Positions 1 through 64,000 of a stretch of 64,000 nt of DNA are shown here, piece after piece. Within the stretch, counting starts at the first letter, position 1. Every line of letters starts with the position of its first letter. Both the position numbers and the translations under genes were made by a program. The notes under the pieces were generated by a model. It had not been told where the DNA came from, searched no databases, and saw nothing but the letters and a program-made list of their open reading frames with translations. Source of the DNA: Candidatus Bathyarchaeia archaeon (GTDB lineage: Archaea > Thermoproteota > Bathyarchaeia > 40CM-2-53-6); NCBI GenBank assembly GCA_035656295.1, contig DASRSU010000025.1, positions 65,543-129,542 of the forward strand, in the 5' to 3' direction.

Positions 1-2
1 GG

Positions 3-188
3 CCAGAGTCTCTTCCCGGAACCGAGTTCCAGGCCAGATTTGTGAACATGAACGACAAAACCATTGAAGGTATAACTCACAACTCCAAGAACGTCCTGGG
101 AATACAGTGGCACCCTGAAAGTTCCCCTGGACCCTACGACACGACATTTCTCTTCGAGCAATTCTTGACGGGAACCTTGCGACATTGA
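3..188 (+). CDS. carA: Carbamoyl-phosphate synthase small subunit, 3' end (partial at window edge)
   Basis: Manual translation of frame 3 gives ...NDKTIEGITHNSKNVLGIQWHPESSPGPYDT..., the GATase HPE motif; its stop overlaps the carB TTG start. Confidence 0.93.
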   Translation, partial: PESLPGTEFQARFVNMNDKTIEGITHNSKNVLGIQWHPESSPGPYDTTFLFEQFLTGTLRH

Positions 189-3100
189 GAATTCCTGACC
201 TGAAAACAGTCCTGATTCTGGGTAGCGGAGCAATCAAGATCGGTGAAGCTGGCGAGTTCGACTACTCGACGTCTCAGGCAATTAAGGCTCTGAGGGAAGA
301 AGGGATCAGGACGATTGTTGTCAACCCGAATATTGCGACGATCCATACCGATCAAAAGTTCGCCGACAAAGTGTACTCGGTCCCGATAAGACCAGAGTTT
401 ATCGAAGAAGTTATCGAGAAAGAAAAACCGGATGGGATACTCCTCGGCTTCGGCGGACAAACCGCCCTCAACTGTGGAATGGAACTGGACGAAAAGGGGA
501 TACTGCAAAGACACCGTGTTCGAGTTCTCGGTACAGGAATCAACAGTATCGAGATCGCAGATAACCGTGAGCTGTTCAAGAAGACCATGCTGGACAACAA
601 CGTTCCCGTTCCTAAGAGCAGGAAAGCAACGGACGTTGAATCAGCGGTCCGAGCAGCGCGAGAGATCGGGTTCCCGGTAATCGTCAGAGTCGCATACACT
701 CTCGGAGGCCAAGGCTCCGGAGTAGCGCGCGACGAGAAAGATCTAGTCGAGATCTCCCGGAGAGCCTTGTCCTACAGTCGAATAGGCCAGATCCTCGTCG
801 AAGAGTACCTGGACAAGTGGAAGGAGATCGAGTACGAGGTAATGCGGGACCACGAAGACAATTGTACAATCATCTGTAACATGGAGAATCTCGATCCTAT
901 GGGGATCCATACCGGTGACAGCATCGTCGTTGCACCCTCACAGACACTGTCAAACCGCGAGTACAACATTCTCAGGGCAATAGGCCAAAAAGTGATCCGT
1001 ACTCTCGGAATAGTTGGAGAATGTAATATTCAATTTGCAGTAAATCCCGGAAAAGAGGATTTTAGAGTCATCGAAGTCAACTCAAGACTCTCTCGAAGCT
1101 CCGCACTCGCCTCGAAAGCAACAGGCTACCCAATCGCCTACATCGCGGCAAAACTATCGATAGGTTACACTCTACCAGAATTGTCTAACAAGATCACTGG
1201 AGCCACTAGCGCCTGCTTCGAACCGTCACTCGATTACGTTGTTGTGAAAGCACCACGCTGGGACTTTCAGAAGTTTCACCGCACCAGCAGAGGGATCGGG
1301 ACTCAGATGAAGTCGGTAGGGGAAGTTATGGCGATAGGCCGATGTTTCGAAGAGGCCCTTCAGAAAGCTATTAGAATGCTGGACATCGGCAGAGAGCTTA
1401 CCGATACAAACGGTCTGGGACGAAGTCCCCAGAGAATCCGGAGAGAGCTCGCGGAGCCAACTGACGAGAGAATATTCTACGCGGTCAAGGCCTTAAGGTC
1501 CGGTTTCAGTATCAATGAAATTGCCTCGTTAACCGGAATAGATCACTGGTTCTTGGAAAAAATAGCTAACATTCTACGCATGGAGGACCTCGTCAAACAG
1601 TCAGGCTTCAACCCCGAGACTATTCGTGAGGCGAAGATCCTTGGCTTCTCAGACCGGAAAATCGGACTGCTACTATCAATACTTCCCGAGAATATTCGCG
1701 AGTTTAGACTCAAAAACGGCATCATCCCCGTCACAAAGCAGATTGACACTCTAGCCGCGGAGTGGCCAGCGAAGACAAACTACCTCTATCTGACATACGG
1801 CGGGACGAGTAATGACCTGGACTATTCCCAAAAGGGATCGATAATCGTACTCGGGTCCGGCTGTTACAGAATTGGGTCAAGCGTAGAGTTCGATTGGTGC
1901 TGCGTCAACATGGCGGTCGCCCTAAGAGACAAGGGACGAGAAGTGGTGATGGTGAACTGTAATCCCGAGACGGTATCTACAGACTTCGACATACTCGACA
2001 AACTCTACTTTGAAGAGTTGACGCTGGAAAGGCTCCGAGACATCATAGACAAAGAACAGCCGCAAGGACTCGTAGTGAGTGTTGGAGGACAGACTCCCAA
2101 CAACCTTGCTCGAGAGCTCTCAAACTATTGCACGGTTCTAGGAACGTCTCCCGAAGACATTGATGTAGCCGAAGATCGTTCGAAGTTCAGTACACTACTC
2201 GACAGCCTCGGCATTGAACAGCCAGAATGGAGCAGGGTCGAAACTGTACGGCAGGCACTCGGATTTGCGCGAAAAATCGGATATCCAGTCCTGATCCGGC
2301 CTTCCTATGTCTTGTCCGGATCAGCAATGAACGTCGCCTTCGATCGACAGCAATTGGTTGGCTACATCAAACAAGCCACAGAGATTTCCAAAAAGAATCC
2401 TATCGTAATCTCAAAGTTCTTGACAAGAGCCAAAGAAATAGAGGTAGATGGAGTAAGCGACGGGACGAACGTGTTCATAGGAGCAATCCTAGAACACATT
2501 GAAAACGCTGGGGTCCATTCGGGAGACGCTACCATCAGCATCCCAACAGTCACTATAGGTGAATCGATCAAGTCTACCATCGTAAGCTATTCTAGGAAAA
2601 TAGCAAGGGCCCTGAGGATTAAGGGTCCGTTCAACATCCAGTTTCTAGTCAAGAGTGGCCGGGTTATGGTCATTGAATGTAACCTTCGAGCGTCGAGAAG
2701 CATGCCTTTCGTTTCCAAGGCGACCGGTACCAACCTGATGGACCTAGCCGCCAATGCGATTACTAATGGTCAGGTCAATAACGGAATCGGGGAAGCACGC
2801 CTGTTTGCCGTGAAAGCTCCCCAGTTCTCGTTCATGCGGCTAGACAAGGCCGATCCGATAACTGGAGTGGAAATGGTGTCCACGGGCGAGGTAGCCTGTT
2901 TCGCAGACAATTTTGAGGACGCGTTCCTGAACGCACTATTGGCGAGTAACTTTCACTTGCCCAAGACCGGGGATTCCGTATTGATATCCATGGGAAAGAC
3001 GCGAAAAGCGATAATTCCCTACGCAAGAAAGCTCGCCGAAAATGGGTACAAGATTTACGCCACCAGACACACGTCCGAAGAATTGAAGCTGAACGGAATC

Positions 3101-3466
3101 GATTCCACCATTCTCTACAAGGTCCGAGAGAGGAAAAAACCGAACATTCTCGACTACTTGACAAGCAAACGAATCAAGCTCGTGATCAACATTCCAAGCC
3201 AAGAGGGTCAAGGCGAAGTGTCCCGGCAAATAGCTCAAGACGAATACGTCATCAGGAGGAAAGCCACAGAATATGGCATCCCGCTCGTTACCAACATCGA
3301 GCTCGCGATCGCGATTGTAGACTCTCTACTGAGTTACCGGCAGCGCAACCTAGTTACCGTGGCCACAGTTATCGAGGAAACCGTTAAAGATCGATCAGAA
3401 ACAGCGAGTCCCTCCAATGGATCTTCCCAGACTCTGGCACCGATTTTGCCAGTTCCTCAACCCTAG
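185..3466 (+). CDS. carB: Carbamoyl-phosphate synthase large subunit
   Basis: 1093 aa; GSGAIKIGEAGEFDYS, two ATP-grasp halves (HTGDS, HSGDA), C-terminal MGS-like domain; follows carA. Confidence 0.98.
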   Translation: MRIPDLKTVLILGSGAIKIGEAGEFDYSTSQAIKALREEGIRTIVVNPNIATIHTDQKFADKVYSVPIRPEFIEEVIEKEKPDGILLGFGGQTALNCGMELDEKGILQRHRVRVLGTGINSIEIADNRELFKKTMLDNNVPVPKSRKATDVESAVRAAREIGFPVIVRVAYTLGGQGSGVARDEKDLVEISRRALSYSRIGQILVEEYLDKWKEIEYEVMRDHEDNCTIICNMENLDPMGIHTGDSIVVAPSQTLSNREYNILRAIGQKVIRTLGIVGECNIQFAVNPGKEDFRVIEVNSRLSRSSALASKATGYPIAYIAAKLSIGYTLPELSNKITGATSACFEPSLDYVVVKAPRWDFQKFHRTSRGIGTQMKSVGEVMAIGRCFEEALQKAIRMLDIGRELTDTNGLGRSPQRIRRELAEPTDERIFYAVKALRSGFSINEIASLTGIDHWFLEKIANILRMEDLVKQSGFNPETIREAKILGFSDRKIGLLLSILPENIREFRLKNGIIPVTKQIDTLAAEWPAKTNYLYLTYGGTSNDLDYSQKGSIIVLGSGCYRIGSSVEFDWCCVNMAVALRDKGREVVMVNCNPETVSTDFDILDKLYFEELTLERLRDIIDKEQPQGLVVSVGGQTPNNLARELSNYCTVLGTSPEDIDVAEDRSKFSTLLDSLGIEQPEWSRVETVRQALGFARKIGYPVLIRPSYVLSGSAMNVAFDRQQLVGYIKQATEISKKNPIVISKFLTRAKEIEVDGVSDGTNVFIGAILEHIENAGVHSGDATISIPTVTIGESIKSTIVSYSRKIARALRIKGPFNIQFLVKSGRVMVIECNLRASRSMPFVSKATGTNLMDLAANAITNGQVNNGIGEARLFAVKAPQFSFMRLDKADPITGVEMVSTGEVACFADNFEDAFLNALLASNFHLPKTGDSVLISMGKTRKAIIPYARKLAENGYKIYATRHTSEELKLNGIDSTILYKVRERKKPNILDYLTSKRIKLVINIPSQEGQGEVSRQIAQDEYVIRRKATEYGIPLVTNIELAIAIVDSLLSYRQRNLVTVATVIEETVKDRSETASPSNGSSQTLAPILPVPQP

Positions 3467-3498
3467 GGGGTCAATCGTGATTCGGGGCCGAGTCTCCG

Positions 3499-4209
3499 CT
3501 AGTCCTCATGTTTCGTGAGACCATCTGAAATTTTTCTCAAAACTCCAGCTAGCACGCTTGCCTCTCGTCTTCGAATCCCAGACCGACCTATGATATTGCG
3601 TAGAGTTCGGACTGCGATTCCCACTTTGTATTCTTTGACTCCTACAGAGTAGGCCGATTTGCTAAGCAATTCGAGTATCTTCTGCTTAGTCGCCTCATTT
3701 GCTAGAATCTGAGAAGGCTCAGTGTTTTTCACTTGGAATAGTTCGTAGAATACTATCGCAGCCGCGTGGAAGAGGTTTAATGTCAAATAGTCTCTTGCGG
3801 AGGGGATCGTCATTACAACATCGCAACGACCTAGCTCGCCATCATTCAGTCCTGTCCCCTCCCGACCGAAGACAAGCGCTACTTTTCCCTCAGCACTGCC
3901 CACCACGTGAGCAAGTTCTCTTGGTGTAACCGAGCACCTGAGAAGATTACTAGAAGAGAGCGACGCCCAGGCCGTTGTCCCGACTGTTATGTCGGCACCG
4001 TCCAACGCTTGAGATAGGGATCCTTGCACCGTCATCGAGTCTAGGACGTCTTGCGCATGGCCAGCTCTCATTCTTCCATTGGCTGAAAGTGTCGCTAACG
4101 GATTCACGAGGCACAGCTCGTGTAACCCGAAATTCTTCATACTTCGGGCGACAAAGCCTACCGACTCTTCGAAGACTGGTTCGACTAGAACCACGAAATA
4201 CTCAGGCAT
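3499..4209 (-). CDS. trmJ: SPOUT tRNA/rRNA methyltransferase, TrmJ/LasT family
   Basis: VVLVEP..GFVARSMKNFG, VFGREGTGL, IPSARDYLTLNLFHA motifs. Confidence 0.88.
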   Translation of the reverse strand: MPEYFVVLVEPVFEESVGFVARSMKNFGLHELCLVNPLATLSANGRMRAGHAQDVLDSMTVQGSLSQALDGADITVGTTAWASLSSSNLLRCSVTPRELAHVVGSAEGKVALVFGREGTGLNDGELGRCDVVMTIPSARDYLTLNLFHAAAIVFYELFQVKNTEPSQILANEATKQKILELLSKSAYSVGVKEYKVGIAVRTLRNIIGRSGIRRREASVLAGVLRKISDGLTKHED

Positions 4210-4258
4210 TCGGTATCGGTTCCAAGGCTCCCGATTCTACGACTTCAAGATTTCAGTT

Positions 4259-5473
4259 CTATGCGTAGGCTTCTTCGCCATGCTGGCTCATGTCTAAACC
4301 CGTCTCTTCCTCCCCGGCTGTCACTCTGAGCTTCGTGAAGGAGCCGATGATCTTCAGAAGAACAAATGATCCCGAGAATGCAAACGCGAAGACGACAACA
4401 ATCCCAAGGGCCTCTAGCCCCAACTGGTAGAAATTCCCAAACAGTGCTCCGTTCGGTCCTGCTGCGTTGATCGCGGTTGATGCGAAGATGCCGGTTGCAA
4501 GAACTCCCCAGATACTTCCAGCGCCATGGGCCGCAAAAACGTCCAAAGAATCGTCCAATCGAGTTCTCGCACGCCAACCCATAACCGTGTTCGAAACCAA
4601 TCCCACAACCAGTCCGATAAGGATGGCGGGCAGTGACGCCACGTAGCCAGCGGCTGGTGTTATAGCGACCAGGCCACAAACTGCCCCGATCGCGATACCA
4701 ACCGCGGAGGGTTTACCCTTTCGTTGCCAATCCACTAGCATCCAACTCACGGCCCCAGCCGCAGCGGCCAGGTTCGTATTGACCAGCGCTTGCACGGCGA
4801 TCTGATTCGCTGCCAAGGCGCTGCCAGCATTGAATCCGAACCAGCCGAACCATAGGATTGCCGCACCGAGGATTACGAAGGGAATGCTGTTGGGACGCAC
4901 TTCTCCCTGTAATCCCGTTCTTCTTCCCAGTACCAGTGCAGCTGCTACTGCGGATGCGCCCGCTGAAAGGTGGACTACGAGTCCTCCGGCGAAGTCGATT
5001 ACTCCTAAGCTGTGAAGCCAGCCGCCGGATCCCCAGACCCAGTGTGCTATTGGTGCGTAGATCAGTGTAGTCCATAGGATGATGAAGATCAAGAGTGCTT
5101 TGAATCGGATTCTTTCGGCGAAGGCCCCGATTATCAGTGCGGGTGTGATTGCGGCAAATTTGAGCTGGAAAGCAAAGTATAGCAGTTCGGGGATAGCGGT
5201 TGAGTAGGCTGCGTTGGCTGAGGCTCCTACATTGTTGAGGCCGACCTTCGACAAGTTCCCTATGATTCCGTAAAGCGATGGTGCGAAGGCTTCACTGTAG
5301 GCCCAGAAGGCCCAGACTAGGCTCACTATCGAGAATATGACCATGCATTGGACAAGCGTGGAGACCAAATTCTTCTTACGTACTAGGCCGCCGTAGAAGA
5401 ATCCCAAGGCTGGAGTCATTATCATAACCAGAGCGGTAGCGGCGATAACCCATGCAATATCTCCAGGATCCAT
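4259..5473 (-). CDS. amt: Ammonium transporter
   Basis: FYGGLVRKKN, FQLKFAAIT, DFAGGLVVH, LWFGWFGFNAGS, DDSLDVFAAHG signatures; about 11 hydrophobic segments. Confidence 0.97.
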   Translation of the reverse strand: MDPGDIAWVIAATALVMIMTPALGFFYGGLVRKKNLVSTLVQCMVIFSIVSLVWAFWAYSEAFAPSLYGIIGNLSKVGLNNVGASANAAYSTAIPELLYFAFQLKFAAITPALIIGAFAERIRFKALLIFIILWTTLIYAPIAHWVWGSGGWLHSLGVIDFAGGLVVHLSAGASAVAAALVLGRRTGLQGEVRPNSIPFVILGAAILWFGWFGFNAGSALAANQIAVQALVNTNLAAAAGAVSWMLVDWQRKGKPSAVGIAIGAVCGLVAITPAAGYVASLPAILIGLVVGLVSNTVMGWRARTRLDDSLDVFAAHGAGSIWGVLATGIFASTAINAAGPNGALFGNFYQLGLEALGIVVVFAFAFSGSFVLLKIIGSFTKLRVTAGEEETGLDMSQHGEEAYA

Positions 5474-5753
5474 TAATGGATAACTCCTTCCGCGAAAACT
5501 GCTGGGACATTAGCATTGGAATCGTATGGCATGGTTCGGGCCATGGCTTGAGGCGAATTGCTCGTGGGGTTTTACGCTATTTAGCCTGTAGGAAATGGGT
5601 CGAGAGGGCATTGTGGACCTGAGGTTGAAGAGTTCGGTAGAATGACTATCGCTTCCTGGCCCGAGAAAATTTTCCTTCTATGCCATTGTACGCTGGCGGA
5701 GAAATGTCTCGACAATAAATCATTAGATTTCGGTAAATAGCGGCGGCGTCGCG

Positions 5754-6365
5754 TTAATCGGCGGGCTTCGTGGGTAGAGGGGGCAGGCGCGGTTTTTCGG
5801 AGCCCTCGTAGGTGATGAGGCCTTTCGACTCGAGAGTCTCCTGAAGCTTAGTCACCGCGATATAGACCTGGATCTCCTTCTTAGCCCCTGTACAGACCAG
5901 CTTGCCGCTGGCGAATATTAGAATCACTACTTTGGGCTCGTCCATGCGATAGATGAGTCCTGGAAATTGTTCTGGTTCGTACATGGTTTTCTTCAGACCA
6001 TACACTGCCTTCTCCAAGTCAATGTGGCCGCCGAGGCCGCAGGATGCGACGATGTTCTGGATCGTGATCTCGGGCCTCCCTAGGATTACAATACCGTCTC
6101 TCTTCAGCTCGTCAACCACCTTGAGGACAGCTTTGCGGGCCTGGCGTTCTGATTTTGCGCCGGTGCAGACCATTTTTCCTGAGCTGAAAATCAAGGTCGC
6201 AGTCTTTGGCTTCTTCAATCGGTAGACGAGTCCCGGGAACTGTTCTGGCCGATATTCTACTCCAGGAAAGACTCGGACGATAGCGTTGAGGTCTATTCGC
6301 TGTTTCAGCGTCGCAGAAGCGACGACATTCTCGATATTGATGAAAGCCTTGTTGCTGTCAGACAA
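5754..6365 (-). CDS. tbp: TATA-box-binding protein
   Basis: Two direct repeats IENVVAS/IQNIVAS ... YxPEQFPGLxYR ... IFxSGKxVCTGAK. Confidence 0.98.
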   Translation of the reverse strand: MSDSNKAFINIENVVASATLKQRIDLNAIVRVFPGVEYRPEQFPGLVYRLKKPKTATLIFSSGKMVCTGAKSERQARKAVLKVVDELKRDGIVILGRPEITIQNIVASCGLGGHIDLEKAVYGLKKTMYEPEQFPGLIYRMDEPKVVILIFASGKLVCTGAKKEIQVYIAVTKLQETLESKGLITYEGSEKPRLPPLPTKPAD

Positions 6366-6565
6366 AATGAGTCAACACTTTAACTTGAGAGCGCAAGTCG
6401 TCTAGCCGGCACGCTCGTTTTCAAAGGTAGCTTAAATATTCATTTCTTAAATGCCGAACTATCACAAACATGTCAATTTGAGCAGTCAAGCTGAGGCTTA
6501 GGGCCTGGGTAAGGGCCACCTGTTACCGAGGGACAAAAAGTGGCGGGATCTCAGCGAGATTTGTC

Positions 6566-6769
6566 TTGGCGTCCACAGTCGAAGCTCCTTCTGTTGAGAA
6601 TCAAAGGGCTCTTCAAGAGGTGAACGCCGTAATTAGCAAGCGGAGCACAAGGCATTTCCCGAAAGAGCCCCGGTTCTCCGAACGCGGTAGTTCATCGAAG
6701 GGAAGGAAAGGTGAAGATCAACGCCGACAGGCCGCGGGACTTGGCCAAGGCGCGCCAAAGGTACTATGA
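6566..6769 (+). pseudogene. Possible 5' remnant of a nitroreductase-family gene
   Basis: VNAVISKRSTRHFPKEP resembles the nitroreductase N-terminal motif (AIxxRRSxRxFxxEP). Similarity stops after about 45 codons and the ORF runs into the next gene. Confidence 0.3.
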
Positions 6770-7433
6770 AAGACTGGCCGAACATTTTGTTGAAGAGTTC
6801 TGCTCTAAAAGAGTTCGAACTATTCTCGAAGCCGGTTCCGGGAGAGGCGAACTGACAATACCGCTGCTCAGGAAATTGCCAGCTTCGACCAAGATGATTG
6901 CAGTGGACTCTTCGAAGGGTCCATATGTCGGCTGGTTGAATGAGCTTGCGGAAAGATTACGTAAGAGAGGATTGGAGGGGCGGGTCCGTATTATGGACGC
7001 TGATGTAAGACGACTTGACGAGGTTGACGCGGAGAGCGTCGACGCAGTAGTTTCAAACGAACTAATTTGTGACCTTCCCCGTAAGGGTGAGCTAGACAAG
7101 GCGCTTAGAGAGTTCTACCGAGTGCTCCGGGCTGGGGGAATTATGATTCATGGAGAATGGTTATCGATTCCTACAGCTGGACCGAAAGATCTCCTGATCA
7201 AGCATTGGCCGTCTTGGACTCCGGACCAACTCTTTGTCCTGATGAGCGAGGCCGGGTTTCACAGCTTCCGTGTCTCATACTTTGACACGACGATACATCT
7301 GGGTTATGAGAATGCACTGGAGGAGCTTCGAGCTTGGGGTGCGACACAACGATTGCTCAAACGACATGACAAGCTGCTAAGGGGGCGAGGAATCGAGCTT
7401 CCATTCGAACACTTGGTTCAGTGCAGAAAATAA
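6711..7433 (+). CDS. Class I SAM-dependent methyltransferase
   Basis: ILEAGSGRG (motif I), IAVDSS, DADVRRL, VDAVVSN, FYRVLRAGG. Confidence 0.88.
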   Translation: MKINADRPRDLAKARQRYYERLAEHFVEEFCSKRVRTILEAGSGRGELTIPLLRKLPASTKMIAVDSSKGPYVGWLNELAERLRKRGLEGRVRIMDADVRRLDEVDAESVDAVVSNELICDLPRKGELDKALREFYRVLRAGGIMIHGEWLSIPTAGPKDLLIKHWPSWTPDQLFVLMSEAGFHSFRVSYFDTTIHLGYENALEELRAWGATQRLLKRHDKLLRGRGIELPFEHLVQCRK

Positions 7434-7466
7434 AGACTATTCGATTAACGAACCTGAGTCCTCACA

Positions 7467-7697
7467 CTACCTGAAGCCTGTCCCAGTGGCTTGTCTGTAT
7501 GAGATGACCTTGCCGTCTCGGTCATCAACGACTACCTCCTTGTGGGCTATTGAAATTCCTCCTATGTCGATGAGAACTTTCCACTTCTGAGAATTCTGGT
7601 CGGCTTCTAAAGATGCGACTGAAACCGTGCTGTATCCAGCTTCTTCCGTAATGAACTTCCTTACGACGGCAATGACATCCGATACATTCATTCTCAC
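7467..7697 (-). CDS. Small hypothetical protein, PepSY-like pattern
   Basis: 76 aa; one helix then beta strands ending W-x-V...VVVDDRDGKVI, as in PepSY-like domains (inference). Confidence 0.55.
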   Translation of the reverse strand: MRMNVSDVIAVVRKFITEEAGYSTVSVASLEADQNSQKWKVLIDIGGISIAHKEVVVDDRDGKVISYRQATGTGFR

Positions 7698-8084
7698 GGC
7701 CCAAGTGGCTCCGTGAGACCTGTAGATATCGCGCTCATAAGTTATTGGCTTGAAAAGGCACAGGAGTGGACCCGAGGGTGGCTCTTCAAAAGAAACCTGA
7801 TGTGCCCAAGTTTTCCTGACTCACGGTCTTTCTAACCTCCTACAAGTGATTTAGAAAGATAAGCATTCTTGCGTAGAGAGATGTCTCCTACTAAGCTCCC
7901 GATGGGTCTCAATGAAACAGCGGGGACTAGGAGGCTTCCAAGGTCGAGAGCTTGCGGGATTAACGGAGATGGTAGCCTGGGACTAGGGTCATCAAAAGCA
8001 GGCAATCTTTATTGGAACCTTTTCGATTGTCTATCCGACGCTCTCCATTCGGAAGCGATAATTTGTTAGGTACTGAAGAATATC

Positions 8085-8327
8085 GTGATCCTCTTGAAAG
8101 CGTCAAAGGCCAAGAAGCCGGATATGCACCGAGAGGATGTGTATCCATGGGACCGGGTTAGAGGCCAAGCGAACAAGTGCATGTACTGTAAAGCATCATG
8201 TCTATGGGTCATCTGTACAGAATGCAGAGAGTTGATTGCACAGGGAAAACCTCCTAGGACTCCTATCTATCGGCCGACAAAGAAGGGTCTGGTTCGCCGT
8301 CACACATTCGGTGGCGAAGTTAGATGA
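8085..8327 (+). CDS. Small basic hypothetical protein with putative Zn finger
   Basis: 80 aa; CMYC and CTEC pairs; K/R-rich. Confidence 0.45.
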   Translation: MILLKASKAKKPDMHREDVYPWDRVRGQANKCMYCKASCLWVICTECRELIAQGKPPRTPIYRPTKKGLVRRHTFGGEVR

Positions 8328-8366
8328 AGGATGTTATTTCGCAGGACAAGAAAAAGTACGGGAGTT

Positions 8367-8627
8367 CTAGGCCGCCTTCTCGGCGTCGATCTCTTCCATA
8401 TGTAACTTCACGAGTTTCTTTAACAGGGTGATCGGCACCTTTGTGCCAAGAGGGAATTGCAGTGTAGCTTTCGCCGCCTTATACGGTTCTAGGTTCTTCG
8501 CGAGGTCCCTCGGAGTATTTCGTGGGACGGCGAAGAAGCTGATGTGCTTCTTGAACAAGCCGAAGTATGCGAGTCGACCTTTGTAGCCGGAGAATCTGTA
8601 TTCATAGAACGGCATGCTGTAACTCAT
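8367..8627 (-). CDS. DUF1801/YdhG-like protein, probably 5'-truncated
   Basis: EEKMSYSMPFY...LAYFGLFKKHISFF...KATLQFPLGTKVPITLLKKLVK. The frame extends upstream (IRQTKRVLNGSEEK) to an in-frame TGA with no usual start, so the N-terminal helix looks lost. Confidence 0.7.
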   Translation of the reverse strand: MSYSMPFYEYRFSGYKGRLAYFGLFKKHISFFAVPRNTPRDLAKNLEPYKAAKATLQFPLGTKVPITLLKKLVKLHMEEIDAEKAA

Positions 8628-8736
8628 CTTTTCTTCAGACCCGTTTAGAACTCGCTTGGTCTGCCTGATGTGACTGGTTCCTGGTGCAAATAGTCAATAA
8701 CTTCCCTCCTGTGGGGACTGTCTGGGGACGAACAAA

Positions 8737-9147
8737 TTGAGCGACTGGAATGCGGGTATTATTGTAGAGTTCCGTAAGAACCATGGTAAAGTGGGCGGCA
8801 ACTTCGAGGGCGCTCCCTTGCTATTGATGAATCACAAGGGGGCAAAGACCGGCAAGGCGCGGACGAATCCGGTGATGTATTACAAGGACGGTAACCGGTT
8901 CATCGTGTTCGCTTCGAAGGGGGGTGCTCCGACGAATCCTGACTGGTATCATAACCTAAAGGCTCATCCGGATATAGTGATAGAGGTCGGGGATAACAAG
9001 ATCAATGTTCGTGCGGAGGAGATTACGGGAAAAGAACGGGACGAGATCTATGCAAAACAGTCCTCATTGTATCCTCAGTTTGGAAACTACCAAAAGAATA
9101 TCAGGAGAAAGATCCCTGTTATCGCATTCACACCGAAGACCAAATGA
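8737..9147 (+). CDS. F420-dependent (deazaflavin) oxidoreductase, Ddn/FDOR-A (DUF385) family
   Basis: LLLMNHKGAKTGKART-P, ASKGGAPTNPDWYHNLKAHP, RKIPVI are the Ddn-family signatures. Confidence 0.92.
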   Translation: MSDWNAGIIVEFRKNHGKVGGNFEGAPLLLMNHKGAKTGKARTNPVMYYKDGNRFIVFASKGGAPTNPDWYHNLKAHPDIVIEVGDNKINVRAEEITGKERDEIYAKQSSLYPQFGNYQKNIRRKIPVIAFTPKTK

Positions 9148-9412
9148 TAATGGCTTAGAACTCATTTTTTCCGGTATTGATCCGGCCCGCGTCTCTCTGA
9201 GAATAACGTTCCCTGCGTCCATGACTCCACTTGCACCTCTTTTCAAGAATAGAAGATCTGATACGGTTGGAAGACTGAGACGGTCAAGAATTTAGGCAAA
9301 AACCATTCGTAGGTCCAAACCTATGCCGGATTGCTAGCCGGGCGGGAGCGTGTAGACGGTCGATCTGGTATTAGATTATACCTTCCTCTTTCCGGCTCAC
9401 ATCTGATGGTTT

Positions 9413-10036
9413 GTGTCAAAGGATCAGAGAGAGACTTCGAGGACTGAGGCGTTCAGCGACGGGGTCATAGCTTTCGCCATCACGCTCCTAGTCCTCAACC
9501 TCAAGGACCCCTTGCTCGACCCGGCTTTGAGCCAGAAATCCTTGTTTCAGGGACTGTTGTTGCAATGGCCGGCGTTCTTTGCCTTCGTCACAAGCTTTGC
9601 GACGATACTGATAATGTGGGTGAACCATTATAACATGTTCACTTACATACGACGGGTGGACACGACACTATTGTTCTTGAACGGTCTCTTGTTGTTCTTT
9701 ATTGTCCTGACAGCATTCACGACCTTGCTTGTCGCGAACCATGTCGGTCTAGGCCAGACCAGCGATGGAAGAACTGCCGTTGCCTTTTACACTGGGAATG
9801 CTATGATACTGGGCCTGGTCTGGTCTACAATATCGTACTATTGTGCGAAGACTGGGCTCGTGCCTGCCACTCCGGGCGGGATACGTTATCTGGTTGGTCC
9901 GGTGCCCTATGCTATCGCTTTTGCACTGAGCTTTGTCAACGCCTTCCTCAGCCTGGTAGTAGTCTTGGTTATCGCGGGATTCTGGACACTCGCCTCGAGG
10001 GGTTATTGGAGAACGGCTCTTGCTCAAACCGATTGA
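9413..10036 (+). CDS. TMEM175-family (DUF1211) potassium channel
   Basis: RTEAFSDGVIAFAITLL (RxxxFSD signature); WVNHYNMF; six hydrophobic segments. Confidence 0.9.
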   Translation: MSKDQRETSRTEAFSDGVIAFAITLLVLNLKDPLLDPALSQKSLFQGLLLQWPAFFAFVTSFATILIMWVNHYNMFTYIRRVDTTLLFLNGLLLFFIVLTAFTTLLVANHVGLGQTSDGRTAVAFYTGNAMILGLVWSTISYYCAKTGLVPATPGGIRYLVGPVPYAIAFALSFVNAFLSLVVVLVIAGFWTLASRGYWRTALAQTD

Positions 10037-10142
10037 TCAAAGAGAATCTTGCGCGAACGTCTCTCTAAGGGACCAAAGTGGACTCGCCTGCGCTGGCAGA
10101 ATAAGGTGCACCTTTGAGTAACGGCACGTCAGGCTTCTTTCT

Positions 10143-10276
10143 TGGAGCCGGGGGTGGGAATTGAACCCACCTTAACCATCTTTTTCGTAGATGTTTACTA
10201 CGGGTTGCTACGAGGCATGTTCTGCAGCCCGTCGCCTGAACCAATCGGCCCTCGGTGGCAGGATGCCAACCCCGGC
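10143..10276 (-). tRNA. tRNA-Cys(GCA) with three introns (10251-10268, 10206-10221, 10171-10194)
   Basis: Removing 18, 16 and 24 nt gives a 76-nt cloverleaf: GCCGGGG/CCCCGGC acceptor, U73, encoded CCA, loop CT-GCA-GA, T arm GTGGG-TTCAATT-CCCAC. Each junction folds as a BHB or relaxed BHB. Confidence 0.9.
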
Positions 10277-10364
10277 CTCGTATGGCCCCCGGCAGAATCG
10301 CCGAAGCCGGCTGAACTGTATAAGCTTGTTGAGAAAGGATCAGAGTTCTGCGTCGTGGTTGAGA

Positions 10365-11279
10365 TTATTCGGACTTGTCTTTCGAAGACTCCGTAAGGTA
10401 TCCCTTCAACTGCGAGACCATGCTTGTGAATTCCATTGGGAAAATATACTTGGTTGATGGACTTGCACCGATTGCTTTCAACGCGTCCAAGTATTGCAGT
10501 GCCATCGTCTTGGCGTCTATACCTTTTGCAGCGCCGAATACGAGATTCAGCGCCTGCGCATAGCCCTCCGCGCGAAGTATTGCTGATTGCTTATCTCCTT
10601 CCGCTCTGAGGACAGTCGCATTCTTGTCTCCTTCGGCTACTAGCACCGTTGATTCCCGCTTGCCATCTGCCTCCGTGACCATGGCTCTACGGTTCCTCTC
10701 CGCGGTCATCTGCTTCACCATCGCCTCCTGTACATCCTTTGGAGGTCGGATTTCTCGGATCTCGACGTTGGTTACCTTGATGCCCCATCTCTCTGTTACC
10801 TCGTCAAGTCGTGTTCGGAGGAGGTTGTTGATCTGTTCCCTTTTGGCGAGAAGTTCGTCTAGTGGAATGTCTCCGACAACGGCTCTGAGGGTGGTCGTTG
10901 CGAGTCCGACTGAGGCGCCTGTAAAGTTCTGTACTTGGACGACGCTCTGGGAGGCGTCGACGACCTTGTAGTAGATCAGAAAGTCAATGTCGACGGGGGC
11001 ATTGTCCTTCGTGATGGCTGTCTGGTGCGGGACCTCCAGGTATCGTTCTCGGAGGTCCGTCTTGATGAGTCGATTGATGATTGGTATGATGAATATAATT
11101 CCAGGGCCCTTGGCGCCCATGAGACGTCCGAGACGGAACTGGACGACTCTCTCATACTCTCGAACTATCTTGATTGAGGATGCTAACAGACCAAGGATGA
11201 AAATTAGGGCAATGATGCCGAGAAATACTTCGACGATAAGAGTGGCAGCATCAATCTGTAACGCAAAGGATTCAAACAT
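10365..11279 (-). CDS. SPFH/stomatin (band 7) membrane protein
   Basis: N-terminal TM; VREYERVVQFRLG, TKDNAPVDID, WGIKVTNVEIREI, QMTAERNRRA. Confidence 0.95.
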   Translation of the reverse strand: MFESFALQIDAATLIVEVFLGIIALIFILGLLASSIKIVREYERVVQFRLGRLMGAKGPGIIFIIPIINRLIKTDLRERYLEVPHQTAITKDNAPVDIDFLIYYKVVDASQSVVQVQNFTGASVGLATTTLRAVVGDIPLDELLAKREQINNLLRTRLDEVTERWGIKVTNVEIREIRPPKDVQEAMVKQMTAERNRRAMVTEADGKRESTVLVAEGDKNATVLRAEGDKQSAILRAEGYAQALNLVFGAAKGIDAKTMALQYLDALKAIGASPSTKYIFPMEFTSMVSQLKGYLTESSKDKSE

Positions 11280-12631
11280 CAGTTTTTGGCCTCGGCCTTC
11301 TCAACCACTAGTTTGAGTCCTTGAACATCCTTGACCCTGATCCGCGTGCCCTTTTGTAGGTTCTCGGATCCTGTCACTGAATAGTCTTCGGCGTTGACGC
11401 GTGCGGTTGCAATCTGGCCGGCGGTCAAGTCGGTCGTCAGGTCGCCTTCTTTTCCTATTATAGCCTTGGGATCAATCGAGGGTGGCCGGTACATCAATGT
11501 CTCGCGAACTCTGTAGAGGTAGATGCTTCCCAGTACTCCTCCGCCTCCGACAATTCCGAGAATCGCGTACGTGATGGGTCCTATCTCTATGAAATTCGCT
11601 GCTGGGTGAGAAGGTGTCGAGGGTGGTGGCGTTGAGGATGCCGGCAGCGTGAAGATGAGCAAGAAGCCGACTATGAATATGACTACTCCAATTGTTGCGC
11701 TCAGCCCATGATGTGTCTTCAGTTCTAGAAAGACGAAGGCGGCTCCGATAATCATCAAGATTATCGAGACAATCGGCGCGCCAAAGACGCCCAGTCCGAC
11801 GAGGCCGAGGGCAATGGCCGCAGCTCCTACGACTGAGAGAACTACGGTCGGATGGTAAATGTCGGCGAGTATCGCAAAAGTTCCGAGTAGAAAGAGAACG
11901 CTATCTAGGTTGGGATCTGCGAGCACGGAAATTAGAGTTGACCCTATTCCGGGAGTATGGATTTCGACTCCTGCGGGAGCGCCGGCTTGTGTGACAGCTT
12001 GTTCAACAGAGGGCCCTGGGATAACCTTGTCGACTACTCTCTCTTGCAGCGCAGTGCACTGGGTTAGCGATATGCAGTCGTACGAGACGCCTTTTCTGAC
12101 CATGGCCTCGGTGGCATTCGGATTCCTTGGTGGATGAGTGATAGACCTCATGTATGCTGCGAATCCGTTAATGTCCTTGGTCAGCGTCGAGTTCACCTCT
12201 CCGGTAGGAATGCCATAGACTATGGGAGTGGCTGAACCTATGGTCGTCCCTGGAACGACGAAGATGCTGTTCGAAGCCTCAGCAATGTAAGCTCCGGCGC
12301 TGAACGCATGAGCTCCGGCTGGTGCAATGAGAGTAGTGAAATTGTTTCCAGCTGCTTCATACTTTGAGATCGCGCTGATAATATTGTCCATGTTTTGTCC
12401 GCTTCCGCCGAACGTGTTCAGGACGAGGATGAAGTGGTGGGCGCCAGCAGCTGTGGCATCGTTGATCGATGAAACGACAAAATTCTCCGCTCCAGGGTCA
12501 ATTGTCATGTTCATAGACGCAACATAGTAATCGGATGCTGCGTGGCCTTGAGGGATTGAGGAATGAACAAGCAGTAGCACTCCGGCTACGACCAAGATGA
12601 GGGTCAGCACGCGTCTAGGAGTTTCCACCAT
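11279..12631 (-). CDS. nfeD: NfeD long form (ClpP-class serine protease domain, TMs, C-terminal OB fold)
   Basis: Signal peptide; LNTFGG, AFSAGAYI, IGSATP; four TMs; C-terminal IGKEG...VNAEDY...GTRIRV; overlaps the SPFH gene (known pair). Confidence 0.9.
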   Translation of the reverse strand: MVETPRRVLTLILVVAGVLLLVHSSIPQGHAASDYYVASMNMTIDPGAENFVVSSINDATAAGAHHFILVLNTFGGSGQNMDNIISAISKYEAAGNNFTTLIAPAGAHAFSAGAYIAEASNSIFVVPGTTIGSATPIVYGIPTGEVNSTLTKDINGFAAYMRSITHPPRNPNATEAMVRKGVSYDCISLTQCTALQERVVDKVIPGPSVEQAVTQAGAPAGVEIHTPGIGSTLISVLADPNLDSVLFLLGTFAILADIYHPTVVLSVVGAAAIALGLVGLGVFGAPIVSIILMIIGAAFVFLELKTHHGLSATIGVVIFIVGFLLIFTLPASSTPPPSTPSHPAANFIEIGPITYAILGIVGGGGVLGSIYLYRVRETLMYRPPSIDPKAIIGKEGDLTTDLTAGQIATARVNAEDYSVTGSENLQKGTRIRVKDVQGLKLVVEKAEAKN

Positions 12632-12816
12632 ATTGAAACGCTACTATTCCTCAAGATCATGTGCTTGCTTATGCTTAAGGCTAATCCCAATCACGAACAT
12701 TTCGAGAAGCCCTCCGCAATTCTGCGCAGGAACACATTGAGCTGTCGGGACACGTCTTTCCTCCACATCCTTAGGTAAAGCGATCTTACGGAACCCAGAG
12801 TTTCTGCTAATTCGGT

Positions 12817-15231
12817 CTATCTGGCGACGAGCGCGAATTTTGTCATTTCTTCTGCCATGTCTGACAGTCGTTTGTCGACTCTATAATGAACAGTACCTGG
12901 CTCATATGTGCGATCACTTCTAAGTTCTCCGGCTTTCACGCCGGTTAGAAGTTCAATACCCTCGTCAATATTGCTAACGGCATGGATGTGAAATCGGTCT
13001 TGCTTGACCGCTTCAACTATTTCCTCGTCGACCATTAAATGCTGGATATTGCTCCTCGGTATCAGAACCCCCTCGTTGCCTTGGAACCCCTTGGCTTTGC
13101 AAGCACGGTAGAACCCTTCGATCTTCTCGTTCACTTCTCCTATTGCCTGGACCTGACCCTCTTGGTTTACTGAGCCGGTCACGGCGAGATTCTGTTTGAT
13201 GGGTAGTTCCGAGAGAGCAGAGAGTATCGCGTAGAGCTCGCTGCTTGATGCACTGTCACCGTCTATTCCACCGTAGCTCTGCTCGAATACGAGTCTGCAG
13301 GATAGGCTTAGAGGCTTGTTTCGCGCATACTTATTCTCCAAATAACCGGATATTATGAGGACGCCCTTGGTGTGTGTTCGTCCACTCATTCTGGCTTCTC
13401 TTTCAATGTTAATGATACCTCGCCTTCCAAGACCCAGGCTGGCCGTAATTCTGGAAGGTTGACCGAAATCGAAGTCTCCGAGGCTTATGACGGAGAGTCC
13501 GTTTACTTGTCCTACTTTGAGTCCTGACGTGTCAATGAGTATGATGCCCCTCTCTATGGCCTCTCTGACCTTCTCGTCGAGAAGGTTCGAGCGATACACT
13601 TTTTCATGCAGGGCTTTCTTTACATGCGCGTCTTTGACATACTTGGAATTGTCTTGTGTGGCGTAGAAGCTAGCCTCTCTGACTAGATCTGCGATTTTAG
13701 GGAACTTGGTTGAGAGCTTTCTCTGATCTTCGGCCAGCCGAGAACCATACTCTAGAACTTTTCCTAAGGCAGAGGCGTCCAAATGGTTGAGAGCTTCTCT
13801 CTCGCAAAGAGAGTGCACGAAGCTGCCGTATGTCTCCAAGTTCTGATCGTTTCGTTCTATCGAATCGTCGAACTGAGCCTTCACCTTAAACAGAATGCTG
13901 AAGTCGGGATCCGCCGTGTAGAGCGCTTGGTATATGTTATGGTCGCCGACCAAGATAACCTTGACATCCAACGGTATCGCTTGCGGAGTGAGACTCTTGA
14001 TGCTGGCCAGCCCCAGCCTCTCCTGGGTTTCCTCGATCCTAATGTTGCCGCTGTGAAGTGCACGTTTCAGTCCGTCGTAGGAGAGAGAATTTCTCAGCAG
14101 TTCGGTGGCGCCGAGGATAAGGTAGCCGCCATTAGCCTCGTGTAGGGAGCCTCCTTTTATGAGGGTAAAATCTGTTTTCAACGTTCCAAATCGAGCCTCA
14201 TTCTCGATCTTACCGAGAAGATTTGAGACTGTAGGGTTATCCACGGAAATTACGGGCGCTCCTTTGACTCTTGAATTGTCCACGATCAGGTTGACTTCGT
14301 ACCTTCGGAAAGATAACTCGGGCAAGTCCTTCTCCAACGGATTCGCCGCTGACCCGTCGCCGTCATCGCGTGGCCGCGTGTCGCGTTGAATGAACAACTC
14401 TGGATTATCGAGGATATCATCTCTCGCCTCATTGAGATACTGCACGACTTCCGGCAAGTCACCGTAGCGAGACGTGAGAATCTTGACTAGATCGCCGATA
14501 GCGTAGTGAACTGCATCGTCCCTCAGCTTCTTCAGGTCTCTCAAGGCCGTAGCTTCGATCTCGGTAACCTGCTTTCCAGTCTTGTCCAGAGCAGTCCTAA
14601 CAGTGTCTCGAGTCGCTTCATACTTTTTCTTCACGTCGGGGGGTAGGGAGTCGAATTCTTCTTGGCTCAGGGGCTTGCCCTCTCGGACAGGGATTATTGT
14701 GATGCCAAGTTGGGTCAGTCTCACCGTGTAGCCGTTCCGTTCGGCTTCTTCGTTAAGCTTGTTCAGAATCCTGTTTCTTTCTGCTACCGACTTTTTGGTT
14801 ATGTCGTTTATCTGGGAGAGATAAGTCTCGCTTTGAAGGGCAGAAGGAACACCTCGTTTGGCCTGGTCTAAGAAATTTTTCATATCCTTCTGAAATATGC
14901 TTCCTCTTCCTGATGGAAGTTTGACCGCCTTGGGTTCGAAGGGGTTTTGGAAATTGTTCACATAGATCCAGTCGGGAGGCGTGGGTTTGGTTTTCGCTAC
15001 GCTTTCCAGGAAGCTGCGCGTGGCGGGTCTCTTGCCTGTAAGAGGAAGTCCGGCAGCATAGATGTTGAATCCTTTAGCCTTCATCTCTATGCCGAATCTG
15101 ATCGCCTTTAGAGCCCGATCTTGTCCTATGATGCCCTCAACGGGGCCAAGTTCTTTGGTGGTCTTACAACCTACCTTGTCGGGTGGATACTGTAAACGGA
15201 GTTTTTCCGGGGAAAGCTTGGTGACAGTCAT
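12817..15231 (-). CDS. LonC-type Lon-like protease (AAA-like domain with coiled-coil insert, S16 protease domain)
   Basis: IIGQDRA, GSLHEANGGYL, GQPSRITAS, DGDSAS with Lys at +43 (NEKIEGF); Walker A reads GLPLTGKRP. Confidence 0.88.
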   Translation of the reverse strand: MTVTKLSPEKLRLQYPPDKVGCKTTKELGPVEGIIGQDRALKAIRFGIEMKAKGFNIYAAGLPLTGKRPATRSFLESVAKTKPTPPDWIYVNNFQNPFEPKAVKLPSGRGSIFQKDMKNFLDQAKRGVPSALQSETYLSQINDITKKSVAERNRILNKLNEEAERNGYTVRLTQLGITIIPVREGKPLSQEEFDSLPPDVKKKYEATRDTVRTALDKTGKQVTEIEATALRDLKKLRDDAVHYAIGDLVKILTSRYGDLPEVVQYLNEARDDILDNPELFIQRDTRPRDDGDGSAANPLEKDLPELSFRRYEVNLIVDNSRVKGAPVISVDNPTVSNLLGKIENEARFGTLKTDFTLIKGGSLHEANGGYLILGATELLRNSLSYDGLKRALHSGNIRIEETQERLGLASIKSLTPQAIPLDVKVILVGDHNIYQALYTADPDFSILFKVKAQFDDSIERNDQNLETYGSFVHSLCEREALNHLDASALGKVLEYGSRLAEDQRKLSTKFPKIADLVREASFYATQDNSKYVKDAHVKKALHEKVYRSNLLDEKVREAIERGIILIDTSGLKVGQVNGLSVISLGDFDFGQPSRITASLGLGRRGIINIEREARMSGRTHTKGVLIISGYLENKYARNKPLSLSCRLVFEQSYGGIDGDSASSSELYAILSALSELPIKQNLAVTGSVNQEGQVQAIGEVNEKIEGFYRACKAKGFQGNEGVLIPRSNIQHLMVDEEIVEAVKQDRFHIHAVSNIDEGIELLTGVKAGELRSDRTYEPGTVHYRVDKRLSDMAEEMTKFALVAR

Positions 15232-15393
15232 TAGACGCGAAGAGATTGATGGTTCTGTTAAGTCTTCGGCTAGCTACGCTTTGAAACCGCCGTGATTAGG
15301 CTCCGATCATGTCGTCTTGAAGAGCATCATATCCGTTGAGACGTAAGCGTTTAGTAACTTCCGGGGCTTAAGAAGAACTGGGCTCTACGTGGA

Positions 15394-15528
15394 TGGCGGG
15401 ACCGGTGGGATTTGAACCCACGACCTTCGGGTCTCACTGCGGTCCATGGCTCCGGAGCCCGATGTCCTATCCTGGTTGTCCTCCCGCTACGGTGACCCGC
15501 ACGGTAGCGTGATCTAGACTACGGTCCC
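15394..15528 (-). tRNA. tRNA-Arg(CCG) with two introns (15476-15513 at 15/16; 15433-15451 at 37/38)
   Basis: Removing 38 and 19 nt gives a 78-nt cloverleaf: GGGACCG/CGGTCCC, A20, loop CT-CCG-GA, G73, CCA. The 38-nt intron is a long hairpin with central helix GTCT/GGAC. Confidence 0.9.
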
Positions 15529-15543
15529 GTATCAGAGGGAGAA

Positions 15544-16005
15544 TTGAACGATCGAATAAAAGCATGGACGCGAAACAGAAACTGGGCTCGCATCAAACCC
15601 AGAAAAACTGTACCTAGAATTCCCGGAATGATTTTCCAAAAGCATTCTTTTGTTTGTCTAGGACCCCCCGGGGGGCAAGTCGCGCGTCTGAGCCCATGGG
15701 AGCCCGCCGAGCTAGCACGCGATGCCGCTGCTAGCTACGTTGAAGCCTACTACATCAATTCATGTAATCAGTTGCCTGGAGGAGGGTTGCTTACTTTCGT
15801 TAACATTGCCTCGAATCCCTCAACCGGTTGGGCTCTAGGCACCTACGGAACCTCACCCAATTGCGGATATTCAACCTACACGCCGTCTCCATCGGCGGTC
15901 TACTTATGCTGGAATTGGTACAATTGCAACCCCGCTCCTCCTCCGCCGCCACCGGGTCCGTGCAGCCACCCACCATGCTGGCAAAGTCCTCGCCCAGATC
16001 CTTAG
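15544..16005 (+). CDS. Cys/Pro-rich hypothetical peptide; start uncertain, possibly a 5'-truncated secreted protein
   Basis: Downstream of repeat A the frame looks protein-like (YVEAYYINSCNQ...CWNWYNCNPAPPPPPPGPCSHPPCW). The 5' part is a read-through of repeat A. Confidence 0.45.
   Translation: MNDRIKAWTRNRNWARIKPRKTVPRIPGMIFQKHSFVCLGPPGGQVARLSPWEPAELARDAAASYVEAYYINSCNQLPGGGLLTFVNIASNPSTGWALGTYGTSPNCGYSTYTPSPSAVYLCWNWYNCNPAPPPPPPGPCSHPPCWQSPRPDP
15631..15695 (+). repeat. tRNA-adjacent repeat family, copy A (left half only)
   Basis: T/A tracts, CTAG, C/G runs, then GTCGCGCGTCTGAGCCC, a 17-mer identical to the reverse complement of 63549-63565. Confidence 0.8.
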
Positions 16006-16065
16006 GAAATATCCATTCGTTGTTCGAGCAGTAACAAAAGGGATAGAATCAATAGCATCGTTCCA

Positions 16066-16305
16066 ATGGGATTCAAGGAAATGTCAAAGGGGAGATTCTG
16101 GGCGATAATCATTGCAACGGTGATTTATCCGTTAGTCGTATTTTTGTTCGCTCCCCCAATCTATGAATGTTTCCCAGACGGGAGTGGTTGCGGATTGCGT
16201 CCTAACCTCCTCCTTCCAATACTCCCTATTCCCGAGATTCCGTTAGGATGGACTGCCATCTCCACCGGGATTTCACGGCGGAGAGGCGCAGCTTCTACAC
16301 CATAA
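16066..16305 (+). CDS. Small membrane protein with a Cys pair
   Basis: ATG start; TM FWAIIIATVIYPLVVFLFAPP; loop YECFPDGSGCG; second hydrophobic Pro-rich stretch. Confidence 0.6.
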   Translation: MGFKEMSKGRFWAIIIATVIYPLVVFLFAPPIYECFPDGSGCGLRPNLLLPILPIPEIPLGWTAISTGISRRRGAASTP

Positions 16306-16314
16306 GCCTGTCCG

Positions 16315-16446
16315 ATTTTTTCTTAAAAAATAAGGGTTCTTTTTTCTAGGGGCCCGGGGGGGTAGCCGAGTCGCGCACCTGAGCCTGTTCAGAAAACACT
16401 ACAGAACAGCCTATGTCAGGGGCTATTCATACTCTATTCCAAATAA
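16315..16446 (+). repeat. tRNA-adjacent repeat family, copy B
   Basis: Co-linear with copy D over about 130 nt; ends with TATTCATACTCTATTCCAAATA (16424-16445; 21/22 identical to D). Confidence 0.85.
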
Positions 16447-16587
16447 GAACCCGATTTGGGAGATTGGAATAGACTCGCCCGAAACGAACCCTGATGGTTG
16501 AAATAAACAGCACCTTGCTCCAGCACGCTTACCAATGCCCAACAGTCACTTTCTCCGTTTTTCACACTTTTTGCAACTGATTTCTCG

Positions 16588-16794
16588 GACGTTTCCAGAC
16601 GATTCCCTACGAGAAACACCCAAGACAACCTAACAACGTCCACCAACCGTTACAATCATAATTCCAAAGACGATTAATGTACTAGCAAAGAAATCTAGAC
16701 CCCCTAGGCAGAGAAAAATCGCGCGCGTGAGCCCGAACGAAAACAGTACGAAAACCACACGAACCAGCGTTTATTCATACTCGATTCCGAATAG
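16588..16794 (+). repeat. tRNA-adjacent repeat family, copy C (long form)
   Basis: 16588-16617 is 26/30 identical to the reverse complement of 63837-63866; core AAATCTAGACCCCCTAG...GCGCGC.TGAGCCCG..GAAAAC; terminal TATTCATACTCGATTCCGAATA (16772-16793). Confidence 0.85.
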
Positions 16795-16884
16795 AACACG
16801 AGCCAAGCCGTCTAGTCTCGCGTGTAGTCTACCCTTATCGCGACGTTAATAGGACTGATACGCGATGATACATGTCCGCGCACA

Positions 16885-17121
16885 ATGGCTTCCTCCAATC
16901 GCAGCAGGCTCTTCTGGAGCGGTATCTGGATCTACTCTATCGCAACCGGTCTCGCCAGCATGCTATTCATGGCGCTCACGTTCTACACCGAAGTAACCGG
17001 CAACGGAATACGGTTCATCGAACCAAACCGGGTCCTAGCAGCAGGAGAACTTGCAACAGTAACAACGGGAATGATGGCGCTCCTCATCCTCTTCTTCAGA
17101 AGTCTCTCACTGAAAGAATAG
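16885..17121 (+). CDS. Small two-TM membrane protein
   Basis: 78 aa; ATG start; two hydrophobic segments. Confidence 0.6.
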   Translation: MASSNRSRLFWSGIWIYSIATGLASMLFMALTFYTEVTGNGIRFIEPNRVLAAGELATVTTGMMALLILFFRSLSLKE

Positions 17122-17149
17122 CCTCGGTACGACCTCTTTCTTCTGATGA

Positions 17150-17509
17150 TCAGGCCGGAATCAGAAAGATCGCGAAAATCATCATTGCCAGCACGACCAA
17201 CGTGATGGCCAGATAATGAAGATCCCTTGCTAATGCAAAGTACGCCGAGGATATTGCGACACGCAGTACTGGCGTAGCAACTAAGACAATTACCCCAAGG
17301 TAGACGATCCCGACAATATCACCACGCGCCGCCTGCGCGAACACTGAAAGAAGACTCCGGCCGGTGCTACTTCCAACATCGGCGAATCCCCGCGTAGCCC
17401 AGAGCAAGATCCCTAGAAGACACAGTGCCGCCGAGACGACCACACCAAGGCGTAGCGAATATGAAACAATCCGGTTAAGATCCACGAGATTACAGTCCTG
17501 TCGCAACAT
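17150..17509 (-). CDS. DUF1634-family membrane protein
   Basis: LRLGVVVSAAL...LGVIVLVATPVLRVAIS...LAITLVVL; typical partner of TSUP transporters. Confidence 0.85.
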   Translation of the reverse strand: MLRQDCNLVDLNRIVSYSLRLGVVVSAALCLLGILLWATRGFADVGSSTGRSLLSVFAQAARGDIVGIVYLGVIVLVATPVLRVAISSAYFALARDLHYLAITLVVLAMMIFAIFLIPA

Positions 17510-18401
17510 TGAACGCTTTCAGAATCATCACAACCGATATTCCTGCCAACAAGATTCCGAACATTACCTTGATCTTCATCGGCGGCGTAATTCTCAGCAG
17601 CCTTGTACCGATAGAAGCGCCCCCAACTACGCCCAAGACGAGTGGAGCGACAAGTAATGCCTCTACGTTCCCACGGAGAAAGTAGACTGAAGCGCTCGCA
17701 GCCGCAGTGACTCCGATCATAAAGTTGCTTGTAGCAGAGGCCACCTTGACCGGCACCTTGCTCACAAGATTCAACGTAGGCACTTTGATTATTCCGCCAC
17801 CGACACCGAGTAGCCCCGACACTATGCCAGCAAGATAACTGATTCCCAGAGTATGCGGTATCCTCATCACATTGTACATAACCCGAGTCCCGGTCGAGGT
17901 ATCCTGGTACTCGCCACCCAGATTGAAACGTCTGGCAAGACTGTCGGCGATTACGTTGGTTGGAATGTCAATCTTCCGACCAGATATCATCAGGACCGTA
18001 GCGTACAGCAGCATCAAAGCAAACAGGAAAAACAGAATCGAAGAAGGAACCAACCCAGCAACATAGGCACCCGTAATCGCTCCAGCCACAGTCCCAACCT
18101 CCAACAGCATTCCCAATCGCAAGTTGGTCAGATGATCGTGAACATACGTTGCAGCAGAAGCACTGGACGTTGCAACAACCGAAACGATGCTCGCTCCGAT
18201 CGCGAAAGGAAGTGGTACACCCTCAACGAGGGTTAGAAACGGAATTATCAAGATACCTCCACCCAGACCAAAAAGGGCTCCTACGAGACCAGCGGCAATT
18301 GAGACGAGGAAGATTTCTAGAACCTGCCAAGGTGTGACCAGTAGCAACGTCTCGCTTCTCCATCCGACGGCGCGGGAGAGAGTGCTAATAAGTAGATTCA
18401 C
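17490..18401 (-). CDS. TauE/SafE (TSUP) family transporter
   Basis: GALFGLGGGILIIPFL and GLLGVGGGIIKVP repeats; ASATSNFMIGVT. True start is probably somewhat downstream of 18401. Confidence 0.92.
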   Translation of the reverse strand: MNLLISTLSRAVGWRSETLLLVTPWQVLEIFLVSIAAGLVGALFGLGGGILIIPFLTLVEGVPLPFAIGASIVSVVATSSASAATYVHDHLTNLRLGMLLEVGTVAGAITGAYVAGLVPSSILFFLFALMLLYATVLMISGRKIDIPTNVIADSLARRFNLGGEYQDTSTGTRVMYNVMRIPHTLGISYLAGIVSGLLGVGGGIIKVPTLNLVSKVPVKVASATSNFMIGVTAAASASVYFLRGNVEALLVAPLVLGVVGGASIGTRLLRITPPMKIKVMFGILLAGISVVMILKAFNVATGL

Positions 18402-18440
18402 GTTGTCAAATGACTGTCCAGTCGGAGTGCGAACTCAAAT

Positions 18441-20429
18441 TTGTCGAATAGCAAGAGACAATTGACCAATCCCTTCGGCCAATTTCGGGCCGAATCGGAA
18501 AAGGCACTTCAGACAGGACTCTCGAAATTTCAGGCGTCGAACAAGAAAGACTTGGCCCAGTTAGACGTGCCCGGAAGCATCGAGAATCCACCCAACGAAC
18601 TGTTCGGACATTTGGCCAGCTCAATCTCGTTCGAACTAGCAAGAACCGTCAAGTCGAAACCGATGGCGATAGCGAAAGAGATCGCGAGCAGCACCGGAGA
18701 TTCTCAATCGCTCAAACTCGTTGAGTCGGTGTCGGCCGCAGAACCAGGCTACGTGAATTTCAAGGCGAACATTCCAATCCTCGCCCAGCTCACAATCCAG
18801 TCAATTCTAGCAGAGGGGCCGTCTTACGGATTATTGAAAACTGAGCATCCCCAACGCGTCATCGTCGAACACACCAGCGCAAATCCCGCCCGGCCAATAC
18901 ACATCGGAACGGCCAAGAACGCCATCTTTGGAGACACACTTGCAAGAATCCTTAGCGCAAGAGGCCACACGGTCACAACACGGTTCTACATCGACGACAC
19001 TGGACGTCAAGTCGCCATAATGGCCTACGGCTACAAACTACTAGGCGAGCCAAAACCAGTAGGGAAGACGGACGAGTTCATTGGAAGAATATACTCAGTC
19101 ACTGCCACCCTCGCCGAAATCGAAGAGCAGAAGAAACGGCTAGCCCTTCTCAAGAAGACCAAGGGCTCAGATATCGATATCGTCGCCGTCACCAGAGAGC
19201 TTGACGACTGGGCCGGAGTCGCAAGCGAACTAAGAAGCAAGTACCCTGCAGAGTTTGATAATCTCTCTCAGAAGCTCTCGAAAGATCCTGATGCCGAAGC
19301 ATCGATCCGTGAAATCATCCGAAAGTACGAGAAAGGAGAGCCAGAGATGCGGGCTCTAGTCCGGAGAGTCAGTCAGATGGTGCTCTTAGGATTCGAGGGG
19401 ACTCTCCGGAGAGCGAACATCCGTTTTGACCAGTGGGACTGGGAAAGTGAGATGCTCTGGACAGGTAGAGTAGCCGAGCTTCTTGACAGGCTGAAAGATT
19501 CAGGGTTCGCCCACAACAAGAGCGGAGCTTGGGAGCTGGATGTTCCGAAAGCACTTACACAGTTTGGACTACGCCAACGGCTCGGTCTGTCTCCCACCTA
19601 CGAAGCCGCACCCCTTACTCTGACGAGATCTGACGGAACCACGCTCTATCCTACGAGGGACGTTGCCTACACGATGTACAAGTTTGAGCAATCTGACAGA
19701 GTCATCAACGTGATCGGAGTTGAACAGTCTCTTGCACAGCTACAGGTGAAGACGGCCCTATGGATCCTCGGACACAAGAAAGAGGCCCAGAACTTCGTCT
19801 ACTTCCCGATCGGACTCCTACAGCTTGAGGGCCAGCGAATGTCAGCAAGACGTGGACGCTACGTTACATTCGACCAGTTGCTTGACGAATCGCTAGTCAG
19901 AGCAAGAGACGAAGTCGAAAAACGATCAACAGAACTGCCCGACGAAGTGAAACAGAGGGTTGCCGAACGGATCTCAGTAAGCGCCGTGCGGTTCGCGATG
20001 CTATCCGTTGAAGCAGCCAAGCCCACAAACTTTGCCTGGGACCGGGCCCTAAACTTTGAGTCCAACAGTGCACCTTTCATAAACTACGCGTACACGCGAA
20101 GCCTTGGCATACTCAAGAAGCTGGGACCGACTCCGATCCCTGAAGAGTACGATAGGTTAGTTGAGCCCCAGGAAGAGAGCCTCGTACTGACACTCGCCAG
20201 GTTCCCTGACACGTTCGCGGCTTCGGCGGAGGAACTCAATCCCACATTGCTAGCTTCATACTCCAACGAACTTTCGCAGAGGTTCCATGAGTTCTACGAG
20301 AAATCTGACATCATCCATTCGTCCGACGAAGAAGTGAAATTTGAGAGAGCAGCTCTTGCAACCGCAGTAAGGACAGTGATAGAGACCGCTGCAAAGCTTC
20401 TAGGACTCCGCCTCGCTGAGCGAATGTAG
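18441..20429 (+). CDS. argS: Arginyl-tRNA synthetase
   Basis: EHTSANPARPIHIGT (HIGH), RSDGTTLYPTRD, MSARRG (KMSK-like), YINYAYTR. Confidence 0.97.
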   Translation: MSNSKRQLTNPFGQFRAESEKALQTGLSKFQASNKKDLAQLDVPGSIENPPNELFGHLASSISFELARTVKSKPMAIAKEIASSTGDSQSLKLVESVSAAEPGYVNFKANIPILAQLTIQSILAEGPSYGLLKTEHPQRVIVEHTSANPARPIHIGTAKNAIFGDTLARILSARGHTVTTRFYIDDTGRQVAIMAYGYKLLGEPKPVGKTDEFIGRIYSVTATLAEIEEQKKRLALLKKTKGSDIDIVAVTRELDDWAGVASELRSKYPAEFDNLSQKLSKDPDAEASIREIIRKYEKGEPEMRALVRRVSQMVLLGFEGTLRRANIRFDQWDWESEMLWTGRVAELLDRLKDSGFAHNKSGAWELDVPKALTQFGLRQRLGLSPTYEAAPLTLTRSDGTTLYPTRDVAYTMYKFEQSDRVINVIGVEQSLAQLQVKTALWILGHKKEAQNFVYFPIGLLQLEGQRMSARRGRYVTFDQLLDESLVRARDEVEKRSTELPDEVKQRVAERISVSAVRFAMLSVEAAKPTNFAWDRALNFESNSAPFINYAYTRSLGILKKLGPTPIPEEYDRLVEPQEESLVLTLARFPDTFAASAEELNPTLLASYSNELSQRFHEFYEKSDIIHSSDEEVKFERAALATAVRTVIETAAKLLGLRLAERM

Positions 20430-20432
20430 TGA

Positions 20433-21467
20433 CTAGCTCCCAGTGCGTAAGATCTTCTCAGCGATCGCGTTGCCTGTCTCCGATGTTTTGGCACTCCCTC
20501 CCAGATCATAGGTCAACGCCTTCCTTTCCTCCAGTACCTTGAACGTGGCTTTCAGGATCCTTTCAGTAGCGCTTGTCTCCCCCAAATAGTCGAGCATCAT
20601 CCGCGCCGCCTCGATTGTAGCAATAGGGTTCACCTTGTTCAAACCTGCATACTTCGGCGCGGAACCGCCAACAGGTTCAAACATGCCATAGTTGTCTCCG
20701 ATGTTGGCACCAGCAGCCACTCCAAGTCCGCCGACTAGGCCTGCGGCTTCATCGGACAGAATATCGCCGTACAGGTTCATCGTAACAATGACATCAAAGC
20801 TCTCTGGGCGTCGAATGAGCTGCATTGTAGCAGCATCAATGTGAATGTCTTCGACATCCACCTGCGAATAACCCCGGGACACATCAAGGACTGCATCCTT
20901 GAATATGCCGTCGGTGATTTTGAGAATGTTTGCCTTGTGTGCGAAAGTCAGCTTTTTCCGTCTTGTCATCGCCAACTTGAATGCGAATCTTGCTATTCTT
21001 TCGGAAGCGGTCCGAGTAATGATCTTCATTGCTACGCCAACTCCTGGCGCCACCTCGAATTCCTTGCCTGAGTAGAGTCCCTCGGTGTTCTCCCGGACGA
21101 CAATCATGTCAATATTCGGTTTCAGGGAAGGAATATTGGGCAAGGTTCGAGCGGGACGGACGTTAGCGTATAACCCGAATATTGTTCGTAGAGTCACAGC
21201 CACACTGCGCGGAGATCCCTTCTCCTCGGGGGTAGTCATGGGACCCTTGAGGCACGCCTCAGTCGTCTTCAGCATCTCCAGAGTCTTGTCCGGAAGATTC
21301 GTCCCATATTTTTCTATACAATTGAACCCTGCCTCGCCCTTCACTAGTTCCAGTCTAACCTTGTCCACCTTCTGAACAGCAGCCAGAACGACCAATGTAG
21401 CGTCTACAACCTCGGGGCCTATTCCATCCCCCTGCAGTACTCCTACCCTGTGGACTTTCCCAGACAT
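20433..21467 (-). CDS. Isocitrate/isopropylmalate dehydrogenase family; probably NADP-dependent isocitrate dehydrogenase
   Basis: GDGIGPEV, RENTEGLY, HKANIL, NLYGDILSD. The nucleotide loop GSAPKYAG carries the KY pair of NADP-ICDHs, and the gene is divergent from citrate synthase. Substrate assignment is inference. Confidence 0.8.
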   Translation of the reverse strand: MSGKVHRVGVLQGDGIGPEVVDATLVVLAAVQKVDKVRLELVKGEAGFNCIEKYGTNLPDKTLEMLKTTEACLKGPMTTPEEKGSPRSVAVTLRTIFGLYANVRPARTLPNIPSLKPNIDMIVVRENTEGLYSGKEFEVAPGVGVAMKIITRTASERIARFAFKLAMTRRKKLTFAHKANILKITDGIFKDAVLDVSRGYSQVDVEDIHIDAATMQLIRRPESFDVIVTMNLYGDILSDEAAGLVGGLGVAAGANIGDNYGMFEPVGGSAPKYAGLNKVNPIATIEAARMMLDYLGETSATERILKATFKVLEERKALTYDLGGSAKTSETGNAIAEKILRTGS

Positions 21468-21557
21468 TGTTCTATGACCTTTGACCGGCCAAACTTGTAG
21501 ACGTTGAAAAAGCCTTTCCTCACCGAAAAAAATTCGAGCAGTTCTATTTTTTCGAGT

Positions 21558-21577
21558 ATGATTTAATTATGAATCAT
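21558..21577. promoter_or_regulatory. Palindromic operator-like site overlapping the AT-rich promoter of citrate synthase
   Basis: ATGATT-N8-AATCAT perfect inverted repeat in the divergent intergenic region. Confidence 0.45.
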
Positions 21578-21602
21578 CTCAGTCCCAGTCCGAGCGATAA
21601 CC

Positions 21603-22745
21603 GTGGCCTCGACAATCAGAGCCCCCAAAGGATTGGAGGGCGTCGTTGTCGCGACTACTCAGCTCACAAAGATTGATGGTCAAGCCGGCCGCTTGATCTA
21701 TCGAGGATATGATATTACAGAGCTAGCCGGAATAGTTCCCTACGAGTCGGTCGCCCACCTATTGTGGTTCGGACACCTGCCGAACCGTCAGGAATTCGAC
21801 CAGCTTAGTCGAAATCTGGTTGAAAATCGGGGTTTGCCAAATCCAGTCGTCGATTTCGTGTCTCGTGTCGCTAAGATGGCGGAGCCATTGTCCGCTGTTC
21901 AGACTGCCATTGCACTTCTCGGAGGTGTTGAAGCTGGTAAGAACAAGACGATCATCGATACGAGTATCGCGCTAACGGCTAAGATGCCGACGATAATCGC
22001 CGACTATTATCGGGTAAAGAGTGGGTTATCACCAGTAGCATCGAATCCAAAACTTGGCAATGCAGCAAATTATCTGTACATGCTTACCGGGAAAACGCCA
22101 AGCCCTGTTCATGAACATGCGCTTGATTCTTACTTCACTCTTCTAGCCGATCATGGCTTAGGTGCTTCCACGTTTGTCGCGCGTGTCGCCGCTTCAACAC
22201 TTACCGATGTGTACTCCGCTGTCGTGGCCGCTATTTCGGCCCTAAAGGGTCCGTTGCACGGAGGCGCACCAATCTACGTCTGGGAAATGTTACAGTCCAT
22301 CGGCAAGCCCGAGAATGCTTCCAAGTGGCTCAGTGAAACGCTTCGAGATGGAGGAAGGATTATGGGATTTGGTCATCGCGTATATCGAACAGAAGATCCT
22401 AGGTCTAGGATCTTGAAACAGCTCGCTAAACAGATTGTAGATCCCGAATTGTTCAAGCTGGCTACGACGGTAGAGGAGGAGGCTCGTAGGCTATTGCGAG
22501 AAGAGCATCCTGACAGGGTGCTTGATACCAATGTCGAATTTTATTCGTCCTTGGTCCTCCATACTGTTGGTGTCCCGCCCGAGCTCTTCACTTGTACCTT
22601 CGCATGCGCCCGAACGGTGGGCTGGACTGCTCACATAATCGAGCAATTGCAAGATAATCGATTGTTTCGGCCGTCGGCCGAATATGTTGGTCCGTTAGAC
22701 CTCAAGCTGCCAACTGATGCCAAAACCGTAGCCAAGGCCCCATAA
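21603..22745 (+). CDS. gltA: Citrate synthase (or 2-methylcitrate synthase)
   Basis: KGLEGVV, GRLIYRGY, ADHGLGAS, GPLHGGA, MGFGHRVY..EDPR, NVEFY. Confidence 0.93.
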   Translation: MASTIRAPKGLEGVVVATTQLTKIDGQAGRLIYRGYDITELAGIVPYESVAHLLWFGHLPNRQEFDQLSRNLVENRGLPNPVVDFVSRVAKMAEPLSAVQTAIALLGGVEAGKNKTIIDTSIALTAKMPTIIADYYRVKSGLSPVASNPKLGNAANYLYMLTGKTPSPVHEHALDSYFTLLADHGLGASTFVARVAASTLTDVYSAVVAAISALKGPLHGGAPIYVWEMLQSIGKPENASKWLSETLRDGGRIMGFGHRVYRTEDPRSRILKQLAKQIVDPELFKLATTVEEEARRLLREEHPDRVLDTNVEFYSSLVLHTVGVPPELFTCTFACARTVGWTAHIIEQLQDNRLFRPSAEYVGPLDLKLPTDAKTVAKAP

Positions 22746-22754
22746 CGCTGGTAC

Positions 22755-22994
22755 TTAGGGTCGCTTCGTAGGAATCCATTTTTCGATGTGCCAATTCCAC
22801 AACAGGTGCTGGTTAGGATCTACAGCCTCGACTCGTGGTTTTTTCTCGCTAATCAAATCCATGATGAAAGAAGCTCCACAGCCAGCGCATTCAGCTAACA
22901 ATCGCATCTCAGACATCTGTGTCAGTTGGAATTCTCGCTTTTCGCATTTCGTGCAGGTGAACAATCTAGGTAGACCTAATTCCGGGATCAACAA
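22755..22994 (-). CDS. Small Zn-ribbon hypothetical protein
   Basis: CTKC and CAGC pairs, 79 aa. Confidence 0.6.
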   Translation of the reverse strand: MLIPELGLPRLFTCTKCEKREFQLTQMSEMRLLAECAGCGASFIMDLISEKKPRVEAVDPNQHLLWNWHIEKWIPTKRP

Positions 22995-23086
22995 AGGATC
23001 TTATGATTGTTTGCCAGAGTCGAGAGAATTCTCCGACAGTCCCAACGAATTATAAGCAAACAGAAACGGGTTGCGTTCTCATCATC

Positions 23087-23165
23087 GGGCCGGTAGTCGA
23101 GCCAGGACCAAGACGGCGGCCTGCGGAGCCGCAAATCGTGGGTTCGAATCCCACCCGGCCCGCCA
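23087..23165 (+). tRNA. tRNA-Arg(GCG), intronless
   Basis: GGGCCGG/CCGGCCC acceptor, loop CT-GCG-GA, GTGGG-TTCGAAT-CCCAC, G73, CCA; TTATAA box at about 23050. Confidence 0.95.
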
Positions 23166-23192
23166 CTGTTGAGAATCGAAGCCCGATAGTTA

Positions 23193-23657
23193 TTAGAGAT
23201 TCATATTCTTGCCGTCTATTGTCTTCTCCATTGTGATCGCATCTTCCCCATCAGCGTAGTACGAAGAAACGAGCCCAGTCTCTCTGAACCCGTTCTTCCT
23301 ATACAGCTCCAATGCCGGATCGTTACTCTTCCGCAATTCAAGCCTCAACACTCCACTCGGCAAACGGTCTTCTACAAGTGATAGCATTCTCTGCGCAATT
23401 CCCAGTCGCCTTGAACTTGGCTCGACCGCGACTGACACTAGGTGATAGTGGTTCGTGAAGTGAGCAACTGCGAGATAGCCCACGGTCTCAGTTCCGCGCT
23501 TGGCAACAACAAAGGTCTCGGGATATTCTTCTGCTAACTGATTAAGAAGATATTGCGGGTAGGGATCCTTAAAGCAGCCTTTTTCCAGCTCGTAAATCGA
23601 GTCTAGGTCTTCGTTCTTGACTTCCCTAATCTCGAGTGCCGATGTTTCATGCCACAA
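23193..23657 (-). CDS. rimI: RimI-like GNAT acetyltransferase
   Basis: HLVSVAVEPSSRRLGIA, LELRKSNDPALELYRKNGF, YYADGEDAITM. Confidence 0.85.
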   Translation of the reverse strand: MWHETSALEIREVKNEDLDSIYELEKGCFKDPYPQYLLNQLAEEYPETFVVAKRGTETVGYLAVAHFTNHYHLVSVAVEPSSRRLGIAQRMLSLVEDRLPSGVLRLELRKSNDPALELYRKNGFRETGLVSSYYADGEDAITMEKTIDGKNMNL

Positions 23658-23658
23658 G

Positions 23659-25281
23659 TTATTTTTCCGAGCTGGCTCTTGCCGCGTTAGCGAGGGCTGC
23701 GGACACGTTTTGTCTGCCCATCGCCATGATGTACGGGCCTAGCCGTGGGCCCGATTCGGCTCCGATGAGTATTTTGTACAATGTCTTGAAGAAGGGACCC
23801 GTTTCTAGATTGTGCTTTTTTGCCAAGGTGAATACGACGTTTTGGAGGTAGTTTTCATCATTGCTCGCGTTGACGATGGCGGCGAGTTCGATGACTGCGT
23901 CTCGCTCTTCCCTCTTCAGTTCGACTGGTTGAATTGTGAGCGTATCAATTTCAGACGCCCAGTTCGCTGCATGTTCGAGTCTTTCTTTGTACCTAGGGTC
24001 GTTCTCGTTTATCGTGTACCTGTAATCTTTCAGCTTCTCGATCACAAATTCCTTCTCTCGTACTTTCGGTGCAACCTTGAACAGGTACACGAGCAGGTTG
24101 TGCGGAACGTGCACTGTTGGCTTGTTGGGCGGCATAAGATTCCAGCAGTACTCATAGAGACCGCGAAGCCTCGCCTCTTCCTTTGGGTCGCCGGTCCGCT
24201 TTTGGCCAAAGTAACGGTCTTCTAGATCGTCGAATTCTGCAATATACACGGGTATGTCCCTAATCCAGATAGCCCTTGAGCCCACACTCCGCTTGTACAT
24301 CAATAGCAGTAGTGTCTGCGCGGACGCGTACCTCAGCCATAATTGAGGAGCGATAACATTGCCAACAGATTTTGAAATCTTCACTCCTCTCTTGTCAATG
24401 AAGTGCTCGTACCGAGTATGGTACGGGGGTGGCTCTTCGAGGATTTCCATCATTATCCGATCGTTTACTTTGACAGAGTCGATCAATTCCTTTCCGTAAG
24501 GCTCGTAGTTGATTTTGAGAGCTGACCACCGCGCAGCGAACTCTACCTTCCAGCTCAGCTTTCCTTTGCCGGAGAATACATCTGTTTCACCTTTGTGCCC
24601 GCATCCTTTCAGGGTCTTGCCCGAAAGTTCTGTCCCCTCGCATTGGTACCGTACCACGTGATGTGCTGGCACGTATTCGAGTGCTTTGGTTGTGTAAATG
24701 CGTCCACAGCTTTCACAAACCGGAAAGTAGGGGAGCACTTCCGTGTACTTGTCCTGACCAAGGGTTTCCTTGATTATCTCTCCGATTCTCTGCGCATTAC
24801 GTAGTATCTTGTCAATTTGTCGATTGAAGACTCCATCCCTGTATGCTTTGGTGCCAGATACGCTCCGGTAGACAATGCCTGTCTTATCCAGCGCGTCCAG
24901 GAGCAGCGAACTCATGTGTTCTCCGTAGCTGTTGTGGCTGTGGCAGTGGCTCGGGTCAGGTATATCCGTCACCGGGAATCCGATGTACTTGGATAATTCT
25001 TTCGGAAAGCCCGCAGGGACTCTTCTGAGACCGTCCTTGTCGTCCGAGAACGCGATAAATTCCGCTTTCTGGCCGGCTGATTCCAAGGCGAGCTTTATGC
25101 CCCATGCACGGGCGGCGTCTGAAAAGTTGCCGATATGTGGGATGCCTGAGGCGCCTAGCCCACTCTCGACGCGAAGGACTTGGACGCTTCGGCCGAGTTT
25201 GCGTTCTCTTTCGATTATCTCGGAGGCAACTCTGTCAAGCCATGTTCCTTTTCCGATTATCTGAGGCGCCGACAGAGCCAA
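23659..25281 (-). CDS. lysS: Lysyl-tRNA synthetase, class I
   Basis: GASGIPHIGN, KLSWKVEFAARW, YEPYGKEL, KISKSVGN, GPRLG. Start moved to the TTG at 25281 because the track start overlaps the divergent gene. Confidence 0.95.
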   Translation of the reverse strand: MALSAPQIIGKGTWLDRVASEIIERERKLGRSVQVLRVESGLGASGIPHIGNFSDAARAWGIKLALESAGQKAEFIAFSDDKDGLRRVPAGFPKELSKYIGFPVTDIPDPSHCHSHNSYGEHMSSLLLDALDKTGIVYRSVSGTKAYRDGVFNRQIDKILRNAQRIGEIIKETLGQDKYTEVLPYFPVCESCGRIYTTKALEYVPAHHVVRYQCEGTELSGKTLKGCGHKGETDVFSGKGKLSWKVEFAARWSALKINYEPYGKELIDSVKVNDRIMMEILEEPPPYHTRYEHFIDKRGVKISKSVGNVIAPQLWLRYASAQTLLLLMYKRSVGSRAIWIRDIPVYIAEFDDLEDRYFGQKRTGDPKEEARLRGLYEYCWNLMPPNKPTVHVPHNLLVYLFKVAPKVREKEFVIEKLKDYRYTINENDPRYKERLEHAANWASEIDTLTIQPVELKREERDAVIELAAIVNASNDENYLQNVVFTLAKKHNLETGPFFKTLYKILIGAESGPRLGPYIMAMGRQNVSAALANAARASSEK

Positions 25282-25344
25282 TCCGAATCTACTACAGTAG
25301 TTGGAATAGTGCTTGATAAAGGATAAATTCCTCAACCAGACGCA

Positions 25345-26568
25345 GTGGTCAAGTGCCGTGCGGTGGCGGTCGCCGTACAGGGATTCAACCCTTCGAACTT
25401 TTTGAGCCATGAAACCGGCCGAATCAAAGAGATTGCAGGCGACCGAAAGGCCATTGCCGCCGTGTCCGGGGGCGTCGACAGCACCGTTGCGGCGCTGGTG
25501 GCGAGGTATGCCTTGCAGGAACGACTACTGCCGGTTTTCATTGATACTGGATTCGTAAGGGAACATGAGCCTGTCCAGATCAAGACGCGTCTCGCGGCCG
25601 CTCCTGTGGGACTCAAGGTCAGAATAATACGGGCAGGTCAACGATTTCTGGATGCCGTCGACAAGGAAACTGATGCCGAAGAGAAGAGGAAGAAGTTTCG
25701 TGAAACCTTCTACCAAGTCTTGAAGGAAGAGGTGGCCAAGGAAGGTTCAACTATCGTAATTCAAGGGACGATTGCTCCCGACTGGATCGAGACCCAGGGC
25801 GGGATAAAGACTCAGCACAATATACTAGAGCAGGTCGGCATAGATCCAGCCGCCCGGTATGGGTTCAAGGTCATTGAACCGTTGTCTGAACTTTACAAAG
25901 ATCAGGTTCGAATCCTCGGAAGACATCTTGGTCTGTCCTCTGACCTGTCCGATCGACAACCCTTTCCAGGGCCTGGACTCCTCGTTAGGTGCATTGGCAA
26001 AGTGACCAAGAAGAAAGTGCAGTCACTCAAAGCTGCAACAGTCATTGTTGAACAGAAACTCGCCCCGTTCAACTACGAGCAATACTTTGCCGCAATCATT
26101 GAAAACCGATTCGTCAAAGAAGAGTTCGAACAACTCTCGGACACGACCGCACAGGCTCTCCGTCTCCCCCCAAGAGATGTTTCAACTGAAGTCTTCGAGG
26201 ACCGAGTTACAGGGGTCAAGGGCGACGAGAGATCCTATGGAAGACTAGCGGGGGTGAAGCTTCGCGAGGATGCTCGTGAGACTTATGGTTGGCTCCCGGA
26301 GAAATTGCGTGTACTTCAGTCAAGCATTATTGAAAGATTCCGCGACATAACTAGGGTAGCTGTCCTAGTGCGTGAGAAACGAAACACGTCTCAGTTTTCG
26401 ATAATCGTGAGGGCGGTTACGACCCGGGACTTCATGACTGCGGCCGTGGCACCTGTTCCGTGGAAGATTCTCAAGGATGTGGCTACAGAGGTTCTGAAAC
26501 TGGGTTTCGCTTCTCGTGTCTATTATGATGTTACGCCGAAGCCGCCGGGAACCATAGAGTTTGAATGA
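25345..26568 (+). CDS. guaAB: GMP synthase, ATP-pyrophosphatase subunit (B), with C-terminal insertion
   Basis: SGGVDST, QGTIAPDWIE, IKTQHN, QPFPGPGL, RVYYDVTPKPPGTIEFE. Confidence 0.93.
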   Translation: MVKCRAVAVAVQGFNPSNFLSHETGRIKEIAGDRKAIAAVSGGVDSTVAALVARYALQERLLPVFIDTGFVREHEPVQIKTRLAAAPVGLKVRIIRAGQRFLDAVDKETDAEEKRKKFRETFYQVLKEEVAKEGSTIVIQGTIAPDWIETQGGIKTQHNILEQVGIDPAARYGFKVIEPLSELYKDQVRILGRHLGLSSDLSDRQPFPGPGLLVRCIGKVTKKKVQSLKAATVIVEQKLAPFNYEQYFAAIIENRFVKEEFEQLSDTTAQALRLPPRDVSTEVFEDRVTGVKGDERSYGRLAGVKLREDARETYGWLPEKLRVLQSSIIERFRDITRVAVLVREKRNTSQFSIIVRAVTTRDFMTAAVAPVPWKILKDVATEVLKLGFASRVYYDVTPKPPGTIEFE

Positions 26569-27154
26569 ATTGACACGCGTTCCGGTTGTGTATACGAAGG
26601 GGCAGTATAATCACATGATCACTCGGAGATTGCAGGAGCTTGGTGTGGAGTCTGAGCTTTTGCCCGCCTCGACTCCGGTCGATGAGATACTATCTATGGA
26701 TGCTGCTGGCCTTGTTATGGGTGGAGGTCCGCAGAGCGTCCGTTCTGTGGGGAGCCTGTCTGGAGAACTGAAGGATGCTTCCAATATCATCGGTCGCGTC
26801 CAATTACCCATGCTTTGCATTTGCGTCACTCATCAGTTGCTCGCAACAACCTTCGGCGGCAAGACAGCTTTAGCAGCTAAGCCCGAGTATGGTCCAGTCG
26901 ACATATCCGTCATCGAAGAGGGTCGAATCCTTCACGGGTTGCGTCCATCCTTTTCGGCTTGGGAGTCGCACAACGATGAAGTTGTATCCGCACCTGCAGG
27001 GTTCAGAGTTCTCGCTCGCTCTGAAAACTGTGCAATCCAAGCTATCCGTCACGAGAAGAAAGATGTTTACGGAGTGCAGTTCCACCCGGAGGTGTACCAC
27101 ACGCCTAAGGGCGTGGACGTATTCAAGAACTTCCTATCAGTCTTGAAGAAGTAG
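26561..27154 (+). CDS. guaAA: GMP synthase, glutamine amidotransferase subunit (A)
   Basis: GQYNHMITR, MGGGP, CICVTHQ (catalytic Cys), SHNDEV, GVQFHPEV. Confidence 0.92.
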   Translation: MNELTRVPVVYTKGQYNHMITRRLQELGVESELLPASTPVDEILSMDAAGLVMGGGPQSVRSVGSLSGELKDASNIIGRVQLPMLCICVTHQLLATTFGGKTALAAKPEYGPVDISVIEEGRILHGLRPSFSAWESHNDEVVSAPAGFRVLARSENCAIQAIRHEKKDVYGVQFHPEVYHTPKGVDVFKNFLSVLKK

Positions 27155-36195: not shown

Positions 36196-37813
36196 CCTCT
36201 TCCTTGTCCTTGGACGGACCCGGGCCTTCCTTCGACTTCGCCGATGCGATAACGTCGTCTATTTTCAGGATCATGCCAGCCGCTTCTGATGCCGACTTTA
36301 TCACCTGCATCTTGACGCCGTGGGGCTCTAGTACGCCCTTTTCTTTCATGTCGGCAACTTTGCCTTCAAAGACTTCTACCCCGGCCCATAACTGTCCCTT
36401 CTCATGAGCGGCTCTCAGCTGAACCATGATATCGATAGGATCAAGGCCAGCGTTCTCTGCGAGCGCTAGTGGTACGGATTCAAGCCCGTCTGCGAAAGCT
36501 AGTACCGCCAGCTGTTCTTTCCCCGCCTGTTTCTGAGCAAAGGCGCGCAAGCGTCTGCTGATTTCTGCTTCCGGGGCCCCGCCGCCTCCGACTATTCTGG
36601 GATCACGAACTACGTCTCTAACTACGCACACCGCATCGTGCAATGATCGCTCAGCTTCGTCGACGAGTCTCTCACTTCCCCCCCTGACAAGTATCGTCAC
36701 CGCCTTCGGGTTCTTGCTACCTTCAACGAAGGTCATCTTGTCATCGGCGACCTTCCTTTCTTCAACCAACCGCGCCTTTCCAAGGTCCTTCGGAGTCAGA
36801 TCGTCGGGATTGCTAACTATCCTTGCACCCGTAGCCTTAACGAGCTTCTCCATATCCGACTGTTTTACTCGTCTAACAGCGAGGATCCCTTTTTTCGCTA
36901 GATAGTGTTGAGCAACGTCGTCGATGCCTTTCTCACACAAAACAACATTTGCGCCGGACTTGGCGATTTTCTCCACCATGTCCTTCAACATTTTTTCCTC
37001 TTCATCGAGGAAGGATTTCATCTGCTCAGGATTCTCGATGTTGATCTTGGCGTCAAACTCCGTCTTCTCTATTTCCAACGCCGAATCGATGAGGGCGATT
37101 TTCGCGTCTTCGATTCTCTTCGGCATGCCGGGATGGACTACTTCCTTGTCAAGAACGATGCCCTTGATCAGAGCCGTATCGAGGAGTGACTCTCCAGGCT
37201 TCTTTTCCATCTTGATATCGTCAATGTCGATCTTGTATCCATCCTCAGTCTTCTCTGCTACTTGCAGCACTGCTTCCACGGCCAGGTCGGCCATTGGCTT
37301 GTATTCGGCGAGCAATTTGCTTGCGAGTGATACCTCGGCGATTTTTCGGAGAATTTCCCTATCAGATGGATCGACCTTGATCGCTATCTCGTCCAGGATT
37401 TCCAGGGCTCTCGCGGACGCTGCTCTGTATCCATCTACTATCAAGGTAGGATGTAGGCCTTGATCAATCAACTCTTCGGCCCTCTTCAAGAGTTCACCCG
37501 CGACAACGACAGATGTGGTGGTTCCGTCGCCGACTTCGTCGTCTTGCGTTTTCGCGACTTCCACCATCATCTTCGCGGCCGGGTGCTGGACTTCCATTTC
37601 GTCCAATATTGTAGCTCCGTCGTTAGTGATTGTCACGTCACCGAAACCGTCTACGAGCATCTTGTCCATACCCTTTGGCCCTAGGGAGGATCGCACGGAT
37701 TCAGCGATTATTTTTGCGGCCATGATGTTGGCTTTCTGAGCCTCACGACCTCTTGTTCGCGAAGTTCCTTCTCTCAGAATTATTACGGGCTGCCCGGCTA
37801 GTTCAGCAGACAT
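36167..37813 (-). CDS. ths: Thermosome (group II chaperonin) subunit
   Basis: [30 protein letters not shown]. Confidence 0.98.
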
Positions 37814-38102
37814 TTTTTGTCAACATACCTCTAATGATAAGGCGACGGACCAGATTTGGGCGATATAAAATTTTGTCGTGAAGTTTTCCGTTTCAGATCG
37901 GTGATTCACGCCCGAACTGGGCAACAATTCGCGAGGATGAGAGCATCTCAAACACAGTCGGATATCTGTATCTCGTCAAAGATTTCAGGCAACTTCGCGC
38001 TACCGGACTCGACTTTCGAGCTCTGAATCAGGCTATTTCGAACAAGAAAATCGAATGAGTAATCGATCCTCTGTGGGAACTCTTTTAGCTTGACCAGTCT
38101 GG

Positions 38103-39254
38103 GTGGGGATTCGAGCGTGCTGCCTCGGCCAGTTGAGAGAGCTAATTCGGATCAATCAACCGTTTCTCGGAAAGGAAGAGATCGATTCCGTCGTCGACGT
38201 CTTACGGAGTGGACTTCTCACCGATAAGAGTGGAATGGGGCCCAGAGTGCTGGAGTTTGAGAGGGGCTTCGCAAAATTTGTCGGGTCCAAACACGCAGTG
38301 GCTATGGTAAACGGAACGGCCTCCCTCCATTCGGCCTTGCTCGCGGCGGATGTGGGTCCCGAGGACGAAGTCATACTTCCATCATTCACGTTTATTGGAG
38401 CTGTAAATGCCGTCACCCTGGCCGGGGCAACCCCGGTCTTCGCCGACATTGACAAGGACACCTACTGCCTTCGACCTGACGCTGTAGAAGAGGCACTCTC
38501 CCGCAAAACGAAAGCGATAATCCCCACGGACCTCTATGGGCTACCATGTGACCTCAAAACGATGCTTGAGGTGGCTAGAGGGAAAGGAATCACGGTAATC
38601 GAGGATGCAGCACAAGCACATGGGGCCCAATACGATGGTAAAAGAGTTGGATCCATTTCTGACATGACCTGTTTCAGCTTCTATGCCGGGAAAAGCCTGA
38701 CCACCGGAGAAGGGGGGATGGTAACAACGAATGATGACGAGTTCGCCCAAGCACTGAGGATGATACGCTCGCATGGAGAACAAAGGCCCTACTGGAGTGT
38801 TAGGTTGGGACATAATTATCATCTCACTGAGATGGCCGCGGCCATGGGATCGGCCCAGCTCCGCAAACTTCCAGGTTTCTTAGACCGAAGACGGAAAAAT
38901 GCAGAGCTAGCCGGGGAGAAATTGGGAATGTCAGGAAAACTCATCTTACCAAGAGAGACAGACGAGAGAGAGCATAGTTGGTATGTATACACGGTACGAC
39001 TTCGCGGGGTTAACGCGGCGAAACGGAACAAGATTGTAGACAAGCTTTGGAACAAGAACATCGAGGCAGCAGTCTACTATTCCACTCCTGTTCATTCAAC
39101 TCCCTTGTATCGTGACTCGAAGGTCGCAAGAAGGACCAAGCTTTCCGAAACTGAGAGGGCCTCCCGCCAAGTATTCTCTTTGCCCGTTCATCCCAGGCTG
39201 GGTGATGAAGACATCGACTACATTTCTGAAACGCTAAGGAGAATAATCAGTTGA
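38103..39254 (+). CDS. DegT/DnrJ/EryC1/StrS PLP-dependent aminotransferase
   Basis: NGTASLH, EDAAQAHG, FSFYAGKSLTTGEGGM. Confidence 0.93.
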   Translation: MGIRACCLGQLRELIRINQPFLGKEEIDSVVDVLRSGLLTDKSGMGPRVLEFERGFAKFVGSKHAVAMVNGTASLHSALLAADVGPEDEVILPSFTFIGAVNAVTLAGATPVFADIDKDTYCLRPDAVEEALSRKTKAIIPTDLYGLPCDLKTMLEVARGKGITVIEDAAQAHGAQYDGKRVGSISDMTCFSFYAGKSLTTGEGGMVTTNDDEFAQALRMIRSHGEQRPYWSVRLGHNYHLTEMAAAMGSAQLRKLPGFLDRRRKNAELAGEKLGMSGKLILPRETDEREHSWYVYTVRLRGVNAAKRNKIVDKLWNKNIEAAVYYSTPVHSTPLYRDSKVARRTKLSETERASRQVFSLPVHPRLGDEDIDYISETLRRIIS

Positions 39255-39273
39255 CACGTACTCGGTCCAGCGC

Positions 39274-40590
39274 CTAGATGATTTTGTATCTTTGAAGCAT
39301 ATGCTCGATGCCGGGAGTAGTCAACTCTTTGAGTTCGTAACTGACCCTAGCGACCGGTTTTGCAAACTTGATTATTCGTCGAATGTCTGCTGGTGTCGCA
39401 ATAATTACGGTGTCACATTCAGCCTTCTCAATAGTGGCTTCTAGGTCTCTCACTTGGCGGTTTCCGTAGCCCATGGTCGGGAGGACTTGGGTGAGGTGTG
39501 CGTATTTTCTGAAGGTGTCCTTCACGATTCCGACGGCGTACTTGCGTGGATCGACAATTTCGAGTGCGTTGAAGCGTTTCGCAGCAATGAAACCCACCCC
39601 ATATGCCATGTCTCCGTGAGTCACAGTTGGCCCATCCTCGATCACAAGAACCCTCTTGCCCCTCACCAGATCGGGCTTGTCCACAGTTATTTCGGATGAT
39701 GTTTTGATAATGGTGGCGTCAGGATTCAGCTGTTTGAGGTTTGATTCGACGAGCTCAACATTTTTCGGGTCTGCTGTGTCGACCTTGTTGATGATTGCCA
39801 CGTGGGCTAGTCTTACGTTTACTTCGCTCGGGAAGTGGTTCAATTCGTGGCCAGGTCTGAGAGGGTCAAGGACTGCAAAGTGCACTGTTGACCTGATGAA
39901 AGGGAAGTCGTTATTTCCGCCGTCCCATAGGATGATGTCAGCCTCCTTCTCCGCTGCGGCCAGGATCTTCTCATAGTCTATCCCTGCGAACACGACGAAG
40001 CCCCTCTCTATGTGTGGTTCGTATTCTTCTCTTTCCTCGATCGAGGTGTCGTATTTGTCGAGGTCTTCGAAACTTGCAAACCTTTGGAGGACTTCTTTGG
40101 AAAGGTCTCCGTAAGGCATTGGATGACGAATTATCGCCACTCTTTTCCCATGGTCTCTCAAGATGCCGGAGACACGTCTCGACACGGTGCTCTTCCCTGC
40201 GCCCGTCCTTACTGCTCCAACAGAGACTACTGGGAGTCTAGACTTTAGCATCGTACTGTTGGGCCCGAGTAGTCCGAAGTCTGCCCCGGCGGCCATGGCA
40301 ACCGATGCTTTGTGCATCAGGTCAAGGTATGACAGGTCACTGTATGCTAGGACAACGAGGTCTGCCTTCATTCTTCGAATCAGATCGGCCATTTCGTCCT
40401 CAGAGAATATCGGTATCCCCCTGGGATACCGATTTCCTGCAAGTTCCGGTGGATAGTTCCTACCTTCGATGCCTGGTATCTGAGCGGCCGTGAAGGCCAC
40501 CACCTCATACTCTGACGAATTCTTGAAGGCCATGTTGAAGTTATGAAAGTCTCGCCCGGCGGCTCCGAGAATTATTACTCGCTTGGCCAA
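39274..40590 (-). CDS. cDPGS-like/ArcE (arginine synthetase)-family P-loop protein
   Basis: ILGAAGRDFHNFN, RTGAGKSTVSR, RHPMPYGDL, WDGGNNDFPF, EDGPTVTHG. Family is clear; exact function is inference. Confidence 0.75.
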   Translation of the reverse strand: MAKRVIILGAAGRDFHNFNMAFKNSSEYEVVAFTAAQIPGIEGRNYPPELAGNRYPRGIPIFSEDEMADLIRRMKADLVVLAYSDLSYLDLMHKASVAMAAGADFGLLGPNSTMLKSRLPVVSVGAVRTGAGKSTVSRRVSGILRDHGKRVAIIRHPMPYGDLSKEVLQRFASFEDLDKYDTSIEEREEYEPHIERGFVVFAGIDYEKILAAAEKEADIILWDGGNNDFPFIRSTVHFAVLDPLRPGHELNHFPSEVNVRLAHVAIINKVDTADPKNVELVESNLKQLNPDATIIKTSSEITVDKPDLVRGKRVLVIEDGPTVTHGDMAYGVGFIAAKRFNALEIVDPRKYAVGIVKDTFRKYAHLTQVLPTMGYGNRQVRDLEATIEKAECDTVIIATPADIRRIIKFAKPVARVSYELKELTTPGIEHMLQRYKII

Positions 40591-40655
40591 TGTTGATCCC
40601 GAAGATCGTTCGCGCAGCCCTGAGCCAGCTATATATCTTGGGCCAATTGTGAACC

Positions 40656-41048
40656 GTGACGTTGTCGAGCAAATTAGAGCCGGAAGTTTCGAGGCCCAAG
40701 GTGGTCTTCGCTATAGACCGGGTCGGGGTTGCTGGTGGTGAGTTTCACCGGTTCGCCTCTCCTAGGACAGCTGACGCGATCTTGAAACGGTTGCCGGTTC
40801 AGGGCCGAGCCGTCGTTTATGGTGAAGAAGTCTATTTCCAAGTGCCTGTGAAGGCTCCTGCTGAGAACCCGCGGAGCACCGTCGATGTTGGCTCGATTTG
40901 TTATTGGCCTGCGAGCGACGCTGTGTGCGTGTTCTTCGGGCCGACGAGGCCATACAGCCCAGTAAACATTCTCGGGAGAATTACGAGCGAACTAGAGCTG
41001 TTTCGAGCTGTGAAGCCGGGAACGGTGATTACTATTCGGAAAGTCTAG
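40656..41048 (+). CDS. Cyclophilin-like fold protein (DUF3830/TM1367-like)
   Basis: YGEEVYFQVP...GSICYWPASDAVCVFFG..PYSPVNILG. Confidence 0.8.
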   Translation: MTLSSKLEPEVSRPKVVFAIDRVGVAGGEFHRFASPRTADAILKRLPVQGRAVVYGEEVYFQVPVKAPAENPRSTVDVGSICYWPASDAVCVFFGPTRPYSPVNILGRITSELELFRAVKPGTVITIRKV

Positions 41049-41404
41049 GCGGCTGCAGGCTGGTAGATTCGGATTCGGGCGTTTCCGCCGACAAAGGTTA
41101 CTAGCTTTCGTCTTTCTAGTTCTTCTAGAAGGTCCTTCGCTACGCTAAGCCGCAGGTTAAACTGTGACGCAAGAGTGTACGGGGTGATGGCACCCATTTT
41201 CTGTATTTCGCCTAGTAGCTTGGGGTCGCTGATGTCTGGTGCCTGAAGTCCTCTCGGCCTTTTCTCAGCAATAGGTTTACCCTTTCCTCCCTTCTTTGCT
41301 CCCCCAGCAGGTTCGTCTTTCTTGTCTGACTGGTCCTGGGTCTTCTCCATCTGAGCCATACTCTTCTTCTTTGCGCCGCCCATCCGACATTCAACCTTCG
41401 TCAC
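41045..41404 (-). CDS. rps25e: 30S ribosomal protein S25e
   Basis: MGGAKKKS...ITPYTLASQFNLRLSVAKDLLEELERR; true start is probably the MGG Met. Confidence 0.92.
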   Translation of the reverse strand: MTKVECRMGGAKKKSMAQMEKTQDQSDKKDEPAGGAKKGGKGKPIAEKRPRGLQAPDISDPKLLGEIQKMGAITPYTLASQFNLRLSVAKDLLEELERRKLVTFVGGNARIRIYQPAAA

Positions 41405-41495
41405 CTCCGAAGACTGGATAAATACGTTTTCGAGTCGAGGCCGAAACGCTTATTCCCCTTGAAGATGTATGGCTCCTCCTTCCTGGGTTGATTGA

Positions 41496-41648
41496 TTGAA
41501 GCTAGTGACCGTCAAATTACCTGAGAAATTGATCACGGACGTTGACCAGCTCGTGAAGGTCGGGATCTACCACAGTCGGAGTGACGCGATCAGGGCTGCC
41601 GTGAGGGACCTTCTCAGGCGAGAGCTGTGGCAGAGAGGCCAGGATTAG
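41496..41648 (+). CDS. Ribbon-helix-helix (CopG/Arc/MetJ) protein, 50 aa, absent from the ORF track
   Basis: Manual translation from TTG: MKLVTVKLPEKLITDVDQLVKVGIYHSRSDAIRAAVRDLLRRELW. Confidence 0.88.
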   Translation: MKLVTVKLPEKLITDVDQLVKVGIYHSRSDAIRAAVRDLLRRELWQRGQD

Positions 41649-42427
41649 CTAGTCGCAGCTAACGAGTCTCTCGCGTAGTTCTGGGCAGCTTTCTCAGGAT
41701 CACGATCCTGCGTTATTGACCGGCCGACTATGAAAAAGTCGCTTCCCGCCCTTGATGATTGGTGGATTCGGCCACCTTGCGCTCCTATGCCAGGAGAGTA
41801 TATGTCCACTTTTTCTCCGATCGTTTTCCGGACTTTTGCCACTACGTCGGGTCGAGTTGCGCCCACAACCGCCCCGTCGGCATGCCACTTTCGAGCTTGC
41901 TCGGCAAATATCTCATAAAACGGCCGCTGCCGTCTAGGACCGTTCACTACTAGCCTGCCATAACCCTCAACAGCCCCCGGATGGCTCATATACACCAGTA
42001 CAATCACGCCCTTTCCACTTTCCGCGGCCAACTTGAACACGGAGTCCAGCCCACCCTTCCATCCCACGAAGGGATTGACGATTATTCCATCGAATCCAAG
42101 GCCGAAGTAAGCTTGTGAGATTGCACGATTTGTATCGTCAATGTCATTCAGTTTGTCGTCTATTATGCAGCTGAGATCGTTGTCATGGGCTTCGGCCACC
42201 AGTGTCCTTGTTCTGTCGGTTCCAAGGTTCAGAACTGTTTGACGTCCGAATCTTATCCCGCAAATGTAGGGACCAGTTTTTTCTATTAGTGTTTTACCCT
42301 GTCTTAGCAGACTCGCTTTCGTTGCTCCTTCGAGGTTGAGAGCTAGAACAATTCGGCTGAAGTTAGCTTTCGAGGCTTTTAGAATCGTTTCTTGGAACGG
42401 TGTTCTTGGATGGCTGTTCTTGCTCAA
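41645..42427 (-). CDS. pyrF: Orotidine 5'-phosphate decarboxylase
   Basis: DDKLND (DxKxxD), VYMSHPG, VVGATRP, SPGIGAQGG, IVGRSI. Confidence 0.92.
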   Translation of the reverse strand: MSKNSHPRTPFQETILKASKANFSRIVLALNLEGATKASLLRQGKTLIEKTGPYICGIRFGRQTVLNLGTDRTRTLVAEAHDNDLSCIIDDKLNDIDDTNRAISQAYFGLGFDGIIVNPFVGWKGGLDSVFKLAAESGKGVIVLVYMSHPGAVEGYGRLVVNGPRRQRPFYEIFAEQARKWHADGAVVGATRPDVVAKVRKTIGEKVDIYSPGIGAQGGRIHQSSRAGSDFFIVGRSITQDRDPEKAAQNYARDSLAATS

Positions 42428-43488
42428 CGAGCCCGAGTACCTTTCGTCAGAGCGACCATTCGTTGTTTAAGCGTTTCTTCGGAAAAAATTTTTGGGGGTG
42501 CTTTGAATCCGAAGGCGGAGGATACGTCGGCGAGTTCTGCGTCTCCATTGTCCATTCCTAACTTGACGAGGCGGATAACTTCCGTCAATGTGCCTGCACA
42601 CGCGGGACCATCTTCCAGTAATATCCTCATGTCCAAGGTGAAGCCAGTCGCCCCGAAATATTCTGCATCGATCGAGAAGTAGCTTGTACGCCTGTTTTCC
42701 ATAAAGTCAACAAAGTCGGAAGAACCTGCTACGAGAGGAAACTTGTAGGGGACGACAGCCGCTACTGCAGCCGTTTTGATGTTTCGCTTTATTTCGTACC
42801 GTTTCTTGTCTAACGCCATTTGCGATTCTGTACCACCGCCAATGTCCAACTGGTAACTTTGACTCACCCGCACCCCACGATCAACGAGGAAAGCGAGCAG
42901 GTTCCGGTGTAGGACCGTTGAGCCAATCTGGTCCATCACGTCATCGCCCACGAGCGGGACGTTTTTCGACTTGTACTTTGACCTCCATTTAGCATGAGAA
43001 GCGATACGGGAAGGAGTCGCGTTTATCATAGCGCAGTTCGCCTTCAATGATTCTTCCGCAAACATCTGGCTTACTCTGCTGGCCCCTGTAGGGGTCAGGT
43101 TTACGAGAATTTCCGCGTCCGACTCGTCAAGAACTTGGCTAACCCTCGCTGGTTTCGAATTATCTACAATAATCTTTTGTCCTGCAACAGGCGATACGCC
43201 GTCCAGCGGTTGCGACATTTCCACTTTGACTTCGGTCTTGGGCGGTTGAATGATTTTCCGCGCATTGTTCGGCTCGGCGAATATTGCATCTGAAAGATCG
43301 CGGCCTACCTTGCGTGAATCAATATCAAAAGCCGCAACGAATTTCATGTCATAGACATTGTAGGGTCCAATCTTGACGTGTAGGAGACCGTTTCGCACTT
43401 TCTGCCGTCGGTAGAACTCTACTCCCTGAACGAGGCTGGACGCACAGTTTCCGACCCCGGCTATTGCTACTTTGATTGGTTTGCCCAT
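42424..43488 (-). CDS. ino1: myo-Inositol-1-phosphate synthase
   Basis: GVGNCASSLVQG, VAAFDID..KVG.DL, GDDVMDQIGST, DGPACAG. Confidence 0.92.
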   Translation of the reverse strand: MGKPIKVAIAGVGNCASSLVQGVEFYRRQKVRNGLLHVKIGPYNVYDMKFVAAFDIDSRKVGRDLSDAIFAEPNNARKIIQPPKTEVKVEMSQPLDGVSPVAGQKIIVDNSKPARVSQVLDESDAEILVNLTPTGASRVSQMFAEESLKANCAMINATPSRIASHAKWRSKYKSKNVPLVGDDVMDQIGSTVLHRNLLAFLVDRGVRVSQSYQLDIGGGTESQMALDKKRYEIKRNIKTAAVAAVVPYKFPLVAGSSDFVDFMENRRTSYFSIDAEYFGATGFTLDMRILLEDGPACAGTLTEVIRLVKLGMDNGDAELADVSSAFGFKAPPKIFSEETLKQRMVALTKGTRAR

Positions 43489-43563
43489 CTACCCGCTCCG
43501 AGAGTGATTGAAAGCTATCACTGAAAAGCCTTTTTTCGCTAGTGATAAGGGCCCAAGTAAGCT

Positions 43564-44313
43564 CTAGCGGAATAAATCGAATTCTTCCGGTCTGAGAAGA
43601 TTCGAGCCGTTCCCTTTGCCTCTGGGTGCTTTGTATCCACGAATAATTGCAACGGGAATCCTGTCAGCTTTGTTCATCACGAGTTCAGCTGCCCCGGCCA
43701 GCTCATCCGCAACGGCTATCTCTGTTACGTTGAGGGTGTGTCTGTACATGTCTCTCGTTCCACGATAGTCGCGGATGGGCTTCATTCCAGATACTCCGAT
43801 TGCGAAGTTTACTTGACCTACTCGCCAAGCGCGCCCAAAGGTGTCCGTTATTATCACGGGAATAGTTTTTCCGGTCAAGTGATGGATCGTCTTTCTTATC
43901 CGGTCAGCAGACGCATCCGAGTCCTTGGGAAGCAGCGTTAACGTGTCTCGCTTCTTGCTCGTATTGGACTGGTCCACTCCGGCGTTGGCGCAGATAAAGC
44001 CGTGTTTCGTTTCGGTTATGAGATGTCCGGCCCGCATTCTGATTATCTTCCTAGTCTCTCTGAGAATGACTTCGACGAGTCTTGGATCTTTACCCGTTTC
44101 CTTTGAAATCTGTGCGGCGAACCTTGAAGGCGCGATCTTGGAGAGTGAAAGTGTTCGGCCCTCTGCCTTGGAAACCACTTTCTGAGAGATAACCAAAACA
44201 TCTCCTCCCTGAAACTCCTTTCCCTGAGCGTTTAGTTTTTCGACAATCGTCTTTCCCAAGTCATCCCCCGTCTGGATGTCGGGGATTCCCTTGACCGGCA
44301 GGATCGTGATCAG
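43564..44313 (-). CDS. cofE: Coenzyme F420-0:L-glutamate ligase
   Basis: SQKVVSKAEG, HGFICANAGVDQSN, DTFGRAWR, DELAGAAELVM. The frame extends upstream to LITILPVKGIPDIQTGDDLG; start placed at the CTG at 44313. Confidence 0.93.
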   Translation of the reverse strand: MITILPVKGIPDIQTGDDLGKTIVEKLNAQGKEFQGGDVLVISQKVVSKAEGRTLSLSKIAPSRFAAQISKETGKDPRLVEVILRETRKIIRMRAGHLITETKHGFICANAGVDQSNTSKKRDTLTLLPKDSDASADRIRKTIHHLTGKTIPVIITDTFGRAWRVGQVNFAIGVSGMKPIRDYRGTRDMYRHTLNVTEIAVADELAGAAELVMNKADRIPVAIIRGYKAPRGKGNGSNLLRPEEFDLFR

Positions 44314-44331
44314 CGCCGTTCACTGCCTTGG

Positions 44332-46914
44332 TCAGTAGAATGATTCAAGTTTCGTTGCTCCTGTGAGTTCTTCGTAGTCGAGTCCTAGAGCGTCTATGAC
44401 TTGTTCGAACGTGGAGCGGACGTATTCCGTATATTTCTCAACATCTATCTCGTGCAAGTTGGCTAACTGTACCGGCTTGACTCCGCTACTTCCTGTTACT
44501 TTCACGAAGCTGACGAGATCTCCCGCTTTGATCTCGTTGCCTTTGTTTGTTAGTTGTTGGGCTGCCTTGATATGCTGCGGGGTTGTTTTTGTGTAGCTAC
44601 TGACCGGTTTGCCGATCATCATGTTGAAGGCAAGGTCCTGCAGAGAGTATTTCTTGTTGCGTAGTTTGGTGTAGGCGTCGTATACCAGCTCTTTGATCTC
44701 CGTCCGGGCATGATCGAAGTCTTGAGGCGTCTGAACCTGGCCCAGTATGTTGATGAGCTGGTTGAAGGTTTGTTTGATGAATTCTGGAGTGTGTCTCTTT
44801 TTGCCTGTCAGTCCTTTGATGTCTACCCGATTGTCTGAGTGTACGCCTAGATAGTTTTTCTTCCGTAAGCTAAGGGCTACGTATCGGTAGTTCTTGTCGA
44901 CCTCTAATTCCATTCCAAGCTCTGTTTTGGACCATCGTATCAGTTCGTCGAGCTTTGACCTATCTGGCGTTCCTAGAAACAGGGAGTCAGTGTCTCCGTA
45001 GAATACCTCTATTCCAAGTCGTTTTGCTTCTTGGATCGTGCTAGTAATGTCGAATCTTCCGACCGCTGCTGTTGATTCGGCTAGAGGCGGGCAGTAGAGA
45101 CTGAATCTGTCGCTGCCGAATACTCCATAGCTAGCGTTGAGAACAACTTTGAGCGCGTTCTGGACAACCTGGTACCAGCTGAGAATTGAAGGATCGAGCG
45201 CATTTTCTTTGGATCGCGGCTTGTACCATCTTATTCTCGCATCTCTGAGAGAGCCAACGACCTGGCTTTCCATAGCCTTATTCTTTCGACAGACCCAGTG
45301 ATCCGTGCCCGGTATCTTGTTGGTCCTATCATCGAGATGGTTGCAGAGAATGGTTTCGTAGCCAAGATTCCACGTCTTGATAATCGACGGATATAGCGAG
45401 GCGAAGTCCAGAACTGCGACTTGGAAGTGTACCCCGGGCACAGGGTCGACTACCATTCCGCCCTTGTACTTCTTGCCCTTGATAACCGCCTTTGTGCTCG
45501 TCGAGCCTTTCGATTCTATGATCTCTTCAGATCTTGGAATAATGTATCCTCGTAGCCGATGTTCTCGGAACAGCATGCTCCTTATCCATCCCGAGACTCC
45601 TTGCCGAGACATGTCCTCCATAGGAAGGAAGCTGATTCGCGAGAGGGCAGTGATGAGTTTCATTACCACTTCGCCGTCGAACCGTGTTAGGTTCAGAACG
45701 AGCTCAGCGTCTTGGAAACAATAATCGGCTAGTTCAGAATATGGGAGGCGGGCGACCGGTTCCGAGATCTCAAGCTTTCCCTCATCGAGGAGGGCTTCGG
45801 AAATCGCGCCCAATGTGACTTCTCGATATTTGCCGCTGAAAGCATAAACCTGAATTGATCTGTTGAAGAAAAACTTGTAGAGGTCGAGATGGATACCGTA
45901 CTTTAGCCCGGCAGATTCCCGACCCAGTTCTATCGGAATCTGGTCCCGTGAGAACCCCTTGTGATTAAGAGCTCTGTGGAAAAGATATCGAAGGTCGAAA
46001 TCGTCTCCGTTGAAGGTTAGGACGAAGGGATACTCATTCAGTTCCTTGAAAATAGCGGCTAAGAGTTCCTCTTCAGTATCATAAAACTCCAAGAGTATAC
46101 CATATGAGGACTCGGGCAGTTCGGTGCCGTGCCCAGGCTGTCTGAGCAGCAAAGCTTTCCTTAGGCCGTCGTTGGAACAGAAGCTAGCGCACAGCACTTT
46201 GTACTCTGCCTCTGCTGGGTCCGGAACCCGAGTCTCGATGGGCGAATGAACCTCTATGTCGAACGCGACTCTCCGATAGTTAGGGACTTGGAACTCTAGC
46301 AGTCTGAGCCATCGCTCGAGCAGTTTCTGATATTCCGAGTCATTCTCTTCGAAGATGCTTGGAATATCGATCGAGATGGGGACGGCTTGCCCTGGAACGA
46401 GGGCCCCTCGGCTTATCAGATAGGACATTCCTGGTTCGAGTCGACGATCGTAGATGTAGTTCTCTGTGTAGCGGATATCGGCCTCCCAGGCCCTTGTTTT
46501 TTCCCGGATTGAGCCTGTTGGACCGCCTATAGATAATGGGTCGCGGGCGTAGATCATTGTGACTGGGATTTCCTCGCCCTTGAGTGCGTCGAAACGTTTT
46601 GTTTGCTCGAATCTGAGAAACCCAGGGTGTCTCACTATGGCTTCGTTCTTTCTTAGTGCATCGGGAGGTTCTTTCGAGAGGCAGTAGGGGGTGTGGTCAG
46701 TATTGTCGTACCAGAAGTGTATCTTCTGGGTTTTTGGTTCGTAGAGCTTGAGGTAGACGGCACGTCTCTCACCGTCATAGCCATCTCCAACAAAATATGA
46801 TTCGGTAAGGTTCAGAGGAATGCTCGGTCGAAAATGCAGTAGTGCCTTCGGGTCCTGCCTCGGACGGAGTGGAGCGGGCTCAGGTTTTGCCATGTATAGG
46901 TCGAGGCTGGACAT
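44332..46914 (-). CDS. polB1: Family B DNA polymerase, PolB1 type
   Basis: Exonuclease FDIEV, TFNGDDFD; polymerase DFASLYPS, KVVLNASYG, YGDTDS, KKNY. Confidence 0.96.
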   Translation of the reverse strand: MSSLDLYMAKPEPAPLRPRQDPKALLHFRPSIPLNLTESYFVGDGYDGERRAVYLKLYEPKTQKIHFWYDNTDHTPYCLSKEPPDALRKNEAIVRHPGFLRFEQTKRFDALKGEEIPVTMIYARDPLSIGGPTGSIREKTRAWEADIRYTENYIYDRRLEPGMSYLISRGALVPGQAVPISIDIPSIFEENDSEYQKLLERWLRLLEFQVPNYRRVAFDIEVHSPIETRVPDPAEAEYKVLCASFCSNDGLRKALLLRQPGHGTELPESSYGILLEFYDTEEELLAAIFKELNEYPFVLTFNGDDFDLRYLFHRALNHKGFSRDQIPIELGRESAGLKYGIHLDLYKFFFNRSIQVYAFSGKYREVTLGAISEALLDEGKLEISEPVARLPYSELADYCFQDAELVLNLTRFDGEVVMKLITALSRISFLPMEDMSRQGVSGWIRSMLFREHRLRGYIIPRSEEIIESKGSTSTKAVIKGKKYKGGMVVDPVPGVHFQVAVLDFASLYPSIIKTWNLGYETILCNHLDDRTNKIPGTDHWVCRKNKAMESQVVGSLRDARIRWYKPRSKENALDPSILSWYQVVQNALKVVLNASYGVFGSDRFSLYCPPLAESTAAVGRFDITSTIQEAKRLGIEVFYGDTDSLFLGTPDRSKLDELIRWSKTELGMELEVDKNYRYVALSLRKKNYLGVHSDNRVDIKGLTGKKRHTPEFIKQTFNQLINILGQVQTPQDFDHARTEIKELVYDAYTKLRNKKYSLQDLAFNMMIGKPVSSYTKTTPQHIKAAQQLTNKGNEIKAGDLVSFVKVTGSSGVKPVQLANLHEIDVEKYTEYVRSTFEQVIDALGLDYEELTGATKLESFY

Positions 46915-46976
46915 CTCGAGGATTTGACTGGGCCAAACGTTTCGTTAAAAGGTTCTCCGGACTGTAATACAATGAC

Positions 46977-48281
46977 ATGACTGTGGAAGACCTCGCTGGA
47001 ATTCTGGGGCCGGCATCGCGGGCGCTAGAACTCATCGAGCGAGGTTTCAGTGAAAGAATGGCGGTCCAAATCGCAGTCACCGATTCTCGCAAAAGGCAAG
47101 ATGCGCTTGAGCTAGTACTAGACACAGTTTCTCAAAAAGACTCTCTCACTAAGGCCCTGGATGCGGTCCTGGGTCAAAGACGTTTCTCACAAAAGGAGAG
47201 AATGTTTCTAACTATGGTGTGTCATCTCATCCTCACCTCGTCCACGGCCATATTGGAAAGGTCAGTACGAGCGATCAGAGAAGAGACTCCGCTCGGGATA
47301 GCACGAGAAGTTGAGAAATTGATCGGTGAAATCCGAGGTGCGACGAAAAACGGTGTTGCCCTGGGAGAGACGGATGAGGAGCAAGTTGCTATCAGAACGC
47401 ACCAGCAAGTTTGGTGGGCCAAATACTGCTTTCGACTTTTAGGCCGTAGCGCAGCAATCGATTTCCTCTCCTCATCCGATAGGCCCCGATTCGTACACGT
47501 CAATCCTCTGAAGAACAGCGGCAGCTGGACGCTCCCTGAAGAAAAGCGCCCAGATCTTGGCCACGCTCTTATCAAAGCTCTGCCCGATTGTGATGTGTAT
47601 CGGCTCGGAGCATCCCCTTTCGTGTTGTCAAAGTATTTTGCGGAGGGGCTATTCCAGCTACAGGATCTGGCATCGTTCCTCGCTGTTATGGTCGCAGATC
47701 CTAGACCACATGAACGGGTGCTCGAGCTCTGCGCCGCGCCGGGATCCAAGACTTCGACGATCGCACAGAAAATGATGAATTTGGGTCAAATAGTCTCGGT
47801 TGACATGTCGAGTACACGACTTCGGATGTGGAGACACCACATCGATAGAATGGGAGTTAGGATCGCCGAACCAGTTCTCGCGGACGCGTCTAACCTCGGA
47901 ATCAATGACGGTTTTGATCTTGTTATTGTAGATCCTCCGTGCTCTGGGACAGGCGTGTTTGATCGCAATCCACGGATGAAATGGTACGTTTCGCCCCGTT
48001 CCGTCGAGAAATATTCGACGATTCAACAGGCATTCTTGGATCAGGCTGTGAGCCTGGTCGGAGGACAAGGCCGAATAGTATACTCGACCTGTAGTATCAC
48101 GACGGAAGAAAACGAGGGCGTAATCTCCAGCTTTCTAGCGAACCATGCAGAATTTGAAACCCGGCCGACACTTTCCTATCTGGGTTCTCCGGGAAGGGGC
48201 TCGCTTACAAATTGCAGACGCTTCTATCCACATTCAGATCATACTGCGGGGTACTTTATTGCGAAAATGCAACGAACATAA
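46977..48281 (+). CDS. RsmB/NOP2 (NSUN) RNA m5C methyltransferase
   Basis: QDLAS, LELCAAPGSKT, VDPPCSGTG, YSTCS. Confidence 0.92.
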   Translation: MTVEDLAGILGPASRALELIERGFSERMAVQIAVTDSRKRQDALELVLDTVSQKDSLTKALDAVLGQRRFSQKERMFLTMVCHLILTSSTAILERSVRAIREETPLGIAREVEKLIGEIRGATKNGVALGETDEEQVAIRTHQQVWWAKYCFRLLGRSAAIDFLSSSDRPRFVHVNPLKNSGSWTLPEEKRPDLGHALIKALPDCDVYRLGASPFVLSKYFAEGLFQLQDLASFLAVMVADPRPHERVLELCAAPGSKTSTIAQKMMNLGQIVSVDMSSTRLRMWRHHIDRMGVRIAEPVLADASNLGINDGFDLVIVDPPCSGTGVFDRNPRMKWYVSPRSVEKYSTIQQAFLDQAVSLVGGQGRIVYSTCSITTEENEGVISSFLANHAEFETRPTLSYLGSPGRGSLTNCRRFYPHSDHTAGYFIAKMQRT

Positions 48282-48316
48282 CGCCGGATGAAGTGTTGAG
48301 ATTAGGGGAACCTTCC

Positions 48317-48973
48317 ATGAACAATTGGCCCCAGGTTCAAGTCGCCCTCGACCTCACTGACATTGATTCCGCACTTAGGATCGCGTCAGCGGCAACGTCT
48401 GCGGGCATAAGATGGGTCGAAGCCGGCACCCCTCTTATCAAGAGTCAGGGCTCAAAGGCAATCACCGCGTTAAAACAAAAGTTTTCCGAGGCAATTATCG
48501 TTGCAGACATGAAAACACTGGACGCCGGGGCAATTGAGGCCAGCATTGCGTTCGAGGCAGGAGCCGACGTCATGTCCGTTTCGGGACTCGCTCACCAACA
48601 AACGATCAGGGATGCCGTCTTAACGGGAAAGCGATATTCTCGACGCGTGATAGCCGATCTCTTGATGACCTCAAGCTCCTTGAAACGCGCCAAGCTTCTG
48701 GAGCGGCTCGGCGTAGACATTGTTTGCGCGCACACGGGAATTGATGCTCAAAAAGTACGCGGGCACGTTCGACCGGCCAAGAGTCTAAGTAGTTTGGTTG
48801 GAGCGGTAAAGATTCCGGTTGCAGTCGCCGGAGGAGTAAACCCGACAATAGCGGCTCAGCTCGTCAGTTTGGGAATCAAGATCATAATAGTCGGCGGTTG
48901 GATTACTAAGTCGCAAGATCCACTGGAAGCTTCGAAGAAGATCCTAGAAAGTATTCATGCGCAATCTTGCTAG
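48317..48973 (+). CDS. hps: 3-Hexulose-6-phosphate synthase (HUMPS/OMPDC barrel)
   Basis: QVALD, EAGTPLIK..G, ADMKTLDAG..E, HTGIDAQ, AVAGG; start placed at the ATG at 48317. Confidence 0.85.
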   Translation: MNNWPQVQVALDLTDIDSALRIASAATSAGIRWVEAGTPLIKSQGSKAITALKQKFSEAIIVADMKTLDAGAIEASIAFEAGADVMSVSGLAHQQTIRDAVLTGKRYSRRVIADLLMTSSSLKRAKLLERLGVDIVCAHTGIDAQKVRGHVRPAKSLSSLVGAVKIPVAVAGGVNPTIAAQLVSLGIKIIIVGGWITKSQDPLEASKKILESIHAQSC

Positions 48974-50217
48974 GATCCGTACAGTCTGCTACGTCCCATG
49001 AGATCGGTCAAGACGGGCATAAGGTCAATTCCTCTTATGCGTCCGAGGTTCCCACGCGACGCCGACGCTTCGCTCAATTTCAGTATCCTGCTCGCCGGGA
49101 CGTCGGGACCACCAACTACGATCGGAACTGGGTCGCCGGTGTGGCTGCCGTATCCGACGGGTGTCGCGTGGTCTGAAGTGAGGCATACATAGTTGGTGCC
49201 GATGTCAACTTCGTCGATTATGTTTCCGACCATTCGGTCAACGTCTTCGAGCGCGCGAACTTTGCCTTTGAAGTCTGCGTCGTGGCCTGCGATATCGGGC
49301 GCTTTCACGTGAACGACCACGAAGTTACTGTCTCTGCTGCCCGAGATAGCTGCCTTGGCCTTGGATTCGTAATCAGTATTGAGAGTTCCAGTGGCGCCTT
49401 TAACATCGATTATCTCCATGCCGGCGGCAGTAGCAATCCCATTGATCACTGGAGTTCCTGAGATGCATGCTCCACGAAGATCATACCGAGACTTGAAACC
49501 CGGTAACTCGGGTATCGTGCCTGCGCCTCGAGTTATGACAATGTTAGCCGTTTTCTCGCCGTTGCTCTCGCGTTCCTTATTCAACGGGAGTTCCCTTAGC
49601 GCTTCGTGAGACCTCTTGACAAATTCGTTGACCGCCCCCGCAGTTCTCTTTGCCTCTTCCGTTCCATCCTTCGCCCGAGAAATTCCGACCTTGTAGCCTT
49701 CCTCCTTCGGGTCGGTGTCGGACACCATTCGGGATAATTTGTCTCCCCTTAGAACCAAGACCGCCCTATGTTCGACGGTTGGTCTGAAAATTGTTTTAAC
49801 TCCTGGAACACTATCGACCTTGATTTCGGCAGTGGCCTTTCCAAGTTTGGAAACGCCTTTTCGGATCCTTCCCGCTCTTCTGTCAATGACACGAAAATCG
49901 TCATCGACGGTGGCAAAATTGCACCGGAACGCAACGTCTCCAGGTCTCAACTCAATTCCTGCCCCTATCGCCTCGAGTGCGCCTCTGCCCGTGTAGTATT
50001 TCTCTGGATCATAGCCTAGAAGGGCCAATGCGGCTACATCTGTGCCCGCTCTGACCCCGGGCGAAATCGGGTCCAGCATGCCTACGAGCCCTCCCTTGGC
50101 CAGTCTATCGATATTGGGGGTGTTTGCATATTCAAGTGGGGTCTTGTAGTCATGTTCGATGAGTGGCCTATCGGCCATGCCGTCTACTATAATCAAAACT
50201 GCTTTCTTGTCGCTCAA
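48970..50217 (-). CDS. apgM: 2,3-Bisphosphoglycerate-independent phosphoglycerate mutase, archaeal type
   Basis: IVDGMAD, TPLEYANTPNID, GTDVA, HVKAPDIAGHD, TSDHATP..HTGDPVP. Confidence 0.95.
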   Translation of the reverse strand: MSDKKAVLIIVDGMADRPLIEHDYKTPLEYANTPNIDRLAKGGLVGMLDPISPGVRAGTDVAALALLGYDPEKYYTGRGALEAIGAGIELRPGDVAFRCNFATVDDDFRVIDRRAGRIRKGVSKLGKATAEIKVDSVPGVKTIFRPTVEHRAVLVLRGDKLSRMVSDTDPKEEGYKVGISRAKDGTEEAKRTAGAVNEFVKRSHEALRELPLNKERESNGEKTANIVITRGAGTIPELPGFKSRYDLRGACISGTPVINGIATAAGMEIIDVKGATGTLNTDYESKAKAAISGSRDSNFVVVHVKAPDIAGHDADFKGKVRALEDVDRMVGNIIDEVDIGTNYVCLTSDHATPVGYGSHTGDPVPIVVGGPDVPASRILKLSEASASRGNLGRIRGIDLMPVLTDLMGRSRLYGS

Positions 50218-50540
50218 TTCCGAGATTGCCTAAGCGACCATTTTACGTCAATACGGTTAAAACGCTTTTGGGCTTACTTTCGAACTACAGCCGATCACTA
50301 CCACGTCGGACGAGGACATTGGAAGGGTAAGAGTGAGTCTTTGACTCGTCGACTTCCCAGACATGGAAGTGACAAACGAGTCATGTCACCAAAGCAAGGA
50401 TTGACAAGTCCAAAGAATCACCTCGACGTGCGGCCTTCGCCGTATCCGGTGCGGAGAAAGGAGCGTCGGACTAGGAATTGAAGATCGAACAAAAGAAGCG
50501 TATGAAATACCTCCTGACAGATTCCAAGAGGTGGCATTGA

Positions 50541-52643
50541 GTGTACACTCTGATAATATGCGAGAAACCTGACGCCGCTTCTCGAGTGGCGCGAGCGATC
50601 GACGACGATTATTCGCCTAGAAGGGAGCAGGTCGAAGGCGTTCCAGTTTTCAAGTGTAACAGTGGACTACACAGGATCGTTGTTTGCTCGGCCTTGGGGC
50701 ACTTGTACACCCTTGACTCGAAGGGACGTACGCCCCAGCGCTACTATCCCGTCTGGGACTACGACTGGAGGGCGAGGCACTTGACGCGGAAAAAAGATTC
50801 CAGACTTTCAAGATGGATCAGAGTGATCAGTTCGCTAGCCGCACAGGCCGACTCATACATTAACGCATGCGACTACGACATTGAGGGAGCTGTCATCGGA
50901 CATACTGTCCTGAAATATGCATGCAACGGTGCCGACCGTCTCGTCAAGCGAATGAAGTTCAGTACAATGACAGACACAGAACTAAGACATGCGTTCAAGA
51001 ATCTACTGGTCGAACCAGATTTTGCGACGGTCGAGGCCGGCCTGTGCCGCCACGAACTCGACTGGCTGTACGGAATCAACCTCACACGTCTGCTGACCCA
51101 CTCGACCACAGAGCAAAGCCGTGGCTACTCGACAGTCTCAACCGGCCGAGTGCAAGGCCCGACATTGAAATTCATAGTTGATCGAGAAAACCAGATCAAT
51201 AGTTTCGTCCCGACACCCTACTGGAAGATCGAAGCTGCAGTATCGATTCACGGTAAGGGCTTCAGTCTCGAATATGGAAGAGATAAGATACCCTCTCAAA
51301 ACGAGGCAACGGCTATTGTTAATGCACTCAAAGGCAGCTGGCTAGGAGTTTCGAAGATAGAAGCCTTTGACCTCAGTAGTCCAGCTCCGTATCCTTTTGA
51401 TCTTGCCGCGCTCCAGGCCGAGTCGTTCCGTATCTTCCACTACACCCCTTCGCGAACACTAGCGATCGCAGAGAGGCTGTACCTCAACGCTCTGATTTCA
51501 TACCCGAGAACCTCAAGCCAGAAACTTCCGGCCGAGGTAGGCTACCCGGAGATCTTGAGAGGAATGTCCTACAGGCCAGAATATCGGGCATTGGTCAGCA
51601 AGCTTACCAGACGCAATACGCTTCGGCCCAATGAAGGTCCAAAAGGCGACGCAGCGCACCCGGCAATCTATCCAACCGGGGAGGTTCTCCGAACCAATCT
51701 CGGTAGGCAGGAATGGAACATCTTAGACTTGATCATAAGGGGGTTCATGGCAACTTTTGCGGAGCCGAGCCTACAGAAAGTATCGAGGATCATCTTGGAA
51801 AATGGAGGCCATCGTTTCCACCTGACCGGTAGCCAATTGATAGTTCCTGGCTGGAGAGAGTTCTATTCACAATACGTCTCCATTGAATCGCGATCGATTC
51901 CAGTCGTAAAAGTCGGAGATATAGTAGACATTCAAGAAATAATGGATGTCAAGAAACGAACAGAACCACCTCCAAGATACAACCCGAGCAGTCTACTGAA
52001 AAAAATGGAAGATGAGAGAATAGGGACCAAGGCCACAAGGTCAGAGATAATCGATATCTTGTATCGGCGGTCCTACATCACAGACATCAGGATACACCCC
52101 ACACCCCTTGCGCTAGAATTGGTGAGTCTCTTAGGCAAATACTGTCCTCTAATCGTTGATTCGTCGTTCACGTCTCAGCTTGAAACCGACATGGAAGACA
52201 TTCAGGGCTTACGCAGCTCTAGAAGGAGAGTTATATTGCGTGCCTTAGGTCATCTGCGAAGTGTCATGCAAGATCTAATGTCGAAGCAACCCGAAATAGG
52301 CGAGACTCTTTCCAAAGTTGTGATGGCCCAGAAAATGGATGCATTGACTTTCAATTATCCATGTCCAACATGTGCGTCTACACTAAGAATCATCAAGAGC
52401 AGAGCATCTGGGAAGAGGTTCGTTGGATGTACAGGTTGGAAGAAGGGCTGTAAGTTCTCTCTACCCCTACCCCAGTACGGAGTACTGTCAATAACCAAGA
52501 GGAATTGTGATGTATGTGGGTTTCAGATGGTAGAGGCGCTACCGAAATCACGTCGTCGCCTTGTCTCTTGCCCCCGTTGTTATATGACCAAGCGAAGTAG
52601 AGAATCGGCAGACACCCTTCCCGTACTACCGTTGCCGAGCTAG
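50541..52643 (+). CDS. topA: Type IA DNA topoisomerase with C-terminal Zn ribbons
   Basis: ICEKP (TOPRIM), ACDYDIEG, STGRVQGP, ISYPRT (catalytic Tyr), IGTKATR; C-terminal CxxC motifs. Confidence 0.95.
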   Translation: MYTLIICEKPDAASRVARAIDDDYSPRREQVEGVPVFKCNSGLHRIVVCSALGHLYTLDSKGRTPQRYYPVWDYDWRARHLTRKKDSRLSRWIRVISSLAAQADSYINACDYDIEGAVIGHTVLKYACNGADRLVKRMKFSTMTDTELRHAFKNLLVEPDFATVEAGLCRHELDWLYGINLTRLLTHSTTEQSRGYSTVSTGRVQGPTLKFIVDRENQINSFVPTPYWKIEAAVSIHGKGFSLEYGRDKIPSQNEATAIVNALKGSWLGVSKIEAFDLSSPAPYPFDLAALQAESFRIFHYTPSRTLAIAERLYLNALISYPRTSSQKLPAEVGYPEILRGMSYRPEYRALVSKLTRRNTLRPNEGPKGDAAHPAIYPTGEVLRTNLGRQEWNILDLIIRGFMATFAEPSLQKVSRIILENGGHRFHLTGSQLIVPGWREFYSQYVSIESRSIPVVKVGDIVDIQEIMDVKKRTEPPPRYNPSSLLKKMEDERIGTKATRSEIIDILYRRSYITDIRIHPTPLALELVSLLGKYCPLIVDSSFTSQLETDMEDIQGLRSSRRRVILRALGHLRSVMQDLMSKQPEIGETLSKVVMAQKMDALTFNYPCPTCASTLRIIKSRASGKRFVGCTGWKKGCKFSLPLPQYGVLSITKRNCDVCGFQMVEALPKSRRRLVSCPRCYMTKRSRESADTLPVLPLPS

Positions 52644-52662
52644 CCTAGTAAGGATGCTGGAG

Positions 52663-53103
52663 CTAGCTGAAGGAGCGACGTTTGTCTAGGAGTGCGAGGA
52701 TTGCGAGCGAAGCAAAAAGGACTAACACAATCAATGAAGTGACAAACGCAATGGTAAGAGGTTGCTGAAGCACGCCAGGATTCGACAGGGTTGGGAATAG
52801 GGTGAACAGGGGCATTACGATGTGCGGAGGGAAGAGAAGCACACCAAGCCATAGTCCCAAGCGCCCCATTCGGAATAGGCCATAGCTTGCAGTTATGGAG
52901 AATGCGCCAAGAAGAAACACGTGCAGGAGAGATAAGTCTTGTACGGCAATTGGAAACGCTAGATAGTAGATGCCGGATGCTGCATAGAACACCGATGCAA
53001 AAGTCACCCCCACGGGGCGGGCCAACGGAACCGTCGAGGCTTCCTGCTTGGTTTCTTGTGTTGGCAACATTCCAGACTCTTGCGCGGCTGGCACGCCTAC
53101 CAA
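52663..53103 (-). CDS. Hypothetical membrane protein
   Basis: ARPVGVT followed by four hydrophobic segments. Confidence 0.7.
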   Translation of the reverse strand: MVGVPAAQESGMLPTQETKQEASTVPLARPVGVTFASVFYAASGIYYLAFPIAVQDLSLLHVFLLGAFSITASYGLFRMGRLGLWLGVLLFPPHIVMPLFTLFPTLSNPGVLQQPLTIAFVTSLIVLVLFASLAILALLDKRRSFS

Positions 53104-53144
53104 AATAAGCCTTACATTGCTTGTGAATAGGCTCTAAAACTAGC

Positions 53145-54044
53145 TTGAGTCGATCGAGTCTCTACCTTTCTCCTAGGACTCCGTTCACGGGCGTGTCAGC
53201 AGACCTGACAAAGTCCCGCTTCGGCTTCTTCGGTGTCCCCTATGATCGCACGTGCACTTACAAGCCTGGTTCTAGATTCGGTCCCGGCGCGATACGAGAC
53301 GCCTCAGCTAACCTAGAATTGTATAGCATTAGGTCCAATGTTGACCTAGAGTCCGTTCCAATAACCGATCTTGGAGACGTTGACACCCTCGAACAGTTGC
53401 CCGAGACACTCTCCAGAGTATCCGTCGTGTGGTCTGAGCTAGTCGCACAGGGAAAGCTTCCCATTATAGTAGGCGGCGAGCATAGCATTACGAAGGCTCC
53501 ATTCGATGTGATTCATTCCGATGTTGGAATAGTGAGTTTCGATGCGCACCTAGACCTGAGAGATGAGTTTCTCGGGGAGAAACTTTCCCATGCAACGTTC
53601 ATGCGAAGGATAGGGGAGAAAATAGGTCCCACCAACGTGATGGAGGTTGGGATAAGAGCATTCTCAAAACCAGAGCTGGATTACTGCAGAGAGACCGGAG
53701 TCAACTTAGTCTTCGCTAACGAGATTCACCGGGCAACGATTAGAAATGTCATCAGAAAGATCAGCTCGTTTGTGTCTCGCCATGACAAGGTGTATGTTAC
53801 GGTCGACATTGATGTGTTGGATCCCGCATTCGCTCCGGGAGTGGGGAATCCCGAGCCTGATGGAATTTCGACAGATGATCTAATTACTATGGTCACTTCT
53901 GCTGTGGGAAAAAACACTATAGGGTTTGATCTGGTCGAGGTTTGTCCACCCCTCGATACTGGGCAGACGGCGGCGGTCGGTGCGAAAATAATCTTCGAGG
54001 CGGTCGCAGTGTTGTCGGCAGGAGCAAGTCAACGTGAAGTTTGA
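53145..54044 (+). CDS. speB: Agmatinase (ureohydrolase family)
   Basis: PGSRFGP, GGEHS, FDAHLDLRD, SHAT, DIDVLDPAFAPGVG.PE. Confidence 0.92.
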   Translation: MSRSSLYLSPRTPFTGVSADLTKSRFGFFGVPYDRTCTYKPGSRFGPGAIRDASANLELYSIRSNVDLESVPITDLGDVDTLEQLPETLSRVSVVWSELVAQGKLPIIVGGEHSITKAPFDVIHSDVGIVSFDAHLDLRDEFLGEKLSHATFMRRIGEKIGPTNVMEVGIRAFSKPELDYCRETGVNLVFANEIHRATIRNVIRKISSFVSRHDKVYVTVDIDVLDPAFAPGVGNPEPDGISTDDLITMVTSAVGKNTIGFDLVEVCPPLDTGQTAAVGAKIIFEAVAVLSAGASQREV

Positions 54045-55206
54045 CAATTACGTTACCGCTTCGACCACTAGAGCAAGAAGCGACAAGAACGTATCCAGGG
54101 AACGATTTGAAAAACTAAAGCATCAAGCAGTTGAAGCCTTGGAGGCAAACTCATTTCGCGCCCGCGCCAATCTTAACGGAGTCATAGTAGAATTCTGGGG
54201 CAACAGTCGACACCAGTATGATTTTTGGAGACTTAACTGGAAAGAGGCTCTACCCTCGTCCATCCCAGACGCGACAATAATCTCGGCGTTTGGCGTTGAA
54301 GGGGTTGAACCTTCCGCCTATTACTGCCCCGAAACTCACGAGTCGATATTTTTCAACACAGAATACTATGGTCAATGCAAGAGTTGGGCTCTCGGAACCG
54401 CCGCGGCCGTGCTTGAGCAGGAGAAGAATACTCACTGTATCCACGGAGCATGCGTTGATGTGAAGGGAAGCGGGGTGATCATAGTCGCTCCCACAGGTAC
54501 AGGGAAAACGACCCAAGCCTTCAAGCTAATGGAATTGCCTGGAGGTAGGATGGTGGGGGATGATTGGGTCTACATTGATCATACGGAGGGAGAACGGCTC
54601 GGTTACTTGTTAGGCCGGCAACCGGAGAAGAGTTTGTACATGAGGACGGAGACACAGCTTGCGAAGCCTTGGCTGAGGAAGATTTTTGATGAGAGCAAAT
54701 GCGAAAACGTAGTTACTCGTAAGGAAACTTGTGAGTTCACCGAGGGAATGACGGGGTGCAGAATCAGTGGGACCGATTGTGTGTTCAACAAGGGTCTTAG
54801 TTGGTGCTACTATGCTTTCGGGAATAGCAGAGCCCTCGTACCCAGAGAAAAGTTATTCGGCCCGGACAAGATTGCAGACCAAGCAAGAATCAAAGTCCTA
54901 GTCCTGTTGAGGCGTGACAACAAGAGTCCCGGACTGGTAAAGCTAGACGCGACAGAAGCCGTCCGCGTTTTGAGGAAGGGAGAGTACATGATCAGGCCAG
55001 GGGCGGGCCCGAAAGAGCTGTGGGGCAAGATGGGCAGCGAACCTTGGTTCAATCCGTATTTGCTCCATCTAGATCATGATCGACAGGCACTCTTCTTCAG
55101 CGAGATGATTTCCAAGTATAGGGTCAGATGCATCCTCCTCAATACCGGCGTCGAAAGTATTGACGAGACCCACGGGAGAATAATAGAGGCGCTCGAAGCG
55201 TGCTAG
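54034..55206 (+). CDS. PEPCK/HPr-kinase-like P-loop protein with Cys-rich insert, function unknown
   Basis: IHGACVD, APTGTGKTT, VGDDW (the kinase-1a and kinase-2 layout of the PEPCK/HPrK superfamily); five Cys between CENV and CYYAFGNSRA. Confidence 0.7.
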   Translation: MKFDNYVTASTTRARSDKNVSRERFEKLKHQAVEALEANSFRARANLNGVIVEFWGNSRHQYDFWRLNWKEALPSSIPDATIISAFGVEGVEPSAYYCPETHESIFFNTEYYGQCKSWALGTAAAVLEQEKNTHCIHGACVDVKGSGVIIVAPTGTGKTTQAFKLMELPGGRMVGDDWVYIDHTEGERLGYLLGRQPEKSLYMRTETQLAKPWLRKIFDESKCENVVTRKETCEFTEGMTGCRISGTDCVFNKGLSWCYYAFGNSRALVPREKLFGPDKIADQARIKVLVLLRRDNKSPGLVKLDATEAVRVLRKGEYMIRPGAGPKELWGKMGSEPWFNPYLLHLDHDRQALFFSEMISKYRVRCILLNTGVESIDETHGRIIEALEAC

Positions 55207-55233
55207 GAATCTAGCGTCTTGCGATATGGTTTT

Positions 55234-57021
55234 TCATGTCTCCCCTTCAGAGGACGTCCCCTGTCCGATCTTCTTCAATTGAGCCTGGTACATTTCCACT
55301 ATCTCCCTTGTTGTGGTGGCGTCTTCCGGTGACTTTTCGGTTCTGTATCTGCCTGTGAAACGAGGAAACCGGATGGCGAGACCGTATCCAGGACGGATCG
55401 AGTTAAGACCACAGGTGTGAACCGGGCTCAGTGTGATCTCAGCACCGATCACCTCGATTACCAATCCTGGGACGAACCATGCATCAGCAGCTAGCTTCGA
55501 ACTTACCCTAGCATGCCTCTTGGGTGTCGCGTACTTTTCGAGCAGTTTCGGTAGCTTGCCCAGGTCTTCGTCCGTGAACCCCGAACCACACTTGCATACA
55601 GTTTCGAAGAGATCCTCGCGGTCGTTGTATGCGGCGAGCAGTACTGCCCCGTGCAAGCCCCCTCTTCTGCCTCGCCCCGCGAACGCTCCCACGATGACGA
55701 GGTCTGCGGTGTCCTGCATTTCCGACTTGTATTCTCTCTTGTATTTGATCCATGTCCATCCCCTCGCCCCTGCCTTGTACGTGGAATCATTACTGATTGA
55801 TTTGACCATCACACCCTCAGAACCGTCGGAGACAGCTTCCTGCATGAACTCGTCAAGTCGCTTTGGATCTTCTACAATCGTTTGAACTGACAGCTTAAAC
55901 CTCGGTCCAGATTGTATCAGATTTGCGAGAGCCTTACGCCGCTCAGGGTAGGGCTTGAGCGTGTAGTCGGTCCCATCAGAGTACAGTATGTCAAAAGGAA
56001 ATAGAGCGATCGGAATCTCTTGCACCGATTCCTCGAGCCTATGTTTCCGACCTCGGCGCTGGGAGAGAAGTTGGAACGGCAGAAGTTCGCCGGTAATAGT
56101 GTCTATTGCGACCACTTCACCCTCTATCACAGCCTCATTCTTCTCTACACCCTGCCTTACTAGCTCTTGTACGTCAGGAAATTGATCAGTGACATTTTCC
56201 AACCGTCGGGAAAACAGAGCAACTTTCTTCTTTGAAAGATGTGCTTGTATTCTCAGACCGTCGTACTTGTATTCTGCGGCGGCCTTGCCGCCCATCTTTT
56301 CAAGAATCTGGACTGGATCAGAAAGCCTCTCAGAGAGCATTGGGCGAACTGGTCTGCCGATCGTGATCTTGAATGATCCAATCTCTCGAATCCCGCCGGC
56401 TGCGAGTGACTTTGCGACCAGTCCTAGGTCAGAGCAACGGTTGTACGCCTGTTCCAGTATTGTTCGAGCACTTTTTCCTCCTCCAAGCGCCTGAGCGAGG
56501 GCATGGAGGATCGTCATGTCCGCTACTCCGAGACGTAGCCTTCCAACAGCCATGCGGGTGATGTACTTCGCTTCGGTCGCGGTCGCTTTGGTGAGTAGAC
56601 CGCTCAGCAACCGAATCTTGGTTTCGACGGATCCAGATCCTGTGGACCTTGCGATACGGTCAAAGTTGTTGTAGACGTCTTCCACTGTTAGTGGTTCAGC
56701 GCCTAGTCCCGCCTGGTTTTTCTTGGCAAGTATTTCCTCTGCTGTGCTTCCGAGGTCTCCTCGTGTCTTGTACTCCGGCATGACCCGGGATTCAGGCTTC
56801 CCTGACACCAGGCTGATGGAACGTATCGCGAGTTTCTCTGCGACGCCTATCTCGATTCCGAAGTAATCAGGGTATAGCTTTCCCTGAGTTAGGTAGACTA
56901 CTTTGTCTATGATCGAAGCGTCAGTTTCTTTCAGCAACTGTACGAGAGCCGCGATGATTTCGATTCTGCTCGTAGTCTGGCTTATTCGCTCGTAGGCTGC
57001 AACTATTTGCGAGTAGAGCAT
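55234..57021 (-). CDS. lig: ATP-dependent DNA ligase
   Basis: EYKYDGLR (motif I), EGEVV, EGVMVK, WIKYKREY, RFPRF..R; start placed at the ATG at 57021. Confidence 0.97.
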   Translation of the reverse strand: MLYSQIVAAYERISQTTSRIEIIAALVQLLKETDASIIDKVVYLTQGKLYPDYFGIEIGVAEKLAIRSISLVSGKPESRVMPEYKTRGDLGSTAEEILAKKNQAGLGAEPLTVEDVYNNFDRIARSTGSGSVETKIRLLSGLLTKATATEAKYITRMAVGRLRLGVADMTILHALAQALGGGKSARTILEQAYNRCSDLGLVAKSLAAGGIREIGSFKITIGRPVRPMLSERLSDPVQILEKMGGKAAAEYKYDGLRIQAHLSKKKVALFSRRLENVTDQFPDVQELVRQGVEKNEAVIEGEVVAIDTITGELLPFQLLSQRRGRKHRLEESVQEIPIALFPFDILYSDGTDYTLKPYPERRKALANLIQSGPRFKLSVQTIVEDPKRLDEFMQEAVSDGSEGVMVKSISNDSTYKAGARGWTWIKYKREYKSEMQDTADLVIVGAFAGRGRRGGLHGAVLLAAYNDREDLFETVCKCGSGFTDEDLGKLPKLLEKYATPKRHARVSSKLAADAWFVPGLVIEVIGAEITLSPVHTCGLNSIRPGYGLAIRFPRFTGRYRTEKSPEDATTTREIVEMYQAQLKKIGQGTSSEGET

Positions 57022-57068
57022 CTTTGTCTTCAAAAGTGAAGACTTCTTCCAGGAAGATCTATTCCTCA

Positions 57069-58025
57069 TTATTCGGCAATCTGTGTCCCTTTCGTGCCTT
57101 GGATCGCTTCTTCGATTGAATCGAGTTCTGCAATGATCGCTTTCCTGCCTCCGTTGAGGATGAATCGGATTGCTGCTTCCACTTTCGGTCCCATGCTTCC
57201 CGTAGCGAAATGACCCATTGCCGCATACTCCTGAAGCCGGGCGAGCTTTACATGTGAGAGAAGATGTTGATTTCTCTTCCCGTAGTTGAGGTATATGCCT
57301 TCAACGTCTGTCAATATGACCAACTCTGTCGCGCGTACGGAAGTGGCAAGTCTTTCGGCTGCCAGATCCTTGTCGATGACGGCGTCCACTCCATTTAGTT
57401 GAGCTTGAGAGTTTACGACAGGCACACCCCCACCTCCGCAGGCGATTACAACAGTTCCTGTCGAGACCAATGATTTGATTGGCTCCGTTTCCATGATCTT
57501 CTTAGGATCTGGTGATGGAACGACTCTTCTGAAGCCCTTCCCAGAATCTTCTTTGAACTCCAAGTCGCCCCTATTTTTCGAGAGCGCCTGTTGCTCAGTG
57601 ACAGTATAGTACGGTCCAACGGGTTTTGTCGGGTTATGGAAGGCAGGATCATCTTGGTCGACCAGCATCTGTGTTACAAGCGTTACCACAGACTTGCTTG
57701 AGCCTATTTTTTGGAGTTCGGATTGTAGCGTTTGTTGTATTATGTAGCCAAGGAAGCCCTGCGTTTCTGCTCCACAGGCGTGCAGGGGAAAAGGTGGCAC
57801 AAGTGAACTTGCTGTCTCTTGGCGAATTAGAGTTGCACCTATTTGTGGACCATTGCCGTGGGTGATTACAATATTCTTGCCGTCATGAATGAGCTTTGCG
57901 ATCTTTGAACTTGTCCGTTGCACGTTTCTGTACTGTTCTTCGAACGTGCCTCGTTCACTTCGGTGAAGGATCGCATTGCCTCCTAGGGCAATTACCGTGA
58001 CGGTGGAGTTGTTAGTTTTTGACAA
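57069..58025 (-). CDS. arcC: Carbamate kinase
   Basis: IALGGNA, THGNGPQIG, PTKPVGP, RRVVPSP, VIDKD, GSMGPK; start placed at the TTG at 58025. Confidence 0.95.
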   Translation of the reverse strand: MSKTNNSTVTVIALGGNAILHRSERGTFEEQYRNVQRTSSKIAKLIHDGKNIVITHGNGPQIGATLIRQETASSLVPPFPLHACGAETQGFLGYIIQQTLQSELQKIGSSKSVVTLVTQMLVDQDDPAFHNPTKPVGPYYTVTEQQALSKNRGDLEFKEDSGKGFRRVVPSPDPKKIMETEPIKSLVSTGTVVIACGGGGVPVVNSQAQLNGVDAVIDKDLAAERLATSVRATELVILTDVEGIYLNYGKRNQHLLSHVKLARLQEYAAMGHFATGSMGPKVEAAIRFILNGGRKAIIAELDSIEEAIQGTKGTQIAE

Positions 58026-58190
58026 GATTTGGTTGGCATGGACTCGTGATAGATAAGATCGACTTTGCCTTGTCGTCGTTGCGAGATTCGCGAGAAGACT
58101 GGGCTTGATTGTATCGATCGGCCAGAGCAACGAACTTCAAGACATAAGTTGGACTTGGTTGTTAAATAGAAGCGTTGTCTGCCCTACGCT

Positions 58191-58718
58191 GTGCCTGACT
58201 ACCGATATCCTTCGTGGAGGCGAACGCTTTTCGTGGCCGTGCTGGTCATCGTGATTGTGGTCGCCTTTGCTCCTTCTGTGTCGCACGGAACCTTGACTTT
58301 GCGCTTATACGGCTCTTCGGCCAGGAGTGTTGTAAACCATGTATACGTGAGTTTCATGAAAGTTGACCTGCACGAAGCCGGATTTCCCAGCACGACCGGC
58401 TGGGTAACTATCACTCACAGTCTGTCTCATGTTGATTTGGTTTCTTCTAACCAGACGACTCCGCAAACTGTCACTTCGGCGAGCGTCCACTCTGGACGCT
58501 ACGATGGCATAATGATAACGTTCTCCAATTCCACCTTGGTAATTGCTGGCAGACCGGTCCCTGTTTCCGCACCTCCCGTAGTAAAGGCGAACTTCACGCT
58601 GCCAGTTCCGCCCAACAACACGGGCGATGTGTTCCTGGTATTAGACTTTGACTACTCCAGTCTGTTTGCGAATCCGCCCTCTCTTTCGTTTACTGTTGTA
58701 CAGGTTTCCGCGGTCTAG
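58191..58718 (+). CDS. Membrane-anchored beta-sandwich protein, DUF4382-like
   Basis: N-terminal TM; HVYVSF..VDLH, GRYDGI, VLDFD pattern (inference). Confidence 0.6.
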   Translation: MPDYRYPSWRRTLFVAVLVIVIVVAFAPSVSHGTLTLRLYGSSARSVVNHVYVSFMKVDLHEAGFPSTTGWVTITHSLSHVDLVSSNQTTPQTVTSASVHSGRYDGIMITFSNSTLVIAGRPVPVSAPPVVKANFTLPVPPNNTGDVFLVLDFDYSSLFANPPSLSFTVVQVSAV

Positions 58719-58768
58719 AACGACACAGACCGAAACCGTCAAATTGGGGGAACCTGACCACCGGGATC

Positions 58769-59305
58769 ATGTGTGTAATCGGCAAGAGTGAGCTTACAGC
58801 TCTCATAAGATCTCACAAGTGCATCCATCCATTCGATTACAGTCTCCTCGACGGGGATGGATACATACTTACAGTTAAGGAGGAACGGACTTTGCACTAC
58901 TTGGAGCATCAAAACCTCATCTCTCATGAGGTTGTCTTCATCCCACCAGAATTTGTCGCACACTTGACCGCTAAGAGCAAATACGGGAGAATGGGTTTGT
59001 CATTCCTCAACGCTGCGAAGGTTCACAGCGGATTTGTGGGTAGACTCGCTCTCGAACTGGTTAATCTGAGTAACGAAAGACAGCCGATCACGATTCGGAG
59101 AGGCGACCCATTGATGCACATAGAATTCATGAAGCGCGAAGGCGAGCCCTCCCCTTATAGTGGAGGCTATATGTTTCAATTCATGAGCGATGAAGAAATT
59201 GGAGAGTACACGTCCATTCTAACCCGCGATTTCAAGGGAATTTTTCCAGCCGATTACCTTAGCAAGTCGGCGAAAGAAAGAGTCTTGACGACATCCCTCG
59301 TTTGA
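58769..59305 (+). CDS. Divergent dCTP deaminase/dUTPase superfamily protein
   Basis: KSKYGRMGL (cf. RSSxxRxGL), KVHSGFVGRLALELVN (cf. IDPGFxGxITLE), Y.GGY. Confidence 0.75.
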   Translation: MCVIGKSELTALIRSHKCIHPFDYSLLDGDGYILTVKEERTLHYLEHQNLISHEVVFIPPEFVAHLTAKSKYGRMGLSFLNAAKVHSGFVGRLALELVNLSNERQPITIRRGDPLMHIEFMKREGEPSPYSGGYMFQFMSDEEIGEYTSILTRDFKGIFPADYLSKSAKERVLTTSLV

Positions 59306-59845
59306 TCAACCCCGTAAGACTTCAAGCGTTCGCCTCAACCTTGCATCCTTAATCTCCTGGCCCGCTAACTTGTAAAAGTCTACAAAGTTAGAGCGCAGAC
59401 CCTTCTTCGCATATTCGTGTGCCTGCAAAGCCATTTCCAGTTTGTCGAGTTCATGCACGAGGCGGGCTTCTCTGGTTTGATTCAGGTACAACTCCGTCCA
59501 CAGCCGCCGTAGCTCTCTTCGGGTTTCGAAGGGCATAACATCGATTATCTGTTGCATCGCATCGCGTTTCTTTCTCATCACCCGTGAAGGGCCCAGCTTT
59601 TCTTTCTCAAGCGGGGTAAGATCCCCCGTGATTGCCTCTTCGAGGTCGTGTATCAGGGCTAGCTTTAGTGTCTGTTCCGTGTTGTATCCACGTTTCTCTG
59701 CCTCAACTAGACCGAGTAAGGCAACGGCGAATGAATGGTCCGCCACTGATTCTGGATGTCGGATTCTCGTTTTTTCTGTCCAGCCGCGTCGTTCCTGAAG
59801 CTTGAGGCTTGACGCCAGTTTCCAGACCTTCCTTATGGTGTCCAA
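59306..59845 (-). CDS. HD-domain hydrolase, YfbR/HDDC2 5'-deoxynucleotidase-like
   Basis: RRGW, ESVADHS, LIHDLEEAITGD, HELDKLE. Confidence 0.9.
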   Translation of the reverse strand: MDTIRKVWKLASSLKLQERRGWTEKTRIRHPESVADHSFAVALLGLVEAEKRGYNTEQTLKLALIHDLEEAITGDLTPLEKEKLGPSRVMRKKRDAMQQIIDVMPFETRRELRRLWTELYLNQTREARLVHELDKLEMALQAHEYAKKGLRSNFVDFYKLAGQEIKDARLRRTLEVLRG

Positions 59846-59935
59846 TATTTCGAAGTCACTACCCAGCCCTTCTTTTCTAGTTTGTGGTTACCTACGTAAA
59901 TGCTCATATAGATCAGTAAGGAATCGTGTAGTGGT

Positions 59936-60181
59936 GTGCTGGCGTCATTGGTGAAGAAGATCCAGACCAAGTTTGCAGTAGCCAAGAAAGTTGGCCTTGT
60001 GGAAGACACGGTCTACCGGTCGCCTCGGATCTATCTTCCCACGAAACTCACTGATGATTCCAGCTTTCCCTTCAGAGAAGGAGACTTGGTCTCGGTCAAG
60101 GTTGACGGACGAAGGCTCGTTGTCCAGAAGGTAAGAAGGACATCAACCACTGTCGACGAGAAGTCGAGAAGGAAGCCATAA
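59936..60181 (+). CDS. AbrB/MazE/SpoVT-type DNA-binding protein
   Basis: RIYLPTKL....PFREGDLVSVKVDGRRLVVQKV. Confidence 0.75.
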   Translation: MLASLVKKIQTKFAVAKKVGLVEDTVYRSPRIYLPTKLTDDSSFPFREGDLVSVKVDGRRLVVQKVRRTSTTVDEKSRRKP

Positions 60182-60213
60182 TACGCGCGAACAAAGGCTC
60201 CAACACTGAGATC

Positions 60214-60657
60214 ATGCTAAGAATCACCGTTCAGGTTACCAACATGACCGGCGAGCGTTATTGGAGTCACGATTCACAGTTGCCAGCGCAGGTGCAAATC
60301 GCGGTCAACATCAACATTGTAGGTGTCGATCAACGGAATGATACCGCAGCCGAAGCACCCTTCGTATTCACTGTCACCTATACGCCTTCAATCGCGCAGT
60401 TAAGCATCAAGGGCAAGGCCCAGGTAAATGGAGAAAAGTCGGAGATTTCGCAGATTATTGAAGAACATAAGAAGAACAAACCTCCTCCAACCCCCGTAAT
60501 TCAAGCTGTCTCAAGCATAGCGATGGCGGAAGCTATACTTCTGTCGAAGAGTCTTGGGATTCCTCCTCCTCTTCCTCCTATCGGCGTGCCCGGGGGGGAC
60601 CAACCGCAGACGCAAGCGCAGCCCGCCGGAAAGCGCGAGCCCAGGTACACGACCTAG
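60214..60657 (+). CDS. Conserved archaeal hypothetical protein, possible SecB-like fold
   Basis: Beta-rich N-half, FVFTVTYTP...SIKGKA, then helix and GIPPPLPP tail; fold assignment is inference. Confidence 0.6.
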   Translation: MLRITVQVTNMTGERYWSHDSQLPAQVQIAVNINIVGVDQRNDTAAEAPFVFTVTYTPSIAQLSIKGKAQVNGEKSEISQIIEEHKKNKPPPTPVIQAVSSIAMAEAILLSKSLGIPPPLPPIGVPGGDQPQTQAQPAGKREPRYTT

Positions 60658-60659
60658 CT

Positions 60660-60701
60660 CTCCAAAAAATTGGAGGTATCTGAATCCTCCAAAAAATTGG
60701 A
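60660..60701. repeat. Two direct copies of a palindromic box, 27-nt period
   Basis: CTCCAA-AAAA-TTGGAG (60660-60675) and CTCCAAAAAATTGGA (60687-60701). Confidence 0.8.
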
Positions 60702-60986
60702 TTCCAAACAGAACCCCGATTCGGTCGCGAACTTGGGCGAGCGAGGTGGCTACGCTGGTTGCGTAGTTTGCTTTCTATTACAGAAAGCAAATAGACAGCG
60801 ACAGCTCAAAGCTCCACCAATAAAAGAGATTAGAGCTCTCACAGGCTTATACACTGGCTTGCCAATTTGCCGTGATCGCGAGTACACATCTGGCTAAACT
60901 TTACGCCATACGGAACGGGAGATTGCCGGTGTTTTCTCAATAGGCCACATAACGTTGTCATTACGACCATATGTTCGCTCGAAACC

Positions 60987-61664
60987 TTGGTTCCTCAACA
61001 TTCAACTCTAGGTGGATCCGCAAAGACGAAACCACCTAAGCTCATCTCAGCAAGATCTAGAAGAGCGGGACATGTAAGGGAGAAAAAGGAGTATCCTACT
61101 CGGGAGAAAAAACGCAAGGTTTGGCTAACACAAAGCCAAGTGAGTTCGATGTTGTCAATAGCCAAACAGAACTCCGATCGAGATTACATTCTTTTGCTAT
61201 TAATGCGGTATGGTCTTCGGTGTGGAGAGATCGTTGGCTGGAGAGGGTTACCTGGAATCAAACGAGAGGATCTGAGAGAGAAGGGGATTTGGGTTAAAGG
61301 GAAAGGTTACTCGAAGGGAATAGTTCAGGACCGTCTGGTTCCAATGCCTGCCGAGCTAATGAATCGAATAAAGTCATTTGCTTCTGCAGGTCCTCCGGGC
61401 GACAGGTTGTTCACAATATCGGAGGTATGGGCTGAGAAGGTCGTGAAAAACTGTGCGAGACAGGCTGGCGTCGAGGATTGGCAGCGGGTCGGGCCGCACA
61501 GACTAAGGGCATTCTTTGCGACAGATGCGAAGGACAGGGGCCTGGATGCGTTTACGATCCGGGACCTGATGCGCCACAAGAATATTACAACGACAAATCT
61601 CTATGTTGGGCAATCGTCCCCGGACCGGTTAGCTACAGTGGTTGAGAGTCTCTCAAAGGAGTAG
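60987..61664 (+). CDS. Tyrosine recombinase/integrase, catalytic domain only
   Basis: GLRCGE (R), VKGK (K), PHRLRAFFAT (HxxR), MRHKNITTTNLY (H...Y); 225 aa with a short basic N-terminus and no core-binding domain. Confidence 0.92.
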   Translation: MVPQHSTLGGSAKTKPPKLISARSRRAGHVREKKEYPTREKKRKVWLTQSQVSSMLSIAKQNSDRDYILLLLMRYGLRCGEIVGWRGLPGIKREDLREKGIWVKGKGYSKGIVQDRLVPMPAELMNRIKSFASAGPPGDRLFTISEVWAEKVVKNCARQAGVEDWQRVGPHRLRAFFATDAKDRGLDAFTIRDLMRHKNITTTNLYVGQSSPDRLATVVESLSKE

Positions 61665-61814
61665 GGTTTTCGGTATTGGTTTGCCGGCGACATACACTAT
61701 CCAATTATCGAGGTACCCTGCATAGCAACTGGACGCTGGCTCTTCGCCCAAGATGCGCTAGCATAAGGATTAAACGAGTCGGATTTCAAGTCGATCGAAC
61801 TGGAGCTTTACAAC

Positions 61815-62198
61815 GTGCCTCGAAGAGCCGTGCGTAGACCACCAAGACTCAAAACGACGATATTGTTCAAAGCTGGAAACCTCCCCGCTTCACCTGAAGA
61901 GCTTTTCCGAAGAGTATTCTGGAAGAGTGATTTTCTGGCTAGCGAAGCACAAAATTTCTGGAGAGAAATCCGACGTGCTGAACCTGTCGGTCTGCCCATC
62001 CAGGCGTGGAAGGATTGGATTTCAAAACGCGGAATGAGCGTGGGCCAATTCTACAACATGATACACGGGCTTGTAGGTGCCGGATTCATAGAGAAGAGAG
62101 ACTCGAAATGGCATCTAAGCAACAGTTTCATCCGTGAACTCGAACAGATGCTCAACGTGTACTCGAACGAGAGCGGCTTGAAAGTCCAGATTAGTTAG
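61815..62198 (+). CDS. Hypothetical winged-helix-like protein
   Basis: MSVGQFYNMIHGLVGAGFIEKRDSKWHLS matches a wHTH recognition helix and wing pattern. Confidence 0.65.
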   Translation: MPRRAVRRPPRLKTTILFKAGNLPASPEELFRRVFWKSDFLASEAQNFWREIRRAEPVGLPIQAWKDWISKRGMSVGQFYNMIHGLVGAGFIEKRDSKWHLSNSFIRELEQMLNVYSNESGLKVQIS

Positions 62199-62208
62199 CA
62201 TGATCGAG

Positions 62209-62739
62209 TCAGATCGTCTTTGTTCGTCTTCCTCCAGCAGCATCGATCTGCCCCTTCCTGATCCTCGTGTCAGAGATTCTTCTCCCATCCTCGGCTTTGA
62301 GAAGTCTGATAGCGTGAACTCTTAGAGATCGAAGTCCTGAACGTTTCCTGAGCCGGTTGATTTCGCTGGCATTCGAACGAGTTTCTGATGATACAATTAT
62401 CGCGTCAAGTCTCTTTCTGCTTACAGCGGGTCCGAGAGGATCCTCTAATTTGACAATCTTCGCTCTGTGATTCCAGCCTTTGGATCTTAGAAAGAGAGTC
62501 AGTTGTCGAAGTCTCTCGGGAAACGGTTTTACCGGGTGACTCTTTCTCATGCGGGAAACAAGCCTGTCGCTCGTCATTCCGATCAAGACTTTGCTACCCA
62601 GTTGAAATGCGAGCGCCAGAAGCTTTTCGTGACCAGCGTGCAGGATATCGAACGTGCCCCCCACTGCCACGATTTTGTATTTTTGCCCTTTCGCTGCCGC
62701 CGTCTTCTCTCCTCTGGCTCCGTCGGATTTCATCGACAA
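62209..62739 (-). CDS. coaD: Phosphopantetheine adenylyltransferase, archaeal type
   Basis: VGGTFDILHAGHEKLL (HxGH), DPLGP, IVSSET, RISDTRIR. Confidence 0.9.
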   Translation of the reverse strand: MSMKSDGARGEKTAAAKGQKYKIVAVGGTFDILHAGHEKLLALAFQLGSKVLIGMTSDRLVSRMRKSHPVKPFPERLRQLTLFLRSKGWNHRAKIVKLEDPLGPAVSRKRLDAIIVSSETRSNASEINRLRKRSGLRSLRVHAIRLLKAEDGRRISDTRIRKGQIDAAGGRRTKTI

Positions 62740-62871
62740 CGGGCCTCAGGGGGTGGACAATACGTCCAGTTTATGAGAGACAACTTGTGCTCGTCCGCAA
62801 AGTCCGTGTGGTCGGGCTTCAATAAGCATATTCTGCATCGATCTGATGATGCTTTGAAAGCGAGCTCGGGA

Positions 62872-63471
62872 ATGTCAGAGACAAGCAATTGGCGCAACCT
62901 CCTGTCGTCGCCAACAGTCGTATTTTCCTTCTCCTTGATAGTAGTTTACGTAATTACAGGATTGCTTGTGTCAGACTTTCTTAGTCCAGTTGACACTGCA
63001 ATCAACACTTACCCGACGACAAGTGGGTCTATCGTTGTCTTGCACTTGGCTCAATGCCAGGGTCCTGGTCTTAGTCTTCCGTTTCCTTGGACGCTCGTAA
63101 CTTCCGTGTTTCTACATTCGGGCATCCTTCACATTGTCAGTAATCTATTCTTCTTAGTAATCTTCGGTTTCATTCTGGAAGAACATGTGACGAAGCGACG
63201 TTGGGTGTTGACGTTCTTGTTGACTGGATTCATGGGCAATGTAACTTTCGCGTTGGCCGGCTTGGGCGGATTGATCCCTCCCAGTTGCGGCGTCGGCGCG
63301 TCGGGTGCAGTCTATGGGATCATCGGCACAGCGCTAGGCCTCAAAGCGGCCATACTGATAATTTTCCTCGCAGGTCTCGACCTCTTTGCAGGAGGCGGAT
63401 TCTTTGCGCATTTTGGAGGCCTGATAACAGGTTTCGTGCTTCGAGAATTTTGGATTCGGAAACCGGACTAG
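62872..63471 (+). CDS. Rhomboid intramembrane serine protease
   Basis: WTLVTSVFLHSGILHIVSN, GASGAVYG (Ser), AHFGGL (His); start placed at the ATG at 62872. Confidence 0.92.
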   Translation: MSETSNWRNLLSSPTVVFSFSLIVVYVITGLLVSDFLSPVDTAINTYPTTSGSIVVLHLAQCQGPGLSLPFPWTLVTSVFLHSGILHIVSNLFFLVIFGFILEEHVTKRRWVLTFLLTGFMGNVTFALAGLGGLIPPSCGVGASGAVYGIIGTALGLKAAILIIFLAGLDLFAGGGFFAHFGGLITGFVLREFWIRKPD

Positions 63472-63488
63472 CAAGGCTTTGTCTTACT

Positions 63489-63625
63489 CTATTTGGAATC
63501 GAGTATGAATAGGCGCTGACACATACTTTTTCTGGCGGTTTTCTGAACGGGCTCAGACGCGCGACATCGCCACCCCCCCCCCCGCGGGCCCTCTAGAAAA
63601 AGAGACTTTATTTTTGTGAAAAAAA
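63489..63625 (-). repeat. tRNA-adjacent repeat family, copy D
   Basis: Reverse complement is co-linear with copy B, shares a 17-mer with A, and ends in TATTCATACTCGATTCCAAATA (63490-63511). Confidence 0.85.
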
Positions 63626-63653
63626 GTTACGTTTTTCGTCATCTTCGGGGTTT

Positions 63654-63866
63654 TATTCTGGTCGAGTGTGAACTCACGTGGCACGGTATGATCCCTACGG
63701 CCACCAGCGTGTTTTCTCTGCGGGCTCGGGGCGCGCCATTTCCATGCTAGGGGGTCCAGAATTTTCTCATTGTACGTTAAACGTCTCTGATGATGTCGAT
63801 TCAGGGTTTCCGACACGTTGCTAGGTTCTGTCAGACGTTTCTCGGAGAGAGTCGTCTTGAAACGTC
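63654..63866 (-). repeat. tRNA-adjacent repeat family, copy E (long form)
   Basis: Reverse complement is co-linear with C: GACGTTTC.AGACGA.TC.CT.CGAGAAAC, AACCTA.CAACGT, AGACG.TTAA.GTAC, GACCCCCTAG, GCGCGC..GAGCCCG, GAAAAC, and a degenerate end box GTTCACACTCGACCAGAATA. Confidence 0.8.
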
Positions 63867-63956
63867 GCAAAACACGGCTGCAGAGATTGATCTGGCTATC
63901 AGCTTGGAGGAGATTTCACGATCCGTGACCCGGTTCGATTCAGAGCGGCGTAGAGG

Positions 63957-64000
63957 TAGCCCGGGGGAGATTCGAACTCCCGTCGGCAGGTGACTCCTGC
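63957..64000 (-). tRNA. 3' half of a tRNA, probably tRNA-Gln, likely with a canonical intron (partial at window edge)
   Basis: GGGAG-TTCGAAT-CTCCC T arm, CCGGGCT-A73 (implies A1-U72, typical of archaeal tRNA-Gln). GGAG-TC|A before CCTGC fits a BHB pairing with a CT-(C/T)TG loop. Confidence 0.75.

What the first reader, a model, noticed from the sequence alone, without database searches (positions are those of the whole stretch)
10143..10276. tRNA-Cys(GCA) with three introns, two at unusual positions (8/9 and 48/49)
Seen: the 8/9 intron (18 nt) has inner helix GGCA/TGCC, central helix CGGG/ACCG with one mismatch, and outer helix GGC/GCC. The 37/38 intron (16 nt) has central helix CTGC/GTAG. 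The 48/49 intron (24 nt) is a full BHB (CCCG/TGGG, TAGT/GTTA, CATCT/AGATG). Cutting after the second bulge base in each gives exactly 76 nt, with U73 and a compatible U15-A48 tertiary pair. Established: triple-intron tRNAs are rare and known mostly from Thermoproteales. I do not recall 8/9 or 48/49 among reported positions. Standard scanners may miss this gene, making the genome appear to lack tRNA-Cys.
Basis: partly seen in the sequence, partly recalled or inferred. Interest (0 to 1): 0.7.

Follow-up and report, generated by a model that had tools for sequence, protein, structure and literature searches.

The report
Three-intron tRNA-Cys gene with decoy leader
This is a real cysteine tRNA gene of a soil archaeon (Bathyarchaeia) cut into four pieces by three short introns, two at rarely or never reported places, and it carries an upstream copy of the tRNA's first seven bases that seems to be what allows an intron to sit so near the tRNA's 5' end.

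Summary
On the minus strand, 10276 to 10143 holds four exons (8, 29, 11, 28 nt) and three introns (18, 16, 24 nt). Joining the exons gives a 76-nt tRNA-Cys(GCA) with U73 and an encoded CCA. ARAGORN and Rfam both miss the unspliced gene.

Eighty-five distinct homologous genes were found in Bathyarchaeia genomes and soil, peat and sediment metagenomes:
- 68 have the same three introns at the same three places.
- Others lack one or two introns exactly at the predicted junctions.
- Exons are 94% identical; introns are about 70% identical and vary in length.
- The bulge-helix-bulge (BHB) helices of the 48/49 intron show compensatory changes.
- The 15:48 tertiary pair covaries across the third junction.

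It sits where the TATA box predicts the transcript to start. None of 120 tRNA-Cys loci without that intron has it. An unrelated tRNA-Arg(CCG) with a 9/10 intron has its own leader copy in 13/13 cases.

I infer that the copy pairs with the 3' acceptor strand, so the true 5' strand can enter the splicing motif and the short 5' exon stays tethered. No RNA data or enzyme test was available.

The parts
10318..10327 (-). Promoter: BRE/TATA-like AAGCTTATAC
   Evidence: In 85 homologous genes TTATA sits at -31..-27 from the leader copy (-30..-26 in the window), whereas its distance to G1 varies with the spacer. AA lies at -35/-34. Position -1 is T or C and +1 is G. That this is the promoter and that transcription starts there is inference.
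10287..10293 (-). Leader copy GCCGGGG, identical to tRNA nt 1-7; probably the first bases of the transcript
   Evidence: Present in 85/85 distinct genes with the 8/9 intron, although it was not part of any search pattern. Present in 0/120 tRNA-Cys loci with the same acceptor but no 8/9 intron. Its role is inferred from constrained folding.
10277..10286 (-). Leader spacer GCCATACGAG between the copy and G1
   Evidence: Length 4-15 nt and sequence variable among homologs.
10269..10276 (-). Exon 1, tRNA nt 1-8 (GCCGGGGU)
   Evidence: intronless homologs L001 and L004.
10251..10268 (-). Intron 1 at 8/9, 18 nt (UGGCAUCCUGCCACCGAG)
   Evidence: BHB with central helix C3-G, G4-C, G5-C, G6.A and bulges GU|U and AG|G. 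Length is 16-43 nt among homologs, and the inner helix varies in sequence and length.
10222..10250 (-). Exon 2, nt 9-37 (D arm, 5' anticodon stem, anticodon GCA, G37)
10206..10221 (-). Intron 2 at the canonical 37/38 place, 16 nt
   Evidence: Central helix 32-35 with GUAG; bulges AG|A and CA|A; no real inner helix. A 38/39 placement would give the same product.
10195..10205 (-). Exon 3, nt 38-48 (3' anticodon stem plus variable loop AGUAA)
   Evidence: 15:48 covariation.
10171..10194 (-). Intron 3 at 48/49, 24 nt, full hBHBh'
   Evidence: Outer helix 39-42/50-53, central helix 43-46 with GUUA, inner helix CAUCU/AGAUG. L127 lacks it precisely.
10143..10170 (-). Exon 4, nt 49-76 (T arm, 3' acceptor strand, U73, encoded CCA)

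Best explanation
The locus is the functional tRNA-Cys(GCA) gene of a soil Bathyarchaeia archaeon. It is transcribed from a TATA promoter as a precursor of about 150 nt.

[quoted passage not shown] The archaeal splicing endonuclease (EndA) would cut after the second base of each 3-nt bulge, and the RtcB ligase would join the exons. Because lineages of this superphylum (TACK) mostly have the broad-specificity alpha2-beta2 EndA type, that type is presumed here. RNase P would then remove the leader. CCA is already encoded. All of these enzymatic steps are inferred from what is known of other archaea.

The motifs cannot all exist at once:
- The 37/38 and 48/49 motifs both use nt 39-43.
- The 48/49 motif also uses the 5' strand of the T stem.
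- The 8/9 motif uses acceptor bases C3-G6 and D-stem bases G10-C11.
Splicing must therefore be stepwise, with refolding between steps.

The leader begins with an exact copy of the 5' acceptor strand. I propose that this copy pairs with the 3' acceptor strand CCCCGGC. That would free the true 5' strand to enter the 8/9 motif at almost no energetic cost. It would also keep the short 5' exon tethered to the tRNA body between cleavage and ligation. After ligation the true strand would displace the copy, and RNase P would cut at G1.

Shown: the gene anatomy, its conservation, the covariation, the intron presence/absence variants, and the strict association of the leader copy with acceptor-proximal introns. 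Inferred: transcription start, enzymes, order of steps and the pairing role of the leader copy.

My confidence is about 0.9 for the gene and its three splice sites and about 0.55 for the leader mechanism. The confidence field below refers to the gene and its splice sites.
For: Gene and product: (ARAGORN tRNA-Cys on the spliced sequence).

Homologs: searches give 85 distinct genes. Of these, 68 have three introns, 16 have the 8/9 intron only, and 1 has 8/9 plus 37/38.

Junction proof from natural variants: L001, L004, L127, L002, L120 and L332.

Functional constraint:
- Exons are 94% identical; introns are 70-73% identical, with lengths of 16-43, 15-21 and 16-27 nt.
- Exon variation is confined to loops, the 27:43 pair and the 15:48 pair.

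BHB covariation:
- pair 43:i-3 is U-A, U.G or C-G; the first inner pair is C-G in 57 genes and G-C in 11.
- 94% of cells paired, 0/500 shuffles reach this, slid registers give 27-46%.
- the 48/49 motif costs only 2.4-4.5 kcal/mol over the minimum free energy structure on average.

Leader copy:
- 85/85 against 0/120.
- A second, unrelated family, tRNA-Arg(CCG) with a 9/10 intron whose central helix is C4-G7, has its own copy GGGCGGG in 13/13 loci: 10 exact, 3 with 6 of 7 bases.
- About 51 other tRNAs in the same loci have none.
- Constrained folding: the 8/9 motif costs +16.7 kcal/mol without the leader and +0.3 with it, n=85.
- The TATA box is spaced from the copy, not from G1.

Literature: broad-specificity alpha2-beta2 EndA occurs mainly in the TACK superphylum, which includes Bathyarchaeota (PMC7714728). 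EndA and RtcB were found in all the archaeal genomes searched for them in one study, which included Bathyarchaeia (PMC12918454).
Against: - There is no RNA evidence. Contigs of the one probable RNA run (X15) carry the unspliced form, and no spliced joints were seen. These are assembler contigs, mostly from DNA, so this says little.
- The central helix of the 8/9 motif has an invariant G6.A mismatch. A competing U(i1)-A(i-6) pair is always possible. The local minimum free energy fold prefers a shifted register, G6G7U8/ACC.
- The outer helix of the 8/9 motif is only 2-3 bp.
- The acceptor sequence is invariant within each family. Pairing of the leader copy with the 3' strand is therefore supported only by two family-level cases and by thermodynamics, not by within-family covariation.
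- In some Arg genes the copy is part of a perfect 10-nt tandem duplication, so a duplication origin without function is conceivable.
- EndA, RtcB and RNase P of this organism were not examined.
- I could not check whether the genome holds another tRNA-Cys gene.
Confidence: 0.88

Rival explanations
1. The leader copy has no role in RNA folding. It is either a leftover of a tandem duplication at the 5' end of the gene or a promoter-proximal or initiator element that happens to match the acceptor strand.
For: Some tRNA-Arg(CCG) genes carry a perfect 10-nt tandem repeat, GGGCGGGTAT GGGCGGGTAT. The copy lies at the predicted transcription start. No within-family covariation is available.
Against: - The 7-mer is exact in 85/85 distinct Cys genes, while the spacer next to it varies in length (4-15 nt) and sequence. 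This holds even in an aigarchaeal-type lineage (L100, named Candidatus Terraquivivens).
- It is absent from 0/120 Cys loci with the same acceptor and no 8/9 intron.
- A different tRNA with a different acceptor carries its own matching copy.
- An initiator element would not need to track the acceptor sequence.
Confidence: 0.3
2. The first intron is cut in another register, for example 7/8 or 9/10. Alternatively the upstream copy is the real 5' exon and everything up to G9 is a single larger intron.
For: The GGGG run allows slipped pairings, and the minimum free energy fold of the local region uses G6G7U8/ACC. The transcript probably begins with GCCGGGG, as a leaderless tRNA would.
Against: - Only the 8/9 cut gives U8 and G9, as in the intronless homolog L001 (GCCGGGGTGGCCGA). 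L004 has A9.
- A shift of one base either way gives G8, or U9 instead of G9.
- The base after the upstream copy is G, A or T, so it cannot supply a conserved U8.
- The inner helix UGG.../...CCA directly follows the proximal copy only.
- BHB geometry (4 positions plus 2 bulge bases on each strand) fits 8/9 exactly.
Confidence: 0.08
3. The locus is a decaying tRNA pseudogene with three insertions, and the cell uses another tRNA-Cys gene.
For: Standard scanners do not call it. No RNA evidence exists. Only 64 kb of the genome is visible.
Against: - Exons are 94% conserved across 68 distinct three-intron genes, while introns drift.
- There are compensatory changes in the tRNA stem pair 27:43, the tertiary pair 15:48 and the BHB helices.
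- A conserved promoter is present.
- No assembly name appears in both the intron-containing and the intronless lists as I read them. I did not check this computationally, and both lists were cut at 120 rows, so this is weak.
Confidence: 0.03

Closest known systems
Multi-intron tRNA genes of Thermoproteales (Pyrobaculum, Thermofilum, Caldivirga) with BHB introns at non-canonical positions (Sugahara 2007/2008; Chan 2011; reviews PMC4090602, PMC4033280)
   Same: Up to three short introns per gene. Each is defined by a bulge-helix-bulge or relaxed motif. One intron is canonical at 37/38 and the others are elsewhere. Neighbouring motifs overlap, so removal must be sequential (tRNAscan-SE 2.0 paper). 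The host belongs to the TACK group, where the broad-specificity EndA is the rule.
   Different: The host is a mesophilic soil Bathyarchaeia, not a hyperthermophilic crenarchaeon. The positions 8/9 and 48/49 are not among those listed in the texts I could read (3/4, 20/21, 22/23, 25/26, 29/30, 30/31, 45/46, 53/54, 56/57, 59/60 'etc.'). A leader copy of the acceptor strand accompanies the 8/9 intron, and I found no description of such a copy in the library.
Variable-loop intron of Thermofilum pendens (Kjems et al. 1989, cited in PMC3978253) and V-arm introns of Caldiarchaeum subterraneum (PMC3293823)
   Same: The intron lies in or at the edge of the variable region and is excised through a BHB-type motif.
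   Different: Here the cut is at the loop/T-stem boundary (48/49). The outer helix is built from the 3' anticodon-stem strand and the 5' T-stem strand. I could not compare sequences, because those papers' data are not held.
Split tRNA genes of Nanoarchaeum equitans and Caldivirga maquilingensis
   Same: Extra complementary RNA outside the mature tRNA holds the exons together, so that a BHB can form and the pieces can be ligated.
   Different: In split genes the two halves are separate transcripts joined by leader-trailer complementarity. Here everything is one transcript. The extra element is a duplicate of an exon strand that, on my model, pairs with the 3' acceptor strand.

Membership tests
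Archaeal BHB (EndA/RtcB-spliced) tRNA introns | Two 3-nt bulges separated by a 4-bp helix at the exon-intron boundaries, with the cut after the second bulge base | tested here: met
   48/49: strict hBHBh', 100% pairing of the central and outer helices in 68 genes, with covariation. 37/38: outer and central helices present, little inner helix. 8/9: the motif is present but relaxed, with an invariant G6.A in the central helix and an outer helix of 2-3 bp.
Archaeal BHB (EndA/RtcB-spliced) tRNA introns | Removing the introns yields a canonical cloverleaf tRNA | tested here: met
   ARAGORN calls tRNA-Cys(gca), 76 nt, on the spliced sequence. Natural genes lacking each intron have the same junction sequence.
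Archaeal BHB (EndA/RtcB-spliced) tRNA introns | The host encodes EndA, of a type that accepts relaxed motifs, and RtcB | not tested
   No such gene was looked for; only 8 ORFs near the locus were scanned against Pfam. Literature only: alpha2-beta2 EndA is mainly found in TACK, which includes Bathyarchaeota, and EndA and RtcB were found in the archaeal genomes searched in one study that included Bathyarchaeia.
Archaeal BHB (EndA/RtcB-spliced) tRNA introns | Spliced RNA observed with the predicted junctions | tested here: inconclusive
   The runs that hold the locus are kept only as assembler contigs, almost all from DNA. No joints were seen, and one probable RNA contig is unspliced.
tRNA-Cys | Anticodon GCA, discriminator U73, G37, 15:48 tertiary pair | tested here: met
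   U73 is present in all 85 genes. The 15:48 pair covaries as U:A, A:U and G:C.
Split or permuted tRNA genes | Exons at separate loci or in permuted order | tested here: not met
   All four exons are collinear within 134 nt.
Group I / group II self-splicing introns | A ribozyme core hundreds of nucleotides long | tested here: not met
   The introns are 16-24 nt, and there is no Rfam hit.

The most novel reading that the evidence does not exclude
A copy of the tRNA's 5' acceptor strand, placed at the very start of the precursor, is a general and so far undescribed device. It acts as a decoy and tether strand that pairs with the 3' acceptor strand. This would let BHB introns be processed at positions 8/9 and 9/10, whose motif must borrow the acceptor's 5' strand. 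It would impose the order EndA and ligase first, RNase P afterwards. It evolved at least twice, in tRNA-Cys and tRNA-Arg(CCG), and occurs in Bathyarchaeia and an aigarchaeal-type lineage.
Probability: 0.5. Interest if true: 0.75.

Novelty: new variant of a known kind. Interest (0 to 1): 0.62.

Why it matters
**Annotation.** This gene family is invisible to ARAGORN and to the Rfam tRNA model. Bathyarchaeia genomes from soil, peat and sediment may therefore be scored as lacking tRNA-Cys. In this window tRNA-Arg(CCG) is missed in the same way. That distorts completeness and decoding estimates.

**Biology.**
- Heavy tRNA fragmentation by BHB introns extends from hyperthermophilic Thermoproteales to abundant mesophilic soil archaea.
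- Natural presence/absence variants for each intron are available for studying intron gain and loss.
- The leader copy offers a concrete, testable answer to how an endonuclease motif can be built from a strand that is normally locked in the acceptor stem. It also suggests how an 8-nt exon avoids being lost after cleavage.
- If confirmed, it would be a new rule for finding hidden tRNA genes and a constraint on the order of tRNA processing steps.

Tried and rejected
- ARAGORN with and without intron mode on the genomic sequence gave no gene, or a false tRNA-Leu with a 32-nt intron.
- Rfam at the gathering and E-value thresholds found only the T arm.
- The look-up of encoding contigs with the neighbouring SPFH protein found nothing on record, so the source contig was not identified.
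- Laying contigs of 7 runs on the locus, including the only probable RNA run, gave sequence variants but no spliced joints.
- My first control pattern was mis-specified (six Ns instead of five between GGCG and CTGCAG) and found nothing. It was corrected.
- My first parser took G.U-tolerant false anticodon stems inside introns. This was fixed.
- Literature searches for published lists containing 8/9 or 48/49, for Bathyarchaeia tRNA introns and for leader copies found nothing specific. Sugahara 2007 is not held, and figures are not held.
- Rejected readings: a larger single intron starting after the upstream copy (no U8); a group I or II intron (too short); a split or permuted gene (collinear exons); protein-coding ORFs 10142-10396 and 10191-10457 on the plus strand (they overlap the tRNA and are mechanical ORFs only).

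Full report
**What is at the coordinates.**
The feature lies on the minus strand. Read from 10276 down to 10143, it is 134 nt. ARAGORN calls this 76-nt product tRNA-Cys(gca). It has a perfect 7-bp acceptor stem, U73 and an encoded CCA.

On the genomic sequence ARAGORN finds nothing, and in intron mode it returns a false tRNA-Leu. Rfam's tRNA model scores only the T arm.

The neighbours are ordinary archaeal genes:
- an SPFH/NfeD pair and a LonB-type protease upstream on the same strand;
- a TMEM175-like channel, convergent;
- a TATA-binding protein gene a few kb away.

The plus-strand ORFs that overlap the tRNA are mechanical only.

**Where it comes from.**
One soil metagenome run holds 98% of the sampled words of the locus, and many other soil runs hold related variants. 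The exact 3' exon occurs in three Bathyarchaeia genomes and one Asgard genome. The closest genome hit is a soil Bathyarchaeota assembly, BA_2 (L077), which has the same 3' flank. The window's own species is not among the representative genomes searched.

**Comparative evidence.**
Two pattern scans anchored on exon 1, the intron ends and the start of exon 2 returned 123 loci with 85 distinct genes:
- 68 have all three introns at the same three places;
- 16 have only the 8/9 intron;
- 1 (L127) has 8/9 and 37/38 but reads AGTAA|GTGGG without interruption, which is exactly the predicted 48/49 junction.

A control scan for tRNA-Cys genes with the same acceptor but no 8/9 intron gave 120 loci. Among them is L332, which has the 37/38 and 48/49 introns but no 8/9 intron. 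Intronless Bathyarchaeia genes (L001, L004) read GCCGGGGT[G/A]GCCGA across the first junction. Each intron is therefore individually present or absent in nature, at the exact junction the bulge rule predicts.

In the 68 three-intron genes:
- exons are 94% identical pairwise;
- introns are 70-73% identical and vary in length (16-43, 15-21 and 16-27 nt);
- the only variable exon columns are loop positions, the stem pair 27:43, position 65 and the pair 15:48.

The 15:48 tertiary pair covaries as U:A (50), A:U (24) and G:C (3), with 8 exceptions. This fixes the base just before the third intron as nt 48 of a working tRNA.

**The splicing motifs.**
- **48/49.** The outer helix (39-42 with 50-53) and the central helix (43-46 with the four intron bases that precede the last two) pair in 100% of 68 genes. 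Pair 43:i-3 appears as U-A, U.G and C-G. The first inner pair flips between C-G (57) and G-C (11). On a MAFFT alignment of 50 distinct copies, 94% of cells pair against 27-46% in slid registers. Four pairs change on both sides. No shuffle out of 500 reaches the observed pairing or covariation.
- **37/38.** The anticodon stem is the outer helix. Bases 32-35 pair with GUAG, GCAG or GCGG, and there is little inner helix. A 38/39 placement would give the same product.
- **8/9.** The central helix is C3-G, G4-C, G5-C plus an invariant G6.A. The bulges are GU|U and A(A/G)|G. The outer helix is only G1-C11, C2-G10 and sometimes N(-1)-C12. The inner helix runs from 2 bp to a long irregular stem. This is a relaxed motif. 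Part of its invariance is imposed by my patterns. In the freer first scan, all 15 real hits nevertheless had CCACCGAR.

The local minimum free energy fold prefers a slipped register. Only the 8/9 cut gives U8-G9, as in the intronless homolog L001.

The motifs overlap. Motifs 2 and 3 share nt 39-43, motif 3 uses the T stem, and motif 1 uses the acceptor and D stems. Removal must therefore be sequential with refolding, as already described for Thermoproteales genes. Forcing the 48/49 motif costs on average only 2.4-4.5 kcal/mol over the minimum free energy structure.

**The leader copy (a new observation).**
Every one of the 85 distinct genes has an exact GCCGGGG 4-15 nt upstream of G1 (window 10293-10287). 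The leader was in no search pattern. None of the 120 control loci has an exact copy within 30 nt upstream; two have a one-mismatch match.

A BRE/TATA-like AAGCTTATAC lies at a fixed distance from the copy, not from G1. TTATA is at -31..-27, position -1 is a pyrimidine and +1 is G. The copy is therefore probably the first seven bases of the transcript (inference).

I scanned 1.74 Mb of fetched archaeal loci for any tRNA whose 5' acceptor 7-mer occurs twice upstream of its T arm. Apart from one unrelated repeat 125 nt away in L265, this found only one further family. It is a Bathyarchaeia tRNA-Arg(CCG) with an intron at 9/10, whose central helix is C4-G7. A dedicated scan, which did not include the leader, brought that family to 13 loci with upstream sequence. 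All 13 carry their own copy 3 nt upstream: GGGCGGG in 10 and GGGCGGA in 3. About 51 other tRNAs in the same loci, with or without introns elsewhere, have none.

The 8/9 intron with its copy also occurs in L100, named Candidatus Terraquivivens, which I take to be an aigarchaeal-type lineage.

**How it most likely works.**
Constrained folding of all 85 precursors compares two states. Swapping the acceptor stem for the 8/9 motif costs +16.7 +/- 3.2 kcal/mol when there is no leader. It costs +0.3 +/- 3.4 kcal/mol when the leader copy pairs with the 3' acceptor strand.

My reading is that the copy is a decoy and tether. It occupies CCCCGGC, so that C3-G6 can form the central helix. It also keeps the leader plus 8-nt exon attached to the body after EndA has cut, until RtcB ligates. 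The true strand then displaces the copy and RNase P trims at G1.

- Shown here: the gene anatomy, its conservation and the association of the copy with these introns.
- Model results: the energy values.
- Inferred: the pairing itself, the transcription start, the enzymes and the order of steps.

Points against:
- there is no within-family covariation, because the acceptor is invariant;
- some Arg genes have a perfect 10-nt tandem repeat, which could mean recent duplication;
- there are no RNA data.

**RNA evidence.**
None is usable. The runs are stored as assembler contigs and nearly all are DNA. One probable RNA contig is unspliced, and no joints were seen.

**Comparison with what is known.**
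The gene works like the multi-intron tRNA genes of Thermoproteales and passes the sequence-level tests for BHB introns. The presence of EndA and RtcB, and splicing itself, were not tested.

Reviews list non-canonical positions 3/4, 20/21, 22/23, 25/26, 29/30, 30/31, 45/46, 53/54, 56/57 and 59/60, 'etc.'. They state that up to three introns occur, mostly in Pyrobaculum and Thermofilum. A variable-loop intron has been known since 1989, and V-arm introns occur in Caldiarchaeum.

I found no mention of 8/9, of 48/49, of Bathyarchaeia tRNA introns, or of a leader copy of the acceptor strand. The decisive figures and the Sugahara papers are not in the library, so novelty of the positions is probable but not established.

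**Verdict.**
The gene is a new lineage and position variant of a known kind of gene. The added leader-copy feature may be new and is directly testable.

Noticed in passing
window 15394-15528, minus strand: A second hidden tRNA. Removing a 38-nt insert after nt 15 gives part of the product; its BHB has central helix G10-U13 with an intronic GGAC, bulges AG|A and AA|C, and a long inner helix. Removing a further 19-nt insert in the anticodon loop gives a 78-nt tRNA-Arg(CCG) by ARAGORN. ARAGORN and Rfam miss the genomic form. The anticodon-loop insert has no canonical BHB in any register; 36/37 to 38/39 all give the same product. There is no leader copy here. So 2 of the 3 tRNA genes in the window are multi-intron.
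   Followed up: partly
L002 6960-7005 and L120, L195, L235, L240, L365-L372: Bathyarchaeia tRNA-Arg(CCG) genes with an intron at 9/10 (GGGCGGGTA|cagag...ctctcccgat|GCCTAGCC) and a leader copy of GGGCGGG 3 nt upstream. In L240, L366, L367 and L370 the copy is a perfect 10-nt tandem repeat, GGGCGGGTAT.
   Followed up: yes
L100 (Candidatus Terraquivivens ruidianensis), L103, L178: A 71-nt tRNA-Cys with an unusual T loop (TCGGGTGCAAATCCCGA) carries an 18-nt 8/9 intron plus the leader copy, with a spacer of only 4 nt. The feature therefore reaches beyond Bathyarchaeia.
   Followed up: partly
L173 (metagenome contig WNGL01011543.1): The first intron region is duplicated (tggcttgtccaccgaaGGCCCCGGGGTtggcttgtccaccgaa). 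This is either a real tandem duplication of part of exon 1 plus the intron, or an assembly artefact.
   Followed up: no
L258 (Thermofilaceae MAG) and several Desulfurococcales loci of the control scan: The tRNA-Cys of L258 has a variable region of 27 nt between the anticodon stem and the T stem (about 21 nt longer than usual). This may be a variable-loop intron of the kind known from Thermofilum. Most Desulfurococcales and Sulfolobales tRNA-Cys genes in the control have a canonical intron of 7-40 nt.
   Followed up: no
window 10293-10374: One soil metagenome contig (run X2) skips 80 nt just upstream of the leader copy. The skipped stretch holds the predicted promoter and the 3' end of the SPFH gene. 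Other strains diverge completely upstream of 10294 but keep ...CGTATAAG, which is the TATA box on the other strand.
   Followed up: no
window 23087-23165, plus strand: An intronless tRNA-Arg(GCG), the only tRNA that the standard tools find in the window.
   Followed up: no
window 10143-10146 and homologs: The 3' CCA is encoded in the gene in 78 of 85 distinct tRNA-Cys genes. The window's tRNA-Arg(CCG) also ends in an encoded CCA.
   Followed up: no

Follow-up and report, generated by a model that had tools for sequence, protein, structure and literature searches.

Introns at non-canonical positions and multiple introns, excised at bulge-helix-bulge (BHB) motifs and numbering up to three per gene, have been described in the archaeal tRNA genes of Thermoproteales (PMC4033280; PMC4090602), and complementary leader/trailer sequences accompany the split and permuted tRNA genes of Nanoarchaeum, Caldivirga, Thermofilum and Cyanidioschyzon (PMC4033280; PMC3978253). 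In the split and permuted genes the added sequences pair with each other, which allows a BHB motif to form, and they are removed by the splicing endonuclease. The tRNA transcripts of Nanoarchaeum equitans are reportedly leaderless and RNase P is said to be absent from this organism; its acceptor-strand sequence is reported to stand at a fixed distance from the promoter, about where transcription begins, and to form the mature 5' end.

The minus strand of the window (the whole 64,000-nt stretch of DNA that was analysed) contains a tRNA-Cys(GCA) gene with three introns (8/9, 37/38 and ~47/48), which, as in the multi-intron archaeal tRNA genes, are protein-spliced introns with relaxed BHB motifs, the host here being a member of Bathyarchaeia and not of Thermoproteales. 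Two endonuclease-domain ORFs (C1:333289-333546 and C8:647447-647686) are present in the genome that holds the window (G000), as in the hosts of the broad-specificity (alpha-beta)2 enzymes, and the endonuclease would be of that subunit type. The tRNA-Cys gene carries a copy of the acceptor strand in its leader, which the published accounts of multi-intron tRNA genes (PMC4033280; PMC4090602) do not mention, and a literature search retrieved no report of a tRNA leader that repeats the acceptor strand. As in split and permuted tRNAs, a discarded, non-tRNA part of the precursor would pair in such a way that a BHB motif can form, but in this gene the added strand has the sequence of an exon strand and is predicted to bind the 3' acceptor strand of its own tRNA, and RNase P is expected to remove it. 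The gene also resembles the leaderless tRNAs of Nanoarchaeum equitans in having an acceptor-strand sequence at a fixed promoter distance, about where transcription begins. In that organism this sequence reportedly becomes the mature 5' end; G000, by contrast, encodes an RNase P RNA (RF00373 match over the full model, 111.5 bits, C1:3619-3933), and a second copy of the strand follows downstream.

The tRNA-Cys gene was missed by ARAGORN and by Rfam at the gathering threshold, and Infernal gave a weak partial match (19 bits) at the locus. We set the exon/intron limits by comparison with intron-less tRNA-Cys of related families, and the exons sum to 76 nt including the CCA. Of the ~37 or more tRNA genes in the whole genome, only 15 score high enough for the Rfam tRNA cut-off, since most carry one to three introns at non-canonical positions.

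Read 5' to 3' on the minus strand, the locus begins with a TATA-like box, cTTATAca (10317-10324, first T at 10323), which is the putative promoter of the gene; the box sequence AAGCTTATAC is conserved in every ortholog of genera g1 and g2. Other tRNA genes of G000 lack the promoter word AAGCTTATA, so no promoter-distance model based on a single motif could be built. A variable stretch that is probably mostly untranscribed follows (10294-10316), and its columns average 52% identity to the majority base in 21 of the 44 orthologous genes discussed below. This stretch includes a GC-rich hairpin, GCCGGCTTCGGC (10311-10300), which lies after the TATA box and before the first acceptor-strand copy, ahead of the point where transcription is predicted to start; among the orthologs it is found only in G000. 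The two copies of GCCGGGG come next: R1 (10287-10293), the leader copy, and R2 (10270-10276), which constitutes tRNA positions 1-7 and is the 5' acceptor strand joined to the tRNA body, with a spacer, GCCATACGAG (10277-10286), between them. U8 (10269) was assigned by the comparison with the intron-less relatives, which read GCCGGGG-T-GGCCGA, and is followed by the 8/9 intron (I2, TGGCATCCTGCCACCGAG, 18 nt, 10251-10268), whose inner helix varies with compensatory changes. The remainder of the gene is composed of an exon with positions 9-37 (10222-10250: D arm, 5' strand of the anticodon stem and anticodon GCA), the canonical 37/38 intron (16 nt, 10206-10221), whose boundary can slide by 1 nt, an exon with positions 38-47 (10196-10205), a variable-loop intron at ~47/48 (24 nt, 10172-10195, inner helix CATC/GATG, boundary approximate) and an exon with positions 48-76 (10143-10171: T arm, 3' acceptor strand CCCCGGC at 10153-10147, U73 and the encoded CCA). 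Both the 37/38 and the variable-loop introns are absent from the g15 orthologs.

The initial annotation had drawn attention to the duplication of GCCGGGG 17 nt upstream of the acceptor strand, and both copies are indeed present, R1 at 10293-10287 and R2 at 10276-10270; its distances from the TATA box, 30 nt to R1 and 47 nt to R2, are likewise correct when counted from the first T at 10323. An exact copy of a 7-mer within ~25 nt upstream of any of 35 tRNA genes is expected by chance ~0.05 times per genome. In the related families compared, tRNA-Cys likewise has GCCGGGG as its acceptor strand.

The duplication is shared by relatives. We searched 105 genomes of the order with the pattern GCCGGGG-N4-30-GCCGGGGTT (R1-N4-30-R2-TT), which matched in 45 genomes, a reversed control pattern giving 5 matches. 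Family f1 accounted for 43 matching genomes out of 58 (g1, g2, g3 and g15) and family f10 for one; three further g15 genomes have the pattern with C as the first base of the intron, and one f6 genome (G037) has GCCGGGA as R1, a change restricted to position 7, where A66 of its 3' strand could pair with neither version. In total, 44 distinct tRNA-Cys genes were collected from families f1, f6 and f10. R1 is identical in 43 of them and differs by one base in the remaining one, whereas the spacer ranges from 4 to 13 nt with many indels. R1 is thus conserved while its flanks drift, and this is not chance. R2, including G1, is identical in all 21 genes tabulated, the pattern behind the 44-gene set having required the R2 sequence; the end of the 8/9 intron (...CACCGAN|GGCCGA) was in the search pattern too, and its constancy is not independent. 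A second match in one genome (G033, C8:62109) was discarded as a chance occurrence in seemingly protein-coding sequence with no tRNA features, and an extra match in another (G018:C44) is not a tRNA-Cys and was rejected as an ortholog.

The presence of R1 follows that of the 8/9 intron. Among 401 genomes of the class, the signature of this intron is found only in families f1, f6 and f10; R1 is present in every inspected tRNA-Cys gene with the intron and is missing from the five intron-less tRNA-Cys genes that were read in related families. This co-occurrence may rest on only one to three independent events. Five g3/g4 genomes without the pattern are uninformative, as a search for tRNA-Cys itself found none in them. 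The suggestion of the initial annotation that a leader duplication could capture how introns arise does not agree with these data: the duplication is not recent but old and selected, spans three families and always accompanies the 8/9 intron.

We consider it rather likely that R1 is a spare 5' acceptor strand, carried in the leader and later removed by RNase P, and that the gene has three introns and not four. In archaeal promoters, transcription starts about 28-34 nt past the first T of the TATA-like box. R1 lies 28-34 nt past this T across genera, the distance not being strictly fixed (30 nt here, 31 nt in the other members of the genus, 28 nt in g15 and 30-34 nt elsewhere), and judging from this distance transcription probably starts at or just before R1. 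A leader of ~17 nt is likely, because the 47 nt from the TATA box to R2 exceed the 31-43 nt found for other tRNA genes of G000 (counted by eye). A pyrimidine precedes R1 at position -1 in 19 of 21 genes and, with the G at +1, would resemble an archaeal initiator. In the precursor, R1 is modelled as pairing with the 3' acceptor strand CCCCGGC, which would make R2 available both to G10-C11 and to the 3' flank of the 8/9 intron. These pairings would build the BHB motif needed by the splicing endonuclease, a motif that is incompatible with the normal acceptor stem: C3-G5 of R2 pair with CCG, and G1C2 with G10C11, in addition to the inner hairpin. After ligation, R2 would take over the 3' strand and RNase P would cut off R1 and the spacer just before R2, so that the mature 5' end would be G1 of the second copy.

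We computed partition-function foldings of 21 tRNA-Cys precursors, within a model limited to secondary structure. In these, the 3' acceptor strand pairs with R1 with a probability of 0.97 and with R2 with a probability of 0.00, while R2 pairs with the flank of the 8/9 intron (0.57 for the outer helix G1C2/G10C11 and 0.59 in total for the central pairs). When R1 is left out, the pairings of the splice motif drop to ~0 and R2 is found in the acceptor stem (0.96). The foldings with and without R1 suggest that R1 acts as a stand-in that holds the 3' strand. Even after full splicing, R1 keeps an advantage of ~5 kcal/mol over R2 for the 3' strand in nearest-neighbour energies. Secondary-structure energies thus do not account for the hand-over from R1 to R2, which would need tertiary structure or capture by RNase P. 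Compensatory changes between R1 and the 3' strand were not observed among tRNA-Cys genes, in which the acceptor stem never varies and offers no such test. The only variants seen are consistent with this pairing, namely A6/G6 opposite U67 in tRNA-Leu and A7 opposite the unpairable A66 in G037; no double compensatory change was seen.

The same layout recurs in other tRNA genes of G000. The tRNA-Leu(GAG) gene (C8 ~768205, minus strand; locus L063, ~768040-768300) has R1 (GCGGG[A/G]G), a spacer of 14-19 nt, R2 (GCGGGAG) and a 7/8 intron, whose BHB motif consists of a central CGGG/C[C/U]CG helix, the bulges AGU and UGU and a compensated inner helix. The two copies are not able to pair with each other and R2 alone adjoins the inner helix, which makes R2 the spliced exon of this gene. 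In the predicted fold R1 closes the molecule on the 3' strand, and the spacer sequence GCCTGG, complementary to the D-arm region, provides the outer helix of the BHB motif, in a manner that would be similar to the pairing of discarded sequences in split and permuted tRNAs. Intron loss in this gene is accompanied by decay of R1. Ten orthologs with the 7/8 intron, including members of the sister genus g2, all show complete 7/7 pairing between R1 and the 3' strand (with A6 or G6 facing U67), whereas none of ten orthologs from one g1 clade, in which only the 7/8 intron has been lost, retains 7/7 pairing, R1 having decayed to GCGGGCA, ACGGGAA, GCGGGAC, ACGGGAT and other forms. These intron-loss orthologs still contain the D-loop intron and retain a leader of ~20 nt at the same place.

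In the tRNA-Phe(GAA) gene (C8:854680-854900, locus L102), R1 (GCCGAGG) is exact in 12 of 15 orthologs, the spacer measures 2-7 nt in 14 of 15, and pairing between R1 and R2 is impossible. Its first intron is located in the D loop, with a splice motif that uses G7-U12, and since R1 is here present without an acceptor-adjacent intron, the link between R1 and intron is looser than for tRNA-Cys and tRNA-Leu. In G000 and in one g2 genome, the tRNA-Phe copy has a mismatch at position 7 and a GGT extension that pairs with A73-C74-C75. As the copies in tRNA-Leu and tRNA-Phe cannot pair with each other, R1 of these genes is not an exon bounded by a BHB motif of its own. A fourth gene, the tRNA at C1:359216 (C1:359100-359420, locus L066; intron at ~9/10), has a leader, TGGCGGGTCT, whose complement is found in the final 10 nt of the gene, discriminator and CCA included, in a register that does not match the acceptor stem. 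All four elements start 28-34 nt past the first T of a TATA-like box, those of tRNA-Leu and tRNA-Phe (R1-spacer-R2) at ~29-32 nt and the leader of the C1:359216 tRNA at 30 nt. Altogether, complementarity of -17.4 kcal/mol or better between the leader and the 3' end of the same gene occurs in 5 of 35 tRNA genes, where non-cognate pairs give an expectation of 0.25; among the five, C19:1256 is probably a chance case, since its acceptor is palindromic. A spare strand is not obligatory, as the tRNA-Ser gene of the same genome (C8:993200-993520, locus L064) has an 8/9 intron with a clean BHB motif (central CGGG/CCCG) and a leader without one.

This tRNA-Ser gene also fits another explanation, which we regard as unlikely, yet as the best of those that compete with a spare strand serving the splice motif: R1 could be a leader element with some other task for which pairing with the 3' end is needed, for example masking the CCA/acceptor end from nucleases or from premature aminoacylation, or delaying RNase P until the 5' quarter of the tRNA has been spliced, with no part in forming the splice motif. 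The tRNA-Phe gene, in which R1 is present despite a first intron in the D loop, is consistent with such a task, and so are the leaders of tRNA-Phe and of the C1:359216 tRNA, which extend their pairing to the discriminator and CCA. An element of this kind would not be expected to decay when tRNA-Leu loses its 7/8 intron and keeps the D-loop one, nor to be found in tRNA-Cys only together with the 8/9 intron, and the dependence of the predicted splice-motif pairings on R1 in the foldings also argues for a role in splicing.

A genuine fourth intron at 7/8 is more doubtful still. R1 would then be exon 1, possibly leaderless with a 5'-triphosphate, and the spacer together with R2 (17 nt here, 11-20 nt elsewhere) would be excised by the splicing endonuclease at a relaxed bulge-helix-loop built on a CCGG/CCGG helix. 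U8 would be a one-nucleotide exon, which is unusually small to our knowledge, and the two adjacent introns would have to be removed one after another, as simultaneous cutting would release U8 as a single nucleotide that could not be ligated. The location of R1 at the predicted transcription start suits this explanation, and so does the perfect 4-bp central helix (CCGG, 10292-10289, with CCGG, 10275-10272), in which symmetrical cuts 2 nt beyond the helix on each strand, after G7 of each copy, would give GCCGGGG|U. The features listed by the initial annotation, namely the 17-nt segment, the CCGG/CCGG helix and the CC/GG inner stem, are all present in the sequence. Nevertheless, the central helix and the bulges are automatic, since the duplicated GCCGGGG contains the palindrome CCGG, and they are not independent evidence for a BHB motif; the inner and outer helices fail to provide it. 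An inner CC/GG helix occurs in 8 of 18 g1/g2 orthologs, limited to a g1 subgroup whose spacers have the form GCCNNNCNAG; the spacers of g3 and g15, 4-7 nt long, cannot form it. The outer helix would consist only of G.U, Y-G and U.G pairs, that is, G1.U plus pairs with leader positions -1 and -2, which are upstream of the predicted start. In g15, the start of the 8/9 intron is able to pair with the leader at positions -4 to -1, a point in favour of the fourth intron. No covariation was seen between leader position -2 and the third intron base, which pair in only 4 of the 7 genes whose 8/9 intron starts with TGA. In this respect the putative 7/8 intron, without conserved flanking helices, is unlike the introns of known multi-intron genes.

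The foldings bear on the fourth intron in two ways. The R1:R2 helix has a mean ensemble probability of 0.000 in the 21 genes, before as well as after removal of the 8/9 intron, which disfavours a hairpin of the two copies. On the other hand, it is R1 and not R2 that remains on the 3' strand once the 8/9 intron has been removed, as would suit R1 as the mature strand, and within the secondary-structure model this persistent preference after splicing is the best remaining argument for a fourth intron. Against it, R2 with its G1 is conserved to the same degree as R1, a constraint not required of intron sequence, and tRNA-Leu and tRNA-Phe have the same duplication with an R1:R2 helix that is impossible. 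Between the four-intron tRNA and the leader duplication proposed in the initial annotation, the evidence thus favours the latter, in the modified form of a selected spare strand, and the former is weak. Two related arrangements, a single large intron from R1 to G9 and R1 as the 5' strand of the 8/9 splice motif, were rejected, as position 8 would then be filled by whichever base follows R1 (G, T, A or C).

A neutral, functionless tandem repeat of the start of the gene, tolerated because RNase P removes the duplicate, is very improbable: short tandem duplications do arise easily and RNase P cleavage at the inner copy would yield a normal tRNA, but R1 is intact in 43 of 44 genes from three families next to near-random bases and a spacer with indels, the same layout is found in three different tRNAs, and R1 decays in the tRNA-Leu genes without the intron.

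If R1 is a spare acceptor strand, it would be a simple cis-acting answer, included in the precursor itself, to the folding problem posed by acceptor-adjacent introns, for which the splice motif and a very stable acceptor stem compete for the same seven bases. It would also help to explain the persistence of awkward intron positions in intron-rich archaeal tRNA genes. Leader duplicates of this kind can mislead tRNA annotation, giving a wrong 5' end or phantom "acceptor-stem introns". Were the fourth intron true, the gene would exceed by one the three-intron maximum per archaeal tRNA gene reported in PMC4033280, with a leaderless 7-nt exon 1 joined to the one-nucleotide exon U8 and introns removed in a fixed order.

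We also noticed the trailer of the tRNA-Cys gene, AGAAAGAAGCCTGACGTGCCGTTACTCAAA (10113-10142, minus strand), which starts directly after the CCA. At least its first 23 nt are common to G000, G019, G020, G012 and G041, the remaining orthologs having unrelated sequence from the first base past the CCA, and it could be the boundary of an element inserted at the 3' end of the tRNA.

Follow-up and report, generated by a model that had tools for sequence, protein, structure and literature searches.

Bacterial mobile promoters and sibling sRNA families consist of homologous intergenic modules that lie beside unrelated genes and include tandem paralogs, and in them, as in the repeat units described here, short conserved unstructured boxes stand against a divergent remainder. 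The units differ from these families in carrying neither a terminator nor a predicted structure and in the fixed spacing of their two boxes. MITEs and related non-autonomous elements (Sulfolobus SM1-4 and the bacterial MITEs) are, like the units, short, non-coding, multi-copy, intergenic, and lineage-specific, and the empty syntenic sites in a sister lineage, the assembly breaks, and the truncated and decayed copies reported below are MITE-like as well. In contrast to MITEs, however, terminal inverted repeats are not conserved in the units and a target duplication could not be read, the units are directional, with the conservation at one end, and neither a parent IS nor a transposase was found. 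Integron cassettes with their attC sites, including those of archaeal integrons (Ghaly et al. 2022, PMC9668308), likewise combine a variable part with a conserved, sharp-edged 3' site. Also integron-like are the same-orientation tandems of units, the absence of ORFs from them, the single cargo interval, and unit starts that resemble the tail of the site; the conserved core nevertheless lacks the imperfect hairpin, the R''/L''-L'/R' cores, GTTRRRY, and an IntI with attI and Pc, and the units occupy several dispersed loci, not one array. REP/BIME, ERIC, and Correia-type repeats are also located between convergent genes and downstream of stop codons, and a comparable role in termination or mRNA stability is possible for the units, but these repeats are palindromic and fold, whereas the units do neither. 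Finally, IS200/IS605-derived elements (PATE) and IS91-type rolling-circle elements resemble the units in having no terminal inverted repeats and, as far as the diverged empty sites can be read, no target duplication, in being directional, and in inserting beside a short specific sequence, though no subterminal hairpins were detected in the units. In the way it works, the family comes closest to MITEs and to ORF-less integron cassettes, yet it lacks the defining features of both, and it is best filed among the prokaryotic dispersed non-coding insertion repeats.

The units were found in a 64,000-nt stretch of DNA (hereafter the window) from a soil lineage of Bathyarchaeia, which are abundant and uncultivated archaea; the base composition of the window indicated no island. 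An initial annotation had listed five related copies, A to E, in two clusters. All five were present where it had placed them, its sequence details held, and the resemblance was far beyond chance. The 22-nt end box TATTCATACTCKATTCCRAATA occurred in three exact copies (16424, 16772, and 63490 on the minus strand) versus none in 100 shuffles, the 17-mer GTCGCGCGTCTGAGCCC was the same in A and D and recurred in B and C with 3 mismatches, and the 30-nt block at 16588-16617 was identical to that at 63837-63866 in 26 of 30 positions, as read from the sequence. Pairwise blastn comparisons gave 77% for B and D over 138 nt, 69% for C and E over 185 nt, 73% for C and D over 101 nt, 73% for B and C over 86 nt, and 89% for A and D over 27 nt. 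In nhmmer searches, a model of B and D found C at E = 6e-9 and A at E = 1.7e-5, a model of C and E found D at 3e-6, and a core model made without E recovered E at 2e-5. The sharp 3' boundary of the family was confirmed as well. While the copies had been placed correctly, they had been described as too small, as the long form spans about 344 nt and two size classes exist (cf. Table 1).

Table 1. Positions of the repeat units, their parts, and neighboring features in the window
Feature	Position	Strand	Description or evidence
tRNA-Arg(CCG)	15397-15532	-	Two insertions; weak Rfam tRNA match; 84% to L110 ortholog
Unit A	15631-15696	+	5' part of type I: T-run, CTAG, C6G6 palindrome, box 1
3' gene fragment	15697-16005	+	Secreted-protein family, fused to A; phmmer
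Hydrophobic 79-aa ORF	16066-16305	+	Inside the insert; ORF list
Unit B	16311-16451	+	Complete short type I unit
Unit B, parts	box 1 16370-16387; spacer 16388-16423; end box 16424-16450	+	
Inverted partial end box (TTGGAATAGA)	16464-16473	+	10/10 complementary to 16433-16442 (repeat scan)
Unit C	16474-16817	+	Long type II, about 344 nt; L110 homology resumes at 16818
Unit C, 5' parts	left direct repeat 16479-16490; inverted repeat 16588-16620	+	Inverted repeat GACGTTTC-N17-GAAAC
Unit C, core	box 1 16718-16735; spacer 16736-16771; end box 16772-16798	+	
Tyrosine recombinase, short (225 aa)	60987-61664	+	Pfam Phage_integrase 7e-15
Unit D	63466-63634	-	Short type I; positional counterparts in L118 and L119
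Unit D, parts	end box 63485-63512; spacer 63512-63547; box 1 63548-63565; G11 run 63573-63583	-	
Unit E	63650-63945	-	Decayed long type II; begins about 12 nt past the tRNA 3' end
Intron-bearing tRNA, 3' part	63957-64000	-	Cut by the window end; adjoins cluster 2

The long units, of about 344 nt, comprise C, E, and F, the last being a sixth copy located on contig L123, and the short units, of about 140 to 170 nt, comprise B and D, with A being a truncated short unit. A 3' core of about 110 nt is common to all units and is the sole part that B and D share with the long ones. It contains, in this order, a C/G run with CTAG, an A-run, box 1 (TCGCGC-N4-GAGCCCG), a 36-nt spacer, and a 26-nt end box, the consensus of which is (C/T)TATTCATACTC(G/T)ATTCC(A/G)AATAGAAC and which includes a partial dyad, CTATTC-N12-GAATAG. 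The spacer between box 1 and the end box measures 36 nt in seven of the eight intact cores (B, C, D, L118, L119, L028, and L122) and 37 nt in F, and it is longer in the decayed E; its sequences are about 50% identical despite the fixed length. Upstream of box 1, at least two unrelated 5' types were found, namely type I (A, B, and D), with T-runs, CTAG, and a G/C palindrome, and type II (C, E, F, L118, and L122), with GACCCCC(C)TAG...GAAAAA. This variable 5' part is T-rich in the short units, and in the long ones it is a block of about 230 nt with the inverted repeat GACGTTTC-N17-GAAACGTC, which is perfect in E. Furthermore, the long units start with about 12 nt resembling the end-box tail, which gives direct repeats at both ends, as read from the sequence: the start of C, CCGAAACGAACC, matches the tail, CCGAATAGAACA, at 9 of 12 positions, and the corresponding values are 9 of 12 for E and 8 of 11 for F.

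The units are discrete: C and F share 77% identity over 346 nt, with the similarity stopping at the same points in both. The right edge of the insert at cluster 1 (16817) is the end of unit C. The tandems run in one orientation, B then C and E then D. Unit A is cut directly after GAGCCC of box 1. Unit E has decayed: about 27 nt are missing from its interior and 1 nt from box 1, its spacer is longer, and its end box is degenerate. The interval between A and B holds foreign DNA, a gene fragment together with a small ORF. In a phmmer search of 1.8 billion representatives, residues 29-96 of the fragment matched the C-termini of proteins of 197-439 aa (E of 4e-6 to 9e-4), and the motif EAYxxxSCNQLP is kept in this family of secreted proteins; the fragment is cargo or debris in the insert. 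The 79-aa ORF had no match in Pfam or NCBIfam.

Several described elements were set aside. The initial annotation had seen no likeness to CRISPR, and the repeat and tandem-repeat scans of the window indeed revealed no near-identical, regularly spaced family and no CRISPR-like or tandem array. By eye, the boxes do not look like the ORB consensus (a dyad TCCANNGGAAAC-type box plus a G-string, next to orc1/cdc6), and neither split-tRNA halves nor group II intron domain V, again compared by eye with the consensus sequences, fitted the units.

The clearest information on the origin of the units came from a sister lineage, represented by ENA sample ERZ1758403 ('JX_forest'), which includes contigs L110 and L120. 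Its identity to the window lineage is 82% for the Lon protease, about 70% for rhomboid, and about 78% for GT2. JX_forest is syntenic at all three loci and has no units there, with 31-122 nt in the places where the units sit. At cluster 1, positions 15529-16817 of the window (1289 bp) correspond to 122 bp in JX_forest; the gap from the rhomboid stop codon to the tRNA is about 33 nt in JX_forest; and the GT2-NucS gap measures 31 nt in JX_forest versus 375 nt in L123, a net difference of 344 nt that equals the length of a long unit. An nhmmer search over about 45 kb of the JX_forest lineage detected no unit, and about 75 kb of the unit-bearing lineage was examined. Because the same sequence could not be ancestral at three unlinked sites, the units are insertions, and we count their insertion at three intergenic loci, together with their boundaries and non-coding nature, as shown. 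Contig L123 derives from run SRR12347814, and since that run also yielded a contig matching the window at 100% identity, F very probably belongs to the window's organism.

In closer relatives, the same sites are occupied. Units are present at the rhomboid site in L118 (rhomboid 94-95% identical) and L119 (83-84%) and at the GT2 site in L066 and L122 (GT2 84-86% identical to L123). Three metagenome contigs (L028, L066, and L119) stop inside a unit, as is expected with a multi-copy repeat. The copies are old: paralogs are 69-77% identical, relatives with protein identity as low as 83% have units fixed at these positions, and close relatives displayed no insertion polymorphism. Empty sites were found in JX_forest only, the four-fold sites of which are saturated (0.21-0.31 identity) and which is too diverged for the junctions or a target duplication to be read. 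At loci with 70% Lon identity, synteny was lost and no units were present, and for GT2-NucS the sole outgroup relatives in GTDB were 55-57% identical and non-syntenic. A search for the end-box and box 1 patterns in GTDB genomes, IMG/VR, plasmids, and phages gave chance bacterial matches only, and the units themselves had no phage, plasmid, or IMG/VR match. Among 50 matches of a metagenome scan, the genuine relatives were only L028 and L066; L048 was rejected as a unit carrier, its match having arisen by chance.

Comparison of the occupied sites revealed which parts of the units are constrained. Between positional counterparts, the end box is identical at 21-26 of 28 positions (28-nt window), in excess of the 0.43-0.66 identity of four-fold degenerate sites in the flanking genes (binomial P of 0.015 to 4e-8), and the spacers are roughly neutral (0.53-0.56 at the rhomboid site). 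We regard selection on the boxes as shown. At the rhomboid site, a type I unit in the window faces a type II unit in L118, with the homology breaking at box 1; in L122 and F, a type II 5' part is joined to a type I-like spacer start; and unit A stops exactly past box 1 and runs on as the foreign gene fragment. Positional counterparts are therefore not simple orthologs, as unit type and spacer are mosaic. The swapped 5' parts and the stop of A past box 1 suggest that the boxes act as recombination junctions. Such recombination might be homologous or site-specific, since the sequences fit either, and boxes that stay conserved in fixed copies are no less compatible with a host function than with mobility.

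Our leading explanation, which we put forward tentatively, is that the repeats are directional, non-autonomous insertion units, the two-box end of which is a putative protein-recognition site, and that they are probably recombined site-specifically. We hold this explanation with somewhat less than even confidence. In terms of descent, the copies belong to a lineage-specific family of small, non-coding, directional units, the duplicative insertion of which into intergenic DNA in this clade of soil Bathyarchaeia we regard as shown. The two boxes at their fixed spacing would form a DNA platform for a protein; this reading of the core is based on the conservation and constant spacing of the two boxes, on the partial dyad, and on the absence of both RNA structure and coding capacity. 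The units may have been moved and reshuffled by recombination at the boxes, as suggested by the tandems, the direct repeats of the long units, the sharp 3' edge, the swapped 5' parts, and the debris between A and B. This recombination would be site-specific and cassette-like, as opposed to transposition via terminal inverted repeats, and new units would land right after the ends of genes or tRNAs or beside an existing unit. A scan of the three loci disclosed no conserved terminal inverted repeats; B alone has an 11/12 inverted pair (16334-16345 / 16441-16452), which is absent in D, C, E, and F. No end hairpins were detected on the units, no transposase or integrase correlating with them was found, and no Y1/HUH transposase or TnpB was seen near them in the partly annotated window.

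The constrained boxes could alternatively belong to transcripts. According to this explanation, the units are sibling sRNA genes, each with its own promoter and with the core transcribed forward from about the C/G run, the unstructured boxes are base-pairing seeds, and the family has grown by duplication. In every unit type, the C/G run is indeed preceded, at 25-32 nt, by an AT-rich and TATA-like stretch (B and D have AAAAATAAG, L118 has GTAAAATC, and C, E, and F have GATTAAT or GTTTAAC), purifying selection acts on the boxes while the remainder drifts, and the units are intergenic, beside tRNAs or between convergent genes, with tandem pairs as in known sibling sRNAs. The forward strand, however, has no oligo-T terminator after the core, a fixed 36-nt spacing is unexpected for seed regions, and complementary targets in the window or L123, sought as antisense end-box 10-mers, occur at chance level. 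Nor do the units match Rfam: with Rfam 15 at gathering and permissive thresholds, the window and six related loci yielded tRNA matches only. Folding of the five copies and the long unit on both strands was no better than that of shuffles (z of +0.25 to +1.7, and -1.7 for E, which is likewise non-significant), and alifold analysis of the cores and long units gave no covarying structure, with at most 2 pairs in the forward core. A structured RNA was rejected, as neither stability nor covariation was significant; sibling sRNA genes as proposed here we consider unlikely.

A host function might also be exerted at the level of DNA, with the units being bidirectional terminators or insulators, or sites for an architectural or regulatory protein, that were duplicated and then retained. 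T5-T7 runs occur on the forward strand of each unit, within its 5' portion, and the conserved GAAAAC motifs of the core amount to two or three T4-T5 runs on the reverse strand. Moreover, at two of the three loci the unit fills a gap flanked by convergent genes that measures only 31-34 nt in the sister lineage, the boxes are conserved in fixed copies, and the end box has its partial dyad. Against this, the T-runs leave the 26-nt invariant box and the second box unexplained, cluster 1 does not lie between convergent genes, the orientation of the units to neighboring genes is not uniform, and the sister lineage manages without units. We consider host modules of this kind slightly less likely still than sRNA genes.

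Returning to directional insertion units recombined at their boxes, one may go further and regard the units as cassettes of a new archaeal site-specific recombination system with a linear two-box site (box 1, 36 bp, and the dyad end box) in place of a folded attC. A recombinase acting on this site would then stack the tandems, exchange 5' parts, and take up foreign DNA, of which the gene fragment between A and B would be an example. We judge this specific proposal distinctly unlikely.

The initial annotation had offered a different account, in which the units are att sites or ends of a tRNA-targeting element, or an integron-like array served by the recombinase encoded at 60987-61664. The tRNA genes on which it relied are real. 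ARAGORN misses tRNA-Arg(CCG), which adjoins cluster 1 and lies outside the repeat, and A, B, and C are situated, as described, beyond its 5' end and on the opposite strand; the tRNA at 63957 was confirmed by its ortholog in L120 (6598-6738; Rfam tRNA 38.4 bits), which is 94% identical to the window. Two of the three loci thus abut tRNA genes, and the same-orientation tandems with their sharp 3' edge, the cargo between A and B, and a tyrosine recombinase 1.8 kb from cluster 2 all agree with such an element. At the third locus, however, F occupies the gap between GT2 and NucS, two convergent genes, and no tRNA was found near it or elsewhere on L123. In addition, the 26-nt 3' segment of the tRNA occurs once in the window at up to 3 mismatches, with no second copy, and the sole tRNA-like repeat in the window is the second tRNA-Arg gene. 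The units are not specific to tRNA genes, and the notion of tRNA targeting was not supported.

The remaining parts of this account fared no better. The recombinase, the only one of the tyrosine type found, consists of just an XerA-like catalytic domain, and its scores fall far short of the relevant cutoffs (85.8 bits for XerA_Arch, cutoff 220; 45 bits for the integron-integrase model, cutoff 265), and its gene keeps the same gene order in the unit-free L120; nothing observed ties it to the units, for which it would be an unlikely though conceivable partner. An integron-like layout was not supported in view of the lack of an attC-type hairpin, of a GTTRRRY core, and of IntI and attI, a mismatch with attC that the initial annotation had itself pointed out; GTTRRRY is absent from the unit boundaries, too, which read ...AATAGAAC. 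Variable gene content at the units, another expectation raised at the outset, was not observed, since all relatives share the flanking genes. We therefore regard att sites or an integron array as very unlikely.

A protein-coding repeat or a set of pseudogene fragments is extremely improbable and was largely refuted: although the end box can be translated (YSYSIPN in the forward frame; LFGIEYE and then a stop codon in the reverse frame), its two variable positions fall at third codon positions in both frames, the 36-nt spacer equals 12 codons, and most copies have a forward frame that stays open across the core, B and D have no in-frame start codon, mismatches between C and F are spread over the three phases without bias (26/26/29) with stops in all six frames, A, B, D, and E are out of frame with one another owing to indels, and the phase argument, with only three variable sites, has no statistical weight, all of which agrees with the non-coding nature assigned to the family initially.

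To our knowledge, the mobile or regulatory non-coding DNA of Bathyarchaeia is almost entirely uncharacterized. The directional insertion units described here offer a concrete, testable element in the form of a 26-bp box that is near-invariant across lineages with near-saturated synonymous sites and is set at a constant distance from box 1, within units whose insertion is clear. They also call for caution, as tRNA adjacency can mislead when it is taken as a sign of integrase targeting. If the boxes are a recombination site, they would represent a new way to build cassette-like arrays in archaea, and if they are a host binding site or an sRNA seed, they would define the first regulon-like non-coding family for Bathyarchaeia. 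Either way, the family explains the assembly breaks and the variable intergenic lengths in these MAGs.

The long units (C, E and F) share an inverted repeat, GACGTTTC-N17-GAAACGTC, that is complete in E (8/8) and slightly degenerate in F (7/8) and C (6/8), and each of them also carries two copies of AGACG(A/T)TT with about 70 nt between the copies. The inverted repeat and the AGACG(A/T)TT pair could serve as additional protein-binding sites. The end box of unit B contains a stretch (16433-16442) with a perfect 10-nt inverted copy 21 nt downstream (16464-16473), which could be either the leftover of a unit in the opposite orientation or part of a local hairpin. GAGCCCG, the second half of box 1 in the 3' core, occurs again at 15700-15706, 4 nt past box 1 of unit A and within the gene fragment joined to it. 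Unit D holds an 11-base G homopolymer (63573-63583; C on the plus strand), a tract that is liable to length variation or assembly error. Furthermore, three short soil metagenome contigs from relatives of this lineage (L028, L066 and L119) end within a repeat unit, which suggests that the family disrupts assembly in related genomes.

Features within and beside the repeat units (window coordinates unless a contig is named; L123 carries unit F, and L110 and L120 belong to the unit-free sister lineage)
Feature	Position	Strand	Remarks
Inverted repeat of long units	16588-16620; 63834-63866; L123 about 4090-4125		
tRNA-Arg(CCG)	15397-15532	-	two insertions or introns; CCA encoded
ORF, C-terminal gene fragment	15697-16005		fused to unit A
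Two-helix membrane protein, 78 aa	16885-17121		counterpart in L110, 71 aa
Tyrosine recombinase, 225 aa	60987-61664		catalytic domain only; XerA-like, below cutoff
Window-edge tRNA	63957-64000	-	ortholog L120 6598-6738

The tRNA-Arg(CCG) gene was not detected by ARAGORN and scored below the Rfam gathering threshold; the ortholog of the window-edge tRNA contains an insertion of about 79 nt. The fragment joined to unit A is the C-terminal piece of a Cys-rich, apparently secreted protein family (full members, 197-439 aa) that bears the motif EAYxxxSCNQLP and has no Pfam domain. Downstream of the first cluster, the small membrane protein is strongly conserved in the sister lineage, and a conserved promoter-like sequence, TATCGCGAC(G/A)TTAATA, lies 5' of its gene. 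Gene order around the tyrosine recombinase is constant across lineages: carbamate kinase, dCTP deaminase, an HD protein and two small ORFs precede it, and AF_0843-like, cytidylyltransferase and rhomboid genes follow. The recombinase looks like a domesticated chromosomal gene.
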